Shown here: piece by piece, positions 1-64,000 of the stretch
Layout of the letters: each line of letters begins with the position of its first letter
How positions within the stretch are numbered: position 1 is the stretch's first letter
DNA from: Candidatus Woesearchaeota archaeon
Lineage (GTDB): Archaea; Nanobdellota; Nanobdellia; Woesearchaeales; SKIA01
Assembly (NCBI GenBank): GCA_046704725.1
Contig: JBJKRI010000004.1
Span: forward strand, 1-64,000
Direction of reading: 5' to 3'
Length of the DNA stretch: 64,000 nucleotides
The notes under the pieces: generated by a model
The model's database searches: none
Told to the model about the DNA's origin: nothing
Seen by the model: the letters and a program-made list of their open reading frames with translations, nothing else
Translations under genes and position numbers: made by a program

Positions 1-1
1 C

Positions 2-169
2 GACACGAGCGCAGAGAACATCACCAGCACAGAGCAGACCATGCTCGGCCCGAACGAGACGACGTTCGTCCTCACCGCCAACGCCATGAGCTCGGGCAAC
101 CACACGCTCACCGCGAGCGCGAACACCACGAACGCAGATTACAGCACTTCGGCGAACGTCACGACATGA
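2..169 (+). CDS. 3' end of a Thr/Asn-rich surface protein (partial)
   Basis: Open frame from the window edge (DTSAENITSTEQ...SANVTT*), rich in N-x-T sequons, TGA at 167-169. Confidence 0.6.
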   Translation, partial: DTSAENITSTEQTMLGPNETTFVLTANAMSSGNHTLTASANTTNADYSTSANVTT

Positions 170-245
170 ACACCGCGGTGTTTAAAGCCTATGCAGGTAC
201 ACGGCGACCAGCGGGTTTTTTATCCCTCAATCGCCATAAGGGGCT

Positions 246-1262
246 ATGATCGAGCTCGACGGGGCGCATCTCACGGGAGGAGGGCAGATCGTGCGCACGG
301 CGCTCGCACTGTCGGCGTGCACGAACAAGCCGTTCCGCGTCATCAACATCCGTGCCGGACGGCCCACGCCAGGGCTCAAGCCGCAGCACCTCGAGGCCGT
401 GAAGACCTTGCAGCGATTGTGCAACGCCGATGTCGAGGGAGCGCGCATCGGCAGCCAGACCATCACCTTCGCGCCGAGGGGATTCACGCCAGAACCCCTG
501 GACATCCATATCGGGACCGCGGGAAGCGTCACTCTTCTCCTGCAAGCATTGGCCCTGCCGGCCATGCACCACAAGAAGACGACGTACACCATCCACGGCG
601 GCACGGACGTGCGCTGGGCGCCGCCCATCGATTACCTGCGCGATGTCATCGCGCCCACGCTCCAGCACTTCGGGGAGTGCCGCATCGAGCTCAAGCGAAG
701 AGGATACTATCCCAAGGGCGGCGGCGTCATCGAAGCCACGCTGGGCATACACAAGGACGTCAAGCCATTGACGCTCATCGAGCGCGGAAACCTCGTCGGC
801 GTGACGTGCCACAACAACGCCTCGCAACAGCTCTTGGACAAGCGCGTGCTCGAGGACGTGGAGCGCGGATTGCGATTGCACCTCGCGGACCTCGGCGCGC
901 CATTGACGATACGCAACGAGTACGCGAACACCCTCGACCCGGGCTGGGGCATCGTCATCTACGGCACGCACCTGCTCGGAGAGCCGCGAGCACTCATCGG
1001 AGCGGACATCCTCGGCGAGGAGACCGACGGCCCACAGGACGCTGCTCGGCGCGTGGCAGAACAGTTCAAGCAACGACTGACAGCGGACGGCGCTGTGGAC
1101 GAGCACCTCGCCGACCACCTCATACCGTTCCTCGCACTGCACGGGGGAGAATTGACTGTGACGCGCGTGAGCAACCACATCCAGGCGAACATCGCTGTGG
1201 CGGAAGCGTTCACGAACGCACGCTTCACCATAGAGGGCGATCACATCACGGTGAGCCATTAA
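246..1262 (+). CDS. rtcA: RNA 3'-terminal phosphate cyclase
   Basis: MIELDG...GGGQIVRTALALS, IRAGRPTPGLKPQHL, GSVTLLLQ, GGTDV, RRGYYPKGGG, VDEHLADHL. Confidence 0.93.
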   Translation: MIELDGAHLTGGGQIVRTALALSACTNKPFRVINIRAGRPTPGLKPQHLEAVKTLQRLCNADVEGARIGSQTITFAPRGFTPEPLDIHIGTAGSVTLLLQALALPAMHHKKTTYTIHGGTDVRWAPPIDYLRDVIAPTLQHFGECRIELKRRGYYPKGGGVIEATLGIHKDVKPLTLIERGNLVGVTCHNNASQQLLDKRVLEDVERGLRLHLADLGAPLTIRNEYANTLDPGWGIVIYGTHLLGEPRALIGADILGEETDGPQDAARRVAEQFKQRLTADGAVDEHLADHLIPFLALHGGELTVTRVSNHIQANIAVAEAFTNARFTIEGDHITVSH

Positions 1263-2590
1263 AGACGAGCGAGCTCGACCTCGGTATAGAGCTCGCGGAT
1301 GAGATTGAAGAGCTCCTGCTTGTCCTCGCGGGACAAGCGCATCTCGGCGAACGCGTCGCGGATCGCGCCGTAGGCGGCGCGCGCCTCCTGGCTGCGGCCG
1401 TGCAGGAGCAAGCGCTTGGCATCAGCGATACGTTCGAGGAGCATCTCTTTTGTCATGCCCGCGTCCTCGACGACCACGCCCTCATTGATGAGGGGCTCGG
1501 GAATCTTGGCCTTCTCCTGCGTGACCGCTTTCTTGGAAGCCTTGTGCTCGGCCCTCTTGGGATCTTTCGATTCTTCCTTCTTGGGTATCTTGGACTCTTC
1601 CTTCTTGAGGGCGAGGCGCGACTTCTGCAACTCCTTTTTCTGCTCGTCGAGCTCGCCGCGGATCATGGCCGCCTCCTGCAAGGTGGACAGAGCGGCATCG
1701 TGCTCCTCGCGGAGCTTGTCGCGCTCGACGCGCACCTCCTCGATGCCCGCCGCGATCTCCTGGGCGATCGCGCGGCGCAAGCGGGAGAGCTCGTCGCGCA
1801 AGACGCTGATATCCTCGTCGGCGTCGCGCTGCTGCTTCGTGGTCTCGCGATGCTCGGAGAGAATGTGCGCGAGCTCCTTGGGAGTGTGGGCGTTGCGCAC
1901 CTTGGAGGCGAGCTCGTACTCGCCGAAGACGTCGGCGAGCCAGTTCGCGAAATCGTTGCGCTGCGCGTTCACGTGATGCTCGAAGATGTCTTGCGCCATG
2001 CGGTGGCACTCGCGCTCGAGATCCTTCTTGCCGCGCAATACGGTGCCGTCGCGCAAGTGGAAGGGCGCTGGCTGCTCGGACCAACCCTTCGGCTCCTCGA
2101 CGTTGACTGAATTGAGCAATCGCTGCAAGGTGGCAAGACGCGTCTCGGAGAGCTTACCTGCCTCGGGTTTTCCTGACGCTTTCGGCTCCGGCTTTGAGAG
2201 TGGTTTGGGTGCGGAAGGTCTTGGAGCGGGTTTTGGGGCCGGCCTGGTCTCCTGGTGCTCGCGGTCCTTCTCCTTCCGCACGGAGTCGCGCACGCGCTTC
2301 TCGATGAGGTCGAGGGCGTGCTGGTCCAGCGGGGAGGGCTTGTGCTCCGGCGGCTTTTCGTGCGGTGCAGCGTGCGTCTCGGGCAGTGCCGGGTGGGGAG
2401 CGTGGTGCGGCGCGGGGGGCGGAGGTGGGGGTTCCACCATGGACTCGATGGGCCGCGGCGGCTCTTGGGGGAAACGCGGCGGCGCTTGCTGAGGAGCCGC
2501 TTGGGGCGGCATGGGTGCTTGCGGCGGGGCGCTCTGGGGCGCGGGCTCGTCCACGAAGAGCTTGTCGTAGATTTTCTTTGCCAGACCCAT
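1259..2590 (-). CDS. Pro-rich/coiled-coil protein with DUF5752-like domain
   Basis: Central FHLRDG...FEHHVNAQRNDFANWLADVFGEYELA motif, flanked by Pro-rich and coiled-coil regions. Confidence 0.7.
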   Translation of the reverse strand: MGLAKKIYDKLFVDEPAPQSAPPQAPMPPQAAPQQAPPRFPQEPPRPIESMVEPPPPPPAPHHAPHPALPETHAAPHEKPPEHKPSPLDQHALDLIEKRVRDSVRKEKDREHQETRPAPKPAPRPSAPKPLSKPEPKASGKPEAGKLSETRLATLQRLLNSVNVEEPKGWSEQPAPFHLRDGTVLRGKKDLERECHRMAQDIFEHHVNAQRNDFANWLADVFGEYELASKVRNAHTPKELAHILSEHRETTKQQRDADEDISVLRDELSRLRRAIAQEIAAGIEEVRVERDKLREEHDAALSTLQEAAMIRGELDEQKKELQKSRLALKKEESKIPKKEESKDPKRAEHKASKKAVTQEKAKIPEPLINEGVVVEDAGMTKEMLLERIADAKRLLLHGRSQEARAAYGAIRDAFAEMRLSREDKQELFNLIRELYTEVELARL

Positions 2591-2693
2591 GGTACCCCCT
2601 GCGGGTGAGGCCCGCCGCGCTCCCTATAAAGGTTTATCACCACACGCGAGAGGAGACGGCAAGCATTTAAGCGGCGAGGAGCGTGTGCGACGC

Positions 2694-3032
2694 ATGGACG
2701 AGGCAAGCCAGCTCAAGGCGTTCTCCGCGCACGTGGACGAGCTCGAGGAGCGGCACAACGAGGTCGTGGACGTGCACGCGGACATCAACGAACGCATCGC
2801 CGACCTGCGCGGAGAGATCGCCGCCGAAGCGGCGTCGCTGCACGAAGAGGCCGCACGATTGTCGGAATTGCTCGAGGAGCGCGAAGAGCGCGTCAAGCAC
2901 GCCTCTGTCCTGATAAGCCTGCTCGCCCAGCCCGAAGAGCTCTCGCCGTTGAAACGGCGCGTGGAGGCGCAGCCCTACGAGCGCTACGCCGAGAGCGCGT
3001 GGTTCGCGGACAAGACGCGCAAACACAGATAA
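2694..3032 (+). CDS. Hypothetical coiled-coil protein
   Basis: Acidic heptad-like ORF; ATG about 25 nt after TTTAAG. Confidence 0.6.
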   Translation: MDEASQLKAFSAHVDELEERHNEVVDVHADINERIADLRGEIAAEAASLHEEAARLSELLEEREERVKHASVLISLLAQPEELSPLKRRVEAQPYERYAESAWFADKTRKHR

Positions 3033-3054
3033 AGCGCGACGGCGCTCCACGCAT

Positions 3055-3330
3055 ATGGACCGCGTCACTCCCGAACGGCTCGAACGCTACTTCAATATCA
3101 CCAAGGAAGCGCTCGCAGCGGCGAAGGAAGCGCCTGTGAAGGACGAGAAAGCGTATTCGGAGATCATCGACATGGTGGAGCGCTACGTCTCGGACGCGGA
3201 GCATTTCTCCAAGAAAGGCGATGTCGTACTGGCGTTCGCGGCGCTCAACTACGCGCACGGCTGGCTGGACTGCGGCGCGCGGCTCGGAGTCTTCGAGGTG
3301 CACGACGACCGCCTGTTCACCGTGGACTAA
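3055..3330 (+). CDS. DUF357 family protein
   Basis: YVSDAEHFSKKGD...AFAALNYAHGWLDCGARLG signature. Confidence 0.88.
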   Translation: MDRVTPERLERYFNITKEALAAAKEAPVKDEKAYSEIIDMVERYVSDAEHFSKKGDVVLAFAALNYAHGWLDCGARLGVFEVHDDRLFTVD

Positions 3331-4184
3331 TCCTGCAACTGGTCCATGGCGATGCCGCAATACTCCTCGGCGGACGCGACGTACTGCTCGACGGGATCGC
3401 TGTCGTTCTCTGCGAGGACGTCGAGGATCCTGGTCTTGCCGTCCGTCTTTCGCTCGAGCTTCTTGAGGCGCGAGACCTCCGCCTTCGTGAAGACCGTGGC
3501 CTCGTGCTCGTGGAGCTGCTCGAGCCGTCGCTTGATGCGTTCGATGACGCCGCGCAGGATGTTCTTGTTCTTCTCGGGATCCTCCATGGCGGCCGACAAG
3601 TCGTTGTACCACTGCGGGTCGATCTTGATCTTGTCGCGCATGCCGGCCGTGGCGCCGTGATGCACGCTGTAGACGCGGCCGACCACGAAGTTGATGGCCT
3701 TGCAGCGGTCCTCGATGGTAGCGATCATCGTCGGGATGTCCTCTTCGTACTCGACCACGCGCGACTCGACCTTGCCGACGTGGCTCTGCGAGAGCACGAG
3801 CAGCAAGACCGCGCCGAGGACGAGGTTGATGGCCATCGCCGCCGCCGGGTCGGCGTTCGGCGTGAGGAGCGGGAGCACGAAGGGGATGATGACAAGCAGG
3901 ATGACGAGCACGATGAGCATGTAGCGCAGGTCGAAGATATCGGCGTTGAGCAAGCCCAGGCCGAAGAGCCCGAGCAGGACCGACGGCGTGAAGGCGAGGA
4001 GCACGCTGCCGAACGGCGCGTTGGTGAGCAGGCCGATGGCGAACATGAGCGCGAGCACGACGAGCACGAAGATGCCGAGCACGGCGCGCACGATCCCTGC
4101 GTGCGGATGCGCGAGCCGCAGGTGATGGTTGTCCGGATGGTCCGGATGCCTGGGGTCCATGGGATGGGGATAGTCCTCGGCCAT
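3327..4184 (-). CDS. Hypothetical membrane protein (about 4 TM plus soluble C-terminal domain)
   Basis: Hydrophobic N-terminal half; IEDRCKAINFVVGRVYSVHHG in the soluble domain. Confidence 0.7.
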   Translation of the reverse strand: MAEDYPHPMDPRHPDHPDNHHLRLAHPHAGIVRAVLGIFVLVVLALMFAIGLLTNAPFGSVLLAFTPSVLLGLFGLGLLNADIFDLRYMLIVLVILLVIIPFVLPLLTPNADPAAAMAINLVLGAVLLLVLSQSHVGKVESRVVEYEEDIPTMIATIEDRCKAINFVVGRVYSVHHGATAGMRDKIKIDPQWYNDLSAAMEDPEKNKNILRGVIERIKRRLEQLHEHEATVFTKAEVSRLKKLERKTDGKTRILDVLAENDSDPVEQYVASAEEYCGIAMDQLQD

Positions 4185-4210
4185 GCACGCGATTGCGGAA
4201 GGCGCCCTAT

Positions 4211-5167
4211 TTAAACGTTCTCTTGGTCCATCCGGGGATAGACCTCCGCGGGGAGGACGACCTTCTCCATCGTCGCGGCGACGCCGTGGTTGCCGAGCAT
4301 CTCCTGCGCCGGCATCGATGCGCGGGCCACGCCGACGAGCTCTCCCTTGAGCGTGAAGATCACGACGGGGTCGCCCTTGGAGATGGAAGAGGACAAGCGA
4401 GCGATGCCAGGCACTTTCAGGCTCGCGCCGTGGGTGAGGCTGTTGACCGCGGAATCGAGGACGGTGATCGACGGCAGGGCGGAGACGATATCCTCGCCGG
4501 GGAGCAAGATGCTGCGCAGCGCTTTCTCATCGCCCTCCTTGGCGATGTGAAAGTCGTCGGCGAGGGTCTGCAAGGTGACTGCTTTATCCTCGGTGTAGTG
4601 CGCCGCCCTTGTGCGACGGAGCTCTGCCATGTGCGCACCGCAACCGAGCGCTTGTCCGAAGTCGTGGCAGAGCTTTCTGATGTACGTTCCCGCCTGCACG
4701 TCAGCCACGAAGAGCACGTCGCGGCCCCTGATCTCGATGAAACGCCAGTCATACACGGTGCGTTGTCTTTTCCGACGGGCGACGCTGCTGCGCTTGGGAG
4801 GGAGTTGGGTGATCGTGCCGATGAACTTCTCCGCCGCTTTTCGCACCTCGTACTCGGGGATGTCGTCGTGCAGGTGCATGACGCCGACGTACTCCTTTCC
4901 CGCGCGGAGCAGATACTCGAGAAGGCGAGTGGCGCGACCGGTCGCGACAGGCAACACACCCGTCACGTGCGGGTCGAGCGTGCCCGAGTGGCCGCTCTTA
5001 TCGATGCCGAGGATCTGCTGGACGTACGCTGAGACCTGGTGGCTCGTGGGGCCCGCGGGCTTGTCGATGACGACGATACCGAAATCGAGCAGCTCCTGGA
5101 CCGAACGCTCCGAAGGGGCCTTGCCGTACGCGCCGGGGCGCGCTTCCTGACGGACGAGCTCTTCCAT
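4211..5167 (-). CDS. cbf5: H/ACA RNA-guided pseudouridine synthase Cbf5 (TruB family with PUA domain)
   Basis: IDKPAGPTSHQV, GHSGTLDP, GTYIRKLCHDFG, C-terminal PUA domain. Confidence 0.95.
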   Translation of the reverse strand: MEELVRQEARPGAYGKAPSERSVQELLDFGIVVIDKPAGPTSHQVSAYVQQILGIDKSGHSGTLDPHVTGVLPVATGRATRLLEYLLRAGKEYVGVMHLHDDIPEYEVRKAAEKFIGTITQLPPKRSSVARRKRQRTVYDWRFIEIRGRDVLFVADVQAGTYIRKLCHDFGQALGCGAHMAELRRTRAAHYTEDKAVTLQTLADDFHIAKEGDEKALRSILLPGEDIVSALPSITVLDSAVNSLTHGASLKVPGIARLSSSISKGDPVVIFTLKGELVGVARASMPAQEMLGNHGVAATMEKVVLPAEVYPRMDQENV

Positions 5168-5201
5168 GGTCTTCGGAACGGGGCGGACGATTTAAAGGAC
5201 C

Positions 5202-7034
5202 CTATTTCTCGTCCTTCTTCTCCTTGACCTTGCCCTCGACGACCTCCTCGTCATCTTCGGGCTTGTCCTCGGACTCCGTTGCTTGTTGGGCCTGCGCGGC
5301 CTGCTGGTAGAGCTCGGTGCCGGCCTCGGTGAGGAGTTTCTGCAACTCGTCTTTTTTGGCTGCCAGGTCGTCGAGGTCCTTGGGCTCCTTGGAGAGCGCC
5401 TCGCGCACCGCTTTCGCGGCCTTCTCGATCGCGTCGAGCTTGCTCTTGTCCACCTTGTCCTTGAGGTCGGAGACGAGCTTGTCCGCCTGGTAGGCGAGGG
5501 TGTCCGCCTCGTTGACGATCTGCGTCTCCTTGAGGCGCTCCTCGTCCTCTTTCGCGTGGGACTCGGCCTCGGTGCGCATCTTCTCGATCTCCTCGTCGGA
5601 GAGGTTGGAGGATGCGGTGATCTTGATGGACTGCTCCTTGCCCGTGCCCAGGTCCTTGGCGGAGACGCTCACGATGCCGTTCGCGTCGATGTCGCAGGTG
5701 ACCTCGACCTGCGGGACGCCGCGCGGAGCGGGCGGGATGCCGACGAGGTCGAAGCGGCCGAGGGTCTTGTTGCCCGCGGCCATGGGACGCTCGCCCTGCA
5801 GGACGTGGATGCTCACGGCGTGCTGGTTGTCCTGCGCGGTGCTGAAGATCTGGCTTTTTCTCGTCGGTATTGTCGTGTTGCGCTCGATGAGCTTGGTGAA
5901 GACACCGCCGAGGGTCTCGATGCCGAGCGACAACGGCGTGACGTCCAAGAGCAGGACGTCCTTGACCTCGCCGCCGAGGATACCGCCCTGGATGGCCGCT
6001 CCCAAGGCGACGGCCTCGTCCGGATTCACGCTCTTGTCGCCGTCCTTGCCGGTGATGTCCTTGACCAATCGCTGGACCGCGGGGATGCGCGTGGAGCCGC
6101 CGACGAAAATGACCTTGTTGATATCCTTCTTGTCGAGCTTGGCGTCCTTGAGCGCTTGGAGCGTGGGCTTCTTGAGCCGTTCGAGGATGCCGTCGATGAG
6201 CTTCTCGAACTCGGCTCGAGTGATTTCGCCGGTCAGGTGCTTGGGACCGTTCTTGTCGGCCGTGATGAAGGGCAGGTTGATGCTCGTCTTCTGCTTGCTG
6301 GAGAGCTCGATCTTCGCTTTCTCCGCTGCTTCCTTCAGTCGTTGGTGGGCTTGGCGGTCCTCGCGCAGGTCGATGCCGTTCTCTTTCTTGAACTGCTCTG
6401 CGAGGTGGTCGATGAGGATGTCGTCGATGTCATCGCCGCCCAATCGGTTGTCGCCGCTGGTCGCCTTGACTTCGAAGACGCCGTCGCCCAATTCCAGGAC
6501 GGAGACGTCGAAGGTGCCGCCGCCGAAGTCGAAGACGAGGACGGTGTGGTCCTCCCCCTTGTCCAGGCCGTAGGCGAGTGCTGCGGCGGTGGGTTCGTTG
6601 ATGATGCGTTCGACCTCGAGGCCGGCGATCTTGCCCGCGTCCTTGGTGGCCTGTCGCTGGCTGTCGGAGAAGTACGCTGGGACGGTGATGACCGCTTTTT
6701 CCACGCGACCGCCGAGGAAGGCCTCTGCATCGTGCTTGAGCTTGGAGAGGATCATCGCGCTGATCTCCTGGGGCGTGTATTCCTTGTCGTGGATGGTGAC
6801 GTGGTAGTCCTCGCCCATGTGGCGCTTGATGCTGCGCACGGTCTGCTCGGGATTGAGGATGGCCTGGTTGCGCGCGGCCTGGCCGACGATGCGCTCGCCG
6901 TCCTCGCTGACGGCGACGACCGAGGGTGTGGTGCGGTGCCCTTCGGCGTTGGGGATGATGGTGGGCTTTCCTCCTTCCATGACCGCTACGGCCGAGAAGG
7001 TCGTTCCGAGATCGATTCCGATGATCTTGCTCAT
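5202..7034 (-). CDS. dnaK: Hsp70 chaperone DnaK
   Basis: [41 protein letters not shown]. Confidence 0.98.
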
Positions 7035-7507
7035 GAGTGTTCCTCCGCTCCTTTCGAGAGCTTGACTTTTGCTGTGCGCAGCACGGTGTCGCCGAGACGG
7101 TACCCGGGCTGCAGCACCTCGATGATGCTGCCCTTGGGCTGCTTGGATGCTTCTGTGAGTATGGCCTCGTGCAGCGACGGGTCGAACTTCTCCACGGGGA
7201 CGCGCTCGACGCCGTGCGCTTCGAGCGTGCTCACGAGCTGTCCGAGCACGAGTTCGATGCCCTTGTAGAAGGCGTCGTGCTCTTTGGCTTGCGCGAGCGC
7301 TAATTCAAGATTGTCCACGACCTGGAGGATGTCTGCGATGACGTGCGCTGCAGCGCGTTCGCGCTCTTGCTCGCGCTGTTCTGCCGTGCGCCGGCGATAG
7401 TTCTCGTAGTCGGCCTGGACGCGCGCGAGGCTCTCGGTGAGCTCGGCGACGCGCTGGTCGTCCTCTTCGACGGGTATCTCTTCGGTGGGGGGTTTCTCGT
7501 GCGCCAT
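7031..7507 (-). CDS. grpE: Nucleotide exchange factor GrpE
   Basis: [35 protein letters not shown]; overlaps the dnaK start. Confidence 0.95.
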
Positions 7508-7515
7508 ACTCTCTT

Positions 7516-7532
7516 GTTGACTTGAAGTCAAC
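7516..7532. promoter_or_regulatory. Palindromic operator candidate GTTGACTT-G-AAGTCAAC upstream of grpE
   Basis: Perfect 8-bp inverted repeat between the minus-strand TATA (7556-7562) and the grpE ATG. Confidence 0.7.
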
Positions 7533-7588
7533 GAATACGTCGAAGAGACTGGTTATTTATATATGTTTCCAGCATGTTTATAAGCTCT

Positions 7589-7605
7589 GTCGTCCTTACA
7601 TCGAC
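7589..7605. promoter_or_regulatory. Operator candidate GTCGTCCTTACATCGAC upstream of the wHTH regulator
   Basis: 14/17 identical to the groES-upstream motif; lies between TTTATAAG (7577-7584) and ATG 7607. Confidence 0.6.
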
Positions 7606-7606
7606 C

Positions 7607-8005
7607 ATGCCCTTCGACCATATTACCGTGCGGAACCTCAATCCGCCGGGCACCCCGGACATCAACGCCGAGCTGCAATGGCTGGGAACAGTCCTCGGAC
7701 TGTTCGGCAACAGGGACAAGGACAGCAGCTGCTACAGGGTCTTCATGACCGTCGTGCGCACGGCCCCGAACGGCATGATCAGCTCGGACGAGATCGCGGC
7801 CAACTGCGAGCTCAGCAGAGGGACCGTCGTGCACCACCTCAACAAGCTGCGCGACGCGGGCATGATCTCGGCGAACGAGGAAGGATACAGCCTCACGGGA
7901 GGATCGCTGCGCGGCGCCCTCGGAGAGCTCGAGGCAGAGCTCGACCGGCTCTTCGAGCTCTCGCGCGTCATCGCCGAGGACATCGACCGCAAGCTCCGGC
8001 TCTGA
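7607..8005 (+). CDS. Winged-helix (ArsR/TrmB-like) transcriptional regulator, putative chaperone repressor
   Basis: SSDEIAANCELSRGTVVHHLNKLRDAGMI HTH; divergent from grpE. Confidence 0.8.
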   Translation: MPFDHITVRNLNPPGTPDINAELQWLGTVLGLFGNRDKDSSCYRVFMTVVRTAPNGMISSDEIAANCELSRGTVVHHLNKLRDAGMISANEEGYSLTGGSLRGALGELEAELDRLFELSRVIAEDIDRKLRL

Positions 8006-8053
8006 ATCCATAGGATTTATAAAACGTAGATTTCCGTATACCAGTATAGCGAC

Positions 8054-11000
8054 ATGGCGGTGGAGCGCGTGTGGGCCATACTCCTGCTCTTGCTAGTCCT
8101 TGCGCCCATCGTGATCGCCGACAGCTACGAGCCCGACAACACGACAGGCACGGCAAACTGGATCGCGACCAACGGCACGCCGCAGACCCACGACTTCAAC
8201 CCCGCCGGGGACGTGGACTTCGTCAAGTTCAACGCCACGCAAGGAGTGTCCTATGACATCAGCACGCAGAACATCACCCCGCAGAGCACGACAGACACCG
8301 TGCTCACGCTCTACAAGCCGAACGGCGCGCTGCTCGCCGTGGACGACGACAACCTCGAGCTCAACACGCGGAACAGCCGCGTATTGTTCCAAGCCCCGCA
8401 GAACGGGACGTACTACGCCCGCGTCAGCGAATACAGCAACGTCGCGGGAGGGCAATACAACATCAGCGTGACACGGCAAGGGACGCTCACCGTCACCAGC
8501 CAGGTGATGCCGACCGTCGCGCAAGACCACACCTTCACGGCGAACGCGAGCGTGACCTGCACGGGAGGACCATGCCCGGGCGTGACACTGATACTCGACC
8601 CGCGACGCAAGGTCGACCCGCGGGTGCCTAAACTGCTCACCACGCAAAAAAGCGTGGGCGTCATCATCATGTACGACACGAACGTGAGCCAAGCACCGAA
8701 GAAAGAATCGCTCGTTCTGCAGGCGGCCGGAACCGTGGTGCCGGTCGTGCAGCTCACCACGCTCGTCCAACGGCTCGGACTGCTTCCCAAGAGCGAGCCG
8801 CTCGACGTCGCCGCCAAAGACATCCACGCGCGATTCCCCACGCTCCACGCGATCGCCGCGCACATCGACCAACAGACATTCGAGAACCTCGTCAACGACC
8901 CGCGCGTCGAACGCATCCAGTACGACACGCCCGTGCACGCGACGGTCGACGGGAGCGTCTCGAGCATCAACGCCCCGCAAGTGTGGCAGACGAAGGTCAA
9001 CGGCACGAACATCACCGGAGCGGGCGTGACTGTCTGCGTCATCGACACGGGGATCAACTACACACACCCCGACTTCGGCAGCTGCAACGCGACCACGAAC
9101 ATCAACGACGGGAGCTGCCCGAAAGTCATCGGGGGCTATGACTTCGTCAACAACGACACCAACCCCATGGACGACGAAGGGCACGGCAGCCACGTCTCGG
9201 GAATCATCGCGAGCGAGAACACGACGTATCCCGGAGTCGCTCCGGGAGCGCGCATCGTCGCCATCAAGAGCCTCGACAGCACAGGCTCGGGGACGGCGAG
9301 CAACATCATCAGCGGACTGGAATGGTGCACGGCGAACGCGACGAAATACAACATCAGCGTGATAAGCATGAGCCTGGGAGCGACCGACGCCTTTCCCAAC
9401 AGCTGCGACGAATCAGACCCGACGATGACACAAGCCATACAGAACGCGATCAACGCGGGGATCATCGTGGACATCGCCGCGGGCAACGGCTTTTCCACGA
9501 GCCCGCAGCTCGGCATGAGTTGGCCTGCGTGCGTGCGCAACGCGACCGGTGTGGGAGCGACGGGGAACACGGGCGTCTGGAGCACGTACGGACAACGAGA
9601 CCTGTCCACCGCATTGCTCGCGCCAGGAGACAACGTGATGTCCACGAACTATCAGGGCGGGCACGTCACCAAGAGCGGCACGAGCATGGCGACGCCCATG
9701 GTATCTGGATCGGCCGCATTGCTGATTCAGCACGACCGGCTCGCGTACAACAGGACGCCCACGGTCTTCGAGCTGCGCACGCAACTGCAGGCGACGGGGA
9801 GCAACGACACGGACACCGCGTTCAGCAACCTCACACTGCCGCGCGTGGATCCCTTAGGAGGGATACAGGACAAAGGCGTCGTGCCCAACACGGTGGGCGC
9901 GCAGCCGTTCTGGACGCCGGACACGAACCCCGTCTCGTGCGGCACGCTCGCGGACGGACAGAGCTGCAACGCGAGCTGGACGGTGAACGCGAGCACGAGC
10001 AACGGAACATACGCGTTCTACGCGATCGCCACGACGGAATACGCGCGCGTGCAGAGCACGCACCAGAACGTGACGATCAATCCCGACACGACGCCGCCGA
10101 ACACGACTACCACGTTCCCGACGGGCTGGCAGAACGGCTCTGTGGTCATCACGCTCAACGCGACCGACAACGGGACGGGCGTCGCGCAGACGCACTACCG
10201 CGTGGACAACGGCAACTGGAGCACGGGGACCAGCGTGAACGTGACCGGGGACGGCAACCATACCGTCTATTACTACAGCGTCGACAACGTGGGCAACACC
10301 GAAGCGATGAAGAACGGGAGCGTCGCGATCGACACCCTGCCGCCGTACACGAACACGAGCGACAACGGTTCGTGGCACGACGCGGACTACAACATCACGT
10401 TGAACGTGACAGACAACGGGAGCGGCGTATCGTACACGACATACCGCATCGGCAACGGGACCTGGTCCAACGGCACGACCATCAACATCACGGCGGAAGG
10501 GAACACGACCTACCAGTACTACGGCGTGGACAAGCTCAACCACACCGAACAGACGCGCACGGCATACGCGCTGCTCGACAAGACCGCGCCGAACACGACC
10601 GTGAACGCTCCGAGCGGCTGGCAGAACGGCGCGGTCACCCTCACGTTCAACGCCACGGACAACCTCTCCGGGGTCGCGCAGACCTGGCACAGCATTGACG
10701 GCGCGAACGCGACGAACGGGAGCACCCTTGCCGTTTCCACTGATGGCAACCACACCGTCACGTATTGGAGCCGAGATGCGGCGGGCAACAACGAGAGCGT
10801 CAAGAACGTCAGCGTCGCTGTCGACACGACGCGTCCCGAGCTGTCGCGCCTGCGCCTGAACACGAGCGCGCCCGGGGCGGGGGAGAATATCACCTTCAGC
10901 GTGGACGCGAACGACACGACGAGCGGTCTTGCGAGCGTCACCCTCACCATCGACTCCAAGCCGGTCAGCCTCAGCGCATCCAACGGGACGTACTCGGGCG

Positions 11001-12361
11001 TGTGGAACGGGAGCGCGGGAGAGCACACCGCGATCACCACCGCCACGGACCGTGCGGGGAACAAGAACGTGACGGTCACCACCTTCGTCGTCTATCAGAA
11101 GTACGCGGAGACGGACGCGAACTTCACGAACACGACCACGATCGACGCGCTCTTCACGACGGATGCGAAGCTCTCCATACGCGTCGCCAACAACACGACC
11201 GCGAACCTCACGCTCCTCTCGAGCGCCACGACGCCAGCATTCACCAGCACCCTCTTGCGCGCCGTGCGCTACGTGGACATCAACGCGTCACCAGCGCTCG
11301 AGAACGCGCTCGACTGGGCGGTGATCACCGTCTCGTACGACCCCAACGCCCTCAACGGCACGGACGTGGACACGCTCCACCTCGAATGGTACAACACGTC
11401 GAGCAACGCCTGGGTCAATCTGTCGACGGGATCGCCGAGCTGGGTGCACAGCACAGGACGCGACACGACCAACCACCTCGTGTGGGCGAACGTCACGCAC
11501 TTCTCCACGTACGCGGTCACCGGGTCGCTGCCCACGACGACAACGACCACCACGACGTCCTCGGGCGGTGGCGGTGGTGGCGGAGGGGGTGGCGGAGGTG
11601 CCGCCGTCGCGAGCACGGACAGCGTGACGGCGAGCAGTCTGACAGCAGGAGTGCCGTACACCATCGGTGTGAGCCTGCCGAACGTCTCGGTGACGCAGCT
11701 CACCTTCACGCCGAGAACGACGAGCTTCGTCCAGACGCTCACCTTCCACACGAATACGACCGCGCCAGGCTTCCCGGGGATAATCTATCAATCCATCGGC
11801 ATCGCGCACGACCCCACATTCTCGGCCGACAATGTGCAGGTGACCTTCCAGGTCCCGGAGAGATGGATCGCATCGCACGGGGGACGCGCCCAGAGCGTCG
11901 CATTGTACCGCAAGGACAGCGGGCGGTACAGTCCCTTGTTCACCACCTACCATGGGACCGTCAATGGCACGGCGACGTACACCGCGAGCGCATCTTCCAT
12001 CAGCGACCTCGCCGTGGGCATGCCGGCACCGGCTCCCGAACCGGTGGTTGCAGTCCCGACAACACCGGTCACGAACGCCACGAACACGAGCCCGCCCCCG
12101 CAGGTCCAACAGCCAGCGGTCATCGTGACCGCGAGCCCGCCCCCGCAGCCGAGCGGCAACTCCCCGTCCGACCTGATCGTCGCCCTGCTCGCCCTGCTCG
12201 TGGGAGGGCTCGCGGCAGGACGCATCATGCTCGTCGAACGCAAGAAGCACGGACAGCACCTCACGCGCGCGTCGCCCGCGCACGTGGCCCGCCACCTGCA
12301 CGCCCGCGCAGGGGTGTGGTATCCGTGCGCGGAGCCGGAATGCCCGTACAGCAAGCCATAG
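8054..12361 (+). CDS. Large membrane-anchored S8 subtilisin-like protease (PPC-like, I9-like prodomain, S8, Ig-like repeats, PGF-pre-PGF-like, C-terminal TM)
   Basis: Signal peptide; catalytic [12 protein letters not shown] and GTSMATP; repeated D-T-x-P-x-T Ig modules; many N-x-S/T sequons. Confidence 0.92.
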
Positions 12362-12392
12362 CGCTTATAAAAAGGGCGTCTCTTCTCCGAGG

Positions 12393-13514
12393 ATGCCCGA
12401 TTACTACGCCGTCCTCGGCGTGGACAAGAACGCCTCGCAGGACGAGATCAAGCGCGCCTACAAGAAGAAGGCCAAGCAGTTCCATCCCGACCTGAACAAG
12501 GACGATCCCAAGGCCGAGGAACGCTTCAAGGAGGTCAACGAGGCATACAAGGTGCTCGGCGACGCGAACGCGCGCTCCCGCTACGACCAGTTCGGCCACG
12601 AGGGATTCACGCAGAACCAGCGCGCCGGCTTTGGTCAGGGATTCTCCGGCGGCGATTTCGGCTTCGGTGAGGGCTTCGGATTCGAGGACCTGTTCGGCAA
12701 TATCTTCGGCCAAGGATTCTCTGGACGGCAGCATCGACGGGGGGCGGATCTGCAGACCGAGATTGCCATCACGCTCCAGGAGGCGTACGCGGGATGCGAG
12801 CGCACCCTCGACCTGGACAAGTACGACCCGTGCGAAGCGTGCGAGGGCACGGGGGCCAAGGACGGCAAGACCGAGCGCTGCGCGACCTGCCACGGGCGCG
12901 GGCGCGTCGTGCGCCAGCAACGCACGCCCTTCGGGGTCTTCCAGACCGAGACCGCGTGCCCGGCGTGCAAAGGCACCGGACAGACCGCATTGGAGACGTG
13001 CCCGACCTGCAGGGGCGAGGGGCGCGTGCGCAAGAAGAAGACGGTGACCGTCGAGGTGCCGCGCGGCGTGCACGACGGTCAGCGCATCCGCGTGCCGGGA
13101 GAGGGGGAGGCCGGTCCTGCCGGCATGCCGCCAGGAGACCTGTACCTGTTCGTGCGCGTGCGGGCGCACCCGCTGTTCACTCGCGACGGCGACGACCTGA
13201 ACTGCGAGATCCCCATCAGCTTCCCGCAGGCGGCCTTTGGCGACGATGTTGCCATTCCTACGCTTAAGGGAGAGGCGCAGCTCGAGGTGCCTTCCGGTAC
13301 CCAGAGCGGGACGCGCTTCCGCATCTCGGGGTACGGTATGCCGCGCGGGCGCGGGCACGGCGACCTGTACGTCAGGGTGCGTGTGGTCACGCCCAAGAAG
13401 CTCAGCAAGGAGCAGAAGGCAGCGCTCCAGGATTACGCCAAGACCGTCGGCATCGACGCTGCTCCCCAGAAGAGCTTCTTTGCCAAGCTCAAGGACGCGT
13501 TCGACCATGAATAA
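12393..13514 (+). CDS. dnaJ: Co-chaperone DnaJ
   Basis: J domain with HPD, G/F region, four CxxCxGxG repeats. Confidence 0.97.
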
Positions 13515-13598
13515 CCATTCTCGCGGGGTGACGATGGCAAAACATTTTTATAGCTCGACGCGTGCCGACGTCAGAGTGGAAACGAGGGAGGAGTCCGC

Positions 13599-14831
13599 AT
13601 GAGAATACATACACCCTTGATGATGTGCTTCTTGCTTGCTCTGGCGGCCTGTTCCGGGAACACCCTGTTCCCCGGCAACGGCACCAACGCGAGCAACACG
13701 AGCCTCTTTATACCGAACGCGACCAATATCACGAACGCGACGCCCGTGAGCATCCCGAACGCCACGGCGAACGCGACCCCGACGACGAACGCCTCGGCGA
13801 ACGCGACCGCGCGGAGCAACGCGACGTACGACGCGACCGTGTCCGGGGTGGAAGGGCAGCTGATCCAGCTCCACAGCAAGGCGACGGACCCCGACGGGGA
13901 TCCTGTCACGCTGAGCTTCAGCGCACCGTTCAACGCGAGCGGCGACTGGCAGACCAAGATCGGCGACGCCGGGCGCTACAACGTGACGGTCACCGCATCC
14001 GACGGCAAGACCTCCACGCAAGCGCACATCCTGGTCATCGTGACGCGCGCCAACAGGCCGCCCGTCATCACTGGACCTGATGTCATCCACGTCAAGGAGG
14101 GCCAGACGGTCAACCTGCGCGTCTTCACCATCGTGGATCCCGACGGGGACACCTTCGTGACCAGCTACAGCGGCTGGATGCAGGGCAGCACCTACACGAC
14201 GAACTACAACGACGCCGGCAACCACACCGTGACCATCATCGCGGAGGACTCGCACGGCAACCAGGCCGAGAAGAAGGTCATCATCGATGTGGCCAACGTC
14301 AACCGGCCGCCCGTGCTCAGCGTTTCGCCGCTGCACATCAACGCCACCGAAGGCGACCTGGTGCGCATCAACGCGAGCGCGACGGACCCGGACAACCAAA
14401 CCGTGAAGATCTCGTACGGCGCCCCGTTCAACAGCCTCGGCGAGTGGCAGACCACGGTTGGTGACGCGGGCGACTACGAGGCCGCCGTGACTGCGACCGA
14501 CGGTATCGCGCAGGTCAGCAAGACCGTCTCGGTCCGCGTCAACCCTGCGAACCGCGCGCCGGTCATCCAGGTAGCAGACACGATCACTGTCAAGGAAGGC
14601 CAGCTCATCGACCTGGCGAACTACGTGACGGTCAGCGACCCTGATGGTGACTCGGTCAACGTGACCTACAGCGGTTGGATGAACAGCGAGACGTACACGG
14701 CGACGTACAACGACGCCGGCACCTACTCGGAGACGGTCCGTGCGACGGACGGCAAGACCACCTCGCGCAAGACCTTCACCATCCAGGTGCAGAACGTCAA
14801 CCGCGCGCCGGTCTTCATCACGCCGGCATAG
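13599..14831 (+). CDS. Putative lipoprotein with tandem cadherin/Ig-like repeats
   Basis: LALAACSG lipobox; alternating repeats (ATDPD..GxWQT..GDAGxY / DPDGD..YSGWM...YNDAG) ending in N-R-x-P. Confidence 0.8.
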   Translation: MRIHTPLMMCFLLALAACSGNTLFPGNGTNASNTSLFIPNATNITNATPVSIPNATANATPTTNASANATARSNATYDATVSGVEGQLIQLHSKATDPDGDPVTLSFSAPFNASGDWQTKIGDAGRYNVTVTASDGKTSTQAHILVIVTRANRPPVITGPDVIHVKEGQTVNLRVFTIVDPDGDTFVTSYSGWMQGSTYTTNYNDAGNHTVTIIAEDSHGNQAEKKVIIDVANVNRPPVLSVSPLHINATEGDLVRINASATDPDNQTVKISYGAPFNSLGEWQTTVGDAGDYEAAVTATDGIAQVSKTVSVRVNPANRAPVIQVADTITVKEGQLIDLANYVTVSDPDGDSVNVTYSGWMNSETYTATYNDAGTYSETVRATDGKTTSRKTFTIQVQNVNRAPVFITPA

Positions 14832-14996
14832 GTTTTGGGGACTCCTCCCCATCCTCTTTTTCCTTCTTCTCTTGATTCCGAGAACGTATCAGGCCTCTAC
14901 GAAGAACGAGTCTCCACTCGCCAAGAGCGATAAAACTATTTAAAGCGCTCTTTGGGTTACGAAGCAGCGCCTAGCGCAGGAAAAGAGGGAAACACT

Positions 14997-15368
14997 GTGG
15001 GACTGTTCGGCGGAAAGGACGATACGAAAGCGAAGATCGAGGAGCTCAAGGCCAAGATGCAGGGCGGACAGCCCGGCTGGCAGCCGCCGCAGCAGCCCTG
15101 GCAACCCCCCCAGCAGCAGTACCAGCCGCCGCAGCAGCCCTGGCAACCTCCGGAGGCGCAACAGCCGAGCCCGCCTCCTGCGCCGCGCAGGGAGGTGCGT
15201 GTGGAACGACGAGACGATTTCGAGGAGCTGTCGAGCGGCATCGTGCTCGACCTGGGCGACGGCATGTCGCTCAACCTGCCCATCAAGGGACGCATGCATC
15301 TCGACGAGTTCTTGCGCATAGCCGACCGCGTGCGCGAGCTCAAGCGCATCGAGCACCCGCAGGCCTAG
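14997..15368 (+). CDS. Hypothetical protein with (W/Y)QPPQQx repeats
   Basis: GTG start (MGLFGGK); low-complexity middle; small globular C-terminus. Confidence 0.65.
   Translation: MGLFGGKDDTKAKIEELKAKMQGGQPGWQPPQQPWQPPQQQYQPPQQPWQPPEAQQPSPPPAPRREVRVERRDDFEELSSGIVLDLGDGMSLNLPIKGRMHLDEFLRIADRVRELKRIEHPQA
15078..15161 (+). repeat. Four 21-nt coding tandem repeats (WQPPQQP-type)
   Basis: tggcagccgccgcagcagccc-like units. Confidence 0.75.
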
Positions 15369-15826
15369 GCGTCGAGCATCTTGAGGTGCGCGTCGCTCGT
15401 GAGGAACTGCTCCCGGCAGAGCTCTTCGAGGACGTAGAACTCCTTGCGGCTCTTCACGCCCAAAACGTCGAGGCGATCCATGAACTCCTGGACCTCGCTC
15501 ATGTTCCGGAACAAGACCTCGACCAGGTAGTCATAGCCGTTGTTGATGCGCAAGATGGTGTTCACCTGGTGGTGCCCCTCCAAGAAGCGCCGCACCGCAT
15601 CGCGTGCATCGGCCTTGACCTGCAAGAGCAAGGTGACGCGCAGGTCGTATCCCAAGCGACGGAAATCGAGCAGGCAGGTGTGCTTGGTGATGACCCCGTC
15701 CTCGAAACTCTTGAGCCGCTCGTAGATGGTGCTCACAGGAATGCCTGTCTTCCTGCTCATCCGCGTCAATGTCTCGCGCGCATTGCTGCGCAACCGCCTC
15801 ATGATCTGTAATTCCTTCGCTTTCAT
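15365..15826 (-). CDS. Lrp/AsnC family regulator
   Basis: NARETLTRMSRKTGIPVSTIYERLK HTH plus RAM domain; GGAGGT Shine-Dalgarno-like site upstream. Confidence 0.88.
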   Translation of the reverse strand: MKAKELQIMRRLRSNARETLTRMSRKTGIPVSTIYERLKSFEDGVITKHTCLLDFRRLGYDLRVTLLLQVKADARDAVRRFLEGHHQVNTILRINNGYDYLVEVLFRNMSEVQEFMDRLDVLGVKSRKEFYVLEELCREQFLTSDAHLKMLDA

Positions 15827-15911
15827 TGGTGACCTCCCGTGCCCCCCACGGTATTTCTGCTCTGAGTGAAGCAAAGACATCAAGATTCGCGGACAGGGAA
15901 ATGCTGAAGCG

Positions 15912-15928
15912 TTCAGGAAAAACCTGAA
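15912..15928. promoter_or_regulatory. Inverted repeat TTCAGG-AAAAA-CCTGAA, possible Lrp operator
   Basis: Palindrome with an A-rich centre in the divergent intergenic region. Confidence 0.45.
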
Positions 15929-16029
15929 TCTATACCTGGGCTATATAAGCGGACAGAAGAGAGAGCAGAATACCTCCTGAAACAGCCTGAAACTGTCCCT
16001 TTGAAATACTAGCGCTGCTTTCTGCGGTC

Positions 16030-17553
16030 ATGCACGCGTCAGAGCAAGCAGTCCTCGCCGCGTTCGCGCAACAACCGCAAGCGCAACTCACCACCGGAGA
16101 GCTCGTGAGAAGCGCCTTTCCCCAAGAGCACGACGCCATCCAGCAGGACCTGCGCAGCAGCGACCCCGAGACGCATCGGCGCGGACTGCGCAACAAGGCG
16201 CGATTGCACCGAAAGCTCCTCTACCACCTCAACAAGCTCGTGGCGAGGAACGCATTGCGCGTGGCAGAGGTGAAAGAGCATGGGGAGAAGACCTACGCGC
16301 TCGCCATGGAGCGCGGGGAGATCGTCGTCTCGGACAAGCAGATGACCGTGGCGATCGCCAAGCACCCCGCGGCGGAGAGCTTCGTGGCGGACTGGCAAGA
16401 ACGCGGCATCGTCACCCAGATGACCCAAGCGATCCACAAGGTGGATGCGTACGCCGTGCGCGTGGACGGCGGTATGGGTGTGCACGGCCTGCGAGCCGAA
16501 CTCTTGCGCCTGTACACGCACATCGAGGACGCCGTGGGCATCATCGGCTTCGAGCGCTTCCTCGGACAGGACAGCGGCACGCTCGCGGAAGGAGTGGCCG
16601 AGCTCATCGCGGACACAAAAGACTACGGCATCAGTGTCACCCTCCGCATCGACATCGGCAAGAAGGCATTGACGGGAAAGGACCACTCGTTCTTCACGGC
16701 CTTCGCGCTCCAGCACCCGTCGCGCGTCTACATCGTGTTCGCGGGGCGACACACGGACTTCCAGGAACAGCGCTCGCACCTCGAACGCATCGCCGACGTG
16801 TTCTCGCAAAACGACATCAAGCTCAACCTGCAGGACCTCGGACGCGACGCGGACCCATACCTCATGGGACGCGCCGGCATGTACAGCATCGACGAACGGC
16901 AGCAAGAGGCGCTCGCGCGCATCGGCGGGGTCGTCGTGGCCAACGCGAGCATCGTCATCGACCTGGGGCGCGAGCAGCTCACCGCGGACGCGTTGCGGAC
17001 GCTCGCGATAGACTGCGCGCGCACCCTGCTGGCGCGCAGCTCGCTGCAGCGACGGCTCGCGCCAACGATATTCAACGGCCTGACAGCCGTGGGGTCCCTG
17101 CGCGAGCAGCTCGCCTGGACGCGCACCTACCTGCGGTTATGGAACTATGACACGCAACGATACCCGTACCCCGCGCTGCTGGGGACCGTGTCGCACGAGC
17201 TCGACGTCTTCGCGCGGCAAGAGACCACGATATTCGCCGCGTGCGGAGTGCCACTCAACTACCGCATCCTCTTGAGCAGCGCCTTCCCGCACTATGGTGT
17301 GCTGTCGGTGCGCATGTACGACAAGAAGCCCGTGTACGACCGCGAAGGGCTGCGGACGCAGGAGCTGGAACTGCGCGAGCAGCTCGCCGCGCACTACAGC
17401 GCAGAGCGCATCAGGGTCTTCCGGGAAGGGGACTTCACCGGACAAGACGTCATCAGCGAGATGCTGTGGATCACGCGCAGCCACGACCTCGCTTTTGTCA
17501 CCTACGACTTCCGCAAGATGCAGAAGATGATCAGCCTCACCAGATTCCTATGA
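16030..17553 (+). CDS. Hypothetical protein with N-terminal wHTH-like region
   Basis: 507-aa ORF; RLHRKLLYHLNKLV...GEKTY resembles a winged helix. Confidence 0.7.
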   Translation: MHASEQAVLAAFAQQPQAQLTTGELVRSAFPQEHDAIQQDLRSSDPETHRRGLRNKARLHRKLLYHLNKLVARNALRVAEVKEHGEKTYALAMERGEIVVSDKQMTVAIAKHPAAESFVADWQERGIVTQMTQAIHKVDAYAVRVDGGMGVHGLRAELLRLYTHIEDAVGIIGFERFLGQDSGTLAEGVAELIADTKDYGISVTLRIDIGKKALTGKDHSFFTAFALQHPSRVYIVFAGRHTDFQEQRSHLERIADVFSQNDIKLNLQDLGRDADPYLMGRAGMYSIDERQQEALARIGGVVVANASIVIDLGREQLTADALRTLAIDCARTLLARSSLQRRLAPTIFNGLTAVGSLREQLAWTRTYLRLWNYDTQRYPYPALLGTVSHELDVFARQETTIFAACGVPLNYRILLSSAFPHYGVLSVRMYDKKPVYDREGLRTQELELREQLAAHYSAERIRVFREGDFTGQDVISEMLWITRSHDLAFVTYDFRKMQKMISLTRFL

Positions 17554-18152
17554 CCGACGCCATCACCGCCTGGAAAGACCTGCTCGGCCGCGCGCGCGGC
17601 GCGGCGGGCTTCACGGACCGCTCCAGCAGGGAGTGCCACGAGCTGCGCGACCAACTGCTCACCATCGCTCACACCACCGGCATGCGCGAGCCATTGCTCG
17701 CGGTCAGGCACCTGGGCTGGTACTATCCCTCGGACGAGGAGCTGCGCAGCGTATTGCTCAGCCCGGACGACCAGCACCTCTACAGCTTCGCGAGCCGGAT
17801 CGCCGGTCAACTGCCCGCGCTCGTCGCGCACCTTCGCAGGCATCCGGAGACCCGGCGGGCGTTGTTGCAGCTGGCGGACCTGCGGCCAGAGACCTACGAG
17901 GAGCCCCACGTGCCGTGCCTGATCAGCGCGTGGTTCGCCATCCGGGACGGCAAGCTCACCTGCACGGTGCACGCGCGCAGCGTGGACGTGCTCATCGGCC
18001 TGCCCGCGAACCTCTACCAGGCGGGCGTGCTCCTCGAGCACGTCGCCCACGAGGTCGGCGTTCCGCCCGGAGCCCTCTCCATGTTCATGGACAGCGCCCA
18101 CGTCTTCGCCGAATACGACCCGCAGCTGGACCGTATCCTCAGAAAACCTTAA
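17550..18152 (+). CDS. thyA: Thymidylate synthase (ThyA family, short archaeal type)
   Basis: TRRA, HVPCL (catalytic Cys), ARSVDVLIGLPAN, SAHVF; overlaps the upstream stop. Confidence 0.75.
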   Translation: MTDAITAWKDLLGRARGAAGFTDRSSRECHELRDQLLTIAHTTGMREPLLAVRHLGWYYPSDEELRSVLLSPDDQHLYSFASRIAGQLPALVAHLRRHPETRRALLQLADLRPETYEEPHVPCLISAWFAIRDGKLTCTVHARSVDVLIGLPANLYQAGVLLEHVAHEVGVPPGALSMFMDSAHVFAEYDPQLDRILRKP

Positions 18153-18178
18153 AAGAGGGCGTGTGCCGTGGGCCGCTG

Positions 18179-18319
18179 ATGGAGTACGAGGACGACGACT
18201 TCCTGGACGAGCCGGAGGCCGAATACGCCGAGGACGCGGTGGATCTCGAGCCCAGCGACGACGAATTGTTCGACGAGGACTTCGGGGCTGACGGGAACTA
18301 CGCGGACGAGGACGACTAG
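18179..18319 (+). CDS. Small, extremely acidic protein (46 aa)
   Basis: MEYEDDDFLDEPEAE...DEDD; fills the gap up to argS; TTAAAA upstream. Confidence 0.5.
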   Translation: MEYEDDDFLDEPEAEYAEDAVDLEPSDDELFDEDFGADGNYADEDD

Positions 18320-18320
18320 G

Positions 18321-19979
18321 ATGCGCATCGAGGACGCGGTCCGTGATGCGCTGCGCGCAGCGCTGCCGGGCGAGATAATCCTGGAGGAGCCGCCGTCGCC
18401 CGAGATGGGCGATCTGGCCGTGCCATGCTTTTCCTACGCGAAGGCATTGAGGAAGAGCCCTGCAGCGATCGCCTCGGAGATCGCTTCCGCTGTGTCAGGC
18501 AAGGGACCGATCGTGAATGCCGTCGCTGCCGGGCCGTACTGCAACCTCTTCTTGGACCGCTCGTTCGTCGCGCAGAACGTTCTTTCCATGGAATTGGGAG
18601 TGGGAAAGAAGAATCAGAAGCTCCTCTTCGAGTATCCGTCGCCGAACACGAACAAACCATTGCACCTCGGGCACCTGCGCAACATGCTGCTCGGGAGCAG
18701 CGCGGCGGCGATCGCCGAAGCGGCCGGGTACTCCGTGGTGCGCACCAACCTCTACAACGACCGCGGGGTCCACATCTGCAAGAGCATGCTCGCCTACCAG
18801 CGCTGGGGAGAAGGGAAAACACCTGCCGACCTGGGCATGAAGCCCGACCACTTCGTCGGGCACTGGTACGTCGAGTTCGCGAAACACGCCAAAGAGGATG
18901 AATCCCTTGAGAATGAGGCGCAGGAGATGCTCCGCAAATGGGAGGACGGCGACAAGGTCGTCCGGTCGCTCTGGAAGAAGATGAACGACTGGGCGTACGA
19001 AGGCTTCACGCAGAGCTTCGACCGGTTGGGGATCACTTTCGACAAGCACTACTACGAGTCGCAATTGTACGACAAGGGGAAAGCCGTGGTGGAGCACGGT
19101 TTGAAAGTGGGCGTGTTCTCGCATGATGAGAACGGGAATACGCGGGCGTCGCTCGGAACGTTGGGGGAGCCCGTCGTGCTGCGGGCGGACGGCACGGCCG
19201 TCTACATGACGCAAGACCTGTACCTCGCGCAGGTCCGGCAAGACGAGTGGAAGCCGGACGCGCAGGTGTATGTCGTGGGCTCGGAGCAGGACCACCGCTT
19301 CAAGCAATTGTTCGCCATCCTCGAGGCGCTGGGCATGGAGCACGCCGACCGGTTGTTCCACCTCTCGTACGGATTGATTGCCCTGCCCGAAGGACGCATG
19401 AAATCACGCGAGGGGACGGTCGTCGACTGCGACGACCTGCTCAACAGCATGGAGGCGTTGGCCGCGGAGGCCGTGCAGGAACGCCATCCCGAGCTCTCCG
19501 CGAAAGAGGTGCAGAAGCGCGCCAAGACGATCGGGCACGGGGCATTGCGCTTTTTCATCTGCAAGTACGAGCCCAAGACGGGGTTTGTCTACGACCCGAA
19601 GGAGAGCCTGTCGTTCGAAGGGGAGACGGGACCGTACGTGCAGTACGCGGCAGCGCGCATCAGCAGCATCCTTGCCGAGACGAAGCCCGGGAAAGCCGAC
19701 GCTTCCCTGCTTTCCGAGGACGAGGCCTTCGCGCTTCTCATGGCACTGCGGAAGACGCCCGCGATCGTCGAGGAGGCCGCTTCCCAGTACAAGCCGCACC
19801 TCGTGGCGCGGCACGCCATGAGCGTCGCGCAGGCCTTCACGGGCTTCTACCACACCTACAAGGTATTGGTCGATGATGCGAAGGTGCGGGACAGCCGTCT
19901 CGCCTTGCTCAAGGCTACGCGGGCGCACCTGGCGTACCTGCTCGGACTGCTCGGTATCGAAGCTCCAGAAGCGATGTAG
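18321..19979 (+). CDS. argS: Arginyl-tRNA synthetase
   Basis: SPNTNKPLHLGHLRN, MKSREG, FEGETGPYVQY. Confidence 0.96.
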   Translation: MRIEDAVRDALRAALPGEIILEEPPSPEMGDLAVPCFSYAKALRKSPAAIASEIASAVSGKGPIVNAVAAGPYCNLFLDRSFVAQNVLSMELGVGKKNQKLLFEYPSPNTNKPLHLGHLRNMLLGSSAAAIAEAAGYSVVRTNLYNDRGVHICKSMLAYQRWGEGKTPADLGMKPDHFVGHWYVEFAKHAKEDESLENEAQEMLRKWEDGDKVVRSLWKKMNDWAYEGFTQSFDRLGITFDKHYYESQLYDKGKAVVEHGLKVGVFSHDENGNTRASLGTLGEPVVLRADGTAVYMTQDLYLAQVRQDEWKPDAQVYVVGSEQDHRFKQLFAILEALGMEHADRLFHLSYGLIALPEGRMKSREGTVVDCDDLLNSMEALAAEAVQERHPELSAKEVQKRAKTIGHGALRFFICKYEPKTGFVYDPKESLSFEGETGPYVQYAAARISSILAETKPGKADASLLSEDEAFALLMALRKTPAIVEEAASQYKPHLVARHAMSVAQAFTGFYHTYKVLVDDAKVRDSRLALLKATRAHLAYLLGLLGIEAPEAM

Positions 19980-19982
19980 GCT

Positions 19983-20285
19983 TCAAGCAGGATCCTCGCG
20001 CCCTAAGAAACGGCGGATATGACGGGTCACTGAGAAATGCTCTCCAGTGATGAGATCCCCGATGCCCTCCGTGACGTAATAGCCGAAACAGGCCTCGAAG
20101 AACGGATGTCCTGCAGCAAGATGACACTCCATCAGGCCGACTGCGCCGAGGACTGCGCCGAAGGCGCGATTATACGCGTCGGCGGCGAGGTTGTCCCCGC
20201 GCCAGCTCGGCTCAGGCTCGGCGACCTTCTTGAGAGTATAGGACAAATGGACGCGCTGCGCCAAGGAGAGACCGTCGGAAGCCAT
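19983..20285 (-). CDS. Hypothetical protein
   Basis: 100-aa ORF filling the gap; TTAAG upstream. Confidence 0.45.
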   Translation of the reverse strand: MASDGLSLAQRVHLSYTLKKVAEPEPSWRGDNLAADAYNRAFGAVLGAVGLMECHLAAGHPFFEACFGYYVTEGIGDLITGEHFSVTRHIRRFLGREDPA

Positions 20286-20357
20286 AGAAGGGGGAAGCGG
20301 TCTGGATTCTTAAGCCAAGACGTATGTTTTATAAACCACGCGGCGCTTTCCCCCAGA

Positions 20358-20558
20358 ATGGGACGGATCAAGACGACGCTGGTCAAGCGCATCTCCCACG
20401 ACCTGCACGAGCAGCATGGGAAGAGCTTCACGACCAGTTTCGAAGAGAACAAGCGCGCTGTGGAGGAGTTCGCCGAACTCCCCTCGAAGAAGATCAGGAA
20501 CACGATCGCCGGTTACCTCACTCGACTCAAGAAGAAGGAAGCAGCCGACGCGCTCTAG
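20358..20558 (+). CDS. rps17e: 30S ribosomal protein S17e
   Basis: MGRIKT...FEENK...SKKIRNTIAGYLT. Confidence 0.95.
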   Translation: MGRIKTTLVKRISHDLHEQHGKSFTTSFEENKRAVEEFAELPSKKIRNTIAGYLTRLKKKEAADAL

Positions 20559-20560
20559 AA

Positions 20561-20848
20561 ATGGCCAAGGACGCGGACAACAGCATCTTCGTGGGCGACA
20601 AGCCTTTCATGAACTACGTGACAGGCATCGTCATGCAGTTCACCACGCACAACCAGGAAGAAGTCATCGTCAAAGCGCGCGGCAAGTACATCAGCCGCGC
20701 CGTGGACGTGTCCGAGATGGCCCTCAAACGCTTCTTGAAGGACAAGATTCGCATTAAGGATATCGCCATCGACTCCGAGGAAGTGGAGAACAGAGAGGGG
20801 CGTGAGGTGCGCGTGAGCACCATCGAGATCACGCTGGAACGATTATGA
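20561..20848 (+). CDS. albA: Chromatin/RNA-binding protein Alba
   Basis: IFVGDKPFMNYV, VKARGKYISRAVDV, VSTIEI. Confidence 0.95.
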   Translation: MAKDADNSIFVGDKPFMNYVTGIVMQFTTHNQEEVIVKARGKYISRAVDVSEMALKRFLKDKIRIKDIAIDSEEVENREGREVRVSTIEITLERL

Positions 20849-20988
20849 GCGTGTACTCCGGGGTCCTGATCGGCCTTGGAGTGTTATTGCTCGCATTGGG
20901 GACGTACTTCGTCTTCCTGCACTACCAACGGGCGCCGGCCACGGACTATCGCTGGGTCGGTCCCGGAGAGCATCCGTTCAAGAAGTGA
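20845..20988 (+). CDS. Small single-TM protein (47 aa)
   Basis: ATGA overlap with the alba stop; MSVYSGVLIGLGVLLLALGTYFVFL... Confidence 0.5.
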   Translation: MSVYSGVLIGLGVLLLALGTYFVFLHYQRAPATDYRWVGPGEHPFKK

Positions 20989-21006
20989 GCCGCCTCAGCG
21001 TGTCTG

Positions 21007-21621
21007 TCAGTTGTTCTTTGTATTCCCGAGGGGCAACGTCGCGTATACGCTCTTTCGGGCGCGGTCGAAGACAACTACCTCTGTGATAGGGAAAGGCGGG
21101 GGGAGAGGGGTTTCAGAGATGATGCGTAACGCGTCCTGCCTGACGGTCTCATCCTCGCAGCGCACGATCGTGGTGTGGGGCGTGTAGTATTGGAAATAGA
21201 ATGGGTTCTCGTATATTCTCACCATCTCCTGTTGCTCTCTTGTGAGCTCGATATCGAAGGTTATGCCCCTTGGTCTGGAGATGTATGGCTGGGACGCCAG
21301 AACGGAGAGCTCATGCAATCGCTGGAGCGTCTCGTCATGCCCCACCAGAAACACGATATGGCCGCGATTCAGCGTCTGGACGCCAGTAAAGCGAAGTTCG
21401 AAGGGGCTGATGCTGGAGAGCTTCGTTCGGTACTCCGCGATGAAGTCGTCTATACGATTGCTGTAGAAATTCTCCCTCAGCGTGATATGCGGCGGAAGGG
21501 CGGGCATTACGCAGCTGCGCTTGAGGCGCGACCGTAATCCCTGCACGGCAGAAGCAGCTTCACCAGAGGGCCGCAGCGCCAAGACGTATTTCCCATCCAT
21601 CGAACAGGTGGGTGGAAACAT
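21007..21621 (-). CDS. 2H phosphoesterase (2'-5' RNA ligase family)
   Basis: Two H-x-T motifs: PPHITL and TPHTTI. Confidence 0.82.
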   Translation of the reverse strand: MFPPTCSMDGKYVLALRPSGEAASAVQGLRSRLKRSCVMPALPPHITLRENFYSNRIDDFIAEYRTKLSSISPFELRFTGVQTLNRGHIVFLVGHDETLQRLHELSVLASQPYISRPRGITFDIELTREQQEMVRIYENPFYFQYYTPHTTIVRCEDETVRQDALRIISETPLPPPFPITEVVVFDRARKSVYATLPLGNTKNN

Positions 21622-21674
21622 CCTTATAGACGTTTCTTAAATCAAGCGAAGGGTCATAATGGATGAGAAAAGGG

Positions 21675-21784
21675 TGTGGAGGAGGGGAATTGAACCCCTC
21701 TTTTCACTCTGCTTTTGTGGTACGTGATCCGGATGGCGAGTACGCACTACTCCCCGCGCCACAGGTAGGCGACAGCCCTCCACA
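21675..21784 (-). ncRNA. Candidate tRNA-like structured RNA
   Basis: Minus strand: (T)GTGGAGG...AGGGG-TTCAATT-CCCCT-CCTCCAC(A), i.e. acceptor stem plus T-arm; interior helices TGTGG/CCACA and GAGTA/TACTC. Confidence 0.5.
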
Positions 21785-22041
21785 GACAGGTCGCAGAGTG
21801 TCCTGGACGCGTTTTCGTTTCCTCAGTTGAGGAGCGTATCGCTCTTCCCCAACCCGTTTCCACTGAAAGTGTTTCAGTGACGGTTGTATATCTAACTTTT
21901 CGGGAAATATCGCGGGCGTGTGGGCATGGCGATTATGGATATGCATATGTGTTCCGTACGGGTTTAGAAGGACCGTCCCGAAGCGGTGATTGCTTTTTTA
22001 CTGGGTATGTATATAAACCGAAAGGCTTCCCGTCACCTGAC

Positions 22042-22116
22042 GGCCCTGTAGCTCAGCCTGGATAGAGCGTCCGGCTTCGGACCGGAAGGTCGGGGGTTCG
22101 AATCCTCCCGGGGTCA
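22042..22116 (+). tRNA. tRNA-Arg (anticodon TCG), no encoded CCA
   Basis: Full cloverleaf: GGCCCTG/CGGGGTC acceptor, GCTC/GAGC D-stem, TCCGG-CTTCGGA-CCGGA, TTCGAAT T-loop; ATATAAA at 22011. Confidence 0.96.
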
Positions 22117-22227
22117 TTCTGAATCCTAGACTGTTTCATCTGTTGTGTATGAAATCGGCATATACGACGTGGGTCTGGTAAATTCTGAGTGATTTTGATG
22201 TGCCGCGAGGTGATTGCTGTGAAGCGA

Positions 22228-22482
22228 TCATATTGAATGCACGAAATATGCAATTACCCAAAGAACTGCCCAGACGACACCTCCAACTCCCATCATTTGA
22301 AGGCTGCCTCCTATGCCAAATAGAATGCCGACAATGAGCGCTAGGTAACCGAAGAAGATGAAGTACGTGTTTGGTTGGGGCCAGAGCATATGTGTTATGC
22401 CTGTGGCCACTAACGCTACGACAATAGCCACTGCAATGGCTCCAATGACCGTCCAGAGTGATTGTGCCTTTCTTGTCAACAT
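22228..22482 (-). CDS. Small membrane protein (3 TM)
   Basis: Hydrophobic 84-aa ORF in a low-GC tract. Confidence 0.6.
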   Translation of the reverse strand: MLTRKAQSLWTVIGAIAVAIVVALVATGITHMLWPQPNTYFIFFGYLALIVGILFGIGGSLQMMGVGGVVWAVLWVIAYFVHSI

Positions 22483-22566
22483 GAATCTTGAAATTGCTCT
22501 GTCTGTATTAAAGGATCCGTCTACGTGACCAGTGCTTCATTTATAAGAGCAAAATATTGATTGCGC

Positions 22567-23487
22567 CTATACCTTATAGAACCAGCCTTTCACTCCATTC
22601 GGGTATGGAAGCATATTGTACGGTTCGGTCGTTTCGATAAAATATTTTGCGCTTCCCGTGTTCACATAGACTATCATGTGATTCACTGTCTGAGGATCAG
22701 TTGGGTTGTTTGCATCCAAGTATACAAGTTCGATGTCCCATCCCGTATTTGCAGCTTTAAGCATGCTCGCCAGCAGTATTGAAGTGTCTTTACAGTCTCC
22801 TCCTCCAGACAACAGTGTCTCCAAAGGATATTTTGGTTTCTCCGTGAACACTGCGGAGTATGTATCCAGTTCGGTCACTATGTGCCACACATCATGTATA
22901 AACTCCTCGTCGCTTGTCCGGTTCAAATATAGGCTGCGCATGACGGTACTGAAGGGAGCTGGATTAACAAAATCCATCATGTTCTGCACGCGATACGTTT
23001 GTCCATTACCTTGCAACAGGAGATATCGCATTCCACTGTTCCGTTTAATGTATCCCTCTCGAAGACTGTTATCAAGAGAAGAAAACGGTGTCGTCCACGA
23101 AATTAGATTGCCTTTATCGTCTTTGAACGCCAACAGCACAGTCTGATTGTGAATTGATATATACGGTGGCGTTAATGCTTCCCATTGTAGTTCTGTGTAA
23201 TTAGATGTCAGCGATATATACCTGTATTCAAGATTGGAGTAGTTGCTCGCGAGCATCTGGTACTCCTGCTGTGACGCTTGTAAAGAATTTTGGAGGTTTG
23301 TGATCTGCTTGTTTTGTGATGCTAGCTGAGAATTTGACTGTTTTACCAAGTCTGTTGTATGAGTTCTCTCTTTGCTGATTTCTGTGAGAGACCAGATGAC
23401 CATCCCTAAAAGAATGAGGATGACTATGACTGCTGTCCACAGCGCAAGACGATACCCTGTAAAAGACCGCCCCCTTGCCATTCCCAA
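22567..23487 (-). CDS. Membrane-anchored transglutaminase-like protein
   Basis: N-terminal TM, coiled coil, YPLETL..GGDCKDTSILLASML, HM, IETT. Confidence 0.82.
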   Translation of the reverse strand: MGMARGRSFTGYRLALWTAVIVILILLGMVIWSLTEISKERTHTTDLVKQSNSQLASQNKQITNLQNSLQASQQEYQMLASNYSNLEYRYISLTSNYTELQWEALTPPYISIHNQTVLLAFKDDKGNLISWTTPFSSLDNSLREGYIKRNSGMRYLLLQGNGQTYRVQNMMDFVNPAPFSTVMRSLYLNRTSDEEFIHDVWHIVTELDTYSAVFTEKPKYPLETLLSGGGDCKDTSILLASMLKAANTGWDIELVYLDANNPTDPQTVNHMIVYVNTGSAKYFIETTEPYNMLPYPNGVKGWFYKV

Positions 23488-23518
23488 ATCTTGATTGGAG
23501 AGCTAATAAATGCTTTCT

Positions 23519-24031
23519 CTATTCTTTCGGCTCAGAATTCTCGCCCTTCTCCTTTCGCATCAAGGCGTAGATGCGGTGTTCCACCGCGTCGCTGTCAGGC
23601 ACACTCTCCAATACCAACGCTTTCTGGTCGCCGTGCGAGGTGTGCAGTATCAGGTCCGAAGCCCCGGTCATCCGGTCCCACACCGAGGAGTCGTTCTCCA
23701 CCTTGGTTATGGATCGGTACGGCAGTGAATGCCGTTTCACGGTGATGAAGCGTCTTTCCCGAACGACGTGAGACGTGTAGAACGAGTACCGTGTATTGTG
23801 CAGTCCGATCAGGCGGTGCTTGACCATGACGAAACCGCCGAGGAAGCCGACGACGATCACGGAAATCAACAACGCCGGATGATACACCGACACCATGCCC
23901 AATTGCTCAAGCCCGATGAAGATGAAATACACAATGGCAGCAGCGATGCCGAAGCGCCAGAACCAGCGCGCATAATGCGGCACAAGGGCGTTCAATAAGG
24001 CGGGCTTTATCACGAACTGCGGTTTTTCCAC
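23519..24031 (-). CDS. bPH_2 (bacterial PH domain) membrane protein
   Basis: Two TM, then TRYSFY...SLPYRSITKVE...WDRMTGASDLIL. Confidence 0.75.
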   Translation of the reverse strand: MEKPQFVIKPALLNALVPHYARWFWRFGIAAAIVYFIFIGLEQLGMVSVYHPALLISVIVVGFLGGFVMVKHRLIGLHNTRYSFYTSHVVRERRFITVKRHSLPYRSITKVENDSSVWDRMTGASDLILHTSHGDQKALVLESVPDSDAVEHRIYALMRKEKGENSEPKE

Positions 24032-24120
24032 GGCAGAAACCCGTAGTGCGGGTATTTATGCGTTCTGCCCGAGCGCCATCGAGCGAAACGCATATAATGT
24101 GTCGCCGCGCCGGTCCGTTG

Positions 24121-25215
24121 ATGCAACCCAACGGACTCACCTATGACGAGCTCGTCAAGCAGCACACGGAGATACTCAAGGAGCTGCAGTACAAGAGCGG
24201 TCTTTTCGCGGCCAGCAGCAAGGACGTGGGAACAGGCTACGACAAGAGCTGGCTTCGGGACAACTTCTACGAATGCCTCGCCTTCGAGGTCATCGACGAC
24301 TGGGACACCGTCGCCAAGACCTACGACGCGCTCCTCAAGGTCTTCGAGAAGCACGAGAAGAAGATCGACTGGGCGATCGAGCACAAGCCCCAGGATCAGT
24401 TCCAGTACATCCACGCCCGCATCCATCCAGAGACCTTCGAGGAGTTCTGGGAGGAGTGGGGCAACAAGCAGAACGACGCGGTGGGAGCCATCCTGTTCCG
24501 GATAGGCGAGCTCGAGCGGCACAAGCCGGGTTTCATCATCAAGGACTTCCACCACATGCGCATCACCCAGAAGCTCGTGGACTATCTGAGCAGCCTGGAG
24601 TACTGGCACGACCCGGACAACGGGATCTGGGAGAACGACGAGGAGATACACGCGAGCAGCATCGGCGCGTGCGTGGCGGGCCTCAAGGCCGTCAACGCGA
24701 TATCAGGGATCAACGTCGACCCCGAGGTCATCGAGGCGGGGGAATCAATGCTGAATGCCATGCTCCCCAGAGAGAGCGACAGGAAGTTCGTCGACCTCGC
24801 GCTGCTCTCATTGATCTGGCCGTACCACGTAGTGAACAAGGAGCAAGAAGAGGAGATCCTCAAGAACGTCACCTACCTGCTGGAACGGGAACGCGGCGTC
24901 ATCCGGTACAAGAACGACTGGTACTACAACAAGAATCCCGACGGCTACAGCGAGGAGGCGGAATGGACCTTCGGCCTGGCGTGGCTGGCCATCATCTACG
25001 AGCGGCGCGGAGAACAAGAAAAAGCGCAGCACTACATCGACAAGATGCTCGCGACCGTCACAGAGAAAGGCGTTCCCGAGCTGTACTACAGCCACACGGA
25101 CAAGCCCAACGAGAACAACCCGCTGGGCTGGAGCGAGAGCCTGTTCATCGTGGCATTGCACGGCATGAACAGGAAGCTCCTGGCAGGAGAGACCATCCAC
25201 GAACCGCCCGAATAG
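24121..25215 (+). CDS. Glycoside hydrolase family 15-like (glucoamylase-like)
   Basis: GYDKSWLRD, DNGIWE, HASSIGACVAGL, GVIRY, LGWS. Confidence 0.8.
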   Translation: MQPNGLTYDELVKQHTEILKELQYKSGLFAASSKDVGTGYDKSWLRDNFYECLAFEVIDDWDTVAKTYDALLKVFEKHEKKIDWAIEHKPQDQFQYIHARIHPETFEEFWEEWGNKQNDAVGAILFRIGELERHKPGFIIKDFHHMRITQKLVDYLSSLEYWHDPDNGIWENDEEIHASSIGACVAGLKAVNAISGINVDPEVIEAGESMLNAMLPRESDRKFVDLALLSLIWPYHVVNKEQEEEILKNVTYLLERERGVIRYKNDWYYNKNPDGYSEEAEWTFGLAWLAIIYERRGEQEKAQHYIDKMLATVTEKGVPELYYSHTDKPNENNPLGWSESLFIVALHGMNRKLLAGETIHEPPE

Positions 25216-25267
25216 GATGGACGAAACGTCGCAAAGCTTTATATGCTGACGAGCCGTCGCAGAAGCC

Positions 25268-25819
25268 ATGGTCATCGGCTGGGTCATCCTGGGTATCGTC
25301 GTCGTCATCGCGCTTGTCATCTGGCTGGTGTACAACAGCTTCATCCGGGTCAAGAACCAGGTGGAGAACAGCTGGGCGCAGATCGATGTGCAGCTCAAAC
25401 GACGGACGGACCTGATACCGAACCTCGTCGAGACCGTGAAGGGATACGCCAAGCACGAGAAGACCGTGCTCGAGGACGTGACCAAGGCGCGCACCGCCCT
25501 CATGCAAGCGAAAAGCGTCGGCCAGAAAGCCAAGGCGAGCAACCAATTGACGGACACGCTCAAGAGCCTGTTCGCGGTGAGCGAGAACTATCCACAGTTG
25601 AAAGCGAACGAGAACTTCCTCCAGCTCCAAGAGGAGCTGTCAGGCACAGAGAACAAGATCGCGTACTCACGCCAGCACTACAACGACATGGTCATGCGCT
25701 ACAACACCTTGCGAGAGAGCTTCCCCAGCAATATGATCGCGAGCATGTTCAACTTCGGCAAGCGCGACATGTTCGAGACGCCCGAAGCGGAAAAACAACC
25801 CGTGAAGGTCAGCTTCTAG
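25268..25819 (+). CDS. lemA: LemA family protein
   Basis: [38 protein letters not shown]. Confidence 0.95.
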
Positions 25820-25823
25820 GGGC

Positions 25824-26720
25824 ATGGAAAAACGCGTCAGCTTCGATGAGATCCGCGCGAACAACATCCGCTCGGGAGTACTCATCTTCTTCTTCCTCTG
25901 CATAGCGGCAGGACTGGGGCTCATCCTCGGATTGTTCTGGGGGAGCATCTGGGGCGGCCTGATCACAGCGGTCCTTGTCGCGATCATCTACAGCATCATC
26001 GCCTACCACAACGGCCGCGGCATGATCACAAGCCTCATGCACGCCAAGCCCGCGACGAAAAAAGAATACCCTTACCTGGTCAACACCGTGGAAGGGCTCG
26101 CGCTCGCCGCGGGAGTGCCCACTCCCAAGATCTACGTGATGAAGGACTCGGCGCGGAACGCTTTTGCGACGGGCACAGGACCGAACGACTCGGCCATCGT
26201 CGTCACCACAGGATTGCTAGAGGTCATGGACCGCCAAGAGCTCGAAGGCGTCATCGCGCACGAGATGAGCCACATCCAGAACTATGACATCAGGACCATG
26301 CTCGTCGCGGCCGTCATCGCAGGGGTCATCGTGCTGCTCGCGGACATCCTGCTCCGCAGTTTCCTGTGGGGCGGCGGGCGACGCGACAACAACAACGGCG
26401 GCGGAGTGCTCATCGTCGTCGGGCTCGTGCTCGCCATCCTGTCACCGATCATCGCGCAATTGATCCAGCTCGCCATCAGCCGGAAGCGCGAGTTCGCGGC
26501 CGACGCCGGAGCGGCGGTCCTCACCAGATACCCGCCAGGGCTTGCCAGCGCGCTCAAGAAGATCGAGAAGGACCCGGACCCGCTCGTGGACACGGCGAAC
26601 CGGGCGACAGCGCACCTTTTCATCAGCACGCCGTTCGCGAAGCACAAGGGCTTTTTCACGAACCTGTTCAGCACCCACCCGCCCCTCCAGGAGCGCATCA
26701 AGCGGCTCGAACAGATGTGA
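25824..26720 (+). CDS. htpX: M48 zinc metalloprotease HtpX
   Basis: NAFATG, AHEMSH, SRKREFAAD, STHPP. Confidence 0.93.
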   Translation: MEKRVSFDEIRANNIRSGVLIFFFLCIAAGLGLILGLFWGSIWGGLITAVLVAIIYSIIAYHNGRGMITSLMHAKPATKKEYPYLVNTVEGLALAAGVPTPKIYVMKDSARNAFATGTGPNDSAIVVTTGLLEVMDRQELEGVIAHEMSHIQNYDIRTMLVAAVIAGVIVLLADILLRSFLWGGGRRDNNNGGGVLIVVGLVLAILSPIIAQLIQLAISRKREFAADAGAAVLTRYPPGLASALKKIEKDPDPLVDTANRATAHLFISTPFAKHKGFFTNLFSTHPPLQERIKRLEQM

Positions 26721-26721
26721 G

Positions 26722-26964
26722 CTAGGCGGCCTCGCCGCTCGGATACGGCTCATAGACCTCGACAGAACCGTCCTTCTCGTGGACGAGGATACGGCCGCCC
26801 ATGCCGGCGAGATGCCAGGCGTGATGCACGGCATCCTCCTCTGTCAAGAAATACTCCGGCTCCGCCCCTTGCTCGTCTCCCACGACGAGCCAACGCAGCC
26901 CGTCGACAGCCCGCTCCACGTGCATCACTCGTCCCATGAAAGAATGCATGTCGTCTTCACCCAT
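26722..26964 (-). CDS. Small DUF2188-like protein
   Basis: HV...W.V.G......F.T.E.A...A..LA.....ILVHEKDG pattern. Confidence 0.55.
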   Translation of the reverse strand: MGEDDMHSFMGRVMHVERAVDGLRWLVVGDEQGAEPEYFLTEEDAVHHAWHLAGMGGRILVHEKDGSVEVYEPYPSGEAA

Positions 26965-27012
26965 AAACCCATCGGCCAAAGGGCTTAAAAGTCCTCCTCG
27001 CCAGAAGAATGC

Positions 27013-28305
27013 GTGGTCAATATCCTCAAGGAGCTCGATGAACACATCCAGGCGTACAGCGAGCCCGCGCAGAGAGTCCTGAAAGGAGAGATCGCCCACG
27101 CCAAGAACGGCAATGACCAAGCGAGCGGGCTGGCCCTCATACGCGTACGTAACTGGATTACCGAGCTGCTCGCGCAGCAGGACCTCGACGCGAGGATCCG
27201 CAAGGAAGCGGGTGCAGCACAGAGCCAGATCAGGTCCCTGCTCGGACGCAACGAACGCAAAGAGCCGTACGACAAGCATCGCCTGGAGGATGTACGCCTG
27301 CTCGTCCGGCTGCTGGAGGATATCGCCAAGCACGAGACGCTCACCCCGGAAAGAGCTGAGCTGTTGCAGAAACTCGATCTGCTCTTCCACCAACGCGGCC
27401 GGGCCGCCACGCGCGAAGCGGAGCTCGCCAAGGCGCTGCTCAAGGTGGAGATCACTTTCGCGAAAGAGCACGACCCAAGGCCGCAACAAGAAATGCTCAA
27501 GGTCATCGAGAACCGTCTCCTAGGGATGCAAAAGAACACGAACAAGAAAGCGAGAAAGCGCATCGAAACAGCGCTCAATTGCATCACGCTGCTCGGAGAA
27601 CTCAAGCATCCAGGAGAGAGCACCGAGCACGACAAGGAACGCATGAACTGCGTGAAGGACATCATCGCCGCGCTCGACGAGACCCCCGCAAAGAAACGAC
27701 GACGCGGGTGGCTGCGGCGTTTCATAGCCGGTGGACTGCTGTTCGGTGGCCTGCTCGGATCGCAGGCCGTGCGCGCCCAACACACCTCGCAACCGCCGGA
27801 AGCAGCGCAGGTGCAACAACAGATGAGACAGCCGTTCACGCAAGAGGGCATCGCCACGATCTACGCAGGATTCTTCCAGGGAAGGACCACGTCGGCCGGG
27901 ACGCGTTTCGACCAAGGTCGCGTGAGCGCTGCGGTACCGTTGGGCAGCCCGCTCTTCAATAGGGCGCATCCCTACAGGCTCCGGATCACGAACCTGGATA
28001 ACGGCCGGACGATCGTGGCGGACGCTGAGGACAAGGGAGACTTCGGATACCATAAGGAAAAGGGCGATTGGGTCGAGAACAAGTACGCGACGCAAGACAG
28101 CGTGCCGCGTATCGTGGACCTGTCCATGGCCGCAGCCCTCAAGCTCGGTATTATAACGCCAACAGAATTCCGTGACGCGGAGAAGGATGGCTTCCGCGTC
28201 AATATCCGTCGCTCCGCCCATGTGCGCGTCACGCTGGTCGCTCCTCCGCAGGCGCAGAGCATCGTGAAGGCCGAGAGCGTGGGCGACCCCGCGCAGGTCC
28301 TGTAA
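27013..28305 (+). CDS. Membrane-anchored protein with C-terminal RlpA-like (DPBB) lytic transglycosylase domain
   Basis: GIATIY..FQGRTTSAGTRFD, LRITNLDNGRTI, EDKGDF, RIVDLSMAAALKLG; TM after RRR. Confidence 0.82.
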   Translation: MVNILKELDEHIQAYSEPAQRVLKGEIAHAKNGNDQASGLALIRVRNWITELLAQQDLDARIRKEAGAAQSQIRSLLGRNERKEPYDKHRLEDVRLLVRLLEDIAKHETLTPERAELLQKLDLLFHQRGRAATREAELAKALLKVEITFAKEHDPRPQQEMLKVIENRLLGMQKNTNKKARKRIETALNCITLLGELKHPGESTEHDKERMNCVKDIIAALDETPAKKRRRGWLRRFIAGGLLFGGLLGSQAVRAQHTSQPPEAAQVQQQMRQPFTQEGIATIYAGFFQGRTTSAGTRFDQGRVSAAVPLGSPLFNRAHPYRLRITNLDNGRTIVADAEDKGDFGYHKEKGDWVENKYATQDSVPRIVDLSMAAALKLGIITPTEFRDAEKDGFRVNIRRSAHVRVTLVAPPQAQSIVKAESVGDPAQVL

Positions 28306-28341
28306 CGAACGATTTAAGAACGAGCGGTTCACGGTGAATGG

Positions 28342-29076
28342 GTGGCGGGGATCATCATCACCTTCGAGGGCATCGACAGGTGCGGGAAGGGGTCGCAGAT
28401 CAAGCTCCTCAAGGAGCTGCTCGAACGCATGCACGTGACGCACGTCATCTCGCGCGAGCCGGGAGGGACGTCCTACGGCGAGGCCGCCAGGCGCATGGCG
28501 CAGGACCCCAAGTTCATCCTCCGGCTCAACGAAGCCTACAAGGACCTCGACGTGCCGCACCTGCCGACGAACGAGGACCTCGAGCCGCACGGAGAGCTCT
28601 TCACGTACCTGGTCGCGAGGAGCCTGTTCTACTCCCAACGCGTCATTCCCTTCGTGGCGAAAGGAGGAGTCTTCATCGCCGACCGCGGACCGGACAGCAG
28701 CACGGCCTACCAAGGCTACGGACTGTTCCAAAACGAGTCGGACGTGGATTTCGTGCGCCGGGCGAACGATTTCGCCACGCAGAAAGCGCGGATCGCGCGC
28801 ACCTACCTGCTCGACATCACCGTGGAGGAATCCGAAAGACGCAGCGCGGAGACCGAGTTCGGCGACGGCAAGGACCGCATCGAGCTGCGTGAGCGAGAAT
28901 TCTTCACACGCGTTCGCGACGGCTATCTCTCATTGGCGAAAGACGAGCCGGAGCGCTTTCTCGTGCTGGACGGCACGCTGAGCATCGAGGAATTGCACGC
29001 GCGGATCAAAGCGGACGTGATCGGATTGCTGCGCGAGGCAGGCATCATCCCGACCGGGCTGGAAGAAGGCATATAA
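28342..29076 (+). CDS. tmk: Thymidylate kinase
   Basis: ITFEGIDRCGKGSQ, REPGG, ADRGPDSSTAYQG. Confidence 0.92.
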   Translation: MAGIIITFEGIDRCGKGSQIKLLKELLERMHVTHVISREPGGTSYGEAARRMAQDPKFILRLNEAYKDLDVPHLPTNEDLEPHGELFTYLVARSLFYSQRVIPFVAKGGVFIADRGPDSSTAYQGYGLFQNESDVDFVRRANDFATQKARIARTYLLDITVEESERRSAETEFGDGKDRIELREREFFTRVRDGYLSLAKDEPERFLVLDGTLSIEELHARIKADVIGLLREAGIIPTGLEEGI

Positions 29077-29098
29077 ATCGGGAGGCATTCGCGCCACC

Positions 29099-29115
29099 GT
29101 CGACCTAAAATCGAC
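29099..29115. promoter_or_regulatory. Operator candidate GTCGACCTAAAATCGAC upstream of groES
   Basis: GTCGA-N7-TCGAC palindrome 28 nt after ATATAAA (29071); similar to both motifs in the grpE intergenic region. Confidence 0.65.
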
Positions 29116-29129
29116 GTGAGGTGTTGCAC

Positions 29130-29408
29130 ATGCAGATACGACCGATCGGAGAACGCGTCCTCATCCGGACGATACAGCAAGAAGAGCGCACCGCCTCGGG
29201 CATCTACCTGCCGGAGAGCGCGCGCGAAGGCAAGAAAGAAGGCATCGTCGAAGCCGTGGGAGAAAAAGACGGCAAGCCCCTCCCGCTCAAGAAAGGAGAG
29301 CGGATCCTGTACGGCGGCTACAGCGCCGACGAGTTCGAGATGGACGGCACGACATTCATCATCCTCGAGTACAAGGACCTGCTCGCGACCATCGGAGGGA
29401 CCAAATGA
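29130..29408 (+). CDS. groES: Co-chaperonin GroES
   Basis: [18 protein letters not shown]. Confidence 0.95.
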
Positions 29409-31003
29409 GCAAGCAGATCATGTTCGACGAGGGCGCGCGCCAAGCATTGCAGAAAGGCATCGACAAGGTCGCGAACGTCGTGAAAGTCACGCTGGGCCCG
29501 AGAGGACGCAACGTCATCCTCGACAAGGAAGCGAGCCCGACGGTGACGAACGACGGAGTCACCATCGCCAAGCACATCGAACTGCAGGACGGCTTCGAGA
29601 ACGTCGGCGCGAAACTCATCAAGGAGGTCGCGAGCAAGACGCAGGACCGCGCGGGAGACGGCACGACAACAGCGACGGTTCTCGCGCAGGCCATGATCGC
29701 GGAGGGCCTCAAGAACATCACCGCCGGAGCGAACCCCATCGAGGTCAAGCGCGGCATCGAAGAGGCGACCAAGCACGTCGTCCTCCAGCTGAAAGAGAAG
29801 AGCGTTCCCGTCAAGGACAAGGAACGCATCGAGCAGGTCGCAACAGTCAGCGCCAATAACGACGAGGAGATCGGCACGCTCATCGCCGAAGCGATGGAGA
29901 AGGTCGGCTCGTCCGGCGTCATCACCGTCGAGGAAGCGAAGAGCATGGAGACCTCGCTCGAGGTCGTCGAGGGCATGCAGTTCGACAAGGGCTACATGAG
30001 CCCGTACATGGCGACCGACCAGGAGAAGATGGAGGCCGTCTACGACGACCCGTACATCCTGGTGACCGACAAGAAGATCAGCACGATGAAAGAGATCGTG
30101 CCCGTCCTTGAACTATCCGCCCAGCAGGGAAAGCCGTTGTACATCATCGCCGACGACGTGGACGGAGAGGCGCTGACCACGCTGGTCCTCAACATCCTGC
30201 GCGGCGCACTCAAGGTCGTCGCCGTGAAGGCGCCGGGCTTCGGCGACGAGCGGAAAGCCTTGCTGCAAGACATCGCCGTCCTCACGGGCGCGACGGTCAT
30301 CAGCGAACAGCTCGGCGGAAAGCTCGAGAGCGTGACGGCGCACGACCTCGGACGCGCCGGGCGCGTCAAGAGCAGCAAGGAGAGCACGGTGATCATCGAG
30401 GGCAAGGGCGACGCCAAATCATTGAAGGAACGCATCGGCATGCTCAAGAACCAGATGAAGAGCGAGGAGAAGGAGTACAAGCGCGACGAGCTGCAAAAGC
30501 GCCTGGCCAAGCTCTCCGGCGGTGTCGCGGTCATCAACGTGGGCGCAGCGACGGAGACCGAGCTCAAGGAGAAGAAGATGCGCATCGACGACGCGCTCCA
30601 CGCGACGAAGGCCGCCGTGGAGGAAGGAGTCGTTCCCGGAGGGGGCATCACGCTCTTCCGCGCCGCAGCGACCCTCGAAAAGAAGAAGGGCGAGCGCGGC
30701 GTGGGCATCGCGATCGTGCGGAAAGCCTTGGAAGAGCCTCTGAGACAGATCGCGCACAACGCGGGCGTCGAGCCCGCGGAAGTCGTCGCCAAGCTGCGCG
30801 AGCACAAGGACGCGTACGGCTACAACGCACGGACAGGGGTCTATGAGGACCTGTACAAGGCCGGCGTCATAGACCCCACGAAGGTCGTTCGCAACGCCTT
30901 GCAGAGCGCGTCGAGCATCGCGGCGATGCTCCTCACCACGGAGAGCGTCGTGACGGATTTCGACGACGAGAAGGACAAGGGCAGCCCCGCGATCATCATC
31001 TGA
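29405..31003 (+). CDS. groEL: Group I chaperonin GroEL
   Basis: [35 protein letters not shown]; no GGM tail. Confidence 0.97.
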
Positions 31004-31086
31004 AGCCGAAAGCTCATTTTCCATTACATTTCTCCTAAACGCTCCATTCGAGAATAGGTGTTAGGAGATATGTATTGGATGCGTGT

Positions 31087-32511
31087 TCAATAGCTCTTCG
31101 CGAACAAGAAGGTACCGATGGCCTTCTCTCCGGACTCGAAGCACGCGCCCTTGCCATCGAGAACGCCGTTCAGGCTCTTCGCGCCGGTCGCGCCCTTGAT
31201 ACGCTCCTCGGAATCGGGAGCGCCCGACCACGCCGCACGGCCCACCTTGCCGTCAGCGATGGCCTTCTTGAGCTCGTCGAGAGAAGACACATCCACAATG
31301 CAAGAGGACAAGCGCTTCCTCTGCTTCTCCAGCAGAGAAGACTGCATCTCCGACAACAGCGCCGCGACCCGAGCCTTGACATCGGCGAGCTTGACCTGCT
31401 CTTTCGCGCTGGTATCGCGGCGGACAAGCGTCGCCACACCCGCTACCAAGTCCTTGGGACCGAGCTCGACGCGCACGGGAACGCCCTTGAGCTCCCACTC
31501 ATGGAACTTGAAGCCGGGCGAGTAGCCCTCACGGTCATCGAGCCTCCAGCCATTCTCAGAAGCGAGCTTCCGCGCGGCATCCAAGACCTTGGCGGACTCC
31601 TCGGGCTTCTTGGTGAAGACGATAGGGACGACGACGACAGGGATCGGCGCGACAGCAGGCGGCAATACCAAGCCCTTGTCGTCGCCGAGCACGCCGATCA
31701 TCACGCCGATGCTCCGCGTGGAAAAACCCCAGCTGTTCTGCCAGACGTATTGGCGCTTCTCGTCGGCATCGAGGAACGTGATATCGAACGCCTTGGAGAA
31801 ATGCTGGCCGAGCATGTGGCTCGTCGCCCCCTGGATGGCCTTGCCGTTCGGGAACAACGTCTCGATGGACAAGGTCTGCTGCGCGCCGGCGAACTTCTCC
31901 CTCTCGGACTTCACACCGTCCCACATGGGGACGCACAATAACTCCTCGAAAGCCCGTTTGTACACGGACAGGATATGCCAGGCCTCCTCGCGCGCGGACT
32001 CCTCGGTCGCGTGCGCGGTATGGCCCTCCTGCCACAAGAACTCCCTGGTGCGCAGGAACGGCACAGGATGCTTGAACTCCCAACGCACCACGTTCACCCA
32101 CTGGTTGATGAGCAAGGGCAGGTCGCGGTGCGAGCGGATCCACTTGGCGTAGGACTCGTACATGATCGTCTCGGACGTTGGCCGGATCGCCAAGCGCTCC
32201 GGCAGCTTCGAATTGCCGCCCTGCGTGACCCAAGCCACCTCGGGAGCGAAACCCTCGACGTGCTCTTGCTCCTTGCTCAACAGGTGCTCGGGGATGAGCA
32301 GCGGGAAATAGGCGTTCTGCACTCCGCGCTTCTTGAACTCTCCGTCCAGGAAGGCCTGGAGCTTCTCCCAGACGGCGAACGCGTAGGGACGGATGACCAT
32401 GCAGCCGGACACGGAGGAGTAATCGATGAGCTCGGCCTTCTGGATGACCTGGGTGTACCATTCGGAAAAATCCTCGTCCTTCTTGACGGTCACGCCGAGC
32501 TCTTGTGCCAT
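31087..32511 (-). CDS. proS: Prolyl-tRNA synthetase (archaeal/eukaryotic type)
   Basis: FSEWYTQV, RPTSET, RTREFLWQEGHT, ends AKSY. Confidence 0.96.
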   Translation of the reverse strand: MAQELGVTVKKDEDFSEWYTQVIQKAELIDYSSVSGCMVIRPYAFAVWEKLQAFLDGEFKKRGVQNAYFPLLIPEHLLSKEQEHVEGFAPEVAWVTQGGNSKLPERLAIRPTSETIMYESYAKWIRSHRDLPLLINQWVNVVRWEFKHPVPFLRTREFLWQEGHTAHATEESAREEAWHILSVYKRAFEELLCVPMWDGVKSEREKFAGAQQTLSIETLFPNGKAIQGATSHMLGQHFSKAFDITFLDADEKRQYVWQNSWGFSTRSIGVMIGVLGDDKGLVLPPAVAPIPVVVVPIVFTKKPEESAKVLDAARKLASENGWRLDDREGYSPGFKFHEWELKGVPVRVELGPKDLVAGVATLVRRDTSAKEQVKLADVKARVAALLSEMQSSLLEKQRKRLSSCIVDVSSLDELKKAIADGKVGRAAWSGAPDSEERIKGATGAKSLNGVLDGKGACFESGEKAIGTFLFAKSY

Positions 32512-32533
32512 ACAGGCCGAGGGGCACCGGAGC

Positions 32534-33175
32534 TTATAAAGGTTTATCGGGGAACGACACCGTATCGGCGACGAGCACGCCCTTATCGAGCCTGACGGGA
32601 CGCCAATCATCCTGCACGAGCCGCGCATCGAGCCACGCCGCCAACTCCTCCGGATTACCAATAGTTGCGGATAACGCGATGAGCTGTGGCTTGATGAGCC
32701 GGCGCAGCATGGTGATGAGGATCTCCAATGTCGGGCCGCGGCCCGGATCGTTGAGGAGGTGGATCTCGTCTACGATGACGACACCGACGCGCGACAGCCA
32801 CGGCGCGTGATGACGCAACAAGGAATCGAGCTTCTCGGCCGTCGCGATGATGCAATCAAACTCGGAGAGACGAGAATCCGTGCTGTCGAAATCACTCACG
32901 GACAACGCCGTGCGGAAATCATGCCCCCTCCGGAAATCACGGTGCTTCTCGCTGCCGAGCGCCTTGAGCGGCACGATATACAATGCTTTTTTCTTCTGCG
33001 ACACTGCACGCCTGATAGCGAGCTCGGCGATCAAGGTCTTGCCGGAAGCGGTGGGCGTGCACACGAGGAGCGACTCGCCATCGAGCAGGCCGGCGTCGAG
33101 GGCCTTTTTCTGGGCGGGACGCAGCTGTCTGATGCCGCGCTCAGCGAGGAACCCGGAGACCTCCTTGGGAAGCAT
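32534..33175 (-). CDS. Ski2/Hel308-like helicase, N-terminal RecA1 domain only
   Basis: Q motif LRPAQ, PTASGKT, DEIH, SAT, WRPV, then stop at 213 aa. Confidence 0.8.
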   Translation of the reverse strand: MLPKEVSGFLAERGIRQLRPAQKKALDAGLLDGESLLVCTPTASGKTLIAELAIRRAVSQKKKALYIVPLKALGSEKHRDFRRGHDFRTALSVSDFDSTDSRLSEFDCIIATAEKLDSLLRHHAPWLSRVGVVIVDEIHLLNDPGRGPTLEILITMLRRLIKPQLIALSATIGNPEELAAWLDARLVQDDWRPVRLDKGVLVADTVSFPDKPL

Positions 33176-35417
33176 TCTTGGACGGACGGCGACGCCCTAT
33201 AAGAACCTTCGCGGCGAGAAAGACGATGACCGCCGAGAGCAGCCACGCCCACCACGTCGAGCCGGAGACATGCACGGTGACGGGAACGGCTCCCGCAACG
33301 GCGTGCGCGGAGTTGTCAGAGCCGGTGAGGCTCGCCGTGATGACGCCCTTGTAGGTGCCGGACGGCAAGGTGATATTGCCGCTGTAGGCCCCGTCGGCAT
33401 AGGCGAGCGGGAAGCGGTACTGGCCGAAGACCGCGTTCACGGTCGCTTGCGGGATGCAGCCGTACGTGCTGCTCGAGGGGACTGCAAGGCCGTTCGCGCG
33501 AGAACGCACCTTCGCGCTGAGCACGAACGTCCCGTGCACCGTGCCGGGAGCCTTCACGTCGTACACGTCGAGACCGGGCTGCTGGGTCAGGGCGTAGATC
33601 TCGCCGAAGACCCGCGACAAGGAGGACTTGTCGCTGTTCGAGAAATAGAAATTACCGCAATCGTTCTTCGCGCGCGACTCACCGGCCATGCTCGCGAGCA
33701 AGTCAGTGGCGTTCACTCCCTGGTCGCCATAGCCGATAGTGTACAAGCACGCGTCGCCGAGCGCGCTATCGACCGCCTTGATGATCGCGGGCTTCCCGCC
33801 CGGATCGTATGGAGCGCCGTCGGACAAGAAGATGATGAGCGCCTTGCGGGTGCTACCAGAGAGCCTGACCTGGCTGCCGGCAAGCTTCAATGCGTTGATG
33901 TAGAAGGTCGAGCCGTCGCTCGTGATGGAATTCACCCCCGCGATGAGCGAGGGGAAGTCGGAGGTCAACGGGCGCACGATGAGCGCGTCATCGGAGAAGA
34001 CGATGAGCGAGGCACGGTCACCGGACTCGAGGACATGCAACAAGCCGTCAGCGGCCGCTTTGGCGTTCGCCAAGGGGGCTCCGGACATGCTTCCCGAGCG
34101 GTCGATCACCAAGACGAGATCGACAGGATCGTGATGGCTCGTGTTATCGTTGCGGAACGTTCCGGTGAAATCCGCGTTGGGATCGTGGTAGGAATAGTCG
34201 CCCGGAGAGAATGTGTGCGTCCAGGACTGTCCCGGCTGCAGCACAGGGGAGGACCACGAGCCGTCGGTCGCCTCGACGGAATGCGGATGAGTGTCGGCAT
34301 TGTGCCAGGTCACCACGCCCTCTGTGCTCACGCTCTGCGGCGAGAAGCCCTTGGGCCCGATCTCGACCTCGACGTACTTGTTGTTGTTCAGCAATGGCTG
34401 GAGCTTCGACCACGGGACCTGGCAGGCCTGCGAGGGACCCGCGGACACCGTCACGTTGCCCGAACGCTCGCCTGTGAACAGGCACGCGCCCCCGCACTCT
34501 TCTTCGGCGGAGATGTAGTACGTGTATTGCCCTGCGGGAAGGCTCTGGTTGAAGGACAAGGCCGTCCCTGAACGCTTGGCGACGACCCGCTTGCCCTGCA
34601 GCACGGTGAACGTGAGCGTAGGGGAGAAGCACGTATCGGCCAGGGATGCGTTGTTGATGGCGCTAGACAAGGAAGTGTTGATCCGCACTCCCTGGTCGCC
34701 CGAGACGTTCGCCGCCACATCGATGACCTGCTCGGAGGACACGCGCGAATAGATGCTCGAGAAGATATGCTGGAGATCGAAATCGTTCTCTCCCGCGCGG
34801 AAGTACTGCCCGCAGCCAGTCTCCTGCTGGGAGATGGAAGCCATGCGCTGCAGGATCTGCTGGGCATCGGCCTCCGCGGAGGCGGCGTAGGCGATCGTGA
34901 AGATGCAGGTCCCTTGCTTGCCGAGCTGCGAGACCAGGTTGAACAGCGCCGTCTGGTTATCGTCTGGCTTGCCGTCGGACAAGAAGACGATGATGCGACG
35001 GTTTGCGCCCGTCAAGGACTGCGCCTTGCGCAACCCCGCGCTGTACTGGGTGAAATCACCGACCTGGATATCGTTTATTGCGGTGTGCAACTGCTGCTTG
35101 TCAGCGGTGAGGGCGGAGAAGACCTCTGCGTGGCTGTCGAAAGCGATGACCGCCGCGCGGTCACCGCGTGTGAGCGCGTCAACGAGGTCGTTGGCCGCGG
35201 TCTTGGCGCGATCGAGCTTGCTGCCGCGCATGCTCCCGGAGCGGTCGAGCACGAGGACATAATCCTTCGCGCCCTGCTGCGCGATGGTGGCGTTCGTGCC
35301 GTACGTAAGCAGGTGCGCCGCCTGCGGCTCGGTGCAGACCGCGCCTACGGCGAGCAAAGAGACTGCCAACAAGACGAGCACCGCGGCTCTCCTCACCTCT
35401 CTACCGCCGCACGGCAT
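33141..35417 (-). CDS. Surface protein: vWA - cupredoxin-like - vWA, C-terminal TM
   Basis: Two DRSGSM MIDAS motifs each with FLSDG; plastocyanin-like FSP..V...VTWHN.D..PHSV. Confidence 0.85.
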   Translation of the reverse strand: MPCGGREVRRAAVLVLLAVSLLAVGAVCTEPQAAHLLTYGTNATIAQQGAKDYVLVLDRSGSMRGSKLDRAKTAANDLVDALTRGDRAAVIAFDSHAEVFSALTADKQQLHTAINDIQVGDFTQYSAGLRKAQSLTGANRRIIVFLSDGKPDDNQTALFNLVSQLGKQGTCIFTIAYAASAEADAQQILQRMASISQQETGCGQYFRAGENDFDLQHIFSSIYSRVSSEQVIDVAANVSGDQGVRINTSLSSAINNASLADTCFSPTLTFTVLQGKRVVAKRSGTALSFNQSLPAGQYTYYISAEEECGGACLFTGERSGNVTVSAGPSQACQVPWSKLQPLLNNNKYVEVEIGPKGFSPQSVSTEGVVTWHNADTHPHSVEATDGSWSSPVLQPGQSWTHTFSPGDYSYHDPNADFTGTFRNDNTSHHDPVDLVLVIDRSGSMSGAPLANAKAAADGLLHVLESGDRASLIVFSDDALIVRPLTSDFPSLIAGVNSITSDGSTFYINALKLAGSQVRLSGSTRKALIIFLSDGAPYDPGGKPAIIKAVDSALGDACLYTIGYGDQGVNATDLLASMAGESRAKNDCGNFYFSNSDKSSLSRVFGEIYALTQQPGLDVYDVKAPGTVHGTFVLSAKVRSRANGLAVPSSSTYGCIPQATVNAVFGQYRFPLAYADGAYSGNITLPSGTYKGVITASLTGSDNSAHAVAGAVPVTVHVSGSTWWAWLLSAVIVFLAAKVLIGRRRPSKNASQGGLRVPR

Positions 35418-35516
35418 GCCATTCTGCCGGAATGACCATATAAAAAGCTATGCGGCGCGAAATCTTTCCGGAAAACAGGCTGGAGAGCACTAAAAGCCCG
35501 GATACGGAGAGGATCC

Positions 35517-35804
35517 ATGGAGGAACGTACGCTGCTCGTCATCGCTCTTTCCATCGCGGTCATCGGGCTTGCCGCGTTGTTCGTGCTGCCCGACCTGCCG
35601 CCATCGACGGTGGCGGCGCACATCGAATGGACGAACGGCACCGATGCACGAGCGAGCACCGGGACGCTCTACATCACTTTTGCGCAACCAACATCGGTCA
35701 AGAGAGGGGATTGCGTCGTTCTTGAAGGCACGCTCGACGGACAAGACCTGCTCAACGCAAGACTTTCTCCAGCTGGTCCACAAGGGTCCCGTTCCTGTTC
35801 CTGA
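35517..35804 (+). CDS. Small TM-anchored OB-fold-like protein
   Basis: N-terminal TM; VKRGDCVVLEGTL. Confidence 0.5.
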   Translation: MEERTLLVIALSIAVIGLAALFVLPDLPPSTVAAHIEWTNGTDARASTGTLYITFAQPTSVKRGDCVVLEGTLDGQDLLNARLSPAGPQGSRSCS

Positions 35805-36393
35805 TCTCGAACATCAGGGTCGTGATGTTGCTGGGCGGGTCGTTGGGGAAGCCGCCTGTACCGTTGGTCATCACGTAGGTCATGAATTGCTTGCCGCTGC
35901 CGAGGTTCACCGTGTCAGAGACGTCGGCGGTATTGGGGTAGAAGCCCGCCCAATAGACCTTATAGGTGAGTTCTTGAGCATCCTTCAAGCCGTTGGTGAT
36001 ACTGATCTGCACGTTCTGGAGCTTCTGGGAGTTCACTGAATCCGTCGTGACGACCCAGCCCGCGCTGATGCGCCCGGAAAGGAAGGGGTTCGTTGTGGAA
36101 GCGGCCGAAGAGGTGTTGGTGGTCGAGGACGCTGCCTGCGTCGCCGACTGGGTCGCCGCCTGCGCGGTCTTGACGGCCTGCTGCGAAGCGTTGAGCTCCT
36201 TGGTGAGGTTCTTGTTCTGCGCGGTGAGCTGCGAGATCTGCTGCTGGAGCGCGGAGACGTTCACGCTCGACGTGTGCTGGGGGGCCGCGGTGGGGGGCCG
36301 CAAGAAGATGTACAGGCCCAGCGCGATGATGATGAGGATATAGACGGTCCGCTCGAAGGTGTGGGCATTGATACGGATCTGGATGTCGGACAC
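35752..36393 (-). CDS. Membrane-anchored extracellular protein with coiled coil and S/T linker
   Basis: FERTVYILIIIAL TM, QQQISQL coil, beta-rich C-terminus. Confidence 0.65.
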   Translation of the reverse strand: MSDIQIRINAHTFERTVYILIIIALGLYIFLRPPTAAPQHTSSVNVSALQQQISQLTAQNKNLTKELNASQQAVKTAQAATQSATQAASSTTNTSSAASTTNPFLSGRISAGWVVTTDSVNSQKLQNVQISITNGLKDAQELTYKVYWAGFYPNTADVSDTVNLGSGKQFMTYVMTNGTGGFPNDPPSNITTLMFEIRNRNGTLVDQLEKVLR

Positions 36394-36517
36394 TCAGCAG
36401 AGCGCGGCGCGGCATCTTATATGCTTTGCGGCCGAAGCCTCGTAATTCCGGTCGGCGTGGACGCGTTCCGAGAGAGGCGTGGCGTGAGACAAGAACGCGC
36501 GTGGCGCACCCTCACGC

Positions 36518-37681
36518 ATGGAATTACCGGCGATAGCCCTCGGGATCGGCGCAGGCATCGTGACCGGCCTCACGCCGGGCGTGCATGTCAATCTTGTCGC
36601 GACGCTCGCATTGGCCGCCGGGGCGGGAGCCGCTGCAGTGCCTTTTCTTCTGGGACTGGCCGTCACGCACACCTTCTTGGACACCATCCCCGGGGTGCTG
36701 TTGGGAGCGCCGGACGCGGACACCGCGCTCGGCGTCCTGCCGGGGCATCGCTACCTGCTCCGCGGCTGGGGCTACATGGCCGTCAAGCTCACGCTCGTCG
36801 GCTCGCTCCTCGGGCTTGTCGCGGCGACAGCGCTCATCCCGCTCTGGTGGCTCGCCATCCAAGCGTACCCCTATCTCGTGTCCGTCATGGGATACGTCCT
36901 GCTCGTCGTGTCGGCATACCTGATCCTGCGCGACCGGCAAAGGAAATGGGCGGTCGTCGTCTTCGGACTGTCGGCAATCCTCGGCTATCTCCTCCTGAAC
37001 AGGCCATTGCTCACCGACCCGTTATTCCCGCTCTTCAGCGGACTGTTCGGGACGAGCACCTTGCTGTACAGCCTGAAGAGCGACCCCGTCGTGCCGCCGC
37101 AACAGATCGAGACGCGCATCCAAGTACGATGGAAAGACGCTTCACGCGCGATCGGCGCAGGAACCTTCGCCGGATTCCTGACGAGCATGCTCCCCGGCCT
37201 CGGGAGCGCGCAAGCCGCGATCATCGGACAGCGACTGTCCGGACGCGTGGGAGACCACGGCTTTCTCGTATTGCTCGGAGCGGTCAGCACAGTGAACTTC
37301 ACGCTCTCATTGCTCACTTGGCTGGCATTGGACAAGGCACGGAACGGCGCTGTGGTGGCGATGCAACAGCTCACGCTGCCGAGCCTCCTATTGACCGCGC
37401 GACTGTTCGCCGCCGCGCTGCTGGCGGGAGGCATCGCCACATTCCTGGGCATCGCCCTTGCGAGAAAAGCGGTGAGACTCATCAACCGCGTGCCCTACAA
37501 GGGGCTCTCCATCGGTATCGTGGCGCTCATCGTCGCGCTCGTCGGCATATTGACGGGACTGAGGGGATTGCTCGTGCTCACCGTCGCCACAGGTATAGGC
37601 CTTGTGCCAGCGGTCACGCGGACAAGCCGCGCGCAGGCCATGGGCTGCCTGCTCCTACCGGTAGCACTATACTTTCTTTAG
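36518..37681 (+). CDS. Tripartite tricarboxylate transporter TctA-family permease (archaeal type)
   Basis: GLTPGVHVN, THTFLDTIP..LLGAPD.DTAL.VLPGHR, LPGLGSAQA. Confidence 0.85.
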   Translation: MELPAIALGIGAGIVTGLTPGVHVNLVATLALAAGAGAAAVPFLLGLAVTHTFLDTIPGVLLGAPDADTALGVLPGHRYLLRGWGYMAVKLTLVGSLLGLVAATALIPLWWLAIQAYPYLVSVMGYVLLVVSAYLILRDRQRKWAVVVFGLSAILGYLLLNRPLLTDPLFPLFSGLFGTSTLLYSLKSDPVVPPQQIETRIQVRWKDASRAIGAGTFAGFLTSMLPGLGSAQAAIIGQRLSGRVGDHGFLVLLGAVSTVNFTLSLLTWLALDKARNGAVVAMQQLTLPSLLLTARLFAAALLAGGIATFLGIALARKAVRLINRVPYKGLSIGIVALIVALVGILTGLRGLLVLTVATGIGLVPAVTRTSRAQAMGCLLLPVALYFL

Positions 37682-38567
37682 CCGCGATAATCGCGATATC
37701 CTGAGCGGCCCCATCCAGCGGTTTCACGAGGACGTCGACATGACGCGCATTCGTGTATCGCATGGTTGGGGCAAGGGATAACAAGTATTGCATACGTGGT
37801 CCGCCGCCGATGGAGAGCTGCAGGATGTGCTTCGATCGCCAGAACCTCCGGGCGCCCACATAACCAGCGTGATCCGCAGCGATATCGACGAGCCGGTCCG
37901 ACACATTCTCCACTGCAGGCCTTTCAAGGCTTGGGATATCGAACCGTGCGTTGAATCGAGTGCGGAAATCGACGCGCACCTCCTTTGTTCCTGTCGCGAA
38001 AGGAAGCGCAGCGATCCCGCTCCGATCACGATTGGCGAAGGTCCGAAGATCGCCGAGCACGATCAGGTCCGAGTACAGCTCCGCAGAGCTTGTCTCGTAT
38101 GCGCCGCCCGCCGGCGAGAATGTATGCTCGTTCCAAGACGTATCCCGTCGCGACGCGACAGGGTACGCATTCACTGCTGCGCTCTCGTATGCTATCGGCA
38201 CGATCTGCAGATTGTTCTGGCTCACCGCGACCGCTGACGGTCGAGTCTTCCTAGCGATCGCCCCATCCATGGACGCGAGCGAAAATCGCAAGCAAAGTCC
38301 TTTAAGGAAATTCTTGCTGAAAGGCACTACTTGGACCTGCCCGCCGCTGAGGCCAACGGTCATGTAATTGCTGGAACTCCAGAAGCCGAAAGTACTTTGC
38401 TGTCTTGTACGCACGCCGATGTATGGATATCGCTGCGCATCCTCGATGAGGCGCGCGAGGCCGTCTTCGCTATTCGCGTAAAGAGGCCGCTCGCGCGGGA
38501 GCCCCTTCAAGCGCTCCTTGCTGATATCTGCCTCATATGTTCCCTCCGGGGTACGGACCGTGGTCAT
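37614..38567 (-). CDS. Hypothetical protein
   Basis: 317-aa ORF; TTATAT TATA-like box about 25 nt upstream. Confidence 0.55.
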   Translation of the reverse strand: MTTVRTPEGTYEADISKERLKGLPRERPLYANSEDGLARLIEDAQRYPYIGVRTRQQSTFGFWSSSNYMTVGLSGGQVQVVPFSKNFLKGLCLRFSLASMDGAIARKTRPSAVAVSQNNLQIVPIAYESAAVNAYPVASRRDTSWNEHTFSPAGGAYETSSAELYSDLIVLGDLRTFANRDRSGIAALPFATGTKEVRVDFRTRFNARFDIPSLERPAVENVSDRLVDIAADHAGYVGARRFWRSKHILQLSIGGGPRMQYLLSLAPTMRYTNARHVDVLVKPLDGAAQDIAIIAAKESIVLPVGAGSPWPARGLSA

Positions 38568-38654
38568 GAAACCTGCTGCACGGGCGGATACATATAACCA
38601 TTTCGCAATGAGAACGACGGAACGCTTTTAAAGGGATGCGCGTTCCGCACAGAC

Positions 38655-38909
38655 ATGAAAGGCCGTATCCTGCATTTCCGGCAGAACAGGCACTCCACGA
38701 CGGGAAACCAGATGCTCGTCTCAGTCGACGGAGTGGACGACCGCGAGAAAGCGGGAAAGCTCGTCGGAAAGAACGTGACCTACGACACGGGCAAGAACAA
38801 GATCGCGGGCGTCGTGGCAGGAGCGCACGGCAACAGCGGCGTGCTCCGCGTGCGGTTCAACAAGGGCATGCCCGGACAGGCCATCGGCAAGGACTGCGAG
38901 ATTCAGTAG
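38655..38909 (+). CDS. rpl35ae: 50S ribosomal protein L35ae
   Basis: GAHGNSGVLRVRF..GMPGQAIG. Confidence 0.93.
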   Translation: MKGRILHFRQNRHSTTGNQMLVSVDGVDDREKAGKLVGKNVTYDTGKNKIAGVVAGAHGNSGVLRVRFNKGMPGQAIGKDCEIQ

Positions 38910-38910
38910 T

Positions 38911-39333
38911 TCAGCGCGCGTTCTCGAGCTCTGCCGCCTCTTCTTGCCGAACGCGTTCATCAAATTTGTCCTCTTCCTCGAGCCGCTTCTTCAGATCATC
39001 CACAAGACGGTTGAGAGATGCGATGAGCTCATGGTTCGGATTCTCCACGATGATGCGGAAGATGGCTTGGATATGTTTGATATCCTCTTCCTCGGCGCGA
39101 AGAATGTTTTGCAGACCTTTGTTGTGTTTAGACAACCAGATCTCTTTTCGCTCATTACGATCGAGGACGTCCAGTGCCTTATTGATGCTTTCTCGTAGCT
39201 TGACCGCGCTATTGTCCTCTTTGAACCCTTCGATCAGGAAGTCCACATACCTTTTCAGATTCTGGATGGTCAACAAGGTAATCGACTTGATGTGTACGCT
39301 GATTTTCTCGTACCTCTTGAGATCCTCGTCCAT
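38911..39333 (-). CDS. Hypothetical charged helical protein
   Basis: 140 aa, tightly linked to the upstream genes, lower GC. Confidence 0.65.
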   Translation of the reverse strand: MDEDLKRYEKISVHIKSITLLTIQNLKRYVDFLIEGFKEDNSAVKLRESINKALDVLDRNERKEIWLSKHNKGLQNILRAEEEDIKHIQAIFRIIVENPNHELIASLNRLVDDLKKRLEEEDKFDERVRQEEAAELENAR

Positions 39334-39335
39334 TC

Positions 39336-39938
39336 CTATCCTCCGATGAGGTCCGCGGTGGCGGCTCCCATGATAGCAAGGATGCTGACCGCGGCCACGT
39401 TCTTATAGATATCGGCGAACGACATCGTCGGTCCGATGCGACCGAACAAGAAGAGCACGAAAGCGATGACGATGTGCGCGGTCAAGTAGATCGTGAGCAC
39501 GCGCCACGGGATCCACTTATGATGGCGCACCGCCTTGACCTTCCGGAAACCGCTGAAGTAGATGAAGAGAACGAGCAAGACGAAGCTCGTCGCCATCAAC
39601 GCGTTCGCGCGCGCGATGCTCAAGCCGACGGCGATCTCTCCGCCGTAGAAGAAGGCGAAGTGGCCAACGATACCGAAGAACGAGCCGATGATGCCCTTGG
39701 TCACGTCGCGGTACGTGATGCGCGTCAAAGGATGCGGAGCGGTCTCCTTGTTGATCTGCTCCTCGAGCTGCTTGAGCTCCTCGAGGTCGGCGAGCTCTGC
39801 CTCCTCGTCCTTCTCGACCTCCTGCTCCTCATGCGCTTCCTTGGTGAGCTTCTTCTCGAGGCGGGCGATGCGACGCTTCATCGAGCGCACGTCGGACGCG
39901 ACGTCGTCGAGCACCTCTTTCTCGGTCTTGGTTGCCAT
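39336..39938 (-). CDS. Coiled-coil plus 4-TM membrane protein (DUF2391-like)
   Basis: ITYRDVTKGIIGSFFG...GAATADLIG. Confidence 0.65.
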   Translation of the reverse strand: MATKTEKEVLDDVASDVRSMKRRIARLEKKLTKEAHEEQEVEKDEEAELADLEELKQLEEQINKETAPHPLTRITYRDVTKGIIGSFFGIVGHFAFFYGGEIAVGLSIARANALMATSFVLLVLFIYFSGFRKVKAVRHHKWIPWRVLTIYLTAHIVIAFVLFLFGRIGPTMSFADIYKNVAAVSILAIMGAATADLIGG

Positions 39939-39942
39939 GAGT

Positions 39943-40383
39943 TCAGGCGGGATACGTGGTGGTCGCGTTGGTCGCCTGGCCGCCGCCCAGTGCCGCGGGG
40001 ACCATGGGAGTGATGAAGCCCCAGATGTACGGGCTCGCGGCGATCAGCGCGCCGATGACAAAGGCATGGCCGAGCTTCTCGCCCACGCTGTTATGCCCCT
40101 TGACGATGGCCGCCGCGCCCTTCACCTTGATGGTCGCGACAAGGCCGACGACGATGCGCAATCCCAGGTCGACCCAGAAGTTCTGCTGCAGATTGAGACC
40201 GACAAGGCCTGCGGCCCAGCCGAGATTCATAGCAATGAGGGTGAGGATAATCGCGATAGGCAACGTGTGGAAGCCGTGCGAGAGCCAGCCGAGCCCCTGC
40301 TCGTCGGCGTGCACGAAGAAGAGCTCGATGAGGCCGATGACGCCACCCATGATGAGCGCGGGAACGAGCATGAATCCTGCCAT
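39943..40383 (-). CDS. Hypothetical membrane protein
   Basis: GLIELFFVHADEQGLGWLSHGFH, GEKLGH; 4 hydrophobic segments. Confidence 0.7.
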   Translation of the reverse strand: MAGFMLVPALIMGGVIGLIELFFVHADEQGLGWLSHGFHTLPIAIILTLIAMNLGWAAGLVGLNLQQNFWVDLGLRIVVGLVATIKVKGAAAIVKGHNSVGEKLGHAFVIGALIAASPYIWGFITPMVPAALGGGQATNATTTYPA

Positions 40384-40493
40384 GCGTCGTTTCCCGGAAG
40401 ACGCTCCTTATAAAGCTATTCCTGTGTGCGTCACCCTTCACGCGAAGGGAATCTTTAAATACGGTCTTCCGGGGAAAAACGGGCGATACAACC

Positions 40494-42551
40494 GTGGGAA
40501 CGAGCAGGAGAATCGCAGCAATAGCACTCGGACTAAGCATGCTCTTGCCCGCGGTGCGCGCCGCGGTCCCGAGTCAGAGCATCTGGCAAGGACTCGGGAA
40601 AGGATGGGCGCTCATCAATCCAGCGGCGGTCTACCAGCAGGGCAATCCCGCAGCGCACGTCATCGACGCGATACTCCTGTTCATCATCATCTTCGTGAGC
40701 GTCTTCGACATCGCGCGAAGCAAGGTCGGAGGACGCCAATTCCCCAAGAGCGTCGCGGCCGCGATGGGGCTGATAGTCTGGCTGCCGCTAGTCATCTACC
40801 TCAACGCGAACGGGCAGCTCCTGCTCACGAACATCTGGACGGTCTCCGCGTCCATCATCATCTTGACCCTGAACGTGGCGTTGCTCTTCCAGAAGTATGC
40901 GGCCTCGCTCGGCAAGACGACCAAGCGATGGAAGATTCTCTCGTTCCTGCTCGCGCTCGGGGTCGTCGGCGCGGGGATGACCGGTTTCCTCCAGCGCGCG
41001 ATCGCCACGTCGGCGACCGAACAGAGCGTGAAGGGATGGATGACCTATATCTACGGCATGGGTTGGCCGCTCGCGCTCATCTTCGGGCTCGGCATGCTCT
41101 TGCTCAGCGCGACAGGAGGCTACGCGCTGGGACGACAAGACAGGATGCGCGATGTCGCCTCCAAGAGTGACGACGCGGAAAAGAGAGCGAGAAAAGAACG
41201 GCGGCAGCGAAACAAGGAAGGCAAGAAGGACGACAAGTTCCTCAAGCGAGCCGAGCGTATCGAGACGGAGGCATCGGCTGACGCCGCGAGCCTGCGCGCG
41301 CAAGACCGCGGACTCGGGCAACGGCTCCAGGTCCTGCGGGTCCAGCTCCAGGACCTCAGCGACCACGTGAAGTCCTACGCGGAATGGAAACGCAAGAACA
41401 AACACGACCTGCCGAGCAACTACAAGGATAGCCTTGTCGCCGCGGCGAAGAGCTGGGAGACCCTTCTGCAGAGCTTCGAGGAGGACGTCGAGAAATTCGC
41501 GACGACCCTCAAGAAGGAAGCGAACACGATCGCATCGAACGTCAAGATCAATCTCGACGAGCTGCATACCCGTCGGCAACAGCTCGAGGGGACCAAGGCG
41601 AACATCGACTCCATCCGGAACGACGTGGAATCGATACGACGTGACGCCGCGAAGGCGCTGGCGGCAGCGGCAAAGGTGAAGCAGCGCAGCGTACAGGCAC
41701 AAGATGAAGAGGGTAGCCTGGCGGAATACTTCAAGAACAATACGAACGACCTGCGGAAATTCGCGAATCTCGCGGACAGTCAGCGCGGAATCATCGAGGA
41801 GCAGGAGCGGGCAGTCGCGACGTACGACACCGACGCGCAGCGCCTCGACAGCGCCATGCGCCAGGTCGAGAGCACCGAGCGCCTCGTCAGGAACGCAGAG
41901 AACGATATCGGCGAAATGCTCGACGAAGTCGTCAAGGATGTACGGAGCGCACGCGAGGACATCCGCAACGGGTTGGAGAATGTCAGAGTGAGCAGGACGC
42001 AGAACGCCGTGCGCGCGATCGACAAGGCGATCGCCACTGTGGCGAAAACGAATCAACTCGCGTCGCGACAGAGCGAGGCCGCACAGAACGCCGAGAATGT
42101 CATCGAAGAGCAAGAAAGAGCATGGGACCAGTTCTCCACCATCGATGACGGCCTCATCGGCAAGCTCCTGAATGCGGCAGAACGGGCGAAGGAACTGTTC
42201 ATCGCCTCCGATCTTGTCGAGGAGATATTCGACGGCGCGCTCATCCTCGAAGAACGCCTAAAGCAACTTCGGATAGCCATGGAGTACAACAAGAAGGACC
42301 ATCGGGGGGAATGGTTCAAGAGACAGCAGGTCGCGACCAAGGTCCTCAACGACGCGCGCAGCGAGATCAGTCGGAAACTTGAAGCGGTCATCAGGCGTGC
42401 CGCGCGCAAGCAGACGACTGTCGAAATGGCGAATACACTCCGTGAGATGCGCGCTCTGGCAGAGGGCTTGATAGCTGCGGTGACGCAAGATGAGGGCGCC
42501 GTGCGCAGGGATGCGCTCGCAAAATTGAAGGCTGTGAGGGCTGCCGTATGA
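40494..42551 (+). CDS. Multi-TM protein with long C-terminal coiled coil
   Basis: About 6 hydrophobic segments followed by about 450 aa of helical heptads. Confidence 0.75.
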   Translation: MGTSRRIAAIALGLSMLLPAVRAAVPSQSIWQGLGKGWALINPAAVYQQGNPAAHVIDAILLFIIIFVSVFDIARSKVGGRQFPKSVAAAMGLIVWLPLVIYLNANGQLLLTNIWTVSASIIILTLNVALLFQKYAASLGKTTKRWKILSFLLALGVVGAGMTGFLQRAIATSATEQSVKGWMTYIYGMGWPLALIFGLGMLLLSATGGYALGRQDRMRDVASKSDDAEKRARKERRQRNKEGKKDDKFLKRAERIETEASADAASLRAQDRGLGQRLQVLRVQLQDLSDHVKSYAEWKRKNKHDLPSNYKDSLVAAAKSWETLLQSFEEDVEKFATTLKKEANTIASNVKINLDELHTRRQQLEGTKANIDSIRNDVESIRRDAAKALAAAAKVKQRSVQAQDEEGSLAEYFKNNTNDLRKFANLADSQRGIIEEQERAVATYDTDAQRLDSAMRQVESTERLVRNAENDIGEMLDEVVKDVRSAREDIRNGLENVRVSRTQNAVRAIDKAIATVAKTNQLASRQSEAAQNAENVIEEQERAWDQFSTIDDGLIGKLLNAAERAKELFIASDLVEEIFDGALILEERLKQLRIAMEYNKKDHRGEWFKRQQVATKVLNDARSEISRKLEAVIRRAARKQTTVEMANTLREMRALAEGLIAAVTQDEGAVRRDALAKLKAVRAAV

Positions 42552-45500
42552 GCCCGTCTTTTCTCGCGTACCCGCTCGGACTGCTGAATCCCGCGCAGGT
42601 CTATCTCACCGCGCCGTACCTCTGGGACGCGATCATCTACTTCATGCTCTTCCTCGGTCTTGCGACGTTCGTCTACACGCAGAAAGGAACGTACGGGAAG
42701 AAACGTGGAAAGCCCGTCGCGATCGCCATCGCGATGGCGCTCACATTTTCGCTGTCAGTATGGGAATACACGAGCGGCTGGTATCTCGGTCAGACGCGCT
42801 TCGCCATCCTCCCCCTCATCATCTTGCTCGGGCTGTTCTTCCTGCTCTTCTATCGCATGCTCACACAGATGTTCAACATGAAGGCGCACTGCGCGGCGGC
42901 GATATCCTATTATCTCACCTACGCCGGCGCGGGTGGCATGTTCGACGGCGCCATCAGCTCCGGACTCTCGCAATACCCCTCGATCGGCATGGTGCTCGAC
43001 ATCCTGATACTCACCGCGTTCATCACGTTGATCGTGTGCGTCATTGGATTGTTCCCCAAGTCGACGCCGACGGGAACAGGTGACGATGGTGGGGGCACGT
43101 CGTCCGGAGCGGGCACCATGCCTGACGGGGGCCGGGGAGGCAACGAACCAGGAGGGTTGTCTCCAGGGAAACCCGGGAAAGGCGGGCTCGAGGTGAAACT
43201 GAAGGAGCCGAAGAACAAGGCGAAGATTTCGGTGGACGACAAACTTCCGGTGAAAGCGAAGATCAGCGGCGGGACCGGAAACTATGTGTGGCGTGTCATC
43301 ACGCAGAAGGACGGCGGCGATGCAGAAGAGCAGAAGCGAGGGAAAGGGGAGAACGTGAAGGTCTCTGTCGGACCCTTCCCGCCCGGGAAGTACCGTGTCT
43401 ACGTCATCGTGCAGGACGGTCAGTCCGAGGCCAATGCGAACGCCCGATTCCGCGTCGAGTACAAGGACTCACAACTCGGCGTGATCGAAGGGACCGGTGT
43501 CTACGCGACCACCGACGAGCCGGTCCAGGACCGGACGATATTCTATCTCGTCGACGAGTACTTCGACCAACTGACCGGAAAGGACGGCAAGCCCATACGG
43601 ACCACGGGTCGCGTGGATGACGACGAGTGCACGTTCGTGTTCAAGGATATCCCCATCCCCAAGGAAGGGATCAACGTATGGGTGCAGGGGTACACCCCGT
43701 CAGGTGAGAACGGACGCTCTGAAAGCGCGGTGAACCTGCGCCGCGACGATCGGAAGAAGAGCGTGCGCGTGCGCTTCGGCGTCTCACCCAATCGCGTACT
43801 GCCGCAATTCGAGCAACCGCGGGAAAACGCAGAGCTGCTGGCCGGAGAAACGAGTGATGTGAAGCTCTATTTCCACGGCCCGGCGGGGGCGACCGCCATG
43901 TACAGCATCTCACTTGTGGACCGCAATAGTCACGAGGTGGTAAACGTCGTGCAGAACGCGAGCGTCAGGATACTCGGTACGGCCGTGGAGCGAAGGCACG
44001 CGATGACGCATCCGAAGGCGCCCGGAGCATACACGCTGACACTGACCTACGTCCAAGGTGAGCGCCGCGGCTCGATCAAACGGGAGGTCAGGGTCGTGGG
44101 CTCCACCGAAGGGACGCTGCGGGTGTCCGTGAAGCCCGAGCAAGAGCAATACGAAACACTGGATGTGGTCAAGTTCCAGCTGCATGTGGACGGACTGCAG
44201 GGCGTGAAACGCGAATGGAGGGCCATCCGCGGGGAGAACAACAAGAAGATCACCGATTGGATTGCGCTGGAAGGCGACACCGGAACATTCGACGGCACGC
44301 TGCGACTGCGGCACGGCCTCAACTTAACAGGAAAGCAACGCATACGCATCCTCGTACGGGACGGATACTCTGTCGGCAGCGACGAATTCACAGTGGAAAT
44401 CTTGTCCTCGGAACCACAGCGTGCAGTGACCATCTCCGGGCATGTGACCGACAGCGGCGCGCCGTCAGAGGGCCGATATGTACAGGTGCTCGACGAAAGA
44501 GGCGCGGAGCTGAAACGTTCCGACGAGACGCGTATCACGCCGAACAACCCTGACCTGTCGGGCGCATACAGCCTGCAATTGGGTACCATTCCGGACGGAC
44601 CACTCATCATCCAGGTCGTTGGCGCGCCGCAGACTGCACGGCCGCTGCAGATTGCCGAAGGAGCGAACGAGATACACGAGGACTTCGACCTCTCCGGGAA
44701 CACAACGCCGACGCCCGATAGCAATGTGACTGTCTTCCGAGGTCTCGTGCTGCATGTAGAGCCCAATGGCCGGATAGTCGGACCAGCGGCTGGAGGGGCC
44801 GTGAGATTGTCTTTTGACGGTACGCTGATTGCGCAAACGAGGATCGCGGACAACGGCTCGTACGCAGTCCGCGACACGCACCCCAAAACAGGCGTATATG
44901 TGTTGGATGCGGACACTGCGCGTGGACACAAGACTTTGCGCATCCGCATCAACCGACCGGGTCGTGTCAGTGAGAACCTGTTGGTCCCCGTAGATGCGAA
45001 TACAGGACAGCAATTTATTGTTGAGGGCAAGGCAGTATATGATGACGGCCGCGGGATAACCGAGGTATTGCCGCGCAACAGTACAGCGCAGCTCATCAAG
45101 GACGGTCGCCAGCGTGGTATTCAAGGCGTGGGGCCGGACGGAAGCTTCCGTGTCGCGGATGACTCTCCAGTCAGAGGCGATTACTTGCTCGTCATCGAGA
45201 CTCCCTTTGGCGAACGAGAATCCAGGACTGTGCGCTACGATCCGGACAGTCCGTCGATAGAGAAGAATATCAAGGTTGAGCGCGTGCAGACGGTCGTTGT
45301 CGGGCGCGTTCTCTCGGGAGGACACGGCGTTCCCGACGCGGAAGTGTCCGTGCTCACGCCGCGGGGTGAACCTGTTGATTGGAATACGACGACGGATCGT
45401 GAAGGGCGCTTTTCATTCGACGGTGTCCCTCGACTCGGAGAGTTCTATCTGCAGGCAATCACTGCTGAGGGGACCGGGCGCACGGAGTTGCTGAGAATGC

Positions 45501-46153
45501 CTGACACCGGCCGGATCGACGGCCTGGATATCGAGATAGCCGCTGGGCGAGACGGGAGCGAGGCGCGGTCGAGAACAGTGACTGGCAGCGATGCACGTCT
45601 GATTGTCAAACCCGCCGAGCAGACCGCAGATCATCTGCGCACGAACGGTAAGAATGTCTGGTACGGTGACGTGCGCAATCCGCTCACCGGGCAGAACCGC
45701 CTCGATTTCGAGATCTTTCCCCCCAAGGTTCCTGTGAGAGGCAATTTCCGCATCGCCGTCGGTGTGTCCGCGATATCCGGGAATGAGCGAAAGGACCTCA
45801 CGAATCGACAATTCAGCGCGTTGCACTTGAAGCTGTTGGCCCGCAGGAAGAAGGGAGAACCCATGACCAGTGAGATATCCTTCACAGCGGGCAGGGGAAG
45901 GGATGAAGGACGCTGGGTCGCGAACAATCAAGCAGTGTTCCAAAGCGCGGAAAGCATCAATGCAAGCCTGTTGCTGGATCTTTCTGACGGCGAGTCAGCG
46001 TTCGATATCGTGCCGGGCGCCGAGGCCTTCGTATTCGTCGTCACAGTGCATATAGGGACGCGGAACACGGTGAGCGAACTAGCCGGTGAGAAACTGATCG
46101 GGTATGCGGTCCTCACTGTCCGGAAGCCCGCCACGCGTCAAGAGGGCTCTTGA
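42548..46153 (+). CDS. Large multi-TM protein with tandem Ig/carboxypeptidase-regulatory-like beta domains
   Basis: N-terminal TMs, Gly-rich linker, repeated (I/V)xG(x)V...G.F/Y modules; ATGA overlap with upstream gene. Confidence 0.75.
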   Translation: MSPSFLAYPLGLLNPAQVYLTAPYLWDAIIYFMLFLGLATFVYTQKGTYGKKRGKPVAIAIAMALTFSLSVWEYTSGWYLGQTRFAILPLIILLGLFFLLFYRMLTQMFNMKAHCAAAISYYLTYAGAGGMFDGAISSGLSQYPSIGMVLDILILTAFITLIVCVIGLFPKSTPTGTGDDGGGTSSGAGTMPDGGRGGNEPGGLSPGKPGKGGLEVKLKEPKNKAKISVDDKLPVKAKISGGTGNYVWRVITQKDGGDAEEQKRGKGENVKVSVGPFPPGKYRVYVIVQDGQSEANANARFRVEYKDSQLGVIEGTGVYATTDEPVQDRTIFYLVDEYFDQLTGKDGKPIRTTGRVDDDECTFVFKDIPIPKEGINVWVQGYTPSGENGRSESAVNLRRDDRKKSVRVRFGVSPNRVLPQFEQPRENAELLAGETSDVKLYFHGPAGATAMYSISLVDRNSHEVVNVVQNASVRILGTAVERRHAMTHPKAPGAYTLTLTYVQGERRGSIKREVRVVGSTEGTLRVSVKPEQEQYETLDVVKFQLHVDGLQGVKREWRAIRGENNKKITDWIALEGDTGTFDGTLRLRHGLNLTGKQRIRILVRDGYSVGSDEFTVEILSSEPQRAVTISGHVTDSGAPSEGRYVQVLDERGAELKRSDETRITPNNPDLSGAYSLQLGTIPDGPLIIQVVGAPQTARPLQIAEGANEIHEDFDLSGNTTPTPDSNVTVFRGLVLHVEPNGRIVGPAAGGAVRLSFDGTLIAQTRIADNGSYAVRDTHPKTGVYVLDADTARGHKTLRIRINRPGRVSENLLVPVDANTGQQFIVEGKAVYDDGRGITEVLPRNSTAQLIKDGRQRGIQGVGPDGSFRVADDSPVRGDYLLVIETPFGERESRTVRYDPDSPSIEKNIKVERVQTVVVGRVLSGGHGVPDAEVSVLTPRGEPVDWNTTTDREGRFSFDGVPRLGEFYLQAITAEGTGRTELLRMPDTGRIDGLDIEIAAGRDGSEARSRTVTGSDARLIVKPAEQTADHLRTNGKNVWYGDVRNPLTGQNRLDFEIFPPKVPVRGNFRIAVGVSAISGNERKDLTNRQFSALHLKLLARRKKGEPMTSEISFTAGRGRDEGRWVANNQAVFQSAESINASLLLDLSDGESAFDIVPGAEAFVFVVTVHIGTRNTVSELAGEKLIGYAVLTVRKPATRQEGS

Positions 46154-46901
46154 CGTCCTTGATCGTGTCGCGCGTAACGTGCGTGTAGATCTGCGTGGTC
46201 TGCAGGTTCGCGTGCCCGAGCAGTTCTTGGATGATTCGAACGTCCGTGCCCCCCTCGAGCAGGTGCGTGGCGAACGAGTGGCGGAGCACGTGCGGAGTCA
46301 CGTGTTTCGCGATGCCCGCGCGCTCGGAGGCATCCGCGACGATCGCTTGCACGTTGCGCGTGGTCATTGTGCCGTCGCCGAAGATGAAACCCTCGCCTCG
46401 CAGCTGTTCGCGCAGGCTGTCGGGGATGACGGTGATGCGGTCCTTACCCCCCTTTCCTTGTCGTACGTGCAAGGTACCGTCCGAGGAGATGTCGTCATAG
46501 CGGAGCTTGACGAGCTCGGAGACCCGCAGCCCGCAGGCGTAGAGCAACTCGATCATGAGACGGGACTGCTTCGTGGGAGCCGCCTGCACCAGTGAAGCGA
46601 CCTCTTCTTTCGTCAGATGGACAGGATGCTTCTGCGCGACCTTCGGAGCGCGGATGCCGGTGAAACCGCGCTCGAGGACCTCATTGTAGTAGAAGAGCAA
46701 TGCGCTGCGCGCGAGATTCACCGTGCGCGATGCCTTGCCATCGTCAATGAGCGTCGCGAGGTACGCTTTGATATCGTCCTTGGTGACATTCTCAGCATCC
46801 TTGCCCAGCCGCTTGAGGAACTGCGTGTTGTAGCGCAGATACGCCTTCTTGGTGTGCGGGGACAATCCGCGGAGCGTCATCTCCGTCTGCAAACGCTTCA
46901 T
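46113..46901 (-). CDS. xerA: Tyrosine recombinase XerA (XerC/D-like)
   Basis: GLRVSEL, GKGGKDR, HVLRHSFATH, LGHANL.TTQIY; N-terminal SAM-like domain. Confidence 0.9.
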   Translation of the reverse strand: MKRLQTEMTLRGLSPHTKKAYLRYNTQFLKRLGKDAENVTKDDIKAYLATLIDDGKASRTVNLARSALLFYYNEVLERGFTGIRAPKVAQKHPVHLTKEEVASLVQAAPTKQSRLMIELLYACGLRVSELVKLRYDDISSDGTLHVRQGKGGKDRITVIPDSLREQLRGEGFIFGDGTMTTRNVQAIVADASERAGIAKHVTPHVLRHSFATHLLEGGTDVRIIQELLGHANLQTTQIYTHVTRDTIKDVKSPLDAWRASGQ

Positions 46902-46939
46902 TTTATGCGAATACACTTACATCCTTCTTAAGGGCATCG

Positions 46940-47515
46940 CTACGCTACCAATTCGAGCTGCGGCTTGGCAGTTGGGATTGTTTCGTACAACTGTTCAGGC
47001 AGTTCCCTCTTGAGGTCGCGATAGATCGTGGAGGTCGATACACCCCACAGATTGGCGATATCGCGTACAGATGTCCCTTGCTTCCGCATCGCTTGAGCGT
47101 TCATCGCACGTCCGGCGATGTCCCAGGGGCGGGCTTCCCTCCGCGAAAGCCTGTTTGAAGTGCGTATTTCGCGGTATAGCTCCTCTTGACTGACTGTAGA
47201 GCTCGCTATGATGTGATATACCGGGGTGTTCGAGTTATAATAGAGGTCGATCGCAGTCTCCAGGGTTATGGGCCCGGAGCTTTGAAATGCCGTTTGCGGA
47301 CTGGGAGCTGGTGTTTGTGGGACGGGAACTGCCTGTGCATCGGTATCAGAATTGGTGGGCTCACGTACAGGGATGACGAGCGGGATCATCGGTTCCTCAG
47401 CAGATCGAAACAGATCCAGTACTCTGGCTACAAGACCGTGCGCACGCGCTGTCAAGTCATAAGCGCGTGTGAGAATAGTCTGCTTCGGTATGAACTGCTG
47501 AATCGTCTGATACAT
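46940..47515 (-). CDS. Hypothetical protein with C-terminal HTH
   Basis: GTSVRDIANLWGVSTSTIYRDLK. Confidence 0.65.
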   Translation of the reverse strand: MYQTIQQFIPKQTILTRAYDLTARAHGLVARVLDLFRSAEEPMIPLVIPVREPTNSDTDAQAVPVPQTPAPSPQTAFQSSGPITLETAIDLYYNSNTPVYHIIASSTVSQEELYREIRTSNRLSRREARPWDIAGRAMNAQAMRKQGTSVRDIANLWGVSTSTIYRDLKRELPEQLYETIPTAKPQLELVA

Positions 47516-47926
47516 CGCTGTTTGCTGCAACTGCTTTGGTGCGTAGCGCGAAGTCCGTTCAGTAGGTGTGGATGCGCGGTCGCGCAACGCTGCGTATCCT
47601 TCGTGGATTCTTGCTGAGAATCTGCCTCACACTGATTCCGTTGGGTTGCGTGACCTCTCTAAAGCGTTTTCGATAATCATTACTGAATAGGGGTATATCT
47701 CCATGCTATTTAAATATGCATTCTTTGATGTGTTTAATGGGCTGTATTATGATTATAATATATGCTTATAAATAATAGACGTTGTATTGTGAATTGTATG
47801 TCCAATATGTTAGTACTATTAAATTATGTGTTTCGAGGATGTCTGAAATATGTCGTTTTGTCGTAAAACTTTTTGTAGAGGATGGAATGCTGCGGCTTTA
47901 TAAAGTGCTCCGTGCAAATACGCCCC

Positions 47927-48544
47927 ATGAAATCGAGCAGACGCGCAGTGACCTGGGCGGTACTCAGTACGATTGTCGCGGGAAATGCCCTCGCAGGCTG
48001 CAGGATCGCCACACCGAGCAAGAAGACCCCTGAAGAGCTTGTCCCGGCCGCCACACAAGTGGAGCATGAAATGGAAGAGGGCAGATTCGCCGATGCCGGC
48101 GAGAAATTCGTGAGCTTTGCACAGGCGTGCCCTGGCACCGTGGACGCGCAGCAGGTCGGCGAGGTCTGCGCGAGTCTCGAATTGATCAAGAAGTACGCCG
48201 ATGCCATGATTGCCAACAAGGGGCTTGAAAGCTGGAAAGCTGGGCTGTCCGAGCTGGACCATGAGAATATGGCGTTTCTCACTGAAGGGCTCAAGCACTA
48301 CGCCAAGCTCATGAACGGATCGGATTATGATCTCCGAAAGCGGATGCTCTATGGGTTGCTGCCTACCCTGAACAAGGTACGCGACGGTCTTGAGCTGACT
48401 GTGCAGGCGAAGAACTCCTCCGTCTCCAAGCCGAGGGGAATTCTCGCTCGAGCGACAGGTTTGTCGCCCGACTGGGTATTGAAGGATGCGGAGAAGACGC
48501 GGAACGCGTATCTGAAGGCGCTTTCCCAGGCACTGCAGCCATAG
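47927..48544 (+). CDS. Putative lipoprotein
   Basis: MKSSRR...ALAGC lipobox; TTTATAAA about 23 nt upstream. Confidence 0.7.
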   Translation: MKSSRRAVTWAVLSTIVAGNALAGCRIATPSKKTPEELVPAATQVEHEMEEGRFADAGEKFVSFAQACPGTVDAQQVGEVCASLELIKKYADAMIANKGLESWKAGLSELDHENMAFLTEGLKHYAKLMNGSDYDLRKRMLYGLLPTLNKVRDGLELTVQAKNSSVSKPRGILARATGLSPDWVLKDAEKTRNAYLKALSQALQP

Positions 48545-48570
48545 TTCGCATAATATACATTATCTGTATT
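48543..48570. other. dif-like Xer recombination site
   Basis: AGTTCGCATAA-TATACA-TTATCTGTATT: 11-6-11 layout with ATAA/TTAT cores, 1.6 kb from xerA. Confidence 0.72.
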
Positions 48571-48763
48571 TATTTTCCGCCTGAATCGTGGTTTGTTTAA
48601 ATAGGGGGATGTAGAAGACAGGAAATCATGCACGAAACGTCTCATTTGTCTAGGAAAGCCCAATAGTTTGCTGCTGTTTGTTGCGATTCCGATCCCACCA
48701 TCTAACAAACATACAGTACACAATACATCATGAATATGTACTTTATGCCCATAGATTTTAGAA

Positions 48764-49792
48764 TTACAGAACTGGTTCGTTCCCGTTGTGGAAGAAGGCG
48801 AAGACCTTCTTCTCGATGGTGAAATCATCGTATCCATGCATGAAGAGTGCGATGGCCACGCCGATGAGGACGAAGTGCGGCCACACCGCCTCTTTGAAGA
48901 AGATGAGGCTGATGGTGAGAAACGTCAGGAAGAACAATGACGTAAAGCGGATGTCCATGCCGATGATGTAGAACAATCCGATGAGGATCTCCACAATCAT
49001 GGCCCCGAGCACCAGGAACATGGGGGAGAAGTGGAAATATGTGGTCAGATGGTAGGCTTTCACCGTGTCGAGGGCCAGGTCGGAATGGATGAGCTTGGCG
49101 TAGATGCTCGCATAGATCAGGCTAATGCCGAACAGCACCCGGAGAATCGGGAAGGTATAGCGCTCGAAGCTGGCGAAACGAGGCTTGAGCTTTCTCCACA
49201 CGTGGTCGAGGGAGAAGGTCTCTCCGCCCAATATGAGGACGAAGATCATCTCCCCGAGGTAATTGACGTAGGTGAGGGTGTACATGCCCTTGTTGAAGAG
49301 CACCGTGATGAAGCCCAAAAGCGCCACAAGCGCCGCAGGACGCGTCATGAAGCCGAGTATCAAGAAGACGCCGATGATGAAGAACGCCGCTCTCCAGAAG
49401 GGAGCGAAAGAGCCGAAGAGCGTCGATAAGGGTATCTCCGGACCGAATAATGCGTTGAAATAGCCCGCGGCGATCATGCACACGCCAAGCGTCCAGCGTG
49501 CGGCGATGCCCGCGTAGGGCTTGAGCTTGAGCAGCCAGGGATCGATCCCGCGCTGGATGAAATGCGACATGGAGAGCAGGAATATCGCCACGACAAGGAC
49601 TGTAGCCAGGAAACCCCAGAAGAAGAACTGCAGCTCGTCATGCGGGATGAGTGTGAGCGGGTCGGGGCTTCTCGCGGCCACGTCGCGAGCGATCGTGGAC
49701 TGGTTGAGGACGTAGATCTCGTGGGCCGAGACGGTCCCTGCCAGGCACAGCAGGAGTGTTGCTGCAAGGAGTATCGCTGCGAATCTCCACAT
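48764..49792 (-). CDS. DoxX-family membrane protein (duplicated domain)
   Basis: AHEIYVL; two DoxX-like units (R..LG...G.MTR; LRVLFG...E.LIG...G...R). Confidence 0.75.
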   Translation of the reverse strand: MWRFAAILLAATLLLCLAGTVSAHEIYVLNQSTIARDVAARSPDPLTLIPHDELQFFFWGFLATVLVVAIFLLSMSHFIQRGIDPWLLKLKPYAGIAARWTLGVCMIAAGYFNALFGPEIPLSTLFGSFAPFWRAAFFIIGVFLILGFMTRPAALVALLGFITVLFNKGMYTLTYVNYLGEMIFVLILGGETFSLDHVWRKLKPRFASFERYTFPILRVLFGISLIYASIYAKLIHSDLALDTVKAYHLTTYFHFSPMFLVLGAMIVEILIGLFYIIGMDIRFTSLFFLTFLTISLIFFKEAVWPHFVLIGVAIALFMHGYDDFTIEKKVFAFFHNGNEPVL

Positions 49793-49816
49793 CTTCTTAA
49801 CTACACGAAACGGTAC

Positions 49817-50146
49817 TTAAGCGTTCTGCGACCCCGCACGAGTGCGCACGGAACGGATCTTGTGCCGTAGACCGCGGAACAGCCTCGAGAACTCCTTGTA
49901 CAGCTCCGAGAGCTCCTGTTCCCCTCGCATCGAGAGCTTATAGCGCTTCTCCCTGCCCGAGCTTCTGTACGTGATGAGATGCTTTCTGTGCAGCGTCTTG
50001 AGCGCTGGATAGATCGTTCCTGGAGTCAGGAGGGCTCCGCGGCGATCGCCGATGCGTTTCGCTAGCTCTGTCCCTGTGGATGGCGTCCGCAGCTCGTGCA
50101 GGAGCAGGAAGGCGAGCGGCTCTGTGAGTTCGACGGCCCGTTTCAT
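49817..50146 (-). CDS. PadR family regulator
   Basis: TPGTIYPALKTL, REKRYKLS..G. Confidence 0.88.
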   Translation of the reverse strand: MKRAVELTEPLAFLLLHELRTPSTGTELAKRIGDRRGALLTPGTIYPALKTLHRKHLITYRSSGREKRYKLSMRGEQELSELYKEFSRLFRGLRHKIRSVRTRAGSQNA

Positions 50147-50301
50147 GGCCGTCCATTCTCTGCCAGGGATATAAATATTGTGTTTCCAATATCAATAAAT
50201 ATGTTTCGCACACAATATCTAATAACTATAAGCGATTAATGATATTTTAAGATATGTGCAATTATTTTATTGTATTTACGATATGCTGAATAATTGGTTA
50301 T

Positions 50302-50823
50302 CTATTGCTGTTGTTCAAACAAGGATAATTGCATATCCCGACTCAATTGCTTCGAGAGATTATCATCGATGCCGACTATATTGTGACGTGCTTGAAGCTC
50401 GTGGAACTCGATGTCCAACAAGAGCAAGAACCGTCCCTCGGGCGAGCGCTGCTTGATCACCGGCACCCCTTTCTGGATGAGAGCGAACACCAGATCCTGA
50501 ACGTGCGACGACGGAAGGGAAAGGCGACGGGACAGCTCGGCATACCCGATCGGACCCGCCGCGGTATAGAGCAAGAGGAAGACCTCCTGCTCGCGAAGCG
50601 ACAGGGAGATACGCGAAAAACGCCCGAACGCGGGATCCTCCAGTCGCATTTGAAACCCTGCAAGGGCGTCTTGCACCTTGCAGAGCCGCTCACTCAACTC
50701 GAGAAGCATAGCGCGATTCTCGAGAGTCTCTTCGGTATTCGAGTTGATCGCGTCCAAGTGCTCGTCAAGCTCCTCCTTGACGGCGCCGAACGCCTGTCGC
50801 AGTCTTTTCTCCTTGCGGAACAA
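50302..50823 (-). CDS. Coiled-coil plus winged-helix protein
   Basis: TTG start after GGGGGT; AF..VKEELDEHLDAINSNT coil; LSLREQEVF...Y.ELSRRL...LIQKGVPVIK. Confidence 0.72.
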   Translation of the reverse strand: MFRKEKRLRQAFGAVKEELDEHLDAINSNTEETLENRAMLLELSERLCKVQDALAGFQMRLEDPAFGRFSRISLSLREQEVFLLLYTAAGPIGYAELSRRLSLPSSHVQDLVFALIQKGVPVIKQRSPEGRFLLLLDIEFHELQARHNIVGIDDNLSKQLSRDMQLSLFEQQQ

Positions 50824-51118
50824 CTCATTACCCCCAGAAACAGGAGCACACAACCGCCTTAAAAATTCATATGGTGCGCCAGCGCACATGTCATCAACGA
50901 GTGAAACAGTGTAAGCGCAAGGACTAAATACACGCACGCAAAAGAGCCAAGAAATGCGCGGAATGCACGAGATCCGGATGTGGTATATCCCGAATCGTAT
51001 CATCCTGCGCAAGCCCTGTCATTGCTGAGGACCCGGATGCGGGCGCCTCGGACGATGACAGGAACCACATCTTCTCTGAGCGCCCCGCCACAAGAGGTCC
51101 CTGGCGGAGGAATGACGG

Positions 51119-51406
51119 ATGGAATGCACCATGTGCGAAGAACCCATCACCAACCCGTTGTGCCCGGACTGCCTGGGACAGGCAGTCAGTGCGTGGCTAA
51201 ACGAGCAGAGGCCACGAAAGGTCGCTGCGCTCCAAAATCTCACGAACAGCTGGAAGAGCCAGCACGGCGAGCACTGCATCCGCTGCGGACAATCGTTCGT
51301 CTTGTGCACGTACTGCTACACGAAGGACGTGTTCAACTGGCTGCGCGACGGGGAACTGCAAGTGCAATTCCTGAGGCATTTCGACTTCCTGAGTCAAAAC
51401 GCATAA
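51119..51406 (+). CDS. Small Cys-rich Zn-binding protein
   Basis: Four CxxC pairs (CTMC, CPDC, CIRC, CTYC). Confidence 0.7.
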   Translation: MECTMCEEPITNPLCPDCLGQAVSAWLNEQRPRKVAALQNLTNSWKSQHGEHCIRCGQSFVLCTYCYTKDVFNWLRDGELQVQFLRHFDFLSQNA

Positions 51407-51430
51407 AAGCCCCGCACGGCTCGACAATGC

Positions 51431-52039
51431 ATGCCATCGAAAAGCCAGCTGGCCGTGGCGCTCTCGAAGCTCAAGGGCTTCGACAAGCCCAAGGATGCGC
51501 TCGAGCAATACCGCACGGACGGCGACACGGCAGCGGACCTGCTGCACAAAGCGCAACTCATCGACGGCATCGAAGGCAAACGCGTCGCCGACCTCGGGGC
51601 AGGGACCGGCATCCTCGGGATCGGCTGCCTGCAACTGGGAGCATCGCACGTCACCTTCGTGGAGATCGACGAGGAAGCGATCACGCTGCTCGAAGAGAAC
51701 CTCGCGCCCTTCGCACAGGACAGGAGAGAGATCATCCACGGAGGAGTGCAGCACGTGCAAGCGGACATCGTCGTCATGAACCCGCCTTTTGGCGTGCAGC
51801 GCACGCACGCGGACCGTCCGTTCCTGCTTGCGGCATTCTCGTCCGCGCCGATCATCTACAGCCTGCACCTCGCGGGGTCGGAAGGCTTTCTGGACGCGCT
51901 GTGCAACGAGCATGGCTACGCACGCACGCACACCTGGGACTACGAGCTCCAGCTGGCTCGGAGCATGAAGCACCACCGCCAACGCACGCACCGGACGGCC
52001 GCGATCGGGGTGCGCCTCGAGAGAAGGCAACCTTTATAA
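51431..52039 (+). CDS. METTL5-family N6-adenine RNA methyltransferase
   Basis: LEQY.T, DLGAGTG, MNPPFG, YSLH. Confidence 0.88.
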   Translation: MPSKSQLAVALSKLKGFDKPKDALEQYRTDGDTAADLLHKAQLIDGIEGKRVADLGAGTGILGIGCLQLGASHVTFVEIDEEAITLLEENLAPFAQDRREIIHGGVQHVQADIVVMNPPFGVQRTHADRPFLLAAFSSAPIIYSLHLAGSEGFLDALCNEHGYARTHTWDYELQLARSMKHHRQRTHRTAAIGVRLERRQPL

Positions 52040-52062
52040 ACGGGTCTGGGGTTCCGCGACAC

Positions 52063-52338
52063 ATGGAGATCGCAGTCCTCGAGCAGGACAAGAACCGGAT
52101 GAAGTTCGTCCTGAAAGGAGCCGGACACACCTTCTGCAACAACCTGAAACGCGAGCTGTACGCGGACAAGAACGTCCACGTCGCGAGCTACAGGGTGGAC
52201 CACCCGCTCATCGGCACGCCGACCTTCATTCTCGAAAAGACCGGGACCGCGTCATTCGCGAAGATCCTCGCGGACGCGGCAAAACGGATACAGAAACAGA
52301 ACGCGGAGGCCCAAAAGGCCTTCAAGAAACTGAAGTGA
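52063..52338 (+). CDS. rpoL: RNA polymerase subunit Rpo11 (L)
   Basis: GHTFCNNL, ASYRVDHPL. Confidence 0.92.
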   Translation: MEIAVLEQDKNRMKFVLKGAGHTFCNNLKRELYADKNVHVASYRVDHPLIGTPTFILEKTGTASFAKILADAAKRIQKQNAEAQKAFKKLK

Positions 52339-52544
52339 GCCTGAAAATCATCGAGCATCGCTGCCCGGAATGCGGAGCGGCCCTCCAGCCTGCCCGCGTC
52401 GGAGACGAGACCATCCGTGCATGCCGATGCGGATACGGACAGCCGGAGAAGCGGGAGGAGAACACGCGAGGGATAGTGACCTATATCCAGCAGCTCGGAG
52501 CGGCAACGCTCACACACCTCATGCAGAACCGTGAAAAGCGCTAG
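52335..52544 (+). CDS. Small Zn-ribbon protein
   Basis: CPECG...CRCGY; overlaps the rpoL stop. Confidence 0.55.
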   Translation: MSLKIIEHRCPECGAALQPARVGDETIRACRCGYGQPEKREENTRGIVTYIQQLGAATLTHLMQNREKR

Positions 52545-53242
52545 GCGCCGAAACGGCGTTCGCGGGAAGCATACTGTGACAAGCACTCGTCGAACTCCTC
52601 CTTGGAGAAGGCGGGCCAGAGCGAATCCACGAAGCACCACTCGCTGTACGGGCTCTGCCAGAGAAGAAAGTTCGAGGTCCGCCGTTCGCCGCCAGTACGG
52701 ATGATGAGATCGGGACTGTCAGCCATGACGAGCGCATCATCCACGATCGCTTCCGAGATATCAACCGGGGAGAGCTCACCGTCCCTCACGCGCTCGGCGA
52801 GCGAACGGAAAGCGTCGACGAGCTCCTCACGACCGCCGTAGGCGATCGCGACGTTCAACAAATAGTCGGAGAAATCCGTGGTCGCCTCCTCAAGCGCCGA
52901 CAATGCCGAGCGCACGGACGCGGGAAGCATATCCAGCCGTCCGAGGAACCGCACACGCACCTTATTGCGCATCACTTCAGAACCGGGCTTGACCTGCTCT
53001 TTAGCGAAACCCGTGAAGGTCCGCATGAGGAAATCGAACTCTATTTTGGGACGGGAGAAATTCTGCAATGACAACGCATACACCGTCACGGTGCGGATGC
53101 CCGCATCGCGGCACCATGAGAGCACCTCCTTGAGCTTGGAAGCGCCCTGTGAGTGTCCGACGGACGGGTCCTTGAGCAAGGCGCGCGCGTACCGTCGATT
53201 CCCATCCATGATGAAAGCGACATGCGAAGGGGTCATGCGCAT
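52541..53242 (-). CDS. uppS: cis-prenyltransferase (polyprenyl diphosphate synthase)
   Basis: HVAFIMDGNRRYA, AYGGREE, IRTGGERRTSNFLLWQ, RRFG. Confidence 0.95.
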   Translation of the reverse strand: MRMTPSHVAFIMDGNRRYARALLKDPSVGHSQGASKLKEVLSWCRDAGIRTVTVYALSLQNFSRPKIEFDFLMRTFTGFAKEQVKPGSEVMRNKVRVRFLGRLDMLPASVRSALSALEEATTDFSDYLLNVAIAYGGREELVDAFRSLAERVRDGELSPVDISEAIVDDALVMADSPDLIIRTGGERRTSNFLLWQSPYSEWCFVDSLWPAFSKEEFDECLSQYASRERRFGA

Positions 53243-53322
53243 CGGACCGGAAAAGTGAATATAAAGATTCCTGGGAGCGCCGGAACGAATCCTTATAAAC
53301 AAGAGAGTCCCGGAACGGACGG

Positions 53323-53913
53323 ATGAACGCGATACTCAAGTTCCTGCTCTTCTTGCTCGGCATCGTGCTCGTCGCAGGAGTCCTGTTCCAACTCGCTCAC
53401 CCGCCGGTCAGGACGAACACGAACCCGGTGGCCCAACCGAACTACACCGCCGTCGTGCCGCCCGGTTTCACCGCCGAGAACGTGACGCGCGTGCTCGACC
53501 CGCACGACGCCGGAAAGCTCATGACGCCGCGCCTGCCATTGGTGAAGATCGCCGACAAGATCACAAGCATCGCCTGCCCTGGCGGAGGGATGCAATGCAA
53601 GGCCAAAGCCCTGCTCGTCTGGACGCGCACCAACATCCAGCACCTTGCGGTATTGCCGCCGAACGAACAGATACTCGGGCCCGAAGAGACCATCCTCTAC
53701 CGGCAGGGCGACGACACGACGATGAGCGTCCTGCTCATCGCGATGCTACGGGCAGAAGGCATCAAGGCACGCATGGGCATCACGCCGTACGTGACGTTCG
53801 TCGAAGCGACCGTGGGCGGCGTGAACGTGCAGCTCGATCCCGGATGCGCCGATTGCGCGTACGGCGATAGCCGATACACCGGCCAAGCGAAAGACATCAC
53901 CTGGGTGTCGTAG
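53323..53913 (+). CDS. Membrane-anchored transglutaminase-like protein, probably inactive
   Basis: PEETI...QGDD (no Cys)...LIAMLRAEGI, LDP. Confidence 0.62.
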   Translation: MNAILKFLLFLLGIVLVAGVLFQLAHPPVRTNTNPVAQPNYTAVVPPGFTAENVTRVLDPHDAGKLMTPRLPLVKIADKITSIACPGGGMQCKAKALLVWTRTNIQHLAVLPPNEQILGPEETILYRQGDDTTMSVLLIAMLRAEGIKARMGITPYVTFVEATVGGVNVQLDPGCADCAYGDSRYTGQAKDITWVS

Positions 53914-55225
53914 GAGACACGACCATACCGTCCAGCACCTTCCCGTCTATGAAGCGCACCCCCTCCTCAGCGAGCAACCGTCGCTTGCGATCGAGCGGCT
54001 CGCCAGAGACCGCGCCCATGAAACCGCCGATCGTGCCGTCAGAAGCGATGACGCGATGGCACGGCACGGTAGGCGCGTAGGGATTCTTGCGCAAGGCCGC
54101 GCCGACAGCACGGTACGCGGCACTATCGAGCGCTCTGGCCACCAAGGCATACGTGGTGACCTTCCCGACGGGAACCGAGCGCACGGCGCGATAGACGCGC
54201 TCGGCGAAGGAATCAGCAACGAGCGTGGCTGGACGGATGCGGAGCTCGGGGAAACGCTTGTCGAGCACGACCAGATACTCACGCAACTGCGACAGGTTCT
54301 GGGGGCGCGGGCTGTGCCGGGCACGCTCGAAATCGATGAGCGTGACCGCCTGCCCGGAGACGATGACGTGCTTGTAGGGATTGGTGAACTCGGTCTTGCG
54401 GATGCCGGCATGATCCAGCAAACGGGCCTGTCGTACCAGTTCGGAGAGCACCTCCAGCGCCTCGACGCGAGAGGCGTGCGAGAGGAACTCCTCGATGCGC
54501 TCGCCCGGAACGTACGCTATGCACAACACAGCATCCTCATGGGAGAAATATTGCGGGCCGATGCCCAGAGCGTTCACAATGCCGAGCATACGCGCCTCCT
54601 GCGTGATGCGGCGCTGGTCAGCGATCTTGAAGACGCGGTCATCCTCCTTGTACACGCGGCTGCGCTTTCCCGATGCGAGGTACCGTGCGGCAGGATGATC
54701 GGGCAGGGCGAAGACGATGCGATAGACACGAAGCTCCTCGAACGAGATTCGTCGCTTTTCGACGACCTCCCAGGAGAACCCGCGCTCGAGCAAGGACCGC
54801 TCGACCACCGCGAAGTTCGTGCGGGAAGAGACGAGCAGGAATGCCTGTCCGTCGCGGGACAGATGGTCGGCGAGCCCGGAGAGGAAACGGACGGTCCATT
54901 CGTAGCCGTGAGGACCGCCGTCGAGCGCGACGTCCGGAGCGGCTCTCTCGTCCGGGAGGTACGGCGCGTTGCATACCACAGTATCGAAGACGCCATCCAC
55001 GGCGGAGAACAGGTCTGAACGGTGGGCATCGACCCCTGCCTTGCGCGCGGCGGCGACGGCCTCAGGATCGATATCGACAGCCACGACCGCGCCCACATCA
55101 GGATTCTCTTTCGCGGCGATCGCCTGCACGCCGCTGCCAGTACCCATATCCAACACCCGGCCCTTGGCGGCAGAGCGTACGACGCGCGAGAGCAGTTCGC
55201 TGTCCTCACGAGGCTCGTATACCAT
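53897..55225 (-). CDS. Fusion: HemK2/PrmC-like methyltransferase + RIO/Bud32-like kinase + MGMT/Ogt domain
   Basis: VYEPREDS, LDMGTGSG, NAPY; GKRSRVY, IDFER; GKVTTY, RAVG, PCHRV. Confidence 0.85.
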   Translation of the reverse strand: MVYEPREDSELLSRVVRSAAKGRVLDMGTGSGVQAIAAKENPDVGAVVAVDIDPEAVAAARKAGVDAHRSDLFSAVDGVFDTVVCNAPYLPDERAAPDVALDGGPHGYEWTVRFLSGLADHLSRDGQAFLLVSSRTNFAVVERSLLERGFSWEVVEKRRISFEELRVYRIVFALPDHPAARYLASGKRSRVYKEDDRVFKIADQRRITQEARMLGIVNALGIGPQYFSHEDAVLCIAYVPGERIEEFLSHASRVEALEVLSELVRQARLLDHAGIRKTEFTNPYKHVIVSGQAVTLIDFERARHSPRPQNLSQLREYLVVLDKRFPELRIRPATLVADSFAERVYRAVRSVPVGKVTTYALVARALDSAAYRAVGAALRKNPYAPTVPCHRVIASDGTIGGFMGAVSGEPLDRKRRLLAEEGVRFIDGKVLDGMVVSPTTPR

Positions 55226-55247
55226 ACGACGAGAATACCGCGGTCGT

Positions 55248-55712
55248 TTATCTGCCTTTACCGAAGGCCTTGTCGGCGACGGCCAGATATTCCTTGACCC
55301 GAGACAATATGGAGGCGAGGAAATACTGCTCGACATGCTCCTCGAAGATCGAGACGAGCGAAGCGTTCTCGCGCACGCGATACGCGTTCTTCACCTTCTC
55401 GACGAGGAATATCTCGCGCAGGCGCAACACCTGGCGGCGGATGTTCGAGGGAGCGACGCCGAGGACGGGGACCCCTGCCGCTTCCCGGGCGTCGATGGTC
55501 GCGTGCTCGATCTGCTTGCTCGTGAGCGGCTCTTTCGCGCGCAGCAGGACATGCAAGACATCGACGATGACATCGCGGCTATCGCCGGGCTGCAGTACGC
55601 CTAGGGAAAGGCAGAGCTTTCGCACGAGTTCGCGCTCGGACAGGCCGCGCGGCGGCTCGTACTTGCGCAGCGTCAGTTCTCCAAGGGGGGTATCTGTTGC
55701 TTTTCTTGCCAT
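55248..55712 (-). CDS. wHTH-like hypothetical, distant relative of the 7607 regulator
   Basis: LTLRKYEPP, CLSLGVLQPGDSRD, NIRRQVLRLR. Confidence 0.7.
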   Translation of the reverse strand: MARKATDTPLGELTLRKYEPPRGLSERELVRKLCLSLGVLQPGDSRDVIVDVLHVLLRAKEPLTSKQIEHATIDAREAAGVPVLGVAPSNIRRQVLRLREIFLVEKVKNAYRVRENASLVSIFEEHVEQYFLASILSRVKEYLAVADKAFGKGR

Positions 55713-56545
55713 GCGTTCTTCTCCACGTGCAGCACGCGCTGCGGGAAGGGAATCGTGATGCCCTGCTCGTCGAGCGCGTCCTTGATGCGCTCGAGATACT
55801 CTTGCCTGATGGCGAGCTCGTCCTCGGCCTTGTTGACCCAGACGCGGAGCAGGATGTTCACACCGCTGTCGGCGAGCTCGGTCACGACGACCGTGGGCCG
55901 CAGGTACTGCGACAGTCGCGTATCCGCCGAGGGGTCGACGAGCGAGAGCACGACCGAGCGCGTCTTGCTCACGCTGTCGCTGTAGCTGATGGAGAACGGG
56001 ATCTCCACGCGCACCTCGCCGTTCTTGGTGTGATTGACGACGAGCTGGTTGACGATAGAGGTGTTGGGCACGATGAGGTACTGGTTCTGGAGCGTGCGGA
56101 TGCGCGTGGAACGCATCGTGATCTCCGTCACGCGCCCGTACAGGCTATTGACCTCGATGTAGTCGCCCACATAGAATGGCTTGTCCCAGAAGATCGTGAC
56201 GCCGGCGATATAGTTGCTCACGGTGTCCTGCGCCGCGAAGCCGAGGCCGACGCCCACGATACCCAGGCCGGTGAGCGCATCCCCGATACGCACGCCCATC
56301 TGGTATAAGGCGATGACCGCGCCGACGATGATGAGGAAGTACTTGTAGGTCTTGAGAGACAAGGAGATGATGCTCGCGTGGACGTGCCGTCGCTCGAGCG
56401 CCGCGCGCAAGAGCAGGACGGTGCCCTGGTACATCGCGTAGAACGCCGCGAAGATGAGCAGTCCGACCAGGAAGCGCGGAAGGAAGGTGACGAAAGAGCC
56501 CCAGACACGCGCGAGCTCGGCGACCGGGATGATGCTGAGGGCCAT
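55673..56545 (-). CDS. mscS: Small-conductance mechanosensitive channel
   Basis: GLGFAAQD..SN..AG, PFYVGDYI, G.V.EI.MRST, IPFPQ. Confidence 0.93.
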   Translation of the reverse strand: MALSIIPVAELARVWGSFVTFLPRFLVGLLIFAAFYAMYQGTVLLLRAALERRHVHASIISLSLKTYKYFLIIVGAVIALYQMGVRIGDALTGLGIVGVGLGFAAQDTVSNYIAGVTIFWDKPFYVGDYIEVNSLYGRVTEITMRSTRIRTLQNQYLIVPNTSIVNQLVVNHTKNGEVRVEIPFSISYSDSVSKTRSVVLSLVDPSADTRLSQYLRPTVVVTELADSGVNILLRVWVNKAEDELAIRQEYLERIKDALDEQGITIPFPQRVLHVEKNAWQEKQQIPPLEN

Positions 56546-56578
56546 TCCGCTTAAAAATTGTGAGCAGGGTATTTAAGC

Positions 56579-59500
56579 CTATTCCTGGAGGGCGATGCCG
56601 TAGCGCAACGCGCGTTTCCGCACGCGCTCCTCGGCCGTGTGCGGCGTCGTGAGCTTGTCGACGAAGGAGACGGCCGTCACGCCGCAGACCGTCTTGAGCT
56701 CGTCCTCGCGGCCGCTCACGACGTCCTGGAGGTCCGTGGCGAGCTGGATGCTGACGCGGTCGGTCTTGTCCATGCCTGCCTCCTTGCGCAGGCGCTGTAT
56801 GCGCCTGACGAGCTCGCGGAAAAAGCCTTCCTTTAGCAGCTCTTCGTCCTGCGCTGTGGAGACGAGCACCTTGATGCCCTGCGACTCCGCGAACGCCCAA
56901 CCGTCCGGCGCGTGCGCGGTCACTGACAGGAACTCCGGGCCCAAGGTCTCTTCCAGTACGGTCACCTTCCCATCCTTGGCGAACTGCGCGCCGAGCCGGT
57001 CGGCGTCCTTCTTGATGGCCGTCGCGAGCTCGGCGGTACGGGCCCCGAAGGACTTGCCGAGCGCCTTGAAATCGGGATCCACCGTGAAGGACAACGGGAG
57101 GGATTCCTCGAAGCGGATCTCCTTGACGTTCGCTTGTTGGGCGACGAGGGAAGCGAGCTCATCCGGCAGCACAGCAACGCCACTGACCCGCGCGGTGCGG
57201 AGCGGCCAGCGCAGACCCGTCTGTGCCTTGTCACGCGCCGCCAGGATGACGCTGAGCACGTCCATGGCCTCATGCATACCGCCTTCGAGCGCGGTATCGA
57301 TCCGTTTTTCGTCCGCAGCGGGAAGGCCGCTCAAGTGCACGCTCTGCTCCTGCAATCCGAGCGGACCGCGGAGGTTCCGCCAGATGGCCTCGGTGATGAA
57401 CGGCGAGACCGAAGCGAGCAGACGGACAGCGATGAGATATGATTCGGTCAAAGCGCTGCGCACGGCCGCACGCTCGTCATCGGTGCCCTGCGCGACCTTG
57501 GGGCGCACCAGCTGGATGTATGTCCGGCTGATATCGTCGAGCAGGGATTCGATCGCTTCGGGGATGCGGTCGAGGCGATAGGCGTCCAGGAGGTCCGCGA
57601 CCTGTTTCGCGGTGCTGTGGGCGCGCGACAGGATGTACCGCTCCTCGACACCCAACGAAGGCTTCCCCCGCGCGTCGGCGTACAGGTCGAGCAGGTACTT
57701 GTGGATGTTCCAATAGACGAGCAAGCTCTTGCGCTTGTTCTCGCAATCATCGAGATTATAGTTGAGGTCCTGGCCGGCGCGTGTGCCGCTGATGAGGTAC
57801 AAGCGCACGGCGTCAGCGCCGTACTTGCCGATGACCTCCTCCGGCAGGATGTAGTTGCCCTCGCTCTTGGACATCTTGCGTCCCTGGGCGTCCTGTATCA
57901 TGCCGTGCATGTACACGTTCTTGAAGGGCAGCTTGTCGAAGGCGACGGTCGATGCGACCATGAGCAGGTTGAACCAGCCGCGTATCTGGTCGTTGCCCTC
58001 GATGATGAAATCCGCGGGGAAGAACGTATCGAAGAGATCCTTGCGTGCGGGGAAGTGCAGCGACGCGAACGACGCGACACCCGCATCAACCCAGACGTCG
58101 ATCACGTCGGGCAAGCGACGAAACGTCTTCTTGCCCTTCTTGATGATGACATCATCGATCCACGGCTTGTGCAGCTCCTTCACCGGATGCCCGCAGAGCC
58201 TTTCGAGCTCTTCCTTGGAGCCCACGACGATGACATCGTCCGGGTCCTCCTCGTTGCGCCAGACAGGGAAAGGCGTCCCCCAGAAGCGTTGCTTGGTCAG
58301 GCTGTTGTCGCGCAGGTTCTCCAGCCAGCTGTTGAAGGCGTTGAAACCGGCCTCGGGAACCCAATGGGCCTTCTTGTTCTGCGCGACCATACGCTCCTTG
58401 AGGTCATCTACATGCAAGAACCACTGCCGCGTCGTCTTATAGACGATGGGCTGCTTGGAGCGCTCGGCGAACGGATAATCGTGGACGTAGGGCTCGATCG
58501 CGACGAGCATGCCCTTCGCCTCGATCTGCTCGGTGAAAAAAGCGTCCTCGAAACGCGCGCGCTTGCCCGAGAAGATGTCGACGTCCTCAGGGTACCGGCC
58601 CCGCTCGTCGAGGAGGTTCCAGGCCGGGACGTCCTCGCGCACGCCCACCTCGTAATCCTCGGGGCCGCAGCCGGGAGCGGCGTGGACAAGACCGGTGCCG
58701 CTGTCGGTCGTCACGTACTCGACGGAAGCGACGACAGTATGGACATTGGGATGGTCCTTCTTGAGGGACGCGTAGTCGAAGGTGTCCGCGAAGAAATGCG
58801 TGTATTCCGCGCCGACGAGCTCCTTGCCAGGAGTCTTCCCGATGATTGTGCCCTTCTTTCCCGCGCCGGCCAGCACGGCGTCCACGCGCTGCTCGGCAAT
58901 GATCCAAACCTCATCATCCACCTTGACGTGCGCGTACGAGACGTCGGGATTCACCATGATCATGAGATTGAAGGGGATCGTCCACGGAGTGGTCGTCCAG
59001 ACGATGAAGAACTCGTCCTTCGCGTCCAGGCGGGGAAACTTCACGTAGATGCTCTTGTCCTCGACCTCCTGGTAATAGAGCTCGTGCTTGGCGAGGGCGG
59101 TCTCGTGCACGGGATCCCAGTACATGGGACGCAAGCCCTCATAGAGCCGTCCGTTCTCGTGGGCATGCTTGATGAGCCACCACACAGCGCCGATCCACTC
59201 GTCGCTGATCGTCTGGTAAGGATCGTCGAAATCGAGCCAGACACCGAGGCGCGCGAAGTCCTCGTTCATGGCGTGCATGCGCGATACGGTCAGGTCGCGG
59301 CAGTAGGTCGCGAAACGCTCGACGCCGTACGAGACGATATCCTCCTTGTTCTTGAGGCCGAGCTCGCGCATAGCGGCGTGCTCGTTGGGAAGGCCGTGCA
59401 TGTCGTAGCCCGCGCGGTCCCAGACCCTACGGCCCTGCATGCGTCGCAACCGCACGACCAGGTCCTTCATGCTCTTGTTCCACGCCGTGCCGATATGGAC

Positions 59501-59647
59501 CTTGCCGCTCGTGTAGGGAGGGCCGTCGAGGAAATAGAACGGCTCTCCCGAAGCCTTCTTGTTCGCCGCCGCATGAAGACCGTTCTTCTTCCAGAAGTCC
59601 AGCACAGCGGGCTCGAGCACGGTGAAATCCGGGTCGGGATACTCCAT
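56579..59647 (-). CDS. ileS: Isoleucyl-tRNA synthetase
   Basis: DGPPY..G..HIGT, WTTTPWT, GTGLVH.AP, DQIRGWF, KMSKS. Confidence 0.96.
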   Translation of the reverse strand: MEYPDPDFTVLEPAVLDFWKKNGLHAAANKKASGEPFYFLDGPPYTSGKVHIGTAWNKSMKDLVVRLRRMQGRRVWDRAGYDMHGLPNEHAAMRELGLKNKEDIVSYGVERFATYCRDLTVSRMHAMNEDFARLGVWLDFDDPYQTISDEWIGAVWWLIKHAHENGRLYEGLRPMYWDPVHETALAKHELYYQEVEDKSIYVKFPRLDAKDEFFIVWTTTPWTIPFNLMIMVNPDVSYAHVKVDDEVWIIAEQRVDAVLAGAGKKGTIIGKTPGKELVGAEYTHFFADTFDYASLKKDHPNVHTVVASVEYVTTDSGTGLVHAAPGCGPEDYEVGVREDVPAWNLLDERGRYPEDVDIFSGKRARFEDAFFTEQIEAKGMLVAIEPYVHDYPFAERSKQPIVYKTTRQWFLHVDDLKERMVAQNKKAHWVPEAGFNAFNSWLENLRDNSLTKQRFWGTPFPVWRNEEDPDDVIVVGSKEELERLCGHPVKELHKPWIDDVIIKKGKKTFRRLPDVIDVWVDAGVASFASLHFPARKDLFDTFFPADFIIEGNDQIRGWFNLLMVASTVAFDKLPFKNVYMHGMIQDAQGRKMSKSEGNYILPEEVIGKYGADAVRLYLISGTRAGQDLNYNLDDCENKRKSLLVYWNIHKYLLDLYADARGKPSLGVEERYILSRAHSTAKQVADLLDAYRLDRIPEAIESLLDDISRTYIQLVRPKVAQGTDDERAAVRSALTESYLIAVRLLASVSPFITEAIWRNLRGPLGLQEQSVHLSGLPAADEKRIDTALEGGMHEAMDVLSVILAARDKAQTGLRWPLRTARVSGVAVLPDELASLVAQQANVKEIRFEESLPLSFTVDPDFKALGKSFGARTAELATAIKKDADRLGAQFAKDGKVTVLEETLGPEFLSVTAHAPDGWAFAESQGIKVLVSTAQDEELLKEGFFRELVRRIQRLRKEAGMDKTDRVSIQLATDLQDVVSGREDELKTVCGVTAVSFVDKLTTPHTAEERVRKRALRYGIALQE

Positions 59648-59698
59648 GTAAGGGTGCGCACGCGTAGCTTTAAAAGGGTTTTCGGTCCTCCGGAACGT

Positions 59699-59995
59699 AT
59701 GCCAGTAGAGACTATCCGCGGATGCCCCGTCTGCGGCGGGACCGTCTCCGGGAACGGAGTCCTCGGCTACCTGTGCGGGCACTGCTCGCTCGTATTCAGC
59801 AAGAAGCACTTCTCTGGCCATCCGAGCAGAAAAGAGCTGCTGAGCGCGTTCGAGCGGACCGTGCGATACGTGCGCGCCGATGACAGCAATACCTATCACG
59901 TGCCTATGTGCAAATACGCCAAGCGAATCGACACGCAGCTGGAAGTGACGGACACGACCGGATTGCGTGCCTGCCGATGCGTGCGAAAGCCATAA
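59699..59995 (+). CDS. Zn-ribbon plus Ada-like metal-binding domain protein
   Basis: CPVC..CGHC; SNTYHVPMCKYAKRI...G.RACRC. Confidence 0.65.
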   Translation: MPVETIRGCPVCGGTVSGNGVLGYLCGHCSLVFSKKHFSGHPSRKELLSAFERTVRYVRADDSNTYHVPMCKYAKRIDTQLEVTDTTGLRACRCVRKP

Positions 59996-60019
59996 AAGGG
60001 CCTGGCCGAACGCCACTGG

Positions 60020-60976
60020 GTGCTCACCGACACGATAGACCCGATCATCACGACGATACCTGCCTTCACGCTCGCGAGCGCGTGGATACTCTTCGGGGGC
60101 CTTCTCATCGCGCTCATCGGCGGAGCGCTCGCCTGGCGCCGGCACAAGAAACCGCAGGACGCCACCACCCTCTGGATCGGGGCCGTCATCGCGCTCATCG
60201 GCGTGTTCTTGTACCTGACGGGAAGAAGCAGCGTCGCGATCGGACCCATCAGCCTGCGCTGGTACGGCGTGGTCTACGTCCTCGGATTCATTGGCGGCTA
60301 CTGGGCCTTCAGAAAGCTCGCAGGACTCACCGCGGACGAGGCCGACAGCCTCACGCTGTGGGCGATGATCGGACTGCTCATCGGGGCGCGCACGTTCTTC
60401 TTCGCTTTCTACAGGCCGGACCTGTTCAGTCCCGCAGAGTTCTTCGCGGTCTGGCACGGGGGGATGAGCTTCCACGGAGCGCTCCTGGGCATCACCGTGG
60501 CGGGCTGGCTGTGGGCGCGGCACTACAAGAAACGGTTCTGGCGGATAGCAGATGTGGGTGCGGTGCTCGTCTCATTCTTCCTCGCGCTCGGACGCCTCGC
60601 GAACTTCGCGAACAGCGAGATCGTGGGAACCGTGACGAACGTTCCGTGGTGCGTGCACTTCCCGCACGCGGCCCCGCCGGGGAACGTCGGCTGCAGGCAT
60701 CCAGTGCAATTGTACGCGGCGTTCAAGGACCTCTTGACAGGCTCGGGGATGCTATTGCTCTACAAAAAGGGCGGCTTCGCCGACGGGTTCCTGTTCTGGC
60801 TGTTCGCGGCGATCTACGGCGTGCTGCGCTTTGTCATCAACATCTGGCGTGCGGACCCCGTCATTGCGTTCGGCTGGCTGAAGATGGGGCAGATCCTATC
60901 GGTCGCGCTCCTGCTGATAGCGGTCCCCGTGCTGCTCAAGCGATACAGGAAAGACCTGCAGAAGATATTTAAGTGA
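60020..60976 (+). CDS. lgt: Prolipoprotein diacylglyceryl transferase
   Basis: RWYG, GAR, GGMSFHG, GRLANFANSE..G, HPVQLY, Y...RF. Confidence 0.92.
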   Translation: MLTDTIDPIITTIPAFTLASAWILFGGLLIALIGGALAWRRHKKPQDATTLWIGAVIALIGVFLYLTGRSSVAIGPISLRWYGVVYVLGFIGGYWAFRKLAGLTADEADSLTLWAMIGLLIGARTFFFAFYRPDLFSPAEFFAVWHGGMSFHGALLGITVAGWLWARHYKKRFWRIADVGAVLVSFFLALGRLANFANSEIVGTVTNVPWCVHFPHAAPPGNVGCRHPVQLYAAFKDLLTGSGMLLLYKKGGFADGFLFWLFAAIYGVLRFVINIWRADPVIAFGWLKMGQILSVALLLIAVPVLLKRYRKDLQKIFK

Positions 60977-60992
60977 AGATGCCGCGGACACG

Positions 60993-61631
60993 ATGATGGA
61001 ACCGCTGGTCATAGTCAACTTCAAGACGTACAAGAAAGCTACAGGACAAGCCGCGGTGTCATTGACCCAGGCATGCGCAGAATCAGGAGCGCAAGTCGCT
61101 GTCCAGGCCGTCGACATCCAGGCGTGCGCCGCGACAGGAGCGCAGGTCTGGGCGCAGCACGTGGATTCGGCAGGGTACGGATCGCACACCGGAGCGGTCA
61201 TTGTAGAAGCTGTCAAGGCCGCAGGAGCGATCGGCACATTGCTCAACCACAGCGAGCATCGTCTCGACGACCCAACCATCGGCGAGACGGTGAAGCGATG
61301 CAAAGAGCTCGGCCTGAAGACCGTCGTGTGCGCGGCGAGCGTGGAGGAGGCAGAACGTTACAAGGCCTTCGCGCCAGACTATATCGCTGTCGAGATCCCT
61401 GCACTCATCGGCGGGGATGTGAGCATCATGAACGCCGAGCCGGGCATCGTCAAGCGCGCGGTTGAACAGCTCGGAAGCAACGTGCTCGTGGGAGCCGGCG
61501 TCTCCTCGGGGGATGACCTCAAGACCGCTATGGACGAGGGCGCTGCGGGCGTCCTGTTGGCGAGCGCGATCGCGAAGAAGGCGGACGACCCCAAGGCCGC
61601 GCTGCGCGAGCTCTACTCCAAACTCACGTAG
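60993..61631 (+). CDS. tpiA: Triosephosphate isomerase (archaeal type)
   Basis: VNFKTY, AQHVD, GSHTG, NHSE, GAGV. Confidence 0.94.
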   Translation: MMEPLVIVNFKTYKKATGQAAVSLTQACAESGAQVAVQAVDIQACAATGAQVWAQHVDSAGYGSHTGAVIVEAVKAAGAIGTLLNHSEHRLDDPTIGETVKRCKELGLKTVVCAASVEEAERYKAFAPDYIAVEIPALIGGDVSIMNAEPGIVKRAVEQLGSNVLVGAGVSSGDDLKTAMDEGAAGVLLASAIAKKADDPKAALRELYSKLT

Positions 61632-62152
61632 AGGTGCTGGACCCCGTAGACCGTCGAGGTCCCTTCATCGACCGTGACCGTGTAGATGAACTGCTTGGCA
61701 TCGATGTTCGTCGGAGGCGTGATGAGCACTGATTCGTACTTCGTCTGGCCCGGCTTGATATCGAGCGTGTCGGTGAAGTACTGTATCTGTCCGTTGCCCT
61801 CCTGTTTCGGATTGGCAGCAATAACATTGATCTTGAAACTGTTCATAGAAGCCCCGGTGTTCTTGATGCCGATGGCGAACATCGCTGTCTTCTGCGAGGA
61901 CCCCCCGCACAGGGGGCTTCCCGTCATCTTCGCGGTCTTGCTGTTGTCCGCGACGACGACGCGGCCGCCGCCCGCGAGGAGACGGTCGATCTGGTTCTGC
62001 GTCTGGGAATCGACGGTGTTCGAGTAATGCACTGCCGCGCACAACGCCTTGTAGGTGAGCGTGAAGGCCATACCGAGGATGACAATCGCGACGAGGAGGA
62101 TGACGACGGTGCTGGCCGCGAGCTCGATGCCGCGCTTATTTAGTGATCTCAT
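61613..62152 (-). CDS. Pilin-like protein with class III signal peptide
   Basis: NKRG|IELAASTVVILLVAIVILG. Confidence 0.72.
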   Translation of the reverse strand: MRSLNKRGIELAASTVVILLVAIVILGMAFTLTYKALCAAVHYSNTVDSQTQNQIDRLLAGGGRVVVADNSKTAKMTGSPLCGGSSQKTAMFAIGIKNTGASMNSFKINVIAANPKQEGNGQIQYFTDTLDIKPGQTKYESVLITPPTNIDAKQFIYTVTVDEGTSTVYGVQHLYVSLE

Positions 62153-62360
62153 ACTCCCGGATGAGGATGCTCATGAAGAGCAGCAGGACGAAGGCACCGC
62201 CGACCATGATCCAAAAGCCGTAGGTGAGGTTGCTGTTGTGGATGATGATGTACAAGCCGTAGAGCAGGATAATAAGGCCCGCCCACAAGAACTTGTCCAA
62301 TACGAGCTTCAGGATATCGAACTCCTCTTGCCGCGTGAGTTTCTTCTTGTTCTTCGCCAT
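62136..62360 (-). CDS. Small 2-TM membrane protein
   Basis: LTRQEEFDILKLVLDKFLW...LIREYE. Confidence 0.7.
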   Translation of the reverse strand: MAKNKKKLTRQEEFDILKLVLDKFLWAGLIILLYGLYIIIHNSNLTYGFWIMVGGAFVLLLFMSILIREYEITK

Positions 62361-62902
62361 TATTGGTTCACCGTCAGGCTGAATTCCGCAGGAGATATCT
62401 CGCTGATCGCCTGTGGAGTGGAACCACCGCCTGTGACGCCCATCGCCACGATCCGGCACAAGTAGGTCGAACTCACGGCGTTCTTGTTGATCATGAACAC
62501 GTACGTGAAGACGTTCGAATCGCCCGGCTTGAGCGTCTTGCTGAAGTACTGTTGGCTCTTATCGGCGATGGGATTCGTACCGCTGGCAGGGTCGTTCTTG
62601 CATTCAATCGCCGGATACGCTCCAGTGATAGTTGTCGAGGGCGTGTTGTCGAGGATTCCAATCTTCATACCGATGTAATCGCCGCGCGAGCCCGATTCCG
62701 CGGTGCGCGACAGCGTGATGGGAGTTCCCTGCGAGGGCGCCGGCGGATTGGGCTCGTTCGAATCGATCGAGTTGAAGAACTTCTGCTCGACGGAATTGAA
62801 CGCGCGCGTCACAAGACCGATGATGAGGCCGAGCATGATGACCGCGATGATGAGCACGACGATCGCGTTGGTCGAGATGGATAATGAAGCGCGTCGTTGC
62901 AT
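62360..62902 (-). CDS. Pilin-like protein with class III signal peptide
   Basis: MQRRA|SLSISTNAIVVLIIAVIMLG. Confidence 0.72.
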   Translation of the reverse strand: MQRRASLSISTNAIVVLIIAVIMLGLIIGLVTRAFNSVEQKFFNSIDSNEPNPPAPSQGTPITLSRTAESGSRGDYIGMKIGILDNTPSTTITGAYPAIECKNDPASGTNPIADKSQQYFSKTLKPGDSNVFTYVFMINKNAVSSTYLCRIVAMGVTGGGSTPQAISEISPAEFSLTVNQ

Positions 62903-62959
62903 GACACGCGTTCTCCAATAAAGAGCTTTATAAAACTTTCTCGCTCTGCGAGAGTGATT

Positions 62960-63424
62960 CTATTCGGAATCCTGCGCCGCAGGCTTTTCCTCGGCCTGAC
63001 GAGCCGTCTTCTCCGAAGCATCCTTGTCGCTCTTGGAAGCCTCGTCAGCCTTCTGGGCTTTCTTATCCTCGGCAGGAGCTTCGTCAGTTTTCTTGGCCTT
63101 CTTCGCTTCCTTCTTGGCCTTCTTGTCGTCCTTGGCAGCCTCCTCGGCAGCGATCTCGGACGGGAGCTGCTCGCCCTCGAGCACAGCATGCACGACGCCA
63201 TCCTCGTCCTTCTCGGTGACGACAGTCACGCGAGCGGGCGGCTTTCGCGAACCGCGTTCCCAGAGCAGCTCGTTGATGGACGGACCGATACGGACATCAT
63301 CTCCTTTCATGTGCTTGGACAGGAAACTGCGCACGGACGAAACCGCCTTCTTCGTGCGCTGGTGACGCTGCGAGCGCTGGAAGGAGCGTCGGAGCGGAAT
63401 CGTGTAGGTGCGCTTATCGGCCAT
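62960..63424 (-). CDS. rpl31e: 50S ribosomal protein L31e with charged C-terminal tail
   Basis: YTIPLR, RTKKAV, KHMK, INELLWERG. Confidence 0.94.
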   Translation of the reverse strand: MADKRTYTIPLRRSFQRSQRHQRTKKAVSSVRSFLSKHMKGDDVRIGPSINELLWERGSRKPPARVTVVTEKDEDGVVHAVLEGEQLPSEIAAEEAAKDDKKAKKEAKKAKKTDEAPAEDKKAQKADEASKSDKDASEKTARQAEEKPAAQDSE

Positions 63425-63428
63425 GGTC

Positions 63429-63599
63429 CTATACCTTCAGGCGCGATCGGCGCCAGTGACGCTTGGTGTGCGTGTGGCGGCCGGGATGAACATTGTAGCG
63501 GCCGTACTTCTTCGAGACGGTCCAGAACGGAGCCCAGACGGTCTGCGTGTTTCGCTTGGCGAGGCGTCGCTTGACCGCCGGGTGCTTGTTGCGGGTCAT
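63429..63599 (-). CDS. rpl39e: 50S ribosomal protein L39e
   Basis: Manual translation [15 protein letters not shown]...APFW...[11 protein letters not shown]; lies between rps19e and rpl31e. Confidence 0.9.
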
Positions 63600-64000
63600 G
63601 CTGTCACCCCGATGACAGCCTTGTCCAGAAGAGACTCGCCCTTCGGCGTGAGGACACGGCCCTTATGGCCCTCGACCTCGGCCTGCTTGACCAGGCCGGC
63701 GGCCTCGAGCTGCTGGAGCGCCGTGCGGATCACGCTGCCGGAGCCCTTGGCGAAAGCGTCGGGCTTGTGGCCGCGGTTCTTGCGCCCGCCGTAGAGCACG
63801 CGGAGCTTGTTGGTCCCGATAGGACCGCGCAGAGCGACCTTGCGGAGCACGGCGGCGCAGCGCACATACCACCAGTCAGGCTGCATGGGCGCGCGCTCCT
63901 TGTGCATGCCCGTCTTGACATAGGACGCCCACACTGGAGGCTGCACTTGCTCAAGCTGCTTGAGCTCTTGCGCAACGCGCATGATGAGCGCCTCTGGAGC
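63596..64000 (-). CDS. rps19e: 30S ribosomal protein S19e (5' truncated by window)
   Basis: [37 protein letters not shown]. Confidence 0.95.

Follow-up and report, generated by a model that had tools for sequence, protein, structure and literature searches.

A conserved palindrome and a neighboring winged-helix protein as candidate operator and repressor of chaperone operons in Woesearchaeota

The promoters of the bacterial-type chaperone operons grpE-dnaK and groES-groEL of a Woesearchaeota archaeon share a palindrome, GTTGAYTTWAARTCAAC, which is probably the operator of a dimeric winged-helix factor encoded at positions 7607-8005, acting as a repressor of chaperone genes that is released under stress. 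The best reading of the data is an undescribed archaeal chaperone-gene repressor together with its operator, which would resemble the archaeal regulators Phr and HSR1 in its way of working, while no specific relationship to them can be detected. All positions refer to the window, i.e., the whole stretch of 64,000 nt that was analyzed. A preliminary description of this DNA had reported related 17-mers at three loci and interpreted them as sites of an archaeal wHTH repressor of chaperone operons. The palindromes at the three loci are confirmed, and the sequence comparisons support the interpretation.

The palindrome in the window and in the genome

The features of the locus are given in Table 1. 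Inspection of the sequence places the three 17-mers exactly where they had been reported, and the identities of the groES copy to the regulator copy (14/17) and to the grpE copy (12/17) are correct. The spacing to the ATATAAA box had likewise been given correctly, with 30 nt at grpE and 28 nt at groES. The main copy O1 is located 8 nt upstream of the grpE ATG (7507, minus strand) and about 20 nt past the grpE TATA box, where it overlaps the expected transcription start. In the operon the dnaK start and the grpE stop overlap by 4 nt. The regulator gene is divergent from grpE-dnaK and the two TATA boxes stand back-to-back, with the same TATA/BRE core being present in many genera. As the regulator TATA box lies only 22 nt before the ATG, a leaderless transcript is implied. 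A single base separates the second copy O2 from the regulator ATG (7607). The third copy O3 starts 20 nt past the groES-groEL TATA box, ends 14 nt before the groES ATG (29130) and has two arms that each deviate from the consensus (GTCGA...TCGAC).

Table 1. Candidate operators, promoter elements and genes in the window.
Feature	Sequence	Position	Strand	Remarks
O1, main operator	GTTGACTTGAAGTCAAC	7516..7532	no strand	perfect 8-1-8 palindrome
grpE-dnaK TATA box	ATATATAAATAA (on minus strand)	7553..7564	-	
Regulator TATA box	GTTTATAAG	7576..7584	+	invariant TTTA.A in genus alignment
O2, weak second operator	GTCGTCCTTACATCGAC	7589..7605	no strand	between regulator TATA box and ATG
Regulator gene, 132-aa ArsR-like winged-helix protein P0001		7607..8005	+	HTH_5
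grpE, first gene of operon		7031..7507	-	Pfam GrpE 4.6e-39
dnaK (Hsp70)		5202..7034	-	Pfam HSP70 2.1e-240
groES-groEL TATA box	ATATAAAT	29071..29078	+	
O3, operator	GTCGACCTAAAATCGAC	29099..29115	no strand	18.1 bits
groES		29130-29408	+	Cpn10 8.2e-25
groEL		29405-31003	+	Cpn60_TCP1 6e-84

Of the consensus GTYGW-N7-TCRAC proposed in the preliminary description, the shared palindrome stands, but the motif itself has to be replaced by the tighter GTTGAYTTWAARTCAAC. The loose form is weakly specific, with 8 strand matches in the window versus 1.9 expected (1 of 100 shuffles reached 8) and 13 places genome-wide, several of them intragenic. The 1.18 Mb contain the symmetric form GTYGA-N7-TCRAC four times, namely in the promoters of grpE, of groES and of a cdc48/VAT-type AAA ATPase gene on contig C8, and at one intragenic position.

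For scoring, 31 orthologous sites, all from other genomes, were combined into a position matrix. With this matrix the grpE site reaches 27.6, the cdc48 site 22.4 and the groES site 18.1 bits. These are the only matches of at least 18.1 bits, where 0.23 would be expected in the 1.18-Mb genome (Poisson P ~0.002), and all of them are situated at chaperone or AAA promoters, which speaks for the specificity of the motif in this genome. Sites as good as O1 are expected 0.0008 times per genome. A first-order Markov simulation yielded more low-scoring matches than the real genome, therefore only the top three matches are informative. No site of at least 12 bits was found in the genome outside grpE, cdc48, groES and the 16S rRNA gene, the latter containing a 13.4-bit match (C4:105956). 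Below this value, an 11.3-bit match (C8:55234) overlaps a gene end, with the next gene following after 37 nt, and an 11.2-bit match (C5:150630) lies within or at the start of an ORF. A further candidate at C8:84349 (GTCGAGTTACGCTCGAC), 6.0 bits and within overlapping long ORFs, was treated as a chance match.

The genome-wide scan had been expected to hit the sHSP and thermosome promoters, neither of which carries a site here. The same scan detected none at dnaJ, and without sites at hsp20, dnaJ and thermosome the regulon is not a complete heat-shock regulon. The proposed autoregulation holds in part. O2 scores only 7.8 bits, a value for which about 22 sites are expected per genome and which is not significant by itself. 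It is supported because its position is conserved within the genus: positions 1, 2, 8, 10 and 13-17 (GT, T, A, TC.AC) are kept in place in 5/5 genus genomes, and G001, G003 and G004 carry one-mismatch sites at -18 of the regulator.

The regulator protein and its known counterparts

P0001 matches the HTH_5 domain (PF01022) with 29.9 bits (cut-off 22, E 5.3e-7), whereas none of the curated NCBIfam ArsR models reaches its cut-off for this protein, the best one scoring 34.8 versus 155 bits. In the AF2 model (pLDDT 92.3) residues 37-96 form a winged helix that is followed by a helix at 101-129. Domain match and model agree on an ArsR-like winged helix, in line with the wHTH assignment made earlier. 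The nearest PDB sequence matches are ArsR-like as well, and a Foldseek search against the PDB gave no match at E <=0.001, with generic ArsR/MarR entries only. In the family alignment the recognition helix L-S-R-G-T-V-V-H-H-L is nearly invariant, with R71, T73 and H77 identical in 30/30 sequences, which matches the invariant operator arms. With regard to a metal or metalloid sensing site, the alignment offers only the His76-His77 pair of this helix and the near-invariant Cys42. Peculiar to the family are a conserved segment at the N-terminus and the motif RDKDxSC[FY]R.

The predicted homodimer of P0001 scores 0.76, whereas the best control reached 0.00. This mark is attained by 20/30 proteins solved as pairs and by 1/23 solved as single chains. 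The agreement of contacts between the three runs is at least 90%, the pLDDT of the partner is at least 83, and the interface falls on residues 2-10, helix 19-30 and the C-terminal helix 99-132. Since ArsR-type dimers have already been solved, the score may partly reflect likeness to known structures. The HTH_5 domain, the predicted dimerization via N- and C-terminal helices and the inverted-repeat operator are features shared with ArsR/SmtB regulators. However, the putative targets here are chaperone genes and not metal-resistance genes.

With the bacterial HrcA/CIRCE and HspR/HAIR systems the locus has in common one inverted-repeat operator at both the grpE-dnaK and the groES-groEL promoters, a regulator gene adjoining grpE, and negative control as the likely logic. 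In difference to these systems the promoters are archaeal TATA/BRE promoters, and the 17-bp operator is one that we take to be unrelated to the CIRCE or HAIR consensus. The HrcA domain (PF01628) was found neither among the Pfam matches of P0001 nor in the 99.7%-complete genome, while 7/14 control genomes match. This agrees with the earlier statement that the site is not the bacterial CIRCE/HrcA site.

The available text of a 2022 review (PMC9133787) and of a second article (PMC10653856) mentions Phr and HSR1 as the sole heat-shock transcription regulators so far identified in archaea, both from hyperthermophiles, and places the thermosome subunits, which are key chaperone genes, outside their regulons. 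Phr was described from Pyrococcus furiosus and Thermococcus, HSR1 from Archaeoglobus fulgidus (PMC9133787; PMC10653856; PMC10746257, as far as their available text goes). Like these, P0001 is a small winged-helix protein linked to a palindromic site over the expected transcription start, a position that in Phr blocks the recruitment of RNA polymerase. Regulons of the Phr/HSR1 kind take in hsp20, an AAA+ (VAT/Cdc48) ATPase and the regulator gene itself. Of these typical targets, cdc48 has a site in this genome, the hsp20 site is found only in relatives and the regulator site is weak. The operator GTTGA-N7-TCAAC is unlike either known site, given in the available part of the review as TTTA/TGGTAA/AAAA for Phr and CTAAC-N5-GTTAG for HSR1 (PMC9133787). 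Moreover, the regulator would chiefly act on DnaK and GroEL systems of bacterial type that were acquired horizontally, and the hosts are Nanoarchaeia (DPANN) instead of hyperthermophilic Euryarchaeota. The Phr chain 2p4w comprises 198 residues, whereas P0001 is 132 aa long, with just one C-terminal helix. 2p4w was absent among the 13 PDB matches of P0001 at E <=10 (phmmer) and among the best 60 of 63 PDB matches at E <=1 of a profile of 30 family members. As a fold match 2p4w_B reaches Z 8.0 (rmsd 3.4, 77 residues, rank 33), a level that many unrelated winged helices share.

Conservation of the site and its link to the regulator

The strict palindrome GTTGANNTNANNTCAAC was found 52 times in 41 related genomes versus 3 times for the reversed control, which confirms conservation in relatives. 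According to Pfam matches of the flanking ORFs or to coordinates, 46/52 of these sites flank grpE, groES, hsp20, cdc48, thermosome or the regulator gene. When up to one mismatch in the arms is allowed, 23/29 relatives have a site within 400 nt upstream of the regulator, and at these loci 31 sites fall into 11,670 nt upstream of the regulator versus 3 into the remaining 83,858 nt. Among the Woesearchaeota in GenBank 51/79 loci have such a site within 400 nt of the regulator and 28/79 have none, with 56 sites in 31,831 nt near the regulator versus 17 in 342,951 nt outside. Six of the latter represent one conserved dnaK coding stretch and three are located at a grpE gene standing apart from the regulator. 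When 5-mer palindromes were counted without bias, GTTGA-N7-TCAAC came out on top (34/79 loci), and ranks 2-4 were taken by nested parts of it. Upstream of groES a site with at most one arm mismatch is found in 6/13 other groESL loci. The bacterial-type chaperone operons had been proposed as targets, and it is at the grpE-dnaK and groES-groEL promoters that the palindrome is strongly conserved.

With the transcription start deduced from the TATA position, the claim that the copies lie at the expected start proved right: the distance from TATA end to site start is 20-26 nt in 49/53 grpE promoters with a TATA match, and the ATG mostly follows 9-24 nt beyond the site. The corresponding distance ranges from 13 to 28 nt at the promoters of groES, hsp20 (site present in G013, G018, G027 and G035), thermosome and other cdc48 genes. 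An operator over the expected transcription start is in a repressor position. A search for sequencing runs matching 7 kb-region positions 6800-8300 listed no RNA run and one DNA run, the latter with 5% of the sampled words. The cdc48 site of the genome under study differs, being located 10 nt upstream of the TATA box and abutting the BRE/TATA region, not over the start. In G000, G001 and G003 the cdc48 site ends 5-10 nt upstream of the TATA box, G010 has a one-mismatch site just upstream, and G030 and G039 carry perfect sites over the start. As a general target cdc48 was rejected, since a canonical site stands just upstream in 3/30 loci only (G000, G001, G003), all of one genus.

The cdc48 sites upstream of the TATA box would also suit a protein that acts as activator or has a dual role, recruiting TBP/TFB from upstream of the TATA box and repressing from downstream at the same, real operator. 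TrmBL1-type archaeal regulators show such position-dependent dual behaviour. The best fold match of P0001, the N-terminal domain of TrmBL2 (Z 9.3, rmsd 3.4, 104 residues), and the match to TrmB (Z 8.1) point in this direction, but both are tied with many other winged helices. Moreover, a site so near the TATA box would clash with TFB on the BRE, and the site lies over the start not only in nearly all grpE promoters but also at groES, hsp20, thermosome and the cdc48 genes of G030 and G039. We therefore regard an activating or dual role as unlikely.

Homologues of the regulator were detected in 36/41 relatives. In the same 41 genomes regulator and GrpE occur together in 35 and are both missing in 4, with one genome each having only one of the two; in both discordant genomes the locus is at a contig end. 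G017, considered as a case of GrpE without regulator, is uninformative, as its grpE is at a contig end. In a sample of 301 genomes of the phylum, which includes the unpublished G261 and G262, the strict site is present in 158/234 regulator-bearing versus 9/67 regulator-less genomes, an odds ratio of 13.4 when kinship is ignored. The strict pattern is absent in 76/234 regulator-bearing genomes. Among the 36 regulator-bearing close relatives this concerns G004, G020 and G036, yet all three have a one-mismatch site at the expected place. The protein occurs in Woesearchaeales and also in further orders of this class, and the family comprises 2,438 protein clusters. Five weaker paralogues were also noticed, divergent from hsp20 or groES operons in G037, G036 and G014 and not so in G011 and G027; an operator-like site, with two mismatches, was seen near the one of G037 only. 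In the protein atlas, look-alike small winged-helix clusters appear in Methanobacteriota, Iainarchaeota, Thermoplasmatota and Microcaldota.

The co-occurrence of site and regulator argues against another factor binding the palindrome, with the winged-helix gene as a merely co-regulated member or passenger. Such a factor would find some support in G005 and some other genomes whose site remains at grpE though the regulator is elsewhere, and in the many genera whose sole strong site precedes the regulator TATA box by ~60 nt, where adjacency alone links the two. However, strong sites lie directly on the regulator promoter in G013, G018 and others, the nearly invariant recognition helix parallels the invariant arms of the operator, and the predicted symmetric dimer suits a palindrome. 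Taken together, a different binding factor appears quite improbable.

The site is past the expected start at grpE and groES and would thus be transcribed, a 7-bp stem is possible, and the 56-nt grpE leader folds at -13.6 kcal/mol, as would fit a 5' untranslated hairpin serving as thermometer or stability element of the chaperone mRNAs. However, it is the sequence and not the pairing that is conserved: of 85 sites whose outer arms are perfect, 36 lack pairing at positions 6/12 and 25 at positions 7/11, and no compensating changes are seen. The fold is unexceptional (z -1.82, with 10/200 shuffles folding as well), the hairpin leaves the ribosome-binding site and the ATG uncovered, the cdc48 copies of this genus are upstream of the TATA box and not transcribed with the gene, and the region 7300-7800 has no Rfam match at E <=1. 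An element acting at the RNA level is accordingly very improbable. Finally, that the three copies are alike by chance or as repeat remnants, without regulatory role, can hardly be believed: the loose consensus hardly exceeds chance expectation in the window and the regulator copy is weak, but functionally related genes across an order, and in further orders of the class, share the site in both sequence and position, and for the grpE, groES and cdc48 copies a chance origin is refuted by the matrix scores and the genome-wide conservation.

Proposed mode of action and its implications

For the repressor, the most plausible mode of action is the following. Under normal conditions the P0001 dimer would most likely occupy the operator. 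At grpE and groES it would sit just downstream of the TATA box, over the start, so that TBP and TFB could bind while RNA polymerase is kept off, a step modelled on Phr. Protein-damaging stress, for which heat is the obvious candidate and which may be sensed as unfolded protein, would release the dimer and the genes would be switched on. In this genome the regulon would consist of grpE-dnaK, groES-groEL, cdc48 on C8 and probably the regulator's own gene via the weak O2; in relatives hsp20 and, rarely, thermosome would be added.

A farther-reaching version, which we offer as a doubtful possibility, sees in P0001 a third, independent family of archaeal heat-shock regulators that was recruited to the transferred bacterial Hsp70/Hsp60 systems and senses stress by chaperone titration. 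Free DnaK would keep the repressor dimer competent, and unfolded proteins would draw DnaK off and thereby release the regulon, so that an archaeal promoter would carry a rebuilt feedback loop of the HspR/HrcA type. This idea draws on the conserved hydrophobic N-terminal strand R-I-T-I-I in the predicted dimer interface and on the tight co-inheritance of the regulator with GrpE-DnaK; the near-invariant Cys42 could add a thiol switch.

Our literature search retrieved no paper that connects Woesearchaeota and GrpE with a transcriptional regulator, and nothing relevant among the papers listed on heat-shock regulons of DPANN archaea. The bacterial DnaK-DnaJ-GrpE and GroEL systems in DPANN are treated in PMC8204110, the available text of which makes no mention of their control. 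If a winged-helix repressor indeed controls these operons, DPANN archaea would have their first regulon for which an operator is defined, spanning thousands of uncultivated genomes, and the case would show how bacteria-derived genes are wired into archaeal TATA/TFB-type promoters. In addition, a protein of 132 aa and a DNA site of 17 bp would make a compact pair that lends itself to in vitro tests, with no need to culture the organism.

Operator sites in the source genome

The preliminary description had proposed a heat-shock regulon built on three related 17-mers, here called O1 to O3, at grpE-dnaK, before the divergent regulator gene and at groES. When the sequence was read again at all three sites, the positions proved exact and the observation is real. 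The consensus offered for them, GTYGW-N7-TCRAC, is loose, matching 8 times over both strands of the window where 1.9 matches are expected (8 was reached by 1 of 100 shuffles) and at 13 places in the whole genome (1.18 Mb in 8 contigs, 60.5% G+C; contig 4 begins with the window). Its symmetric form GTYGA-N7-TCRAC, however, is rare and occurs at only four places in the genome: at grpE, at groES, inside a gene and on contig C8. The gene whose ATG follows 42 nt downstream of the C8 copy encodes an 862-aa Cdc48/VAT-type AAA ATPase and was named from its translation and a 100% match in the cdc48 search.

Sites and genes of the chaperone loci in the source genome (positions in the window unless a contig is named)
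Feature	Position	Strand	Sequence or Pfam match	Remarks
O1	7516-7532		GTTGACTTGAAGTCAAC	perfect 8-1-8 palindrome; 8 nt upstream of the grpE ATG (7507, minus strand), 20 nt downstream of TATA box ATATATAAATAA
O2	7589-7605		GTCGTCCTTACATCGAC	occupies the gap between TATA box GTTTATAAG (7576-7584) and the regulator ATG
O3	29099-29115		GTCGACCTAAAATCGAC	starts 20 nt past ATATAAAT; ends 14 nt before the groES ATG (29130)
cdc48 copy	C8:66969		GTCGACTTCAAGTCAAC	16/17 identical to O1
Regulator ORF	7607-8005	+	HTH_5 (ArsR type) 5.3e-7, over the curated cut-off	132 aa
grpE			GrpE 4.6e-39	
dnaK			HSP70 2.1e-240	
groES			Cpn10 8.2e-25	
groEL			Cpn60 6e-84	
S8 subtilase	8054-12361	+	PPC, DUF7743 and Big_13 domains	1435 aa; between regulator and dnaJ
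dnaJ	12393-13514	+	DnaJ, DnaJ_C and CXXCXGXG domains	

A weight matrix built from 31 sites of other genomes only scores the source-genome copies at grpE, cdc48 and groES with 27.6, 22.4 and 18.1 bits, respectively. By the exact score distribution 0.23 sites of at least 18.1 bits are expected per genome, so that the three sites found have a Poisson P of about 0.002. The next-best match, with 13.4 bits, is inside the 16S rRNA gene. The regulator-proximal O2 reaches 7.8 bits, a level at which about 22 equally good sites are expected per genome. No site was found at the hsp20, dnaJ and thermosome genes of the source genome, and the sites anticipated at sHSP and thermosome promoters are thus absent here. 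As dnaJ has its own TATA box and no operator in the matrix scan, the J-protein appears to be outside the regulon in this genome.

Conservation, targets and distribution

Homologues of the regulator are encoded by 36 of the 41 relatives compared within the source order. Of 29 relatives, 23 have a site in the 400 nt upstream of the regulator whose arms differ from GTTGA/TCAAC by one mismatch at most; these loci hold 31 sites in 11,670 nt of upstream sequence and 3 in the other 83,858 nt. In the GenBank loci, a set overlapping in part with these relatives, a site is near the regulator in 51 of 79, with 56 sites in 31,831 nt compared to 17 in 342,951 nt elsewhere, and regulator and grpE are divergent in 58 of 80. 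Three of the 17 outside sites are perfect palindromes before a grpE set apart from the regulator by other genes, and 6 are one conserved dnaK coding stretch. This Hsp70 coding stretch (GTTGATTTTACTTCAAA and close variants, in dnaK of loci L109, L128, L130, L156, L168 and L172) resembles the operator at one mismatch and gives false positives in motif scans.

When all 5-mer inverted repeats with spacers of 0-12 nt are counted without bias, GTTGA-N7-TCAAC ranks first (34 of 79 loci), and ranks 2-4 are nested parts of the same palindrome. T8 and A10, which were not selected by the arm filter, are present in 60 of 62 symmetrised sites; since they are kept outside the filtered arms, the operator consensus drawn from these sites is GTTGAYTTWAARTCAAC. 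An alignment of five intergenic regions of the genus shows both sites in register, the second retaining GT, T8, A10 and TC.AC. It is this retention of the second site that suggests autoregulation in the source genome. In the relatives G013, G018 and others a strong site is located directly on the regulator promoter.

Across the 41 genomes there are 52 occurrences of the strict pattern GTTGANNTNANNTCAAC and 3 of the reversed pattern used as control. Flanking ORFs were annotated by Pfam at 36 loci and the other sites were placed by coordinates. Altogether 46 of the 52 sites flank grpE, groES, hsp20, cdc48, thermosome or the regulator alone, and those at grpE often have the regulator on the opposite side. 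The hsp20 sites are at the head of an hsp20-grpE operon (G013, G018 and G027) or an hsp20-groES-groEL operon (G035); the thermosome site is in G021, and strict cdc48 sites among the relatives are in G001, G003, G030 and G039. Five sites are intragenic or beside unknown genes. One, in the sister species G001 (G001:C7:12742-12758; L209:1543-1559), is perfect and is followed after 8 nt by a gene whose product has CBS and Ribosomal_S30AE domains (hibernation-factor-like); ribosome hibernation may belong to the regulon of that species. With up to one mismatch, a site was found upstream of groES in 6 of 13 other groESL loci. A general target cdc48 is not, with a site in 3 of 30 loci, all of one genus; G010 has an additional one-mismatch site.

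Directly upstream of cdc48 in the source genome is a 153-aa ORF (C8:66990-67451, minus strand; L031:3491-3952) for which no Pfam family was found, with the operator 4 nt past its stop codon. Its C-terminal 'LPPP..LP.V' tail was seen before cdc48 in many relatives' loci, and the two genes seem to form a conserved pair. A second, more distant copy of the regulator gene, a paralogue with 25-35% identity, is present in some of the genomes. Five of its loci were examined (L218 in G037:C1, L219 in G036:C3, L074 in G014:C68, L220 in G011:C103 and L221 in G027:C13). In three of them it is divergently oriented to an operon of hsp20 or groES, and an operator-like site, GTTGATTTAAGGTAGAC, was found at it only in G037. 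A GroEL-like match in G020:C54 (6653-8201; L075) has 13 and 8 in-frame TGA codons, and this contig probably stems from a TGA-recoding bacterium binned into G020 (contamination about 6%).

The family comprises 2,438 protein clusters at E <= 0.001, with generic names where any are given. In an even sample of the phylum (301 genomes, including the unpublished G261 and G262) the regulator is present in 234 genomes, from the source order and other orders of the class, and the strict site in 167, with 218 sites (half of 436 match rows) versus 16 for the reversed control. Of the 234 regulator genomes 158 have the site, as do 9 of the 67 that lack the regulator; the resulting odds ratio of 13.4 ignores kinship and overstates independence, as relatives are not independent. 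Leaving out G261 and G262 gives 156 of 232 regulator genomes with a site. In other orders the site is beside the regulator by coordinates in G059, G066, G180, G223, G257 and G264. Among the 41 close relatives, 35 have both regulator and GrpE and 4 have neither, and in the discordant G007 and G017 the gene is at a contig end. Of the close relatives that encode the regulator, three (G004, G020 and G036) lack a strict site, and each of them carries a site with one mismatch where it is expected.

Promoter geometry and nature of the element

The geometry was analyzed for 55 non-redundant grpE promoters with a site, of which 53 have a TATA match. In 49 of the 53, the last base of the TATA 8-mer and the first of the palindrome are separated by 20-26 nt (mode 24), and the grpE ATG is mostly 9-24 nt downstream of the site. 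Archaeal transcription usually starts about 22-27 nt past the TATA box, so that the palindrome at grpE would cover roughly +1 to +20, with the start predicted from the TATA position. The TATA-to-site distance is 13-28 nt at groES, hsp20, thermosome and, in G030 and G039, cdc48. By exception, cdc48 of the source genome, G001 and G003 has its site upstream of the TATA box, from which it is 5-10 nt away, so that it abuts the BRE. The grpE-regulator gap of many genera contains a back-to-back core of TATA(-), CTTTCGGAAAAAG and TATA(+). This bidirectional promoter core, with its CTTTCGGAAAAAG-like spacer of overlapping BRE elements, is seen for example in L012, L018, L022 and L024, and at 7553-7584 of the window.

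It is unlikely that the palindrome acts as an RNA hairpin rather than as a DNA site. In the 85 sites whose outer arms are perfect, pairing is impossible at positions 6/12 in 36 cases and at positions 7/11 in 25, compensating changes are absent, and the cdc48 copies of the genus lie outside the transcript. In addition, the grpE leader fold is matched by 10 of 200 shuffles and no match was found in Rfam. Judged by these counts, the element is conserved as sequence, as expected of a pair of protein-binding half-sites.

The regulator protein and its proposed action

An alignment of 30 family members shows a conserved N-terminal segment (R-I-T-I-I...K-P), the motif ELQWLG.SLGLF..RDKD.SC[FY]R.F and a nearly invariant recognition helix L-S-R-G-T-V-V-H-H-L; R71, T73 and H77 are identical in 30 of 30. 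The AlphaFold model is of high confidence (pLDDT 92.3, pTM 0.83): residues 19-29 form a helix, residues 37-96 the winged helix and residues 101-129 a single long helix. The fold search returned TrmBL2 (Z 9.3), ST1889 and AbfR2 (both Z 8.9) and, at rank 33, Phr (2p4w, Z 8.0), all generic winged-helix matches, and Foldseek gave no match at E <= 0.001. By sequence the nearest solved proteins among the matches listed are ST1889 (profile E 4e-7) and ArsR-like proteins; Phr is absent among the listed sequence and profile matches.

The controls are passed by the homodimer model, which scores 0.76 versus 0.00 for the best control; among proteins of solved structure, 20 of 30 pairs attain this mark, as does 1 of 23 single chains. 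At least 90% of contacts are shared between the runs, the partner pLDDT is at least 83, and the predicted interface consists of residues 2-10 (7 against 7), helix 19-30 and the C-terminal helix. As ArsR-type dimers have already been solved, this pass partly reflects likeness to them. A dimer that is predicted to be symmetric and carries an invariant recognition helix would suit the 17-bp palindrome, whose arms are likewise invariant.

Phr and HSR1 are given in a 2022 review (PMC9133787; also PMC10653856, PMC10746257) as the only two archaeal heat-shock regulators identified. Both are winged-helix repressors whose sites overlie the start; hsp20 and an AAA+ ATPase belong to their regulons, and they also regulate themselves. 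The present system would work in a similar way. Its membership in the Phr/HSR1 family is not demonstrable, as no sequence match was listed, the protein is shorter, and both operator and core targets are different. With HrcA/CIRCE the system shares its logic and the gene position beside grpE, but no HrcA domain, and none was found in the source genome. PMC8204110 reports bacterial DnaK-DnaJ-GrpE and GroEL/ES in Woesearchaeota; a literature search found no account of their control there.

A conserved operator thus stands at chaperone promoters, in a fixed place over the expected start, and is linked to one winged-helix family with a predicted dimer. In the proposed mechanism the regulator dimer would bind the operator and block recruitment of RNA polymerase at grpE-dnaK and groES-groEL, whereas at cdc48 it might interfere with TFB/TBP or act otherwise. 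Under proteotoxic stress the dimer would leave the DNA. The signal might be chaperone titration, an idea that comes from the regulator's co-inheritance with GrpE-DnaK and from its hydrophobic N-terminal strand at the dimer interface, or else a thiol switch at the near-invariant Cys42 or thermal melting of the coiled-coil helix. Apart from hsp20 and thermosome, which have no site here, the heat-shock interpretation is supported in outline by comparative genomics, which defines well a candidate regulator-operator pair of a known kind that is not previously described.
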